25,721 bases of DNA from IMG/VR virus record IMGVR_UViG_3300012942_000033, positions 99,512 to 125,232 of that record; one strand, 5' to 3'. The stretch comes from a virus. Its lineage: Duplodnaviria > Heunggongvirae > Uroviricota > Caudoviricetes. Positions 1 to 25,721 of this stretch are shown here, piece after piece. Position 1 is the stretch's first letter. Every line of letters starts with the position of its first letter. The position numbers and the translations under genes are program-made. The notes under the pieces are model-generated. The model made no database searches. It had not been told where the DNA came from and saw nothing but the letters and a program-made list of their open reading frames with translations.

Positions 1-53
1 CTATCTTGGGTCAGATTGATACCGAAGATAATTTCACCGATCGCGTAGGTCAT
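1..53 (-). CDS. 5' part of a hypothetical protein running off the window start (MTYAIGEIIFGINLTQD...)
   Basis: Minus-strand ATG at 53 preceded by AGGAG, just downstream of the 64..288 gene; frame open to position 1. Confidence 0.65.
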   Translation of the reverse strand, partial: MTYAIGEIIFGINLTQD

Positions 54-63
54 ATAGGCTCCT

Positions 64-288
64 TCAATATTCCTGAATCAGGATAGGGCTAACACTGTGA
101 TTGGTCATCAATCCATAGATGCCATAAGGATTCTCGTAGGATGGAGGATCGCTACAAATGAGCGCCTGTCGATCCAGTTGATCACTTGGAAGCTGATCGA
201 TTAGATCACGTAGCTCACGCCATGTGAACCCACGGTGAAAGCCTGGCTCTCTGACATAATCCACATTGAGCTTCTTCGGTTCAGACAC
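64..288 (-). CDS. hypothetical protein (~74 aa)
   Basis: ORF track 64..309; start moved to GTG at 288, which has AAGGA upstream and lies downstream of a minus-strand GGTTGACA promoter. Confidence 0.7.
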   Translation of the reverse strand: MSEPKKLNVDYVREPGFHRGFTWRELRDLIDQLPSDQLDRQALICSDPPSYENPYGIYGLMTNHSVSPILIQEY

Positions 289-307
289 TGTGATTCCTTC
301 CGCCAAC

Positions 308-339
308 ACTAGCTAATTAGAATAGCAATCATGTCAACC
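308..339 (-). promoter_or_regulatory. sigma70-type early promoter for the minus-strand genes
   Basis: Minus strand reads GGTTGACA-tgattgctattctaatta-GCTAGTGT, the same GGTTGACA motif as other promoters in the window. Confidence 0.5.
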
Positions 340-404
340 AGAATATTGAAGGTCTGGTGCCATATCATGTAGATTGCTAGAGTTGATATTACAAGGAGAT
401 CCCC

Positions 405-668
405 ATGGGGAAGCATTATAATGACAATGGTCGCGATATTCGTAAGCGTGGCCTTGCCATTGAAGTCAAGCCAGCACATAATCCAGAGCAGGCATTGAGG
501 AATCTGGATAGTGCCATGAAGACTCTCAAGCGCCGAGTGGTTCAAGAGGGTTTGATCCGCGATATGCGTCGTAAGGAATATGCGGAGACCAAAGGTCAGA
601 TTCGTCGTAAGAAACGACAGGAGGCGGTGCGTCGCCAGAAGAAAAAGAACCGCCAGCCGGTTACATGA
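405..668 (+). CDS. rpsU: phage-encoded ribosomal protein bS21
   Basis: Translation has the S21 pattern: ...EQALRNLDSAMKTLKRRVVQEGLIRDMRRKEYAETKGQIRRKKRQEAVRR; AAGGAG RBS. Confidence 0.88.
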   Translation: MGKHYNDNGRDIRKRGLAIEVKPAHNPEQALRNLDSAMKTLKRRVVQEGLIRDMRRKEYAETKGQIRRKKRQEAVRRQKKKNRQPVT

Positions 669-1015
669 ATCCTGGTCCCGATCTGGATGCTGAGGTTGCC
701 CGTAAGATCCTTGAAGTCGTGGTGATCTTCGATTCAGATTCTGGTGAGTATCAGCTGAGGGATCTCAGTAATAGGAAGACCATACCGTTACCTCCGTATT
801 CCACTGATACCGCTTCAGCTCACCAGCTGATCAGTAAATACAAAGCGGCAGGTTGTACCTTTGCTATCAATGCCAATCCAGATGGCACATGGGTAGTAAC
901 AGTTCAACATCCGCAACTCGCAGGAGTGAAGTTTGGGGCAAGTGGTCAAACTCTTCCTCACGCGATATGCCAGGCGATCCTGCAGTTCAACAGCCTATTC
1001 AAATTGTCGAGGTGA
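665..1015 (+). CDS. phage ABA-sandwich domain-like protein
   Basis: DLDAEVARKIL...PPYSTDTASAHQLI...T(L)PHAICQAIL matches the family pattern LDAxVAEKV...PxYSTDxxxAW...PxAICxAAL as recalled; ATGA overlap with the S21 stop. Confidence 0.65.
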   Translation: MNPGPDLDAEVARKILEVVVIFDSDSGEYQLRDLSNRKTIPLPPYSTDTASAHQLISKYKAAGCTFAINANPDGTWVVTVQHPQLAGVKFGASGQTLPHAICQAILQFNSLFKLSR

Positions 1016-1019
1016 TAAC

Positions 1020-1136
1020 ATGTTTGATTTCGTATTCGGTGCCGTTGTTGGTCTGATTGTTGGTTGGAACTTCCTTCCACAGCCAGCTTTCATTGCTGAT
1101 AAGGTAGCAGCCATTCGTTCCAAGTTTGGTTTCTAA
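1020..1136 (+). CDS. small single-pass membrane protein (38 aa, MFDFVFGAVVGLIVGWNFLPQPAF...)
   Basis: ATG at 1020 after GAGGTG; hydrophobic N-terminus; followed by a terminator. Confidence 0.75.
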   Translation: MFDFVFGAVVGLIVGWNFLPQPAFIADKVAAIRSKFGF

Positions 1137-1140
1137 GTAG

Positions 1141-1172
1141 AAGAGCGGGGGTCACCAATCCCCGCTCTTTCT
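1141..1172 (+). terminator. intrinsic terminator
   Basis: AAGAGCGGGG / CCCCGCTCTT 10-bp stem followed by T residues. Confidence 0.75.
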
Positions 1173-1197
1173 ATGAGTGGTTAATTCCCCAATGGGC

Positions 1198-1203
1198 TAA
1201 ATA
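1198..1203 (+). promoter_or_regulatory. T4-like late promoter core TAAATA
   Basis: Intergenic TAAATA upstream of a structural-type gene; the same motif recurs intergenically at 9124, 17471, 23677, 24319, 24612, 25164 (+) and 17399, 20998, 24259 (-). Confidence 0.6.
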
Positions 1204-1233
1204 GACAGAACAAATTCCAAGTGGAGGAACCTC

Positions 1234-2046
1234 ATGTCACAACTTAAGGCGAAACAGCTCAGACTGTCTGAAGGTAGCCTACTTGTAGGTGATTCGAACG
1301 GCTCCGGTTCGGCCCTAGCCGCCGGTGATTCTGATAAGATTCTTCGTATCGTAAGTGGCTCACCATCATGGTCGGCTAACGATAACCTGAAATCAGCGAA
1401 TACCTACAACACTGTTACGGCTACTGATGGCACGGGTGTCACCGTTGCTGTTCAGAATTCGGGTGGTAATGCGGCTGCCACATTGGCGACCTTTAGTTCT
1501 GGATCGGCTTCTGACGAGGCATTTACCTTCAGTAGTGCGGCCGGTGCGGTAACCATTACTGCTACTGGATCGACTGCTGACGTTGACCTCATTCTAGCCG
1601 CACAGGGTAGCGGTGATGTCGTTATTGGTAGTGAGGGTGGTGGTATCATCCAAGCTGACGATGATGAGGATCTGCAGCTCAAGGGTGGCACTGGATCGGG
1701 TAACCTCTATCTAAATGGCGGCGGCACGGGTAAGGTCTATTACGGCGACAACGCGGATGATGCTGATCTAGAGGTTGCGACGGTTGGTAGTGTGGCAACC
1801 GCTGTCGATGCTGCCAAGGTCACTGCTACTCGTAGTGAATTTGCCGGTGATGCGACGTTTACCCTGAATGCCAAGACTGTCGCGGATTCAGTCATTGCTT
1901 ATGTCAATGGTATCCTCATTGAAGACACCTACTATTCCTACACGGCAGGAACTCAGACTGTTGATTTCACTGCTGGTTCGACCGCTCTTCCATATACGTT
2001 GGATTCGGTTGATCAGGTAGTCTTCACCTACGAGGTAACTGCCTGA
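1234..2046 (+). CDS. putative virion structural protein (Gly/Ser/Thr/Ala-rich, beta-rich)
   Basis: 270 aa, GAGGA RBS, late-promoter motif upstream, C-terminal ...IAYVNGILIEDTYYSY...DQVVFTY module typical of phage structural proteins. Confidence 0.6.
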   Translation: MSQLKAKQLRLSEGSLLVGDSNGSGSALAAGDSDKILRIVSGSPSWSANDNLKSANTYNTVTATDGTGVTVAVQNSGGNAAATLATFSSGSASDEAFTFSSAAGAVTITATGSTADVDLILAAQGSGDVVIGSEGGGIIQADDDEDLQLKGGTGSGNLYLNGGGTGKVYYGDNADDADLEVATVGSVATAVDAAKVTATRSEFAGDATFTLNAKTVADSVIAYVNGILIEDTYYSYTAGTQTVDFTAGSTALPYTLDSVDQVVFTYEVTA

Positions 2047-2059
2047 TATAGTGACAAGT

Positions 2060-2220
2060 AACCAGAACCCTTGTAGATCAGAAGAGTGATTTGCGAAGGG
2101 TTCTGGTTCTCCTTCATCGGTGCTGCGGTTTCGATGTCGCGCAATCACAGAGAAGGTGTGTAACTGAATCGCGCCAAACCAGATCCAGCGCAAGAAGCTG
2201 GAGCGAAATCGTAAACCTTC
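2060..2220 (+). ncRNA. putative structured RNA between the structural gene and its terminator
   Basis: Perfect 13-bp stem AACCAGAACCCTT (2060-2072) / AAGGGTTCTGGTT (2096-2108) with an inner stem; further stems TCCAGC/GCTGGA and GAAGGT/ACCTTC. Confidence 0.4.
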
Positions 2221-2222
2221 TT

Positions 2223-2247
2223 GGCGGGCCTTAGTGCCCGCCTTTTT
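2223..2247 (+). terminator. intrinsic terminator
   Basis: GGCGGGC-cttagt-GCCCGCC then TTTTT. Confidence 0.85.
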
Positions 2248-2344
2248 CATGATCCTTCCTATTTTGACATTCTGGTGAAGAGTACGTTACCAGAATCTAA
2301 CAAGGTGCGCAAAGCATCCAACAATAAGAGCCTCTGGAGGGGCC

Positions 2345-3208
2345 ATGGCACAAAAGACTTTGGTCATCAGACCATCAGACATTCCAGCGTTCAGAGATGC
2401 GATTGCTCATAACTACAAGGTGGTTGCCGAGCAGATTAGAACTCATCGGTTCTGTGATCAGGATTACTACTTCGTAAGATTGATCAACGGCGTATTCAGC
2501 TTGGTTCCTCCTGGATCTCATGATGCTGATTTAGTTAGAGCTTCCAATGACTACATTGCTGGTGCATTGGTTGGAGCGCTTCCTTATTCAGATCTTCATG
2601 GTAGTGATGGCATCAAGATTGATGAATGTGGTAATATCCGAGAAGTTGAATTGAAGCTCTGTATGAAATCAGGCGATCGCTATGAGATCAATACGAAGGG
2701 TCACATTCAGGTCGTAGATGGCGCGGGTAGCTTCAGGAGTGATTGTGCGGCTCATTTTGAGATCGTTTTCAACTTGAGTAAGAAGTGCGTAGATACCTAC
2801 CTTGTATGTTTTGATAAGTCAGCTTGGCGACTTATTGATATCTACAAGATGGCTGGTGAGAAGATAGTGGAACTGCTAGGTAAGAACCAGAATAGCGGAG
2901 AGGATAAGACCTCGAAGAAGCGCTCAATCAGTCTATCAGCATTCATGAAATATGGCCAGAAGGTCTATCAGGATGTTACCGAGGAGGTAGGTGTAGAAGC
3001 CTGGGAGCATGACATCTATCGGCGTTGTGGTCGTCATCCATCCGAGGGTGAACCGTTTTGGAATGATGAGAAGAAGGCCAAACTTCGAGAACTCTATGAG
3101 AGCGGGTTGGCTATTGGTAAGATCCGAGTTATTCTAGGTGCATCAACGGATTCAGCGGTCAAGTCACAGGTTAAGAAAAACAAGATTCGCCGCCCGGCCA
3201 AATCGTAA
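2345..3208 (+). CDS. putative PD-(D/E)xK-type endonuclease with a C-terminal GcrA-like HTH
   Basis: SDGIKID...EVELK catalytic-like motif; C-terminal WNDEKKAKLRELYESGLAIGKIRVILGASTDSAVKSQVKK resembles the GcrA N-terminal domain (WTDERxxxLKKLWxEGLSASQIAxxLGGVTRNAVIGKVHR). Confidence 0.5.
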   Translation: MAQKTLVIRPSDIPAFRDAIAHNYKVVAEQIRTHRFCDQDYYFVRLINGVFSLVPPGSHDADLVRASNDYIAGALVGALPYSDLHGSDGIKIDECGNIREVELKLCMKSGDRYEINTKGHIQVVDGAGSFRSDCAAHFEIVFNLSKKCVDTYLVCFDKSAWRLIDIYKMAGEKIVELLGKNQNSGEDKTSKKRSISLSAFMKYGQKVYQDVTEEVGVEAWEHDIYRRCGRHPSEGEPFWNDEKKAKLRELYESGLAIGKIRVILGASTDSAVKSQVKKNKIRRPAKS

Positions 3209-3258
3209 TTGACTCACTGGCCAATTGGTTGTTAAGTGAAGACCAACGAGGAGATCCA

Positions 3259-3552
3259 ATGTCTACAGACCTTTCAACAGACACTCTGGTCAAGCTGAAG
3301 GTGCCGAGCCTCTACAAGGTCGTGCTCTTGAACGATGACTACACCCCGATGGATTTTGTGATGCAGGTCTTGGAGGAGATCTTCAACAAGACTGCGGCAC
3401 AGGCCCAGGCGCTTTGTATGGAAGTTCACCAGGCCGGTAAGGGTGTCGCTGGCATTTACAGCAAGGAAGTGGCTGAGCAGAAGGTCTATGAGGTCAACAC
3501 GGTTGCTCGTTCATACCGTCATCCTCTAAAGACGATTGCTGAAGTGGCCTAA
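3259..3552 (+). CDS. clpS: ATP-dependent Clp protease adaptor ClpS
   Basis: PSLYKVVLLNDDYTPMDFVMQVL...EVHQAGKGVAGIYSKEVAE...HPL signature; ATG at 3259 after GAGGAG. Confidence 0.93.
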   Translation: MSTDLSTDTLVKLKVPSLYKVVLLNDDYTPMDFVMQVLEEIFNKTAAQAQALCMEVHQAGKGVAGIYSKEVAEQKVYEVNTVARSYRHPLKTIAEVA

Positions 3553-4124
3553 TGAATATTAACACTTTGGTTGATTGGCACCTCTATAACTATCTGGCGT
3601 TCCATGGGATGCTAGATAGCCAGGCTTTTGCCCATTTGAAGCGCCAGATTGATGAGGGTCATGATCTACAGGATCGCAAGAATATGGCTGGCCATGTGAC
3701 CTCCAGCTTTCTCCTGCTCGATCCAACCCTTACCAAGGTCCTCATGATTCATCATAAGGGCTTTGATAAGTGGCTTTGCCCCGGTGGTCATTATGAGGGC
3801 GATGTAACACCCAGAAAGAGCGCCCTCCGAGAGTTGACCGAGGAGACAGGTTTTCCGGAAGAACTGGTTGGCTATTTCGACCCTATGGGCTATCTACCCC
3901 TAGACATTGACACGCATGAGATTCCGGCTCGCCCAGAGAAGGGTGAGGGTGATCATTGGCATCATGATTTTCTCTACTTGGGTGTTGCCTCGGCTCTGGC
4001 TCCTCTGGTTCGTCAAGAGGAAGAAGTCAGTGGCGTTCTTTGGGTAGATATCGAAGACGCGATGACCTTTCCTGATACCAGGGTTCGCCGTCTTATGGCG
4101 AAAGTTTCTGAGCTTCTCCAGTAA
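3552..4124 (+). CDS. NUDIX hydrolase
   Basis: NUDIX box GGHYEGDVTPRKSALRELTEETGF; GHVTSS and HxHHDF motifs. Confidence 0.9.
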   Translation: MNINTLVDWHLYNYLAFHGMLDSQAFAHLKRQIDEGHDLQDRKNMAGHVTSSFLLLDPTLTKVLMIHHKGFDKWLCPGGHYEGDVTPRKSALRELTEETGFPEELVGYFDPMGYLPLDIDTHEIPARPEKGEGDHWHHDFLYLGVASALAPLVRQEEEVSGVLWVDIEDAMTFPDTRVRRLMAKVSELLQ

Positions 4125-4168
4125 TCCAAATAATGACAGCTAGATAGCCGCTACTCTAAGTTGGTTCT

Positions 4169-4543
4169 ATGCTAGCTCTATGGTTAATGACCGGTCTATT
4201 GATCAAACACTTCCTGTTTGATTTCCCCCTTCAGACTCAGAGGATGATTGAGGAGAAGGGGATCTACCTCAAAGAACATGGCATCGGTCATAGCTATCTA
4301 CATGGTTTTGGAACGGCTGTTGTTTTCGTTCTAGCTGGCATACCCTTTGGTATAGCCGGTCTAGCAGGCTTTATGGATTTCACGATCCACTACCACGTTG
4401 ATTATTGGAAGTCTAATCTGTGCCGAAAGTTCAACCTAACCCCTAGTGATAAGTGGTTTTGGACCGCCATTGGCTTGGATCAACTACTACATGGTCTGAC
4501 CTACGTGGCTTTGATCCATCTGGTACTCAACAGAGTTTCTTGA
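4169..4543 (+). CDS. DUF3307-like membrane protein
   Basis: KHFLFDFPLQ...H...H...DFTIHYHVDYWK...GLDQLLH pattern with hydrophobic segments. Confidence 0.75.
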   Translation: MLALWLMTGLLIKHFLFDFPLQTQRMIEEKGIYLKEHGIGHSYLHGFGTAVVFVLAGIPFGIAGLAGFMDFTIHYHVDYWKSNLCRKFNLTPSDKWFWTAIGLDQLLHGLTYVALIHLVLNRVS

Positions 4544-4633
4544 TTTCTATGATCCATATCTGCTAAGTAGAAGAGCCACAGAGGATGGCCTTTGTGGTAA
4601 GCCCTACAAGTCGGTAGGCAGTGGAGAAATAGA

Positions 4634-5494
4634 ATGAAAACGAGTAACCACTCGTACGAGCTCAATCTGCTCGTCAAAAATCGCCCCATCACGGAATACG
4701 AGCACCAAGGCAACATCTTTGTCGAGGGTCGCAAGGGTTCTGAGTTCGAGGTGGAATTCAAGAATAAGACGAGCAAGCAAGTTCTCGTCGTTCCTAGCGT
4801 AGATGGTAAGAGCGTCTTGGACGGTCAACCAGCTACACCCGAGAGTAAGGGCTATATTGTTGGCCCCTGGGGCACGATCAAGATTCCTGGTTGGACCCTA
4901 GACGGCGATAGCGTGGCGAAGTTCACTTTCGAGGATAAGGAGAAGAGCTACGCGAGTCAGATGGCCGAGGATGGTACCGAGGTTCAGAGTGGTGTCATTG
5001 GTGTGATGGTCTACAGCGAGGTTGAAAAACCAAAGCCTGTAGTTCAGCACATTCACCATTATCACCCTCGGCCTGAGCCTTGGCCCACTTGGCCGCTTCC
5101 AGGCCCTAGTTGGGCTGACCCATCCTGGATGAACGTTCCGTTGGGTGGCAATTCCTACAACTCGACATCAGTCTTGCGTGGTGCCACGCTATCAGCAAGT
5201 GCCTCGGTTCAATCCAGCAACGCTGTTTCTTCGGATCACGTTGTAAGCAATGCCCCTCCTATCGAGGGTGCTTTTGAAATGGGCGCTGGCTTCGGCGAGA
5301 AGGCCGACTTCAAGACTTATGAGAAAGAGTTCAAGAGGGATAAGGTGGTTGCTACCTTGCTTCTCTACTATGATAGCCGTCGCAACCTTGAGAAGCGTGG
5401 CATTCAGGTAGTGAAGCGAGATGCTCCGCTGAATCCTTTGCCTCAGGCATTCAGCGGAGTGGGTTGTACGCCACCTCCTGGGTGGCAGGGTTAA
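4634..5494 (+). CDS. hypothetical protein (286 aa) with a His/Pro/Trp-rich central linker
   Basis: Long ORF with GGAG upstream and a TTGATT-n16-GCTAAGT promoter near 4541. Confidence 0.8.
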   Translation: MKTSNHSYELNLLVKNRPITEYEHQGNIFVEGRKGSEFEVEFKNKTSKQVLVVPSVDGKSVLDGQPATPESKGYIVGPWGTIKIPGWTLDGDSVAKFTFEDKEKSYASQMAEDGTEVQSGVIGVMVYSEVEKPKPVVQHIHHYHPRPEPWPTWPLPGPSWADPSWMNVPLGGNSYNSTSVLRGATLSASASVQSSNAVSSDHVVSNAPPIEGAFEMGAGFGEKADFKTYEKEFKRDKVVATLLLYYDSRRNLEKRGIQVVKRDAPLNPLPQAFSGVGCTPPPGWQG

Positions 5495-5524
5495 TTGAAA
5501 CTCTGGTAAGCTAGGTGCTATAAT
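5495..5524 (+). promoter_or_regulatory. sigma70-type promoter
   Basis: TTGAAA (5495) n18 TATAAT (5519). Confidence 0.6.
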
Positions 5525-5559
5525 GGGGATCGGGCAACTGGTCCCCATTATGGTGATAA

Positions 5560-5799
5560 ATGCTAAACTCGTTCAATGACCTAACTGTTGAAGAACTCAA
5601 TCTCTTGGTTCTAGCCCTGGATTACTTTCTGTGTAATAGCGACAGCAGACCAGCCATTTCTGAGCTATCTGAGGATTTGCTGTTACACCTTGACATCCTT
5701 ACGGAATCCTTGGAGGATTCTGCCTCTTTGGTCTCCACCCACCTAGTGGAGAAATCAGACAACCTCCTTATAGTCGATTTCACACCAACGGATAGTTGA
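5560..5799 (+). CDS. hypothetical acidic/Leu-rich protein (79 aa)
   Basis: ORF track; GGTG before ATG; downstream of a promoter. Confidence 0.7.
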   Translation: MLNSFNDLTVEELNLLVLALDYFLCNSDSRPAISELSEDLLLHLDILTESLEDSASLVSTHLVEKSDNLLIVDFTPTDS

Positions 5800-5844
5800 C
5801 ATAATCACCACTCTGTTCCAAACGATAGATTGAATGAGGAATCC

Positions 5845-5976
5845 ATGAAACAAAGCACTAGGATCGTATTGGCCATTCTGGCTCTACTGGTAGGCGTTTA
5901 CGCTACGGTGATATTCGCGGGTGGCACCAATCATTCTACTCCGATTCTCCAGCAGAGTGGTCGAAGAGGCGGCTAA
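5845..5976 (+). CDS. small membrane/signal-anchored protein (43 aa, MKQSTRIVLAILALLVGVYATVIFAGG...)
   Basis: Translated manually; GAGGA RBS; stop TAA abuts the next ATG; below the ORF-track cutoff. Confidence 0.75.
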   Translation: MKQSTRIVLAILALLVGVYATVIFAGGTNHSTPILQQSGRRGG

Positions 5977-6447
5977 ATGATTTGGGTCTGGCTCTCCGTC
6001 TTGGCCGCTTCAATTGGTCTATCATATACCTGGTGGCCTAGGGATAAGCGTAGCTGGAAGGTGGTAGCGTTTACCGCCCTTACGTTCTCCGCTACCATCA
6101 TGCTTGGCATTTATATCACTCAGGCCTGGCCCGTTGAGCACTATAGGATCGAGAAGATCCAGAAGAAATACGTCAATCCACCCAAGGTCATCTATAAGGA
6201 TCGGATCGTCTATCGGATTCCTGGTAAGGAATTTGAACCCCTCAATGCTGCTGACATTTGTAAGGGTTCACGTCCGGTAAAACTACTCACCATTGATATT
6301 AGCAAAAATGGTGATGATTCAACCACTTGGCTTATCGTTAAGCCTCTAGGTTCTGAGATTAAGATCACCTGCTATATCAGTGGTAATTTGGATCATTTCT
6401 GGCAGGTTGGTGATATCGTTCAATTTACGAATGGTAAGCCCGAATAG
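5977..6447 (+). CDS. hypothetical membrane protein (two N-terminal TM segments)
   Basis: 156 aa ORF, hydrophobic N-terminus, GAGG RBS. Confidence 0.75.
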   Translation: MIWVWLSVLAASIGLSYTWWPRDKRSWKVVAFTALTFSATIMLGIYITQAWPVEHYRIEKIQKKYVNPPKVIYKDRIVYRIPGKEFEPLNAADICKGSRPVKLLTIDISKNGDDSTTWLIVKPLGSEIKITCYISGNLDHFWQVGDIVQFTNGKPE

Positions 6448-6489
6448 CCGAGACATCTCCATTATTTTCACACTGGATGAAAAAAGGGC

Positions 6490-6518
6490 TTGACGCTTTC
6501 ACCTTTCTATCCTAGACA
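6490..6518 (+). promoter_or_regulatory. sigma70-type promoter of the non-coding unit
   Basis: TTGACG (6490) n17 TAGACA (6513), A-tract upstream. Confidence 0.65.
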
Positions 6519-6528
6519 GATGATACGG

Positions 6529-6608
6529 CGACGATAGCGCGCAACGATAGGGCATAGAAGTTAGACGACGGTCTAACAGTTCAGCCCGACAATAGCGCGC
6601 AACAATAG
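6529..6608 (+). repeat. 22-nt direct repeat x2 (CGACRATAGCGCGCAACRATAG)
   Basis: Copies at 6529-6550 and 6587-6608, 20/22 identical, both differences G/A. Confidence 0.85.
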
Positions 6609-6880
6609 CCGGATGTCTTCCAGCTATCAGGCGAGCGGCTGGGCGGGTCATGAGACCAAGAGGGGTGAAACACCCAAGCGTTTGGTAGTTTTAATCCGAA
6701 GCATAGGCCGCGCGGCTATGTTAGGAAGAAGATGGGCCCCGCTCTTCGGAAGGTGCAGGCGGGTTTATTGCTCGGGGTAAGAACCCTAATGGAACTTCCG
6801 CCAATGTGGAGGGGTGACGTGGGCATTAAGTTGTCGGGTCACAGAGTTTCCGATGCCGTCGAGTTTACTCCGGCTCACTA

Positions 6881-6915
6881 GGCCTCGGTAGGGAAACCTA
6901 CCGGGGCCCTTTTTT
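6881..6915 (+). terminator. strong intrinsic terminator
   Basis: GGCCTCGGTAGG-GAAA-CCTACCGGGGCC followed by a T-tract. Confidence 0.9.
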
Positions 6916-6972
6916 CCACTTGAAACATCGGATCTTGGTGTTACGTTCCTGTAGCATTCAATAGGAGTCGTT

Positions 6973-8694
6973 ATGAAACTCGCCGATAGCCCATTCCAAA
7001 AGGGCCTCTACATGAAGGTTCCTAAGGGCACTCCGCTATTCAGCCGTTGGCATGGTGCGTTGAATGAGGTCACTAACCGCGACGTGATCGTGGAAATCAG
7101 TGATGTCAGGCTCCCCAATCCTAATGATATGCTGACTCAAGGGGAGAAGGATGAACGGCAGAAACGATACGATGAACTACGGGCCCAATTCATCGCGGAG
7201 CGGGAAAAGCTCTGCGTCAAGGTTCATCACCCTGCGGTAACCCATAATCCAGGCACTCCTCGAGCCTTCACGCAACAGGCCTTCGATAGCATGGAGGTTA
7301 CCGAGGAAAACAAACCAGCTCTCGACACCCTTTGGCATCAGAATGATCAGGCCGAGAAAGCCATCACAGCCGAATATAAGGCGCTAGGTGAGTCGCGCTT
7401 TGGGCAGGATGAGGTTCTGGTCAGTTGGAGCAAAGACAGCAAGACTGCCCCTGCCAAGTATCTAGCCCTGGCGGATAAACCCGAGGTTCGCAAGAAGCAG
7501 CCCAAGGTTAACATCCGACAACAGATGGTTCCAAAGTCACGTTGGAAGGTGACCGAGGACAAGGACATCTACTATGGTGCCGAGAACCCTGCGTTCACAC
7601 AAGCTATTGAAGCCTGGCACACAGCGAATCCTCGACCCGGCAATACAGCCACTAATGCCGCCCATGATGCGTGGCACAACGCCCGTAATGCAAACCAAGT
7701 GAACCTCGAGAAGACTCTGGGGACCTATACACCTACACTATACGCGACGATCAAGGCGGGAACGATTTTCGAGGTTACTGGTAAGTTCCTGAGCTATTGG
7801 AGACCATTTGGTTGGGGTGGTCAGCATTATGGTAACATCTGTTCCGCCCTATTCGATGGTGCTAAGAATGACATTGGTCTCGAATACAACCAGATCAAAG
7901 ACATTATCGAACCAGTATCCATTCCAACGGTGAAGGCCTTTGTGCTGCGTCATAAGTCAACTGGTCAGTTTTATGCGAGTTACGAATATAGTGAAAAGAA
8001 GACTGAGCTGGTCAAGGAACAAGCTGGTGCGGATGGTGCCCCAGCTGATCAGGTTCGGTGGATGCGCGGTTGGGAAGCCAATCATGCAAATACGTTCATG
8101 AAGGGGAAGAAGTGGGATAATCTTGGTAAGGCCAAGACCAGCATCCTCATGATGACTGGCTACTATAATGGCCTACCAGGAGCCACTGAAGCCCTCCCCG
8201 AATGGTCGGGTGGTGATGCTACTATGACCGCAGATGACCTCCGCGAATATGAACTCGTGGAGTTTGACAAACTGAGTCGATCAGAGGTCGGAGTGGTCGC
8301 TGAATTTCAGGATTGGTTCGAACGTAGTTGGCAACTGCGCGAGCTTACCATGAAGTATGGCTCATCGGTGCGCCAGGTCTATAAGGCTCTTGAGAAGGCC
8401 AAGATGCTCGACCAGCAGAAGGGTGTAGCTGTATTCACAGTCGTTGATGAAGATGCTCTAGACCTGGTGGGTTATTGGGGTAATCGAACCGCACTCACTG
8501 ATGAGGATAAAGATGAGATCAAACGAGCCCTCTCGAGTGTCAAGGGTAAGTTCAAGCAAGCTGTTGATCATAAGTCGGCAGCGGTATCCTTCCCCGATAA
8601 GGGATCAGCTATGATGTTCAAACTGGCCTATAATGGTAACCTCAAGGTCAGCATCATTGATCTTGAGGATATGAAGGAGACGATTGGTGAGTGA
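6973..8694 (+). CDS. hypothetical protein (573 aa)
   Basis: Long ORF, AGGAG RBS, TTGAAA-n17-TACGTT promoter near 6922; no family recognised. Confidence 0.88.
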   Translation: MKLADSPFQKGLYMKVPKGTPLFSRWHGALNEVTNRDVIVEISDVRLPNPNDMLTQGEKDERQKRYDELRAQFIAEREKLCVKVHHPAVTHNPGTPRAFTQQAFDSMEVTEENKPALDTLWHQNDQAEKAITAEYKALGESRFGQDEVLVSWSKDSKTAPAKYLALADKPEVRKKQPKVNIRQQMVPKSRWKVTEDKDIYYGAENPAFTQAIEAWHTANPRPGNTATNAAHDAWHNARNANQVNLEKTLGTYTPTLYATIKAGTIFEVTGKFLSYWRPFGWGGQHYGNICSALFDGAKNDIGLEYNQIKDIIEPVSIPTVKAFVLRHKSTGQFYASYEYSEKKTELVKEQAGADGAPADQVRWMRGWEANHANTFMKGKKWDNLGKAKTSILMMTGYYNGLPGATEALPEWSGGDATMTADDLREYELVEFDKLSRSEVGVVAEFQDWFERSWQLRELTMKYGSSVRQVYKALEKAKMLDQQKGVAVFTVVDEDALDLVGYWGNRTALTDEDKDEIKRALSSVKGKFKQAVDHKSAAVSFPDKGSAMMFKLAYNGNLKVSIIDLEDMKETIGE

Positions 8695-9118
8695 TTTTGG
8701 ATTCAACGAACAAGGGCTAGTCATCGCTGGTGAGCTCATGATGGAATGGGACGAGATTGACCAGAGGCGCAATCGCTTCCGTTTCGCCAACAGCGTTCTC
8801 GTCAAGGTCAGTTTCGCCTATGGTCGTGTCTCGAATATTGAGGATGCGGAGATCTATGATCGTGACGAATGGGCGAAGATCAAAAAGGCTCTAGATGGTC
8901 TTGGTGCCAGCTTTTGTGATTTCGCAGGCAAGCATAGCGAAGTCTATTTGGATTTCTGGGATGGTGTTGATCTTGAGGAGATCACAGATATCGACGAGAT
9001 CATAGCCTTCAATAAGGTTCACGGAATGAGTCAATTGGATCTTGGCATTGTGAGCGAAGCCATCTTCCAATGCCAAGAGAATGACGAACTGGATGATGAC
9101 CTCAACCGAATTGGCTAG
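8687..9118 (+). CDS. hypothetical acidic protein
   Basis: GTG at 8687 preceded by AAGGAG; overlaps the upstream stop. Confidence 0.75.
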   Translation: MSDFGFNEQGLVIAGELMMEWDEIDQRRNRFRFANSVLVKVSFAYGRVSNIEDAEIYDRDEWAKIKKALDGLGASFCDFAGKHSEVYLDFWDGVDLEEITDIDEIIAFNKVHGMSQLDLGIVSEAIFQCQENDELDDDLNRIG

Positions 9119-9159
9119 AATGGTAAATATGGGTAGTTAATCCTGCCCTGAGGTCTATC

Positions 9160-9603
9160 ATGCGCGCCAGTGAATTGCTCTTTGAGGATAACCGATCAAC
9201 CATCGAGAAACTCGAAGAGTTGATTGCTCATCAGGGTACCGAAGAAACCATCAGACGAGTAGCACAGACCAAGCTGGCAAACTTACGGGCCAATATGCCC
9301 GTAGAAGCCCGTAGACGTATCACAGTGCCCGTCAATCTTGAAGAAGCAGACCTAGAACAGTATTTCATTCCTGGTATCACTTTGGGCCATCTGTATGACG
9401 GTCTATGTGCTCTTAGCCCTGCTCCTAACCGGATTCAGTTCTTGCGTCAGGGGCAAATCCAGATGATGGTGCCACCACCCTTTATGGGTAAGACCAAACC
9501 TGAGTATGTGGCTGAAATCCAACAGGTATGTCAGGGTTCTCGTTCAGTGACTAGCCGTATGGTCGAGGGTCAGGGCTATTACTTTGTGATCTCCTACCTC
9601 TAA
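9160..9603 (+). CDS. hypothetical protein, candidate internal head protein (N-terminus MRASELLFE)
   Basis: TAAATA at 9124-9129, GAGG RBS, N-terminal M-R-x-x-E-L-x-x-E motif. Confidence 0.7.
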   Translation: MRASELLFEDNRSTIEKLEELIAHQGTEETIRRVAQTKLANLRANMPVEARRRITVPVNLEEADLEQYFIPGITLGHLYDGLCALSPAPNRIQFLRQGQIQMMVPPPFMGKTKPEYVAEIQQVCQGSRSVTSRMVEGQGYYFVISYL

Positions 9604-9662
9604 CTGGTTGACTGATATCCAGATTTGTATATTCTGGATGATCATAACAGAGGAGATCGGAA

Positions 9663-9839
9663 ATGATTCTAGTATTCAGGTTGAACGCCAAGGATTGGGA
9701 CAACATCTTCGAGCTCCTGGATCTAGGAGCCGATTATGATTCCGATGGCTGTTCCAATGCGGCTCGTGATGAAAAGAGCGATCGCGATATCGAGGTAATG
9801 GCTAGCTACCGTAAGCTAAAGGCGGCTCTCGGTAGGTAA
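9663..9839 (+). CDS. small hypothetical protein (58 aa, MILVFRLNAKDWDNIFELLDLG...)
   Basis: Translated manually; AGGAGATCGGAAATG RBS identical to the one at the 10582 gene; own TTGACT promoter at 9608. Confidence 0.75.
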   Translation: MILVFRLNAKDWDNIFELLDLGADYDSDGCSNAARDEKSDRDIEVMASYRKLKAALGR

Positions 9840-9896
9840 CTGGTTGACACTCCAGCTCACCTGTGTTCGTATATAGGTGAAACAAAGGAGAAGCCG

Positions 9897-10523
9897 GTGA
9901 CCAAGTTCGAGAAAAAGCTGCTTACTCTGAGGCAACAGCTCGTTGGTGCGCGTTACCATCACGCACTTGCGGCTCTCGAATTTGCCATCCGTTACCATAC
10001 GGGCCTCCGCAAAGATGGTAAGACACCTGAATTCCAGCATCAAGTCGAGATTGCGCTATTTGCGTTGACTCTCCCCGACCTGATGTATCGCCAGGAAGTC
10101 ATTGCTACCATTGTGCTTCATGATGTGAGGGAGGATTACGGTGTCTCGGATGGTGAGATTCGAGACCTCTTCTTCAAGGATCCTGCGTTTGCCCAAAGGG
10201 TTTGCACGGCGGTCTGGAATATGACCAAGGAGTTCCGGGGCGAGAAGCGCGATGAGAAGGCTCTCTTCGAGGCAATGAGTAAAGATCCTATCGCAAGCAT
10301 CGCCAAAGGTTGTGATCGCATGCATAACCTCCAATCCATGGTTGGCGTCTTTAAGCTCGAGAAACAGCGCGAATACATCCAGGAGGTATTCGACCTCTTC
10401 CTGCCGATGCTGAAGAAGGCCCGTAGGCTTTTCCCCCATCAGGTCAATGCCTATGAGAACATCAAGCACATCCTGACTAGCCAGATTGAATTGATTCAGG
10501 CGGTTCACGAGGCCACCGCCTGA
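9897..10523 (+). CDS. SpoT/Mesh1-type HD-domain hydrolase (small alarmone hydrolase-like)
   Basis: HTGLRKDGKTPEFQH...LHDVRED...KGCDRMHNL matches the RelA/SpoT HD motifs (HxxQxR...PYxxH, HDxxED, KxADRLHN). Confidence 0.8.
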   Translation: MTKFEKKLLTLRQQLVGARYHHALAALEFAIRYHTGLRKDGKTPEFQHQVEIALFALTLPDLMYRQEVIATIVLHDVREDYGVSDGEIRDLFFKDPAFAQRVCTAVWNMTKEFRGEKRDEKALFEAMSKDPIASIAKGCDRMHNLQSMVGVFKLEKQREYIQEVFDLFLPMLKKARRLFPHQVNAYENIKHILTSQIELIQAVHEATA

Positions 10524-10526
10524 ACT

Positions 10527-10556
10527 GGTTGACACCTCACTAGCGTTTGCTAATTT
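10527..10556 (+). promoter_or_regulatory. repeated early promoter GGTTGACACCTCAC
   Basis: 14 nt identical to 15478-15491; -10-like GCTAATTT at 10549-10556. Confidence 0.65.
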
Positions 10557-10581
10557 GGATGAGACAACAAGGAGATCGGAA

Positions 10582-10767
10582 ATGGATTGGCTTAGCAAGG
10601 TTGAAGAACTCGAGGCAGGTGATGCGGCTCAGAAGGCTGTCGCCAAAATCGCTCGGGATATTCAGGATCGACGTGGTATCGGCAATGAATTCGAACAGAT
10701 CGATGATGACATCGTTTGCGGTATGCTTGATGGCTGGGTGGAGATGATTCGTTCCACAAACGTCTAA
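10582..10767 (+). CDS. small hypothetical protein (61 aa)
   Basis: ATG at 10582 after AAGGAG. Confidence 0.75.
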   Translation: MDWLSKVEELEAGDAAQKAVAKIARDIQDRRGIGNEFEQIDDDIVCGMLDGWVEMIRSTNV

Positions 10768-10870
10768 CTCACTAACACCTAGAATATAGACATCTCGGGG
10801 AGCGTCTTCATACAACGGAGACGCTCCAGTCATATCAGCTGAGCCAGATCGAACAAACTGGTAAGGCACT

Positions 10871-11572
10871 ATGACTGAATCTACTGATGATCTTGTTGAT
10901 CTAAGCACCTATACTGGTCGCCGAGAATCTCTTAACTTCTATAGCGCATTGAAGCATGATCCGGTGGCTATCGGTTTCGCAAAGCTCAAGACTGAAATCG
11001 AGACCAAGCTCGCCAACAATGAGCCCATTTACGTTTCATTCACCAGGGATGATCGACGTCAGAATAGTGTGGGCCGGATCAAATCCTGTAACATTCGTTG
11101 GGAAGAGCGCCAGCGGCATCGATCCATGTGGAATCAAAGCTCAGCCTTGGATACCTACATCTACGCTGGTGTTGATAACATTGAAGTAGTCTGGGATGAT
11201 CGCAAGAATAAGGTCAAACCTAGAGCCGGTGAGATCACCTATCTTCCTGATTGGAAGGGCGGCACCCAATGGTATTGGGAACAGACGGTCAGGGAAAAGG
11301 TCGATCCTATCATCGCTTATGATCACCTGGGACAAGAACTCGAGATAGGTCAACACGTTTGTTTCGTTCATCGTCAATATGGCCATACGTCGATGAAGTT
11401 TGGCACGGTGACTCGGTTCACCCCCAAGGGTAGCGTCTTTGTCAAGACTATGAAACTCAGGGATGGTCAGAGGTCTGGTGAAGAGCTTAAAGCCCTTTCA
11501 ATGGATGATGTGGTGATTGTCAATGATGCTCTGATGAAGCGCCTGACTCTAGCTAAGCTGAAGGCCAATTGA
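10871..11572 (+). CDS. hypothetical protein with a C-terminal KOW/SH3-like segment; paralog of the next gene
   Basis: DHLGQELEIGQHV...FGTVTRFTPKGSVFVK; colinear similarity to 11575..12291. Confidence 0.8.
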   Translation: MTESTDDLVDLSTYTGRRESLNFYSALKHDPVAIGFAKLKTEIETKLANNEPIYVSFTRDDRRQNSVGRIKSCNIRWEERQRHRSMWNQSSALDTYIYAGVDNIEVVWDDRKNKVKPRAGEITYLPDWKGGTQWYWEQTVREKVDPIIAYDHLGQELEIGQHVCFVHRQYGHTSMKFGTVTRFTPKGSVFVKTMKLRDGQRSGEELKALSMDDVVIVNDALMKRLTLAKLKAN

Positions 11573-11574
11573 TC

Positions 11575-12291
11575 ATGGCTTTGCCAATTCCTCTTTCACG
11601 TTCTCAGTGGCGAACCAGCATCCCCATTCCTAGCAACTGGCAGGATGAAATGGCTGAAATGGTCAAAGCCTATATCAGAGGCGAACCCATTTTCGTTATG
11701 TTTGATTCTACCGGTGATGCCAGGAGAATCGGTTCGATTGGCCGTTTTCATATCAGCTCTGATTGTATGCAGAACCTCCTCCATGGCCAATACCACTACT
11801 ACTCCTCTAATCGTAATCCAAGGGTTCCTATCAAACCTGATGAGTCTCTGATCACACCAGCTACTTTCAAGTCAGTGGCTCTTGAAGGTTATGTGAAGTG
11901 GGATGGTAGATCCAACAAGGTTACAGTCTATTCAGGTTCCTCGGTAATCTGGTTGAAAGGCTATGATGCGTCTAGGGGTACTGAGTGGAAGTGGGCCAAG
12001 CCTGATGATCCTCCTGCTACGGTTCCAAAGGATAAGCTAGGTCGAGAGATACAGAAGGGCGACTTCATCTCCTACATCCTCTACCACTTTGATAATCGGT
12101 ATAATGCCGCGGGTATCTACTACGGCAAGGTCACCAAGATTGAGAATGATGGAACGGTCTGGGCCAAGAACATCAAGCTATCCGAGAAAGACCTAGTGGA
12201 TGACAAACGAATCAAAGATAACAGCCTGATCGTCATCATGAGCAAGGATCTCATGGATAAACTCATGATGGCTCGGCTCTCCATCTTATGA
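11575..12291 (+). CDS. hypothetical protein with a C-terminal KOW/SH3-like segment; paralog of the previous gene
   Basis: DKLGREIQKGDFI...YGKVTKIENDGTVWAK; ATG at 11575 (track start 11569 is TTG). Confidence 0.8.
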   Translation: MALPIPLSRSQWRTSIPIPSNWQDEMAEMVKAYIRGEPIFVMFDSTGDARRIGSIGRFHISSDCMQNLLHGQYHYYSSNRNPRVPIKPDESLITPATFKSVALEGYVKWDGRSNKVTVYSGSSVIWLKGYDASRGTEWKWAKPDDPPATVPKDKLGREIQKGDFISYILYHFDNRYNAAGIYYGKVTKIENDGTVWAKNIKLSEKDLVDDKRIKDNSLIVIMSKDLMDKLMMARLSIL

Positions 12292-12303
12292 CGGATTGAG
12301 ATC

Positions 12304-12771
12304 ATGAACGAGCTTCACTTTCCGCTACGGGTTCTTGAGAATGACGATGGTACGGTCACCCTTTTGGTGAAGCATCAGGATGTCACATCTTGGGGTCAGC
12401 ATAAGCAGACCCTATTGGCTCAGACGGATAAGACTCGCGCCTTCTGTAACTGGATCCGCAAGCAATACCCTCACATACCTACTGAGTTTCGATATCTGGC
12501 TAAGAAGCAAATCAGGGATTATCGCAGTCGATGGTGCACTCGTTACCGAACGGTCAACACGGATAAGCATTTCGTAGCCTATCACATGGCTAAGAATGAA
12601 CTCTTGATGATCAAGTTGGCTTGGAGTTTCACAACGCAGAGGGCTGAGTATGGTGGTGAATCATCACAAACGCCTGGCGCCTATTTGGTAGAACTGGATA
12701 AACTAGAGCCCACACCAGCTCTAATTGAACGATTGGCTAAGAAGATCAAAGCCAAGCCGGTGAAGCTATGA
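12304..12771 (+). CDS. hypothetical protein; paralog of 12768..13208
   Basis: Shared blocks TEFR, HFVAY, KLA(W/K), P(T/S)PAxIER. Confidence 0.8.
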   Translation: MNELHFPLRVLENDDGTVTLLVKHQDVTSWGQHKQTLLAQTDKTRAFCNWIRKQYPHIPTEFRYLAKKQIRDYRSRWCTRYRTVNTDKHFVAYHMAKNELLMIKLAWSFTTQRAEYGGESSQTPGAYLVELDKLEPTPALIERLAKKIKAKPVKL

Positions 12772-13208
12772 ATGAGATTAACGATCTTGCGTTTAGTTTG
12801 AAGTATGTCAGGAATCCAAATGGCAACTACACCCTGCTGATTAGCCATCCTAATGGCACTCCGAATCGTCGTTATGGTAGGAGTGAATATGTCGATAGGG
12901 TGATAACCAATAGGGAACGAACTCGTGAGTTTGTGAAATGGTTCCGTAAATCATTCAAACACATTGTGACAGAGTTTCGAGGGCTCGAAACTAGCTACTG
13001 GTATGATACTATGCGCCATTTTGTGGCCTATGAGGTGCCACCCAAGGATTTCATGCTCCTTAAATTGGCCAAAGAGACTGAGATGAAAGAACTGGCTATT
13101 GGCTACCAATCCAATGGTCGGCTAGGCTATGATTTCATCTATGATCGCCATATCACACCCTCCCCTGCCTACATCGAACGACAGCAGAAGAAAGCCCAGG
13201 CCGCGTAA
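12768..13208 (+). CDS. hypothetical protein; paralog of 12304..12771
   Basis: ATGA overlap; shared blocks as above. Confidence 0.8.
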   Translation: MNEINDLAFSLKYVRNPNGNYTLLISHPNGTPNRRYGRSEYVDRVITNRERTREFVKWFRKSFKHIVTEFRGLETSYWYDTMRHFVAYEVPPKDFMLLKLAKETEMKELAIGYQSNGRLGYDFIYDRHITPSPAYIERQQKKAQAA

Positions 13209-13281
13209 TTTTATTGCGTTGAATGTGCTTGATAGGAAGACGGCAATCTGCTTTTATGCTGTTGTTCATTAGGAGGATGGA

Positions 13282-13644
13282 ATGGCAGAACCTCAGCATC
13301 CAACAATCGTTGACGCAATAGAGAGCAGGCTTCAAGTCTGCTTTCGCTATCATAGCGAGAACTCCTCGACCGATGAACCGACTGAACGGATCGTCGAACC
13401 TTGGATCTACGGCTGTAAGAACGGTAAGGAATCGCTATATGGTTATCAGGTCAGTGGTGGCTCGCCTGGGATGAAGAGGTTTGATATGCGACGAGTCAAG
13501 CACGTTAGCCTGACTGGAGAGCATATTGAGAACCACCCTCCGGAGGAAGCCAATGTGACCAAATGGGATGCCATCTGGGCATCGCATGGTTCTGGCCCGA
13601 TCCTCGAGGTGGTTTCGAAACCATCGGATGCCATAGCAGCTTAA
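13282..13644 (+). CDS. stand-alone WYL-domain protein
   Basis: IVDAIESRLQVCFRY...ERIVEPWIYG...SLYGYQ...MKRFDMRRV matches the WYL pattern (AIxxxxxxxFxY...RxVxP...WYL...RxFRxDRI); AGGAGG RBS. Confidence 0.75.
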   Translation: MAEPQHPTIVDAIESRLQVCFRYHSENSSTDEPTERIVEPWIYGCKNGKESLYGYQVSGGSPGMKRFDMRRVKHVSLTGEHIENHPPEEANVTKWDAIWASHGSGPILEVVSKPSDAIAA

Positions 13645-13663
13645 AGCTAGCTTGGCGCAAGGC

Positions 13664-13693
13664 AAATGGGGAGGAGTTGGGTCCTCCCCATTT
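13664..13693. terminator. bidirectional-type intrinsic terminator
   Basis: 12-bp stem AAATGGGGAGGA / TCCTCCCCATTT. Confidence 0.8.
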
Positions 13694-13730
13694 GTTTGAC
13701 AGACTCACCACTCTGTCGTAATGCGGTAGA

Positions 13731-14078
13731 ATGACAATCAGCTTTAGCCTTCATCTGCCCAACCGTATTGGTCAGCGCGGTACCAGACGTTTTCCTTGGT
13801 TCTCCAAATACTGGCGTGGCCGGATCAGTGAGAACAAGAGTTGGGAGGTTCAAACGGATTTCTGGGGATGGGGCAATCTTCTGACCTTTGATCTGGATAT
13901 CTCGTGGAGTCATCGCGACCACGCGGGTCTCCATCTGGAGTTCTGTCTCCTGGGATTTGGCATCTACATTGATGCCAATGATAACCGCCATTGGGATCGT
14001 AAGAACGACACCTGGGAGAAATACGACGAGGAGTCGATGAAGGCCGATGATCTAGTCAAAAGCAAGCCAGATGTGTGA
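13731..14078 (+). CDS. hypothetical Trp-rich protein, probably leaderless
   Basis: TTGACA (13696) n17 TAATGC, ATG 6 nt later, no SD. Confidence 0.75.
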   Translation: MTISFSLHLPNRIGQRGTRRFPWFSKYWRGRISENKSWEVQTDFWGWGNLLTFDLDISWSHRDHAGLHLEFCLLGFGIYIDANDNRHWDRKNDTWEKYDEESMKADDLVKSKPDV

Positions 14079-14598
14079 TCAATGCCTGACTGATCCATTG
14101 AGCTTCGGTGAACCGATGCCAGGTTGGATTCTCATGCGAGCTCGCCGTGGTTGTGCTGGATGGAAGCAAGGCGATTGGGGCCTCGTACAGTGTAACGATC
14201 CTACATTTACTTGGAGCCTCACACCCACTCCTAGCCCACTTTGGGGTATGACTGACGATCAAGAAGACGAGTGGTTCGAGAAGGCGGCAAAAGATTCACC
14301 TGAATACCTGCGTGAATTCAAGCTCATCCTCTCCGATGAGTTCAATGCTTATGAGAAAGCGTTTACTTGCGATCCTCGAACTGGATATGAACTGGTCGGT
14401 GCTTTGAAAGAGGTGGGTTACGACCCTGGTAAGGATGGCTTCGTGGCTCATTGGTTATTCGACTATCTTGGTGAATGGTTGAAGACCGCGCCTATGGAAG
14501 AGGATGGTGACGCCTTCCCCCAACTAGAGGCTACCAATCCAAGCGATAAGACGATTGGCCGGGATCCTCTTCCAGGAGAACCTCACTATGTTGGTTGA
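14071..14598 (+). CDS. hypothetical protein (N-terminal CxxC)
   Basis: 175 aa ORF overlapping both neighbours, operon-like. Confidence 0.75.
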   Translation: MCDQCLTDPLSFGEPMPGWILMRARRGCAGWKQGDWGLVQCNDPTFTWSLTPTPSPLWGMTDDQEDEWFEKAAKDSPEYLREFKLILSDEFNAYEKAFTCDPRTGYELVGALKEVGYDPGKDGFVAHWLFDYLGEWLKTAPMEEDGDAFPQLEATNPSDKTIGRDPLPGEPHYVG

Positions 14599-15475
14599 AA
14601 TGGCCATTGCTGATGCCTACGCGATAGCCTGGGAATTTACCAAAGATCAGACTGCACCTAACGATCTTTCGGGCTATTACCAACATCCAAGCTATGCCGC
14701 CTTAAAGCCTGGCCAATATACCGATGATACGCAGAGAGCCATCGGCAACTGTTTGGCACTCATAGAGGCAAAGAGCCGGCATGAGCTCTTCAATCCTAGA
14801 ACCTACGCAGACGCTTACATCAAGGCATTCAAGCAGGATCCTAGGGATGGTTATTCACGTGGCTATCAGAAGTTCATAGAGACCGCCCATAGCCCTGATG
14901 ATTTCATCATGGATATCCGTCGTGGTAAAGCGAGTAATGGAGCTCTAATGGGTGTCGCACCCCTGGGCCTTCTCCCCGACATTCAGATGGTCAAATTGGC
15001 ATCTTTGATCCAGGCTATTACCACGCATCATCAGGATGCCGCGATCCACGCTCAGATCGTTGCTCTATCTGTTCACTACCTTGATAATGGAGGGACCAAA
15101 GGCAACCTACGAAACTGGTTGATGAACAATGTGGATTGGCAAGATGGCACGGATCAGGCATATCGTTGGTCTTACCTCGTAGATAGTCACGATCGCGGTC
15201 TTGGCACTAGCATCAAGGCCAGCAGTATCTCGAGCTATATGGTTAGCGCCCTGACCAAGTTCGATACACTCTCGGAGATCATCCTTGATGCTGTGGAACG
15301 TGGTGGTGATACCGATAGTGCGGCAGCGACTACGGTAGCCGTGGCTTCATGTTGCACTGATATAGAGCTGGATCTTCCAACTCACCTTTATGATCAATTG
15401 GATCTAGCCAACCCAGGTTTTGGCCTGGAGTATTTGGGTGATCTGGAGCAGAAAGTGCGTCACACTTTCGGGTAA
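14588..15475 (+). CDS. ADP-ribosylglycohydrolase (ARH/DraG family)
   Basis: AIADAY..., YTDDTQ, SNGALMGVAPLG, GGDTDSAAA metal-binding motifs; ATG at 14588 after AGGAG. Confidence 0.9.
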   Translation: MLVEMAIADAYAIAWEFTKDQTAPNDLSGYYQHPSYAALKPGQYTDDTQRAIGNCLALIEAKSRHELFNPRTYADAYIKAFKQDPRDGYSRGYQKFIETAHSPDDFIMDIRRGKASNGALMGVAPLGLLPDIQMVKLASLIQAITTHHQDAAIHAQIVALSVHYLDNGGTKGNLRNWLMNNVDWQDGTDQAYRWSYLVDSHDRGLGTSIKASSISSYMVSALTKFDTLSEIILDAVERGGDTDSAAATTVAVASCCTDIELDLPTHLYDQLDLANPGFGLEYLGDLEQKVRHTFG

Positions 15476-15477
15476 TA

Positions 15478-15508
15478 GGTTGACACCTCACCGCACCTAA
15501 ACTATGGT
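15478..15508 (+). promoter_or_regulatory. repeated early promoter; leaderless arrangement
   Basis: GGTTGACACCTCAC, TTGACA n17 TATGGT, ATG 6 nt downstream at 15515. Confidence 0.65.
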
Positions 15509-15514
15509 GTGGGT

Positions 15515-16003
15515 ATGGCAAAGATGATCATCCTAATCGGGCCGCCAGCTAGCGGTAAATCGACGTGGCGCGAGAAGTTCCTCGCCACGCAGACCGATGA
15601 ATGGGTGATTGCTTCGACTGATGATCTGGTGGAAGCATGGGCGGCCGAACGTGGTCTTACCTACAACGAAGCGCATCCGAAGGCCCCTTGGGGCGACTTC
15701 AACAAGACGTTCAAGTATGCCGTGCGAAATGCCGTCTCGGCTGGTAAGAACATCATCATCGATCGCACCTCGATGAGCGCAAAGAACCGCAAGGATTACT
15801 TCAAGGATCTCCCCGAAGGGTATGAGGTCGAAGCGGTGGTCTTTGTTGTTCCGCAGCCCGAGTTGGAACGACGGATGAAGGAGCGCTTCGAATCAACAGG
15901 TAAGAGCGTTCCCCATGTAGCGCTGTTGGCCATGAACAAGCGTTACCAGGCCCCCACTAAGGAGGAGGGCTTCCACCAGATCACTTACGTGAAACCGCAA
16001 TGA
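15515..16003 (+). CDS. P-loop kinase (AAA_33 / polynucleotide kinase-like)
   Basis: MIILIGPPASGKSTW Walker A, IIIDRTSMSAKNR, ERRMKER lid motif. Confidence 0.85.
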   Translation: MAKMIILIGPPASGKSTWREKFLATQTDEWVIASTDDLVEAWAAERGLTYNEAHPKAPWGDFNKTFKYAVRNAVSAGKNIIIDRTSMSAKNRKDYFKDLPEGYEVEAVVFVVPQPELERRMKERFESTGKSVPHVALLAMNKRYQAPTKEEGFHQITYVKPQ

Positions 16004-16209
16004 TACCAAAGCACAAGATTGGGGATAAGATTGGTTGTGTGATCTGTGTGCCAACAGGTACAAAGCTAGAAGCCAAGAACCAAGCTGTGATTATCTCCAT
16101 CAACATACCGACTGAAGAGCAAGCCAGGCTTGGAAGAGGTATCAGCTACATGGTCAGATATCCAAGTGGCTTTGTTGATTGGTTGAATGAATCGGTTACT
16201 CGCGTTTAA
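16000..16209 (+). CDS. small hypothetical protein (SH3/KOW-like)
   Basis: ATGA overlap; HKIGDKI...YMVRY pattern. Confidence 0.65.
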   Translation: MIPKHKIGDKIGCVICVPTGTKLEAKNQAVIISINIPTEEQARLGRGISYMVRYPSGFVDWLNESVTRV

Positions 16210-16852
16210 GTCGAGTGCCATTCGGCCCGTAGAGCGGGTCACCCTGATTCGCTGAAAAGCGCGCTGAGTCGTCCCCGTAGCTACCTGAGAGCAACGGTGG
16301 GCGACCTTTGGCGTCTAGGGTATTGCCAAATTTGGCTGCCTGTCTCTGGATCTCACCGGGGTGAACGTCACACGTGGTGTTGACATTTGGAACGATTACG
16401 CCCCACTCGTTGACCTGATTCTTAGGTTCAATCTGGAAGACTGTATCATGGCCCATCTTCTGAGTAGTGACCTTCCAGCCCAACTCCTTCGCAATCATGT
16501 CTGAGAATCGCCTGTAGAGCTTAGAGCGACTCGCTTCCTTGGCAGAAAACCGGATTGGTTCTAAGGGGTTGGATTTGAAGAAGTCTCTTATGATAGCGGC
16601 TACTGTAGCGAAGATCTTGAATTGATGCCCTGCTCCACTGATATCCAGACCGCTCTCCTTGCTTGAAAACATGATGTCAATGATATCAACGCCGTCACCC
16701 ATGGAGAGAGTTACATCAATACGATCGCCATCTGGATAGAAGGAAGCGATCCAACCATGTTGGCGCTTAACAACCCAGGCCCAATCAAGGGGTTGGTTCA
16801 ACAGTTCATCTAGGCGGTCAGATCTTGGTGATAAGAGTTCCCATAGCTTCAT
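16196..16852 (-). CDS. hypothetical two-domain protein, candidate internal head protein (MKLWELL...)
   Basis: Start reassigned to ATG at 16852, 4 nt after the stop of the upstream minus gene; C-terminal VNEWGVIVPNVNTTCDVHPGEIQRQAAKFG module. Confidence 0.75.
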   Translation of the reverse strand: MKLWELLSPRSDRLDELLNQPLDWAWVVKRQHGWIASFYPDGDRIDVTLSMGDGVDIIDIMFSSKESGLDISGAGHQFKIFATVAAIIRDFFKSNPLEPIRFSAKEASRSKLYRRFSDMIAKELGWKVTTQKMGHDTVFQIEPKNQVNEWGVIVPNVNTTCDVHPGEIQRQAAKFGNTLDAKGRPPLLSGSYGDDSARFSANQGDPLYGPNGTRLKRE

Positions 16853-16856
16853 AGGA

Positions 16857-17393
16857 TCATGCCGCCTCTTGGTTATTAGGATTGTAGAGCTCACCCTCGT
16901 CATCATATAGCGGATGAACCCTCTTTGATGAATCTGCGGTATAGTCAGTAGTTGATACCCATTTGATCGTGATCGCACTGGCTGGAATATCACCTGAATC
17001 TGTCCATAGAGCACCGATAGGCGTATTTGATGCGCTATCTTGGTGGAATTCAAATCCATCAAGTTTCGAGGTATCGATCTCGAAAACCGTGAATGGTATG
17101 AGGAAATCAGGTCGTATCCAGCTGATAGTCTTGTTGTGAAGTTCGGCCAAGACGGATTTCATATAGGTTTCGATGATCTTGGCATCGAAGCGTTCGAAGA
17201 AGTAGATGCGGTCTTTGTAGGTTTCGATACCTAGATCATGGGCTATCTCGATGTCGTAATCACTGAAATGCTTCGGCCAGTCTCTGGTTGATCGTTTCAA
17301 TCCATTAGCCAGGATGCTCTTCTGATTGACAGAGTCAGACGCATGGTAGAGGAACCTTGATGTCTCCTCGGATATGATCTCGTTCCAACGCAT
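16857..17393 (-). CDS. hypothetical protein, candidate internal head protein (MRWNEIISEE...), with an LYHAS...ILANGL segment reminiscent of ADP-ribosyltransferase/DUF952-like folds
   Basis: TAAATA on the minus strand at 17399-17404, ATG at 17393; fold suggestion is weak. Confidence 0.7.
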   Translation of the reverse strand: MRWNEIISEETSRFLYHASDSVNQKSILANGLKRSTRDWPKHFSDYDIEIAHDLGIETYKDRIYFFERFDAKIIETYMKSVLAELHNKTISWIRPDFLIPFTVFEIDTSKLDGFEFHQDSASNTPIGALWTDSGDIPASAITIKWVSTTDYTADSSKRVHPLYDDEGELYNPNNQEAA

Positions 17394-17440
17394 ATCCATA
17401 TTTATTTGACACCCGAGCCAATTACACGTATATCAGGCTT

Positions 17441-17473
17441 ATGACCAGACAGAGACCCCTAGAAAAGCGCTAA
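17441..17473 (+). CDS. possible leaderless mini-ORF MTRQRPLEKR
   Basis: TTGACA (17406) n17 TATATC, ATG 6 nt later; two AGA codons; stop overlaps TAAATA. Confidence 0.3.
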   Translation: MTRQRPLEKR

Positions 17474-17482
17474 ATAGTTCGC

Positions 17483-17554
17483 GCCCCTGCTCGCGAATCG
17501 AGACTTGGGTCTTCTAAGCCTAAAGATGGGGTTTGACTCCCCACAGGGGCTCCA
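17483..17554 (+). tRNA. atypical tRNA-Arg(UCU) or tRNA-like RNA with a degenerate D-arm
   Basis: Acceptor GCCCCTG/CAGGGGC + T-CCA; anticodon loop CT-TCT-AA; T-arm TGGGG-TTTGACT-CCCCA; D region only 16 nt and lacking U8 and G18G19. Confidence 0.65.
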
Positions 17555-17567
17555 ATTTGGAGTTATC

Positions 17568-17984
17568 ATGGACGCGGTCATAAACACATTCCAACCTGAT
17601 CAACGCGACTCCTTTGGTCAGTATGTGATTCTACCTGGCCATATCCATGTCTTCCCCTTCACAATTCCGCTATTTGGCAAGGTCTGCCTAGAGCTCACTC
17701 ATATCCTACCGAATAGTCAGGATTTCTCAATTGATGCCTGGATATCAGAGGAACCTTTGGATGAGCTGGTGTTGCGTGATGGTATTGGTCATTTCAGGCT
17801 AATCCGTCGCCAAACGGTCTTCCACATTCACGATGAAACGCTAAGACAGGGCGATCATGATTCACGCCTATTCCTGAAGAGTGGTATCCCCTATTACGTG
17901 AATGTCAAAGACCTCCAAAACCGCAAGAATGCCTATGAGCTCTTCATTGAGGAAGTCGCTCATCATTCCCCTCCAGTTACCTAA
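17568..17984 (+). CDS. hypothetical protein (138 aa)
   Basis: ATG at 17568 after GGAG, immediately downstream of the tRNA CCA. Confidence 0.75.
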   Translation: MDAVINTFQPDQRDSFGQYVILPGHIHVFPFTIPLFGKVCLELTHILPNSQDFSIDAWISEEPLDELVLRDGIGHFRLIRRQTVFHIHDETLRQGDHDSRLFLKSGIPYYVNVKDLQNRKNAYELFIEEVAHHSPPVT

Positions 17985-18041
17985 TAGGTGTTGACGCCCT
18001 GGTGTTTTCTGCTACTGTGGCTGAAACGACTAGGAGCTCTC

Positions 18042-19604
18042 ATGCTGTACGGTACCAAAGAAATGCTCGACGGTCGCGTTGCCACTCTGGCAGTTGCGGC
18101 CGATACTGTGGAAGAATTCGTTGCTTTCACAGAGGCCGTCGTTGGCCAGGAAGACAACCGTAATTGGGTGGAGACTTACGCCTCCAACTTTCTCGATCAT
18201 ATGCAGAACCAGACCTTCAAGGGTTTCAAGCACAGTGTTCTAGCCGTTTATCATACAGATGAAGATCAGCGCGATGCCTTTTGGGCTGAGTGGTTGCTCC
18301 AGGAAGTTCAAAGCCAACCGGCTCGCGATCGTCACCTCGACATGCTCCACAACAAGAAGGAAGAGATCCGGCTTTCGAATGAAACCGAAGAGGATCGCAC
18401 CAAGACGCTTGAGGAGCGATTGGGCCTGGATCAAAATGATCCATGGGATCGGCGAACCGAGGAAGAGGTCGAAGCCGACAAGAAGATGAAGGAGCAGATG
18501 AAGGAGATGCGGAAGAAGGGCGACCTCTCCGGTGATTCCTTCGGTGGTGCGGATGAACAGCGAGCCTCACGCACCAAGTCGCAGAACGTTCCTGGTGCTT
18601 ATGGCCGCACTCAGGCTATTGACGCACTCAAGGCTTTCGACGAAAATGCCGACTTTGACGGTAAGACCAACGACGAGCTCAAGGAAGCTCTAGAGAACGC
18701 CGGCGTGCCTGATGTTCAGGGCGTCTACAATGACGATGAGGTGCCCCAGCGCACCGTTGATGCGAAAGGCGACATCTACGTCGAGGATATCAAGGGCAAC
18801 CAGAATGAGGATGGTACCTTCGACATCGACTCCATCATGGCCCATAAGGTCGGTGGTGAAGTCGATGAAATCACCAAGGCAGAGCGCATCGCAGCTCATG
18901 AGGAGCAGGTGGCCGAGAAGAAGGGTGGCCGCAAGGCCTTCAATCCTGATGACTTCGCGGCTGTCTTGCGAGGTGATGGTTCGGCAGACTCCGTAACTCA
19001 CGTTGAGGGTGATGATCGCAAGCGGCGTGGTGAGGGCAAGGCTCGCCCCAAACTAAGCGATCATGCGGAAGCGGCTATTGCGGCTCACAAAGAGGAAGAG
19101 CGCAAGGAGATGAAGCGCCGCCGCACTCAGGCCGAGAAGGAAGCCGATGTAAAGGCGCGAGGTGAACGCGATCGTGGCATTTTCAAAGGTGCCGACCTCC
19201 ACCCCGATGATATCGACGCGGTTGTTTGGGATGACCTACCCGAGAACCTTCGCAAGGTTCTCGAGGAGAGTGAACTCAAGCGCGATACCATTGAGGTGAA
19301 GAACTACCCCTTCAATGCTGAATTGGGTGGTAGGGCGCTCCTTCCTTTCGATGGTCTTTCGACTGAATCGGGTATGCGTTACGTGGGTGGTGTGAACCTT
19401 ACTACCGAGGGCACGATGACCATGGGTGCGCCAGGTGTGGCGATTGTGTCGCGCACTGATAGCGCGGAAGATGGTTATGGTATCTACGCTCGTAGGCGTG
19501 TAGGTAAGGCGCCGCGTGATCCACAGGTTACTGAAGGACAGGAAGTCGAGACCCCTGATGAACCACAGATTGATGTTTGGCTCGTTCGTATCCGTGCCAA
19601 TTGA
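18042..19604 (+). CDS. large, highly charged hypothetical protein (~520 aa)
   Basis: TTGACG promoter near 17991, AGGAG RBS, ATG at 18042; D/E/K/R-rich middle. Confidence 0.88.
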   Translation: MLYGTKEMLDGRVATLAVAADTVEEFVAFTEAVVGQEDNRNWVETYASNFLDHMQNQTFKGFKHSVLAVYHTDEDQRDAFWAEWLLQEVQSQPARDRHLDMLHNKKEEIRLSNETEEDRTKTLEERLGLDQNDPWDRRTEEEVEADKKMKEQMKEMRKKGDLSGDSFGGADEQRASRTKSQNVPGAYGRTQAIDALKAFDENADFDGKTNDELKEALENAGVPDVQGVYNDDEVPQRTVDAKGDIYVEDIKGNQNEDGTFDIDSIMAHKVGGEVDEITKAERIAAHEEQVAEKKGGRKAFNPDDFAAVLRGDGSADSVTHVEGDDRKRRGEGKARPKLSDHAEAAIAAHKEEERKEMKRRRTQAEKEADVKARGERDRGIFKGADLHPDDIDAVVWDDLPENLRKVLEESELKRDTIEVKNYPFNAELGGRALLPFDGLSTESGMRYVGGVNLTTEGTMTMGAPGVAIVSRTDSAEDGYGIYARRRVGKAPRDPQVTEGQEVETPDEPQIDVWLVRIRAN

Positions 19605-19609
19605 TCCTT

Positions 19610-19996
19610 ATGGATGATCCATTCACGATTGATGACCGGGGTCTCCTGAGAGCCATCGAGGCTGTTGATGATCCGCATGGAACCACTTCGGTGGTTTTGA
19701 AGGAGCAGGTTGTTGATCATCCAGAGTTCAAGGTGCTGGCCCAGAACCAGCACCTGCGAGAGCTTCTAAGGGCCTTTCTCGAGGTCAACATCCGCATAGC
19801 TCATATCCAGAATCAGCTCACTGCTGAGCAGTCTAAGGGTAGGCTAGCAAGCCTTATACATAGAGGCAAGTTGGAGCGGCTTAAAAAGGAATTAGCCCAA
19901 TTGAAGCCGCTCCAAAATGAGACGTTCAGAGCTTACGAGATGCTCCGCAAGCTCACTGATAATGATAACTTCCTACTAAGACGCTATCGGTCTTAG
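19610..19996 (+). CDS. hypothetical coiled-coil protein
   Basis: ATG at 19610 after the upstream stop; heptad-like LRELLRAF...LERLKKELAQL. Confidence 0.7.
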   Translation: MDDPFTIDDRGLLRAIEAVDDPHGTTSVVLKEQVVDHPEFKVLAQNQHLRELLRAFLEVNIRIAHIQNQLTAEQSKGRLASLIHRGKLERLKKELAQLKPLQNETFRAYEMLRKLTDNDNFLLRRYRS

Positions 19997-20973
19997 TGGC
20001 GAGTCGCACCACAATTGACACAGACATCGTAGGGTGGCTCAACTAGGTTGCCGTCGTCATCCACACCCTCATGCCAATCATGATCGCAATCATTATCACT
20101 ATCCACATAACCCGTGCCGTCATTGTGGCCTTCAAACATGTCGCCATCCATCTCTTCCATGGCGCCACGGATACGTGCCTTGCAAGATTGCGGATCGGCC
20201 TGCCACTCCGCTTGAGTAACGCATGCACCCTCAATGGCAGTCACTAGGTCATCATCTAGAGGCATACCCAGGGCATCAGCAATCTGGCCATAGAACGCAT
20301 TGCGATCCTCAGCATAGCCTTCCTCGACTGCCTCGTTCATACCAACTTCAGCCTTGAGCTGATCCAGCTGGCTATCATACCTAGCTCCCCACTTGTCGAC
20401 CCAAGCGGCCAATTTGGCGAAGAAGCTCTTGAGCTTATCACCCAGGCCTTCATTGATTGATTCCTCGGTTTGAGCCTTATCGGTTGCCTTGAGAGCAGGA
20501 GCCTTCTGAACTGGCGCGCTCTTGTGCTTCTCGATAAGGGTTTCGAGAACTTCCTGTAGTTCGGGTGTCAGGCGCTGTTGAAGCTCTTCAAGAACCTTTG
20601 CATATTTGACAGTCTCGGTTGGTTTTGGATCTTTGCTCATATGGAAGACAAAGCTCACTGTATCCACGACACGAGTCGCGACAGCATCTTCGGCATGGAA
20701 GAGGTCAGCAACCAGTTCGCGAGAATCCTGCTTGGTGTCTTCCTTCAACTGCTTGATGCGTTTATCAAGAAGTTCAATACGCTTGAGGTTACGACCCAAC
20801 TTGGTGTAGCGGCCTGATTCATAGGATTTCAGGAATGCTGTGATCTTGTTGATCTCACCGCCGGTTTGCTCGGCTGAATAAGTGACATCCGGGTGTTGAA
20901 CCTTACCCACATAATCGGGTGCCGCCGCCTCAAATAGCTTGAGATAGCCGCGCATATTGGAAGCGTCAGTCAT
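19993..20973 (-). CDS. late-expressed hypothetical protein, candidate processed internal head protein
   Basis: Minus-strand TAAATA at 20998-21003, AGGAG RBS; LKLFE, SINE, GMNE, MFE junction motifs; C-terminal CDH...CVNC. Confidence 0.8.
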   Translation of the reverse strand: MTDASNMRGYLKLFEAAAPDYVGKVQHPDVTYSAEQTGGEINKITAFLKSYESGRYTKLGRNLKRIELLDKRIKQLKEDTKQDSRELVADLFHAEDAVATRVVDTVSFVFHMSKDPKPTETVKYAKVLEELQQRLTPELQEVLETLIEKHKSAPVQKAPALKATDKAQTEESINEGLGDKLKSFFAKLAAWVDKWGARYDSQLDQLKAEVGMNEAVEEGYAEDRNAFYGQIADALGMPLDDDLVTAIEGACVTQAEWQADPQSCKARIRGAMEEMDGDMFEGHNDGTGYVDSDNDCDHDWHEGVDDDGNLVEPPYDVCVNCGATRH

Positions 20974-21039
20974 AAGAATCTCCTACAATGGTTCACCTAT
21001 TTATTGATTTTCTCCGACCTACTCATCCACAACACCGGT

Positions 21040-21651
21040 ATGCATATTTTCCTCTACCAAGCTGCTCGTCACGCCAAACCAACTGGCTATTACAACAATC
21101 GCCGTCGGTACAGCCAGACCACTATCCGCTGTGATTTCGATCTTGAATTACTCAAGAAGGGCATCAAAGGGCGATACCAGATCTTAGGTCATGGCACTCA
21201 TCCTTTTCAACAGGCTATGAAGCAGGTGGGCTTGGAAGAAGAATTCTACGGCCATGTCATAGCTATTGAAGACTCCAGGAACGCCGTGTGGTTCAAGCTC
21301 AACTACGATAACATTGGTAAGCACCAAACCAAATACATCGGTGGTTGGCGTGATCTCGATGCGGAGCATATTGTGCCACAGATCCATCAGTATCAGTTGT
21401 TGGACCAGATTCAGAAGCAGCTCTACAACCAGATGAGTGCAGTTAAGAGTCAGATGCACTATGTGAATGGTTTTGCTTCTAGAGGCCCCTTCCATCCAGT
21501 GGTTGATCAAGCAGTAGCTACCGGTCGTGAGTATCATAAAGATCTGACCAAGGCTTCGGTGGATCTAGAAGTAGAGCGGGACCGTACCATGACTAAGATT
21601 ACAGATATCCAGGATCAGGTGCGAAAATACCTAGACGAGCATAAGGGTTAA
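21040..21651 (+). CDS. hypothetical protein containing an AVWFKL motif
   Basis: ATG at 21040; motif resembles the KLA(W/K) block of the 12.3-13.2 kb pair. Confidence 0.75.
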   Translation: MHIFLYQAARHAKPTGYYNNRRRYSQTTIRCDFDLELLKKGIKGRYQILGHGTHPFQQAMKQVGLEEEFYGHVIAIEDSRNAVWFKLNYDNIGKHQTKYIGGWRDLDAEHIVPQIHQYQLLDQIQKQLYNQMSAVKSQMHYVNGFASRGPFHPVVDQAVATGREYHKDLTKASVDLEVERDRTMTKITDIQDQVRKYLDEHKG

Positions 21652-21713
21652 GATTGGTTGACAGACCACCTGTTTCTGCTAAATCCACAGAGACGCAGAA
21701 ACAGGAGATCGAT

Positions 21714-22613
21714 TTGGCCCTTCCAACGGCAGAAGAATTTACCAACCACGCCGTTCATACGATCCAGGTTATGAAGGCCTGGGCCAAGGAAGAGTTCCAC
21801 CTCGATCACATGCCTATCAAGGCAAAGTTCCCCACTAGGCAGCTCAGCTATTACGGTCAGGCTGGTATTCTGAGGAATAAGAGTGGTCGCTTCACTCAGT
21901 TCGAGCTCAAGCTGGTGATGCATGATTTCACCCATTATCCGCATTTTGCGGTTTCTGAGTACAAGAGCTTCAACAAGAGCAAGACGATTGGTGGATTTGA
22001 GACTGATGATTGGCAGCTAGGGCTGGATACCCTGATCGCTCATGAGATGTCGCACCTCGTTCAGTTTGCTCTCAAGATGTCGGCTTTCGACCACCTCGCG
22101 AGAGCAGAGGCGCATCCCCTGGTCAGTGATTGGCAGGGTGATCTTCCGGTCTTCGGTCGTATGGGCGTCTTCGAAGCCAATCATGGCTCATTCTTCCAAC
22201 ACATCTACAAACGATTCCGTGAACGGTGGATCAACCATCGAGTAGCCGGTGAAGCCTACACAACGCCCACACATTGCTTTATAGTGCCCGATGACTTCGA
22301 AGAGCGTCTAGCCAAGATGCCAAGGAGTGGCCTTGAGGGTATTCGTTTTATGAGCAACGGTCGTATGTTGGAGGTGGTTGGTCGGAATCCAAATACCCGT
22401 AAGCGTCTCTTCAACTACCAGGTGAGAGAGGTTCATTCGGGCAAATACCTCGCTATCAAGATGGCTCTTATCGCGGCTAAGAGCCCAGAAGCCAAGATAC
22501 TCATCCAGCATGACCCTGTGCTCTTCGGAGAGTATCAGGCTCACTGTAGAGCAATCCAAACCAAACTAGCTGCCAACCTGAAGAGCAGCCAGACTAAACG
22601 ACGTCGAGGGTGA
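21714..22613 (+). CDS. SprT-like zinc metalloprotease
   Basis: LIAHEMSHLVQ (HExxH) plus downstream ANHGSFFQHIY; TTG start at 21714 inferred from AGGAG and the TTGACA/GCTAAAT promoter at 21658. Confidence 0.75.
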   Translation: MALPTAEEFTNHAVHTIQVMKAWAKEEFHLDHMPIKAKFPTRQLSYYGQAGILRNKSGRFTQFELKLVMHDFTHYPHFAVSEYKSFNKSKTIGGFETDDWQLGLDTLIAHEMSHLVQFALKMSAFDHLARAEAHPLVSDWQGDLPVFGRMGVFEANHGSFFQHIYKRFRERWINHRVAGEAYTTPTHCFIVPDDFEERLAKMPRSGLEGIRFMSNGRMLEVVGRNPNTRKRLFNYQVREVHSGKYLAIKMALIAAKSPEAKILIQHDPVLFGEYQAHCRAIQTKLAANLKSSQTKRRRG

Positions 22614-22614
22614 C

Positions 22615-23001
22615 ATGATTCTAATGGTGTTGGCTCTACTACAGGCCCAACCAGTATTCACCGAGGATTTCCCCAAAGGCTCGGCGGTCGATCTGAACCA
22701 GGGTTTCTACATCTGCGAGACGCCTAATCCTCGAGATACCATTGACCAACTACTCGATATCACGGATGGCAATGAGCGCCGCGCCAAAGCAGATTCGCTA
22801 GGATGCCCCTTTAGCTTTCTTCCTGAACATCCACATCGTGTCTTTGTGGTCGATCATACCGCCGATATCTGCCTTGATGTCAAGGTGAGCCCCTACAATG
22901 CCTATTGTGGCCGAGAGGCCCATCAGCTTACGATAAGAGATGGCAAGAAGACCGAGACAGTTATCTGGATTTCACTCGACGTGGATTATGATGAAAATTG
23001 A
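22615..23001 (+). CDS. hypothetical protein with a signal-peptide-like N-terminus and four Cys
   Basis: MILMVLALLQAQP N-terminus; possibly periplasmic/secreted. Confidence 0.7.
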   Translation: MILMVLALLQAQPVFTEDFPKGSAVDLNQGFYICETPNPRDTIDQLLDITDGNERRAKADSLGCPFSFLPEHPHRVFVVDHTADICLDVKVSPYNAYCGREAHQLTIRDGKKTETVIWISLDVDYDEN

Positions 23002-23032
23002 CCTATGGGAAAGCCGCTCGCTATAAAGCGGT

Positions 23033-23467
23033 ATGAAGATTGGTTTCTCCTTTGGGCGTTGCGTCCGCGATATCGTGAATGGTAGTGTTCCTTATGAGGA
23101 TGTCTACCTCATCGTCACCAGAACTCTTATCCATGATTCTACGCAGGTTGATGGAGTGATTGAGGAATACCTCTGGAGACCCGAATACCTACAAGGGTTG
23201 GATGAAGGCCAGTGTTATGAGGTAGCTCAGAAGCTCTTCCTGGGTGGCAAACTGTATCAGCCCCGCAAGTATGGCTTCAATCCCCGAATGGTAGCAGAGA
23301 ATGCGGTATGGATGGATCTTGCTCCGTGTATTTTGGGGCCAGATGTCGATGGAATGGATCCACATCACGCGGAGCAGGTGGTTAAGGCTTGGAAGAACTA
23401 CCAGCTGGCTCTGAAGATGACCTCTTTGAAGCGATTCCCCGATATCAACCTGCGGAATGACTTCTAG
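23033..23467 (+). CDS. hypothetical protein (MKIGFSFGRCVRDIVNG...), probably leaderless
   Basis: TTGACC (22998) n18 TATAAA, ATG 5 nt later, no SD. Confidence 0.8.
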   Translation: MKIGFSFGRCVRDIVNGSVPYEDVYLIVTRTLIHDSTQVDGVIEEYLWRPEYLQGLDEGQCYEVAQKLFLGGKLYQPRKYGFNPRMVAENAVWMDLAPCILGPDVDGMDPHHAEQVVKAWKNYQLALKMTSLKRFPDINLRNDF

Positions 23468-23679
23468 TGGAAGGCAAACCTGAAGATCCACTAGTCTTCA
23501 TGACTCGCATGAAAGAGGTCATAGGTCAGATCCGCACCAAACACCTGAGACCAGAGATCAATCACTTGGTGGTGCGTAAAGCCGGTAACATCACAGAGGC
23601 CGATTTGAATCGCCTTATGAATTATGTCGAAGCGGCCTATGATTTCATTGAGCATAACAAGGAGCAACCTACCCTCTAA
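23467..23679 (+). CDS. small hypothetical protein
   Basis: GTG overlapping the upstream TAG. Confidence 0.6.
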   Translation: MEGKPEDPLVFMTRMKEVIGQIRTKHLRPEINHLVVRKAGNITEADLNRLMNYVEAAYDFIEHNKEQPTL

Positions 23680-23686
23680 ATAGGGG

Positions 23687-24109
23687 ATGGTAGATCACAG
23701 AACTCCGCCCAAACCACCCTTCTACGATAATCATAGGCCTGGCCAGTGTCGCTGGTGCGGTCAAGATATCCTGAAAGCTGATGGCTCGGTCAACAAGAGA
23801 GCCAGTTGGCACAAGTCATGCGTTGCTGAATACAAACTCATCCATTGGTCCAATGAGACGAGGAAGGCCGTATATAAGCGCGATAAGGGCATCTGCGCAT
23901 CATGCGGTCATAAGTGCGCTCGTAAATATGACGATGTATGGCACTTGGATCACATCAAGCCATTGATTGAAGCACAAGGTGACCTGGATTTCTGGAAACT
24001 GCCTAACCTTCAGACCTTGTGCCAGACATGTCATCATAAGAAGACAGGAGCCGAGGCTACCGCACGAGCAGAGGCTAGACGCATGAAGCTCAATGAGACT
24101 GACGAATAG
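23687..24109 (+). CDS. HNH endonuclease with Zn-binding CxxC pairs
   Basis: CRWCG, CASCG, WHLDHIKPL...NLQTLCQTCHHKKT; TAAATA 4 nt upstream of the ATG. Confidence 0.88.
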   Translation: MVDHRTPPKPPFYDNHRPGQCRWCGQDILKADGSVNKRASWHKSCVAEYKLIHWSNETRKAVYKRDKGICASCGHKCARKYDDVWHLDHIKPLIEAQGDLDFWKLPNLQTLCQTCHHKKTGAEATARAEARRMKLNETDE

Positions 24110-24251
24110 CTTTCATGTCTCTCGAGACTTCACTAGCTAGATCGGTCTGAACTTCCTCTTGTTGGGTAGCTTCGCTATAGCCCATCATTGAAAGGAAATC
24201 AGCGTCTAGATCGTTCCACCAAGATTCAGGAATGATTTCACGGATCTTCAT
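24090..24251 (-). CDS. small acidic protein (53 aa, MKIREIIPESWWNDLD...), candidate internal head protein
   Basis: Translated manually; minus-strand TAAATA at 24259-24264, 7 nt before the ATG; not in the ORF track. Confidence 0.7.
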   Translation of the reverse strand: MKIREIIPESWWNDLDADFLSMMGYSEATQQEEVQTDLASEVSRDMKAIRQSH

Positions 24252-24349
24252 AACGCCCTATTTATCAGAGAACCAACCCGTTTTGACTATGATAGCAAGG
24301 GTCTAGATTAACCTGGTATAAATAGTGTGGTAGAAGCTAAGAAAAGTTA

Positions 24350-24378
24350 TTGCGTTGGCGCAAGAGGCTCTATATAGT
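24350..24378 (+). promoter_or_regulatory. sigma70-type promoter of the tRNA-Ala unit (with TATAAATA at 24317-24324 upstream)
   Basis: TTGCGT n17 TATAGT. Confidence 0.65.
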
Positions 24379-24387
24379 GGATACATA

Positions 24388-24459
24388 GGGCGGTAACGTC
24401 CTGCTACAGACACCGAGCGAGAAGCGAGGTTAAACCCGGAGGGTCGGGAAGGATGTAGC
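24388..24459 (+). ncRNA. putative small structured RNA in the tRNA-Ala leader
   Basis: GGGCG-GTAA-CGTCC hairpin; GCTACA/TGTAGC closing stem with inner GAC/GTC and CCG/CGG pairs. Confidence 0.35.
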
Positions 24460-24468
24460 GAACCTCTT

Positions 24469-24544
24469 GGGGGATTAGCTCATCTGGGAGAGCGCGTGCT
24501 TTGCAAGCATGAGGTGGTCGGTTCGAGTCCGACATTCTCCACCA
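24469..24544 (+). tRNA. tRNA-Ala(UGC)
   Basis: Full cloverleaf, G3:U70 identity pair, loop TT-TGC-AA, GGTTCGAGTCC, encoded CCA, 76 nt. Confidence 0.96.
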
Positions 24545-24619
24545 AGACAGAGCGAGGAAAGAAATTTTCTCGAAATGTCGAGAAAGTGCTTGACGGATCA
24601 TTCGACAGGCATAAATAGA

Positions 24620-24908
24620 AACACAGATGCCGCTTTTGGTATCACGAGTTTTGAAAGGTAGTTTGATTTCTATGTTACACCTAGGGACCCATATGGAATG
24701 TGGAAAGGCCGGCTTGAAAGCCGTATCCTTTACCACAGCCGCTATGGGCACCGAATGGTCGCAGCGTAGTGAGCAAATTACCCGCCCGGTCTATAAGCCA
24801 AATACGCTCGATAGCGCCGGGGCCGAACCAGATGGAGGAAGTGGTTTTTAACTGCTAGCACTCCAAGAAGGTTTTAAGGCCCCGGATCCGAAAGGTTCCG
24901 GGGCTTTT
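24620..24908 (+). ncRNA. putative ~290-nt structured RNA (alternatively a leaderless 74-aa ORF 24627..24851)
   Basis: TTGACG (24590) and TAAATA (24612) upstream, terminator downstream; nested stems CCCATA/TATGGG, TGTGG-AAAGG/CCTTTACCACA, CGGCT/AGCCG. Confidence 0.45.
24876..24908 (+). terminator. intrinsic terminator
   Basis: GCCCCGGA-TCC-GAAA-GGT-TCCGGGGC then TTTT. Confidence 0.85.
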
Positions 24909-24977
24909 CATTTCAACGCTTGCGGCTTCGGCCAACAGCACAGACGCAGAAGATTTTAGAGGTCGGCGAAAAAGTTG

Positions 24978-25006
24978 TTGACACGCTCTAAAAACCCTGC
25001 TAGAAT
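24978..25006 (+). promoter_or_regulatory. strong sigma70-type promoter of the tRNA cluster
   Basis: TTGACA n17 TAGAAT with GC extension; second TTGACA at 25078. Confidence 0.8.
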
Positions 25007-25340
25007 GAGATCGGACGGAGATGTGTTAGACACAACGACGTCTTCCGAAAAGCGTAGAAAGCTCTTCGGTTAAGAGATTGACAAACTTCTGGCGAAACGC
25101 ATAGCGTGGAGTTGGTTGTAAGTCAAGTGGCACATGCGGAACGCGACTGCGGGATAGCCACTCTAAATAAACCCAAATGGGCGGCGCCGAGGATGAAACC
25201 GGTGGTGAGAACACCGGGAGTAAAATTCAGACGCAGTGATTGCGTCCTAGGGCGAGATGAGACATGATGCTCTCATCGGCGGTCAACCCAGAAGTGCCTG
25301 GGAATATAGATCGCACATCACAAACAAAAGGCCAAATCAT

Positions 25341-25416
25341 CGGGGTATAGCGCAGGTGGTAGCGCGTTCGTCTGGGGGACGAGAGGTCGCAGGTTCGAAC
25401 CCTGCTATCCCGACCA
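25341..25416 (+). tRNA. tRNA-Pro(GGG)
   Basis: CGGGGTA/TATCCCG acceptor, A73, CCA; loop CT-GGG-GG; GGTTCGAACCC. Confidence 0.95.
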
Positions 25417-25431
25417 AACAAACTGTTTCAT

Positions 25432-25516
25432 TCCGGTATGGTGAAATTGGTAGATACGGCGCACTGTTAATGCGTTGCTGAAAAGCGTGGAGGTTCGAGT
25501 CCTTCTACCGGAGCCA
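25432..25516 (+). tRNA. tRNA-Asn(GUU) with a long variable arm (85 nt)
   Basis: TCCGGTA/TACCGGA, G73, CCA; stem GCGCA/TGCGT with loop CT-GTT-AA; 13-nt variable region TGCT-GAAA-AGCG-T. Confidence 0.88.
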
Positions 25517-25603
25517 ATAGGAGCGCTGTCATCCTCCTTCCACCGTTCGGTGAGGTGGTGTTCCCGCAAAAGCGCGGGGCTAACAAAGCGACAGCAAATT
25601 CAT

Positions 25604-25680
25604 CTAGGTGTGGCCCAATCAGGTAAGGCGTTCCCTTCGGGAGGGAGAGATTGGAGGTTCGAATCCTCTCACCTAGACCA
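25604..25680 (+). tRNA. tRNA-Pro(CGG)
   Basis: CTAGGTG/CACCTAG, A73, CCA; loop TT-CGG-GA; GGTTCGAATCC. Confidence 0.93.
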
Positions 25681-25687
25681 ACAACAT

Positions 25688-25721
25688 GCGCGGTTAGCAC
25701 AATGGTAGTGCGACCGGCCGA
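25688..25721 (+). tRNA. 5' half of a tRNA truncated by the window end; isotype not determinable
   Basis: GCGCGGT-TA-GCAC-AATGGTA-GTGC D-arm. Confidence 0.75.

Follow-up and report, generated by a model that had tools for sequence, protein, structure and literature searches.

A PvuII-like nuclease gene with a GcrA-like helix-turn-helix tail alternates with an unrelated HNH-like gene upstream of clpS in jumbo phages

What does a restriction-like nuclease with a GcrA-like tail do in front of the clpS gene of a very large phage? The question is raised by a 287-aa ORF on the + strand (2345..3208) of the 25,721-nt stretch of viral DNA analysed here, hereafter the window. A preliminary description had offered two answers: a methylation-guided nuclease whose tail reads CcrM-methylated GANTC, or a homing endonuclease that borrowed its helix-turn-helix (HTH). 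The window lies in a 125-kb virus record that is 27% complete and whose relatives measure 416-469 kb (~460-kb phages). An alphaproteobacterial host is likely, because the flanking genes match those of Sinorhizobium phage Phosso and Agrobacterium phage Atu_ph07. At homologous loci the order is rpS21, an ABA-sandwich gene, a 270-aa gene, a structured RNA, the nuclease, clpS and a NUDIX gene. The phage copies of ribosomal protein S21 (window 405-668), clpS (3259-3552, + strand) and the NUDIX hydrolase (window 3552-4124) are conserved across the clade.

The ORF is preceded by a GGAGG ribosome-binding site (2336-2340, + strand) and has 14 full-length homologues at 39-78% identity. Compared with L001 and L003, synonymous sites are saturated and pN is 0.24-0.35 across the nuclease part. 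On account of these homologues and this constraint, 2345-3208 is a genuine gene under purifying selection. An HMMER search of cluster representatives gave a family set of 62 proteins; identity of the nuclease protein among close phages is 19-57%. The nuclease domain, searched singly or as alignments, had no significant match in Pfam, PHROGs or PDB sequences, tblastn found no homologue in named phages, and a GTDB scan restricted to close-family patterns found no close bacterial copy.

The nuclease domain (aa 1-232; 2345..3040, + strand) was modelled within the full 287-aa protein by AlphaFold2 with a mean pLDDT of 86.8. Its top fold match is R.PvuII (Z 9.0, rmsd 3.5, 134 residues aligned; Foldseek E 1.7e-3, prob 1.0), followed by the BisI-family enzymes NhoI (Z 7.7) and Eco15I (Z 6.4), with I-Ssp6803I and RecU-type resolvases lower at Z 5.3 each. 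Atlas searches agreed with a PvuII/BisI-like fold, and the restriction-endonuclease-like α/β core is present in the model. The canonical active site described in work on the BisI family (PMC11347163) maps to D69 (2549-2551), D88 (2606-2608), E102 (2648-2650) and K104 (2654-2656), all on the + strand, which are predicted to be catalytic and are conserved in 58/62, 61/62, 61/62 and 61/62 family members, respectively. In the model, D69 lies in helix 67-76, D88 just ahead of strand 89-92, and E102 and K104 on strand 98-108. The hallmarks of PD-(D/E)xK enzymes are thus in place, namely an acidic residue in the core helix, an Asp at the start of strand 2 and (D/E)xK on strand 3. The SDG...EVELK stretch, taken earlier as such a motif by eye, is borne out by this conservation and by the match to PvuII. 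Identity as a PD-(D/E)xK DNase is well supported, and DNA cleavage is the activity predicted from it.

Two copies of residues 5-232 were predicted to pair with a score of 0.65, against 0.01 for the best control, with at least 70% of contacts agreeing between runs and pLDDT of at least 85. The mark applied is reached by 20/30 solved homodimers and by 1/23 single chains. The nuclease domain is therefore probably a homodimer in prediction, and this pass may stem from its likeness to PvuII/BisI dimers. The best fold match, the GxD...ExK layout of the active site and the predicted homodimer are what the protein shares with R.PvuII (PDB 1ni0, 1f0o; Pfam PF09225). It differs in sequence (~14% identity, no Pfam hit), in a longer N-terminal helix and the C-terminal HTH, and in being phage-borne and exchangeable, with no cognate methyltransferase nearby.

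The C-terminal tail (aa 239-287; 3059..3205, + strand) forms a three-helix HTH on a GcrA-DBD/Myb-like scaffold, with helices at 241-252, 257-264 and 269-278 and no β wing. Residues 239-286 matched the Pfam GcrA profile with E=2.8e-4 and 21.7 bits, and the tail alone scored 26.1 bits, both below the cut-off of 26.9. The match covers only positions 3-50 of the 155 in the profile, and the σ70-interacting C-terminal domain of GcrA is absent. Structurally, the tail aligned with the GcrA DNA-binding domain at Z 7.4 (5yiu) and with an rmsd of 0.9 over 42 columns (5yiv), without gaps over 44 residues; Myb/SANT, Tc3 and resolvase HTHs came next at Z 6.0-6.6. GcrA is thus the best match in both sequence and structure, which confirms that the resemblance to its scaffold, seen by eye in the preliminary description, is beyond chance. 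The HTH module may even descend from a GcrA-like protein. The fusion of a nuclease with a GcrA-like HTH is likewise upheld by the models and the homologues, and the two-domain architecture is real. The tail is found in ~16/62 family members, which fall together in a single region of the nuclease tree, and is missing from ~46/62, including some in the same genomic slot. Given this restriction to one sub-clade, the tail appears to be a late addition to the family. In two other, GcrA-like proteins, P0046 and P0056, 4-6 tandem N-terminal HTH copies precede a GcrA C-terminal domain, and the last copy alone resembles the canonical GcrA recognition helix.

Whether the tail also reads DNA as GcrA does is a separate matter. 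In the crystal structures of Caulobacter GcrA (PF07750), the methyl groups are held by R33/N34/I37 and N34/G38, the bases are read by R33, N34, I37, G38, H41 and R42, and function suffers when I37E, G38Y or G38W is introduced (PMC5887438). K39, together with H41 and R42, contributes base and backbone contacts. Across the tailed homologues the residues W3, L14, G18 and A35 of the scaffold are kept, and T32 is likewise a kept scaffold residue. At the reading positions the protein has D269 for R33, S270 for N34, K273 for I37, S274 for G38, Q275 for K39, K277 for H41 and K278 for R42. Among 15 tailed homologues, R33 and N34 are each kept in 1/15, I37, G38 and H41 in 0/15, and K39 and R42 in 4/15 each; the I37 position holds K/Q/S, and the pocket and base-reading positions vary within the family. 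Judged from these residues, the surface with which GcrA reads m6A-GANTC is missing from the tail. The preliminary description had itself named a C-terminus lacking the m6A-pocket residues as grounds for giving up its methylation-reader reading, and this is what we found.

Sinorhizobium and Agrobacterium have CcrM and GcrA. A tail that steers the nuclease to CcrM-methylated GANTC in host DNA would suit phages whose relatives infect these genera, and DpnI already joins a PD-(D/E)xK domain to a methyl-sensing HTH. We nevertheless consider such a role very unlikely. Besides the replacement of every pocket and base-reading residue, with only the scaffold retained and I37 turned into K/Q/S where I37E impairs GcrA, most family members do without the tail, and in sister phages the whole ORF is replaced by an HNH-like gene. 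The same scaffold also recurs elsewhere as tandem repeats whose recognition helices are mostly off the GcrA motif. GANTC is indeed plentiful, as had been noted, with 107 sites in the window (0.90 of expectation), and it occurs at 0.76-0.98 of expectation in eight genomes, alike in carriers and non-carriers of the nuclease. Full-length GcrA was not found in the contig itself or in 5 relatives.

The linked cognate methyltransferase of type II restriction-modification systems is absent, and no methyltransferase adjoined the nuclease among the called genes of 12 neighbourhoods. An orphan N4/N6 DNA methyltransferase lies ~40 kb from the nuclease in G002 (460742-461551, L145); it is not a close CcrM match, and its type was not found in G001 or Phosso. 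Among 4-6-mers, none showed depletion specific to nuclease carriers, and GCNGC frequency gave no signal. GTAC (0.37) and TGCA (0.40) are strongly avoided in the contig (G000) and, to varying degrees, in its relatives. We rejected this avoidance as a self-target signature, as phages carrying the HNH-like gene show it too, and it probably reflects host restriction systems. With GTAC and TGCA avoided by both carriers and non-carriers, and GANTC equally frequent in the two, no short self-site is betrayed.

When we collected relatives through the flanking genes rather than through the nuclease, the slot often proved to contain another gene. None of the 11 close relatives has an empty slot, and no decayed copy was seen. 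Its alternative occupant is a 263-294-aa protein with HH...CxxC/H motifs, which stands alone in L009 (7119-7991), L010 (9966-10847) and L132, and behind a ParB-like gene in L013 (8154-8945) and L014 (8144-8947). Its HNH identity rests on these motifs, on Atlas features and on weak but concordant fold matches to the HNH domains of Cap5, Cas9, TagI and McrA (Z up to 4.0). The HNH-like family is uncatalogued and alternates with the PvuII-like nuclease gene. In the ParB/DndB-like genes (weak DUF6551; L013 7201-8157, L014 7200-8144, Phosso gene 557), we recognised the first half of a two-gene cassette that travels with a cysteine-less HNH-like gene. The CxxC cysteines are lost in the members from L013, L014 and Phosso (gene 558).

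A second group of phages has the slot ahead of hsp20-tk-clpS, flanked by an 85-aa gene. There it holds the PvuII-like family in L019, L021, L023, L025, L083 and L142, the HNH-like gene in Phosso and weakly in L126, and two other ORFs in Atu_ph07. The position of the nuclease is thus intergenic, and on both sides of it are genes that related phages have conserved, either RNA and clpS or the 85-aa gene and hsp20-tk-clpS. In the complete genomes checked, the two genes never occur together: G001, G003, G004 and Phosso lack the nuclease family and each has the HNH-like gene in the slot, and G002 has the nuclease and no HNH-like copy. Of the distant family members, one follows mre11/sbcC-like genes, as read from motifs, and another lies beside a SegE GIY-YIG gene.

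We compared the history of the slot with a midpoint-rooted backbone tree that covers 11 phages, omits duplicates and second-group loci, and was built from S21, ClpS, NUDIX and the 270-aa gene. Four sister pairs carry opposite alleles, namely window/L009 (98/99), L011/L010 (100/100), L004/L014 (96/96) and L024/L013 (83/85), and at least 4 allele changes fall on this tree. The nuclease tree conflicts with it, grouping the window with L001/L003 and L011 with L024. Both a sporadic distribution and lateral movement relative to the backbone are therefore present. At the DNA level, the window tracks L009 in the RNA and up to and including the -35 box, L001/L003 over the 5'UTR and the ORF, and L009 again at clpS. 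Its RNA is 87% identical to that of L009, a phage with the HNH-like gene, versus 61-62%, and its clpS is 83% identical, versus 65-71%. The exchanged unit is a promoter-to-promoter cassette upstream of clpS, and its 5' boundary falls between the -35 box and the 5'UTR. The downstream flank (3209..3552, + strand) opens right after the stop codon with a TTGA box, invariant in nine loci, and continues into clpS; the 3' boundary falls here, and the region is a candidate for the target. No co-conversion tract was visible in clpS or the RNA, the flanks following the backbone with third codon positions largely saturated. The exchange events are old. Computationally, the comparison demonstrates that the nuclease gene has repeatedly been swapped with the unrelated HNH-like gene among the ~460-kb phages.

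Upstream of the cassette lies a conserved structured non-coding RNA of ~165 nt (2087..2254, + strand), present as a single strong copy per genome and ending in an intrinsic terminator (2223-2250, + strand). The same RNA occurs in L001 (7729-7900), L009 (6870-7033), L019 (4713-4885) and other relatives, and was not detected in Phosso. Its folding z is -5.4 with the 5' hairpin included, and covariation is strong, 16/28 pairs showing compensatory changes in an alignment that was fitted to the model. Rfam returned no family match, and none of the 6S, SRP and HDV-like ribozyme layouts, compared by eye, fitted. By eye, too, ~2152-2158 pairs with 2216-2222 in an extra long-range stem, whose crossing of helix 1 points to a pseudoknot. 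A long inverted repeat (window 2060-2109) lies immediately 5' of the RNA and overlaps its probable promoter, and the hairpin is kept in several relatives despite sequence change. The terminator that the preliminary description had assigned to the nuclease gene is real and ends this separate RNA. The promoter described as the gene's own is probable, and promoter and ribosome-binding site together span 2264..2342 (+ strand): TTGA of the -35 box TTGACA (2264-2269) is conserved across relatives, the -10 is weak, and a σ70 consensus scan did not call it.

An RNA that directly precedes the nuclease in every close relative that has one could be a dedicated partner, whether guide, antitoxin or scaffold. 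We give this idea hardly any weight. The same RNA stands ahead of the unrelated HNH-like or ParB-like genes in L009, L010, L013, L014 and L132, and L021, L023, L025, L083 and L007 have the nuclease but not the RNA. In sequence the RNA tracks the backbone and not the nuclease. As it precedes either nuclease and is mostly undetected beside the nuclease in second-group loci, the RNA counts as a neighbour, perhaps a target, and not as a partner.

Our preferred reading, at about even confidence, is a free-standing, homing-endonuclease-like mobile gene. In a co-infected cell, the dimer would make a double-strand cut at a long site within or close to the slot region of a related phage that lacks the nuclease gene, the candidate regions being clpS, hsp20, the gene for the RNA and the rival allele, and repair from the uncut genome would copy the cassette into the cut phage. 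The HTH, acquired by one sub-clade, would be an accessory that docks in the major groove and, as in I-TevI, either raises affinity or makes the site longer, and would not read m6A-GANTC in the manner of GcrA. We favour homing because precedents exist for intergenic turnover and for this fold. The free-standing homing endonucleases of T4 have conserved genes on either side and their cut sites at a distance of hundreds to thousands of bp (PMC2988022), unrelated endonuclease genes turn over at one locus in ICP1 (PMC10448857), and I-Ssp6803I, which uses a PD-(D/E)xK domain for homing, is especially similar to PvuII (PMC3384342). Opposite alleles in sister pairs and conflicting trees are typical of selfish spread. 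Of the two roles proposed at the outset, the nuclease with a borrowed HTH acting in homing thus fits the fold, the exchangeable slot and the sister pairs, and the methylation reader is not supported. Several observations count against homing all the same: no target site was found; the slots of all 11 close relatives are occupied and no decayed copy was seen, which also fits a useful function; the flanks differ between phage groups (RNA/clpS versus 85-aa gene/hsp20); no co-conversion tract was seen, third positions being largely saturated; and the HNH call of the rival gene draws on motifs and weak matches. PvuII-type dimers, moreover, usually recognise short palindromes.

The almost always filled slot, in the Phosso-like group as well as the close relatives, together with the lack of a target or decayed copy, keeps a serious if less probable rival in play. 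The nuclease may be an accessory DNase that degrades the host chromosome or excludes competing elements, the two alleles being non-orthologous solutions under balancing selection. Self could be told from non-self through DNA modification sensed by the catalytic domain, as in BisI and DpnI, or phage DNA could be physically protected. The modification-dependent NhoI and Eco15I are the next-best folds after PvuII and work with no sensor domain and no methyltransferase (PMC11347163), a virus-encoded m6A-dependent nuclease, HhiV4I, exists (PMC11037411), and the lack of site avoidance is also consistent with modification dependence. The fold by itself is no proof of methyl sensing, however, since PvuII, which is not methyl-dependent, scores higher, and the motif here is E-x-K rather than the Q-x-K of NhoI and Eco15I. 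Other ORFs occupy the slot in Atu_ph07, and the repeated swaps between sister phages speak for selfish spread. A narrower version, in which a PvuII/BisI-like dimer cuts methylated host or rival DNA, a re-tuned HTH adds a different specificity and the HNH-like gene is a functional analogue alternating at a dedicated jumbo-phage locus, strikes us as improbable. Less probable still is a structure-specific nuclease, a junction resolvase or branch cutter in phage recombination or replication. RecU-type resolvases do appear in the fold lists (Z 5.3, other rows weak), a dimer is predicted and one member follows mre11/sbcC-like genes; PvuII, however, scores clearly higher, and the gene is too patchy and fast-evolving for a core recombination enzyme.

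Of the nearest known counterparts, the BisI-family enzymes (NhoI, 8q5n; Eco15I, 8q5m; PMC11347163) share its PvuII-like fold and orphan status, and differ in having QxK where E102 is kept here in 61/62 members. I-Ssp6803I puts a PvuII-like PD-(D/E)xK fold to homing (Z 5.3) but, unlike the slot nuclease, is intron-encoded, cyanobacterial and tetrameric (PMC3384342). Seg, Mob and I-TevI nucleases combine a nuclease with a DNA-binding module and are sporadic and intergenic between conserved genes (PMC2988022), homing being a prediction here; the free-standing T4 enzymes are GIY-YIG or HNH, unlike the PD-(D/E)xK nuclease of the slot. DpnI, a weak Foldseek row (E 0.026), and HhiV4I share the concept of a nuclease with a helical DNA-binding sensor (PMC11037411), but theirs is a winged helix, whereas the three helices of the tail come with no wing. 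The family, with at least 60 sequence clusters and a nuclease domain that neither Pfam nor PHROG models, represents uncatalogued PvuII-fold nucleases of jumbo phages. Natural forms with and without the HTH offer a way to see how the target of a restriction-like dimer becomes longer, and homing, if true, would make the slot a clear example of competition between two unrelated nucleases for a single locus. The rival allele is present in Phosso, a phage in culture, which makes the question testable.

In some relatives, namely L004 (5080-7698), L010 (7077-9668) and L011 (7082-9706), an inserted tail-fibre-like gene of ~870 aa (Mtd_N/Collar) separates the 270-aa gene from the RNA. This insert is absent from the window, at whose end four tRNA genes lie (24469-25677).

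Follow-up and report, generated by a model that had tools for sequence, protein, structure and literature searches.

The 525-bp gap between two genes at positions 6448-6972 of the window (the whole stretch of phage DNA analysed here, 25,721 nt in length) is a plus-strand gene for a stand-alone structured non-coding phage RNA, referred to below as the twin-loop RNA. Judged from comparisons of sequence and predicted fold, this RNA is a new family that matches no described one. The gene, its strand, the family to which it belongs, its secondary structure and its modularity are established by the comparative data presented here. The window forms the 25.7-kb end of an IMG/VR phage record of 125 kb, the completeness of which was put at 27% by CheckV, giving a genome size of approximately 460 kb. 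The gap is flanked by plus-strand ORFs at 5977-6447 and 6973-8694, and the transcript is predicted to be approximately 390 nt long, to run on the plus strand and to end at the terminator at 6915. The features of the locus are as follows.

6490-6518, plus strand: promoter of the RNA gene, with a -35 element TTGACG (6490-6495), a 17-nt spacer and a -10-like element TAGACA (6513-6518).
6524-6613, plus strand: conserved 5' core, a rod of the order P0-loop-P1-loop-P2, recognised by a score of 102.8 bits with covariance model R1, a fold z of -6.6, covariation and loop conservation.
6526-6529/6608-6611, plus strand: helix P0 of the rod, 3-6 bp across the family.
6530-6536/6601-6607, plus strand: loop 1, a 7x7 internal loop, GACGAUA / AACAAUA.
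6537-6542/6595-6600, plus strand: helix P1, GCGCGC, 6 bp.
6543-6549/6588-6594, plus strand: loop 2, a 7x7 internal loop, AACGAUA / GACAAUA.
6550-6553/6584-6587, plus strand: helix P2, 2-4 bp across the family.
6560-6577, plus strand: apical hairpin inside the rod, with a GACG loop.
6611-6807, plus strand: phage-specific insert of 197 nt, which includes a GAAA hairpin, a cUUCGg hairpin, the two words of the proposed pair TCTTCC/GGAAGA, and an ORF of 55 aa.
6808-6844, plus strand: second accessory hairpin, GUGAC...GUCAC, whose GGAG pairs with the linker UUCC in the predicted fold.
6845-6874, plus strand: conserved 3' module, comprising the linker AGUUUCCGAU (6845-6854) and a bulged hairpin GCCG-UC-GAG-UUUA-CUC-CGGC (6855-6874).
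6881-6915, plus strand: intrinsic terminator, with a 12-bp stem (6881-6908), a GAAA loop and a U-run (6910-6915).
6920-6972, plus strand: promoter and leader that belong to the next gene and are separate from the RNA, with TTGAAA (6920-6925), 16 nt ending in TGT, TACGTT (6942-6947) and the Shine-Dalgarno (SD) sequence AGGAG (6963-6967).
6973-8694, plus strand: syntenic gene for a 573-aa protein starting with ATG at 6973, the usual neighbour of the RNA and not part of it.

An initial annotation of this DNA had described the gap as free of any ORF of 60 aa or more, and this holds: the longest ORF, of 55 aa (6613-6780), has no SD sequence, and a homolog search with it was empty. A protein-coding gene was rejected as an explanation of the gap, as no open frame is conserved and the 55-aa ORF sits in the insert unique to this phage. 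A leader peptide was likewise rejected, since the short frames across GGCGACGAUAG differ among relatives. Within the RNA core, four AUAG boxes introduce TAG stops. The promoter proposed in the same annotation, TTGACG-17-TAGACA, was not called by a generic sigma-70 scan, and its words gain weight only because they are conserved among homologs: by script count, 18 of the 19 homologous sequences have TTGAY-16/17-TAnnnn at 11-15 nt ahead of GACGAUA. Given this fixed distance from GACGAUA, the start is expected at the foot of P0, and we place it at a predicted position of about 6524-6527. The 12-bp GAAA hairpin proposed as the terminator was found as described, followed by its T-run, and a GC-rich hairpin with a T-run occupies the equivalent place in every homolog having the 3' module.

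A blastn search with the gap against GenBank phages returned no matches. A relative of the 573-aa protein encoded downstream pointed to a 465-kb phage contig with a copy of the RNA, in which the gap is 245 nt shorter and has the words GGCGACGAUA.CGCGCAACGAUAGGG and GACAAUAGCC in common with the window. Word patterns built from the shared words were run on IMG/VR, metagenomes and GTDB contigs and yielded further copies, and the covariance model R1, covering the shared part, was used to sort true copies from chance matches; the large contig collections were scanned by word pattern. Most of the pattern matches in metagenomes, GTDB and IMG/VR arose by chance, in tandem repeats, coding regions and Sodalis loci, and were rejected by the covariance model, while two matches in putative bacterial MAGs (L042 and L051) turned out to be phage contigs binned in error, the same or nearly the same in sequence as L007 and L012. 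Model R1 run over 151 alphaproteobacterial genomes gave one 30-bit match, inside a coding region, and the RNA was not found in these genomes.

The resulting family consists of 19 distinct sequences, namely the window and 18 homologs. Ten loci were reached via homologs of the 573-aa protein, and the core lies upstream of the gene in nine of them. The carriers of the homologs are uncultivated phages of about 450 kb (435-470 kb) and metagenome fragments, and exactly one copy per genome is present in four complete genomes of 435-465 kb. Between the window and its closest relative, L005, the core and promoter are 95% identical and the flanking genes 67-80%, a difference in keeping with selection on the RNA gene. 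Between the window and another phage, G001, the core is 91% identical and nothing else aligns within 6 kb.

The secondary structure of the rod is supported by both folding and covariation. The minimum free energy structure of 6524-6613 equals the P0-P1-P2 rod, and RNAalifold independently predicts the same three helices. In a MAFFT alignment of 10 sequences, double changes were found at 10 of the 16 pairs, values reached by none of 500 shuffles, and 84% of the cells were paired versus 32-42% with the partners slid. Covariation among homologs had been named in the initial annotation as a check on the proposed RNA; across all 19 sequences, it extends to double changes at 12 of 16 pairs (0 of 500 shuffles). 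Helix P1, for example, occurs as GCGCGC/GCGCGC, GAGCCC/GGGCUC, GGGCCC/GGGCCC, GCUUGC/GCGAGC and ACGCGC/GCGGGU, and the apical part of the rod varies from 24 to 80 nt across the family. Several G-U pairs of the rod would be A.C mismatches if read on the other strand; they fit the plus strand only, indicating that the functional molecule is plus-strand RNA and not duplex DNA. A CRISPR mini-array was rejected, because its "repeats" pair mutually and covary and its "spacer" is a conserved hairpin with compensatory changes.

Downstream of the rod, the linker and the bulged hairpin precede the terminator in 15 homologs. The linker reads AGUUUCCGAU or, in another subgroup, AGUAUCUCCUGUA, and the hairpin follows a common plan of a 4-bp outer stem, a U bulge of 1-2 nt and an inner GAG/CUC stem. 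In the outer stem, all four Watson-Crick forms occur at the third pair, a count that is biased in that the search pattern demanded pairing. Kissing between the terminator loop and the linker (GGAAAC with GUUUCC) was rejected, as it shows no covariation and the L002 group has GGAAAC but the linker AGUAUC.

The initial annotation had portrayed the whole unit as tiled with hairpins. As a whole, the unit does fold better than shuffled sequences (z of -4.15 on the plus strand and -3.10 on the minus strand), but this signal is uneven: it is carried by 6524-6613 (z -6.6) and 6808-6915 (z -4.1), whereas the middle, 6611-6812, has a z of -0.5 and is absent from relatives. In L005, 10 nt stand in place of 6611-6807, and the insert has no match in five related genomes or, by blastn, in plasmids. 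The long-range pair TCTTCC/GGAAGA, put forward as closing a multibranch domain, lies inside this insert, which only this phage has, and is left unsupported because the middle is absent from every relative and folds like shuffles. The second accessory hairpin, with 99% identity to G003/L005, is common only to L005 and absent from the other homologs; the 3' domain of L005 as a whole is also 99% identical.

Other members of the family hold different inserts, in the linker or in the apical part (L117, L118 and L120), and the region between the conserved ends spans approximately 10 to 540 nt. In G001, the core is followed by about 540 nt with tRNA-like T arms and an ACCA end; these pieces were not accepted as a tRNA by ARAGORN or Rfam, which gave a 20-bit tRNA-like stretch only. 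In an AT-rich phage fragment (L012/L051), the core lies 8 nt upstream of a tRNA-like gene. The typical size of the RNA is 155-230 nt, and the minimal members, L119 and L121, are about 155 nt long. By comparison with these relatives, the length of approximately 390 nt predicted here comes from two lineage-specific inserts, and the conserved parts are a rod of about 85 nt and a 3' hairpin of about 20 nt. Thus, of the earlier description of a large non-coding RNA of a possibly new class, the self-contained new family stands with its 19 sequences, while the large size is not intrinsic to it.

Known RNA classes were searched for with Rfam 15 (4227 models). At the gathering threshold, only tRNAs elsewhere in the window were matched, and at E<=10 the region 6400-7000 gave a 13-bit match and, at 19 bits, hits of the P15 sRNA model (gathering score 70) on the terminator hairpin. 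Nothing was found on the RNA in the loci of 12 relatives at E<=5, nor on the G001 copy at E<=1 besides the tRNA-like stretch mentioned above. ARAGORN detected five tRNAs elsewhere in the window, none in 6448-6972, and no tmRNA. The tmRNA, RNase P, introns, 6S RNA and other known classes are thus excluded by Rfam and ARAGORN. This agrees with the initial annotation, which had seen no RNase P, tmRNA or group I intron signatures and had suggested the Rfam comparison, in which no family matched the RNA, here or in the 12 relatives. A full-text literature search for the signature words of the RNA returned nothing similar.

Two known systems resemble the locus in layout. The large, ornate RNAs GOLLD (RF01998) and ROOL (RF03087) of phages and prophages are likewise stand-alone and structured, and tRNA-like elements sometimes lie beside them or are fused to them; neither in sequence nor in structure do they match the twin-loop RNA, which is far smaller, built of a rod and hairpins, and single-copy. 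No pseudoknot was detected in it. The type III toxin-antitoxin systems (ToxI-terminator-toxN) have the same order of promoter, RNA with direct repeats, terminator and protein gene. In contrast to those of ToxI, however, the repeats of the twin-loop RNA are the two strands of one hairpin and not tandem 36-nt units, and unlike toxN, the next gene has its own promoter and its product has neither a ToxN-like fold nor any other that was recognised; the RNA also occurs without the gene.

The two internal loops are near-invariant while the helices flanking them covary. All 19 sequences have GACGAUA as the 5' strand of loop 1, and the remaining strands read RACAAUA, RRCRAUA and RAMRAUA; both loops are 7x7 in 16 of the 19, and loop 1 is 8x8 in the other three. 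In one member (L115), the central G and A of loop 2 are exchanged between the strands (GGCAAUA / GACGAUA), the outcome expected from a conserved central G.A pair. At one loop position, A-U is changed to G-U in four sequences, which fits an ordinary cis pair and a loop-E pair equally well.

Loop E of bacterial 5S rRNA, arranged as helix IV-loop E-helix V, is the site of bL25/CTC, and the geometries of its individual pairs are known, including from a crystal structure; its non-Watson-Crick stack has sheared G.A/A.A pairs at the ends, U.A beside them and a G.A in the centre. Chloroplast 5S rRNA has GACGAUA at loop E, and we found this word in a chloroplast primer. In the 5S sequences fetched from Peribacillus, Ignatzschineria, Reyranella and Flavobacterium, loop E reads C-GAUGGUA-G / U-GAGAGUA-G. 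The loops of the twin-loop RNA (C-GACGAUA-G / C-RACAAUA-G) are similar to it in being symmetric 7x7 loops between two helices, with matching flanks (C/U before, G after), RA-N-R-R-UA on both strands and the same antiparallel pair series of G.A, A.U, x, G.A, x, U.A and A.R. They differ from it at positions 3 and 5 (C/A in the RNA, U/G/G/G in 5S) and in coming two in tandem, and other 5S features are absent from the RNA. The Rfam 5S model (RF00001) had no match in this genome (G000), versus 13 of 14 control genomes matching, and no 5S match was present in the region at E<=10. Bacterial loop E is described in PMC4408793 (citing Leontis and Westhof 1998; Lu and Steitz 2000) as a symmetrical element of non-canonical pairs to which ribosomal protein L25 binds. 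We infer that each loop of the twin-loop RNA would form a non-Watson-Crick stack like that of bacterial loop E, and we treat this likeness, which is one of sequence pattern, as a lead rather than as class membership. A search of five phage genomes turned up no L25-family gene.

Taking the anatomy of the RNA together, we tentatively favour a role in trans, with a protein docking at the twin loops, a reading we consider quite possible; the docking and the identity of the partner are guesses. Transcription would start at the foot of the stiff 5' rod and stop at the intrinsic terminator. A pseudo-dyad through P1 would relate the two loops, both rigid and non-Watson-Crick in their pairing, and over some two helical turns they would offer a protein two docking sites; this protein would probably be a dimer or bind as two copies. 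The bulged hairpin near the 3' end would, with the terminator, complete and stabilise the RNA, and the linker between the rod and the 3' hairpin would be an expansion slot for extra domains, of which there are two here and tRNA-like ones in some relatives. The invariant internal loops could equally serve as a ligand pocket or as RNA-RNA contact sites. Among the roles suggested in the initial annotation (scaffold, decoy or anti-defence RNA), all of them guesses, scaffold or decoy suits this anatomy best.

The position of the RNA, just upstream of the 573-aa gene and on the same strand in 17 of the 19 homologs, would also be expected of a cis-acting leader of that gene, a riboswitch or attenuator in which the rod is the sensor and the terminator decides on read-through; aptamers, too, show invariant internal loops between covarying helices, and here a terminator follows. 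We nevertheless consider this improbable. A conserved promoter with a -35 element, 16 nt and a -10 element lies between the terminator and the gene: TTGnnn-16-TAnnnT follows the terminator in 15 of the 19 homologs by script, and in L010 by eye, the 16-nt spacer usually ends in TGn, and an SD sequence comes 7-15 nt later, before the 573-aa gene. In L113, an HNH gene on the opposite strand intervenes between the RNA and the 573-aa gene, and the RNA is intact. In G001, the 91%-identical core is present and no homolog of the 573-aa gene was detected, and with the core of L012 standing before a tRNA-like gene, these two place the core in two unrelated contexts. No alternative antiterminator pairing was seen. 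Taken together, the second promoter, the HNH gene of L113 and G001 speak against both a leader or riboswitch function and an obligatory partnership with the 573-aa protein. This protein, with 38 homologs, has no Pfam, PHROG, PDB profile or Foldseek match (AlphaFold model, pLDDT 87), and it was rejected as the partner because it shows no recognisable RNA-binding fold and its gene is missing from G001. Less probable still is an element acting at the DNA level, in which the four ACRATAG boxes would be iterons or operators for a DNA-binding protein in an origin or regulatory region. These boxes are indeed four near-identical 7-mers arranged as two pairs 58 bp apart, but the compensatory changes between them keep intramolecular pairing, including G-U pairs that are A.C on the other strand, a promoter and a terminator frame the unit, and the 13-bp box spacing is off the helical phase.

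Two further roles are, in our estimate, unlikely, the one as much as the other. If the RNA were a base-pairing sRNA, its linker (AGUUUCCGAU or AGUAUCUCCUGUA) or the CUCC of its 3' hairpin would pair with mRNAs, perhaps at SD sites, with a chaperone at the U-tail. The RNA is laid out like an sRNA, with a dedicated promoter and with a hairpin and a Rho-independent terminator after a short unpaired stretch that is conserved, and AUCUCCU of the L002 subgroup complements the AGGAGAU ribosome sites common in these phages. However, in five phage genomes the linker complement is no commoner than a reversed control, and its exact matches in these genomes are the RNA gene itself only. Moreover, in the window and L005 the linker UUCC is predicted to be paired with GGAG of the accessory hairpin, and the rod, the most conserved part, is left unexplained. 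Alternatively, the rod at one end and the 3' hairpin with the terminator at the other may cap the RNA and protect it from decay, both 5'-end-dependent and 3' exonucleolytic, with the activity residing in the cargo carried between the caps. The sole variable part of the RNA is the region between the conserved ends, and its tRNA-like contents in G001, with their ACCA, as well as the tRNA-like gene next to the rod in L012/L051, are in line with this idea. Yet the minimal members L119 and L121 are without any cargo, protection requires a stable helix and not two invariant 7x7 loops, and the insert of the window is unique and folds like shuffled sequence.

Returning to protein docking by the twin loops, the likeness to 5S rRNA suggests a more specific version, which by analogy is conceivable and to which we give slightly less credence than to the two roles just discussed: the rod would mimic 5S loop E, and giant phages would use it to capture a protein that recognises 5S rRNA or loop E (host bL25/CTC or phage Ro60), re-tuning ribosome assembly, the stress response or RNA quality control, with tRNA-like inserts recruiting further factors. 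In other systems, Ro60 binds misfolded 5S precursors, and the tRNA-like domain of YrlA is thought to recruit further factors. A TROVE/Ro60 protein (PF05731 above the cut-off) is encoded in all five phage genomes with the full core (G000, G001, G002, G004 and G005), and PF05731 is also above the cut-off in the cultured Sinorhizobium phage Phosso (PV764938.1), in which a mini-version of the RNA with one loop lies at 448029-448070. In G000, the Ro60 gene is in the region 3555-4499. The Y RNAs and YrlA (RF02553), the partners of Ro60/Rsr, are modular and have a protein-binding helical module, to which YrlA adds a tRNA-like module, and the G001 copy, with its rod and tRNA-like pieces, recalls the modular plan of YrlA; a tRNA-like module is absent from the RNA of the window and occurs only in some relatives (G001 and L012/L051). 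A Y RNA has its stem formed between the two ends of the molecule, whereas the rod is a hairpin confined to the 5' end, and the bulged helix by which Y RNAs bind Ro was, judging by eye, not seen in the twin-loop RNA. The Rfam Y_RNA and YrlA models had no match in the window or in the loci of 13 relatives. No Ro60 gene adjoins the RNA. Because the phages are related, the gene is about 100 kb away and no Y-RNA model matches, the co-occurrence with Ro60 proves little, and it may reflect the shared ancestry of these phages.

Genes related to translation and genes for RNA repair are numerous in giant phages, but the non-coding RNAs of these phages are almost unexplored. The twin-loop RNA defines a compact family with covarying helices, two invariant loops and a slot for extra domains, and the claim of newness applies to this RNA family and not to a mechanism. 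Because the shape is compact, with a rod of about 90 nt that lends itself to synthesis, to use as a bait and to mutation of a few positions, its function is directly testable. With its tolerance of inserts, the arrangement of rod, linker and hairpin might also find use as a natural scaffold RNA. To our knowledge, viral mimicry of a protein-binding site of ribosomal RNA has no described instance, and if the loops do copy loop E of 5S rRNA, the twin-loop RNA of these giant phages would be such a case.

The promoter of the RNA, a plus-strand non-coding RNA gene, and that of the gene usually found downstream of it (window 6973-8694, plus strand, 573 aa) differ in make-up. The RNA promoter has a strong -35 element (TTGACR) and a -10 element that retains TA alone, whereas the promoter of the 573-aa gene (window 6920-6947, at the same place in relatives) is well conserved: TTGnnn is followed by TAnnnT after a 16-nt spacer whose last three bases are TGn. 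These differing -35/-10 combinations suggest that the promoters belong to two classes, which may differ in timing. In one relative (L113), an HNH_3 homing-type endonuclease gene lies on the opposite strand (979-1407), inserted exactly between the terminator of the RNA and the 573-aa gene. Directly upstream of the RNA promoter, several relatives carry a gene of 62-63 aa weakly matching Xre_MbcA_ParS_C, an antitoxin C-terminal domain; the window and the relative L005 are without it:

L002:2535-2722, 62-63-aa gene, weak Xre_MbcA_ParS_C match
L114:1034-1222, the same
L116:1058-1249, the same
L120:1015-1206, the same

All 38 homologs of the 573-aa protein are on giant-phage contigs. The protein has no match in Pfam, PHROG, PDB or Foldseek despite a confident AlphaFold model (pLDDT 87), in which beta-rich domains are separated by long helical hairpins in a multi-domain fold. 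Xanthomonas phage XaC1 and phage Phosso share a distant version of the C-terminal part of this protein.

In phage genome G001, whose genomic context for the RNA is unrelated to that of the window, the RNA is 631 nt long (L007:712-1342, equivalent to G001:C1:6211-6841). Its core, the conserved 5' rod, is as elsewhere and is followed by several tRNA-like pieces:

L007 837-905, tRNA-like stretch, 20 bits
L007 ~1058-1083, T arm with ACCA end
L007 ~1097-1120, second T arm

At the 3' end, a hairpin resembling module B, the conserved 3' bulged hairpin, also serves as terminator.

A tRNA-like gene also lies 3' of the core in two near-identical AT-rich phage fragments (L012:1086-1159; L051, ~450-520). 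ARAGORN classed it as tRNA-Gly, but the Rfam tRNA model gave no score at E<=5. The only difference between the fragments in the stretch shown is the anticodon loop, which from its sequence is of the Gly(UCC) type in L012 (UUUCCUA) and of the Pro(UGG) type in L051 (UUUGGAA). L051 and L042 come from GTDB 'Gammaproteobacteria' MAGs and match phage contigs bearing the RNA exactly or almost exactly; both are probably phage DNA mis-binned into bacterial MAGs. The window itself has further tRNA genes:

17483-17554, tRNA-Arg(tct), overlapping the start of a listed ORF
24469-25680, four-tRNA cluster at the window end (Ala-tgc, Pro-ggg, Asn-gtt, Pro-cgg)

Sinorhizobium phage Phosso (PV764938.1) has an unannotated gap of ~1.3 kb (446807-448102, locus L123) after a tRNA with anticodon CUA. 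Besides tRNA-like pieces, the gap contains a mini-version of the core with one loop (448029-448070), reading GCC-GACGAUA-...GAAA...-GACAAUA-GGC, which scored 22.6 bits (E 0.003) with R1, the covariance model of the core. Since Phosso is a cultured phage and also encodes the TROVE protein Ro60, it could offer an experimental entry point.
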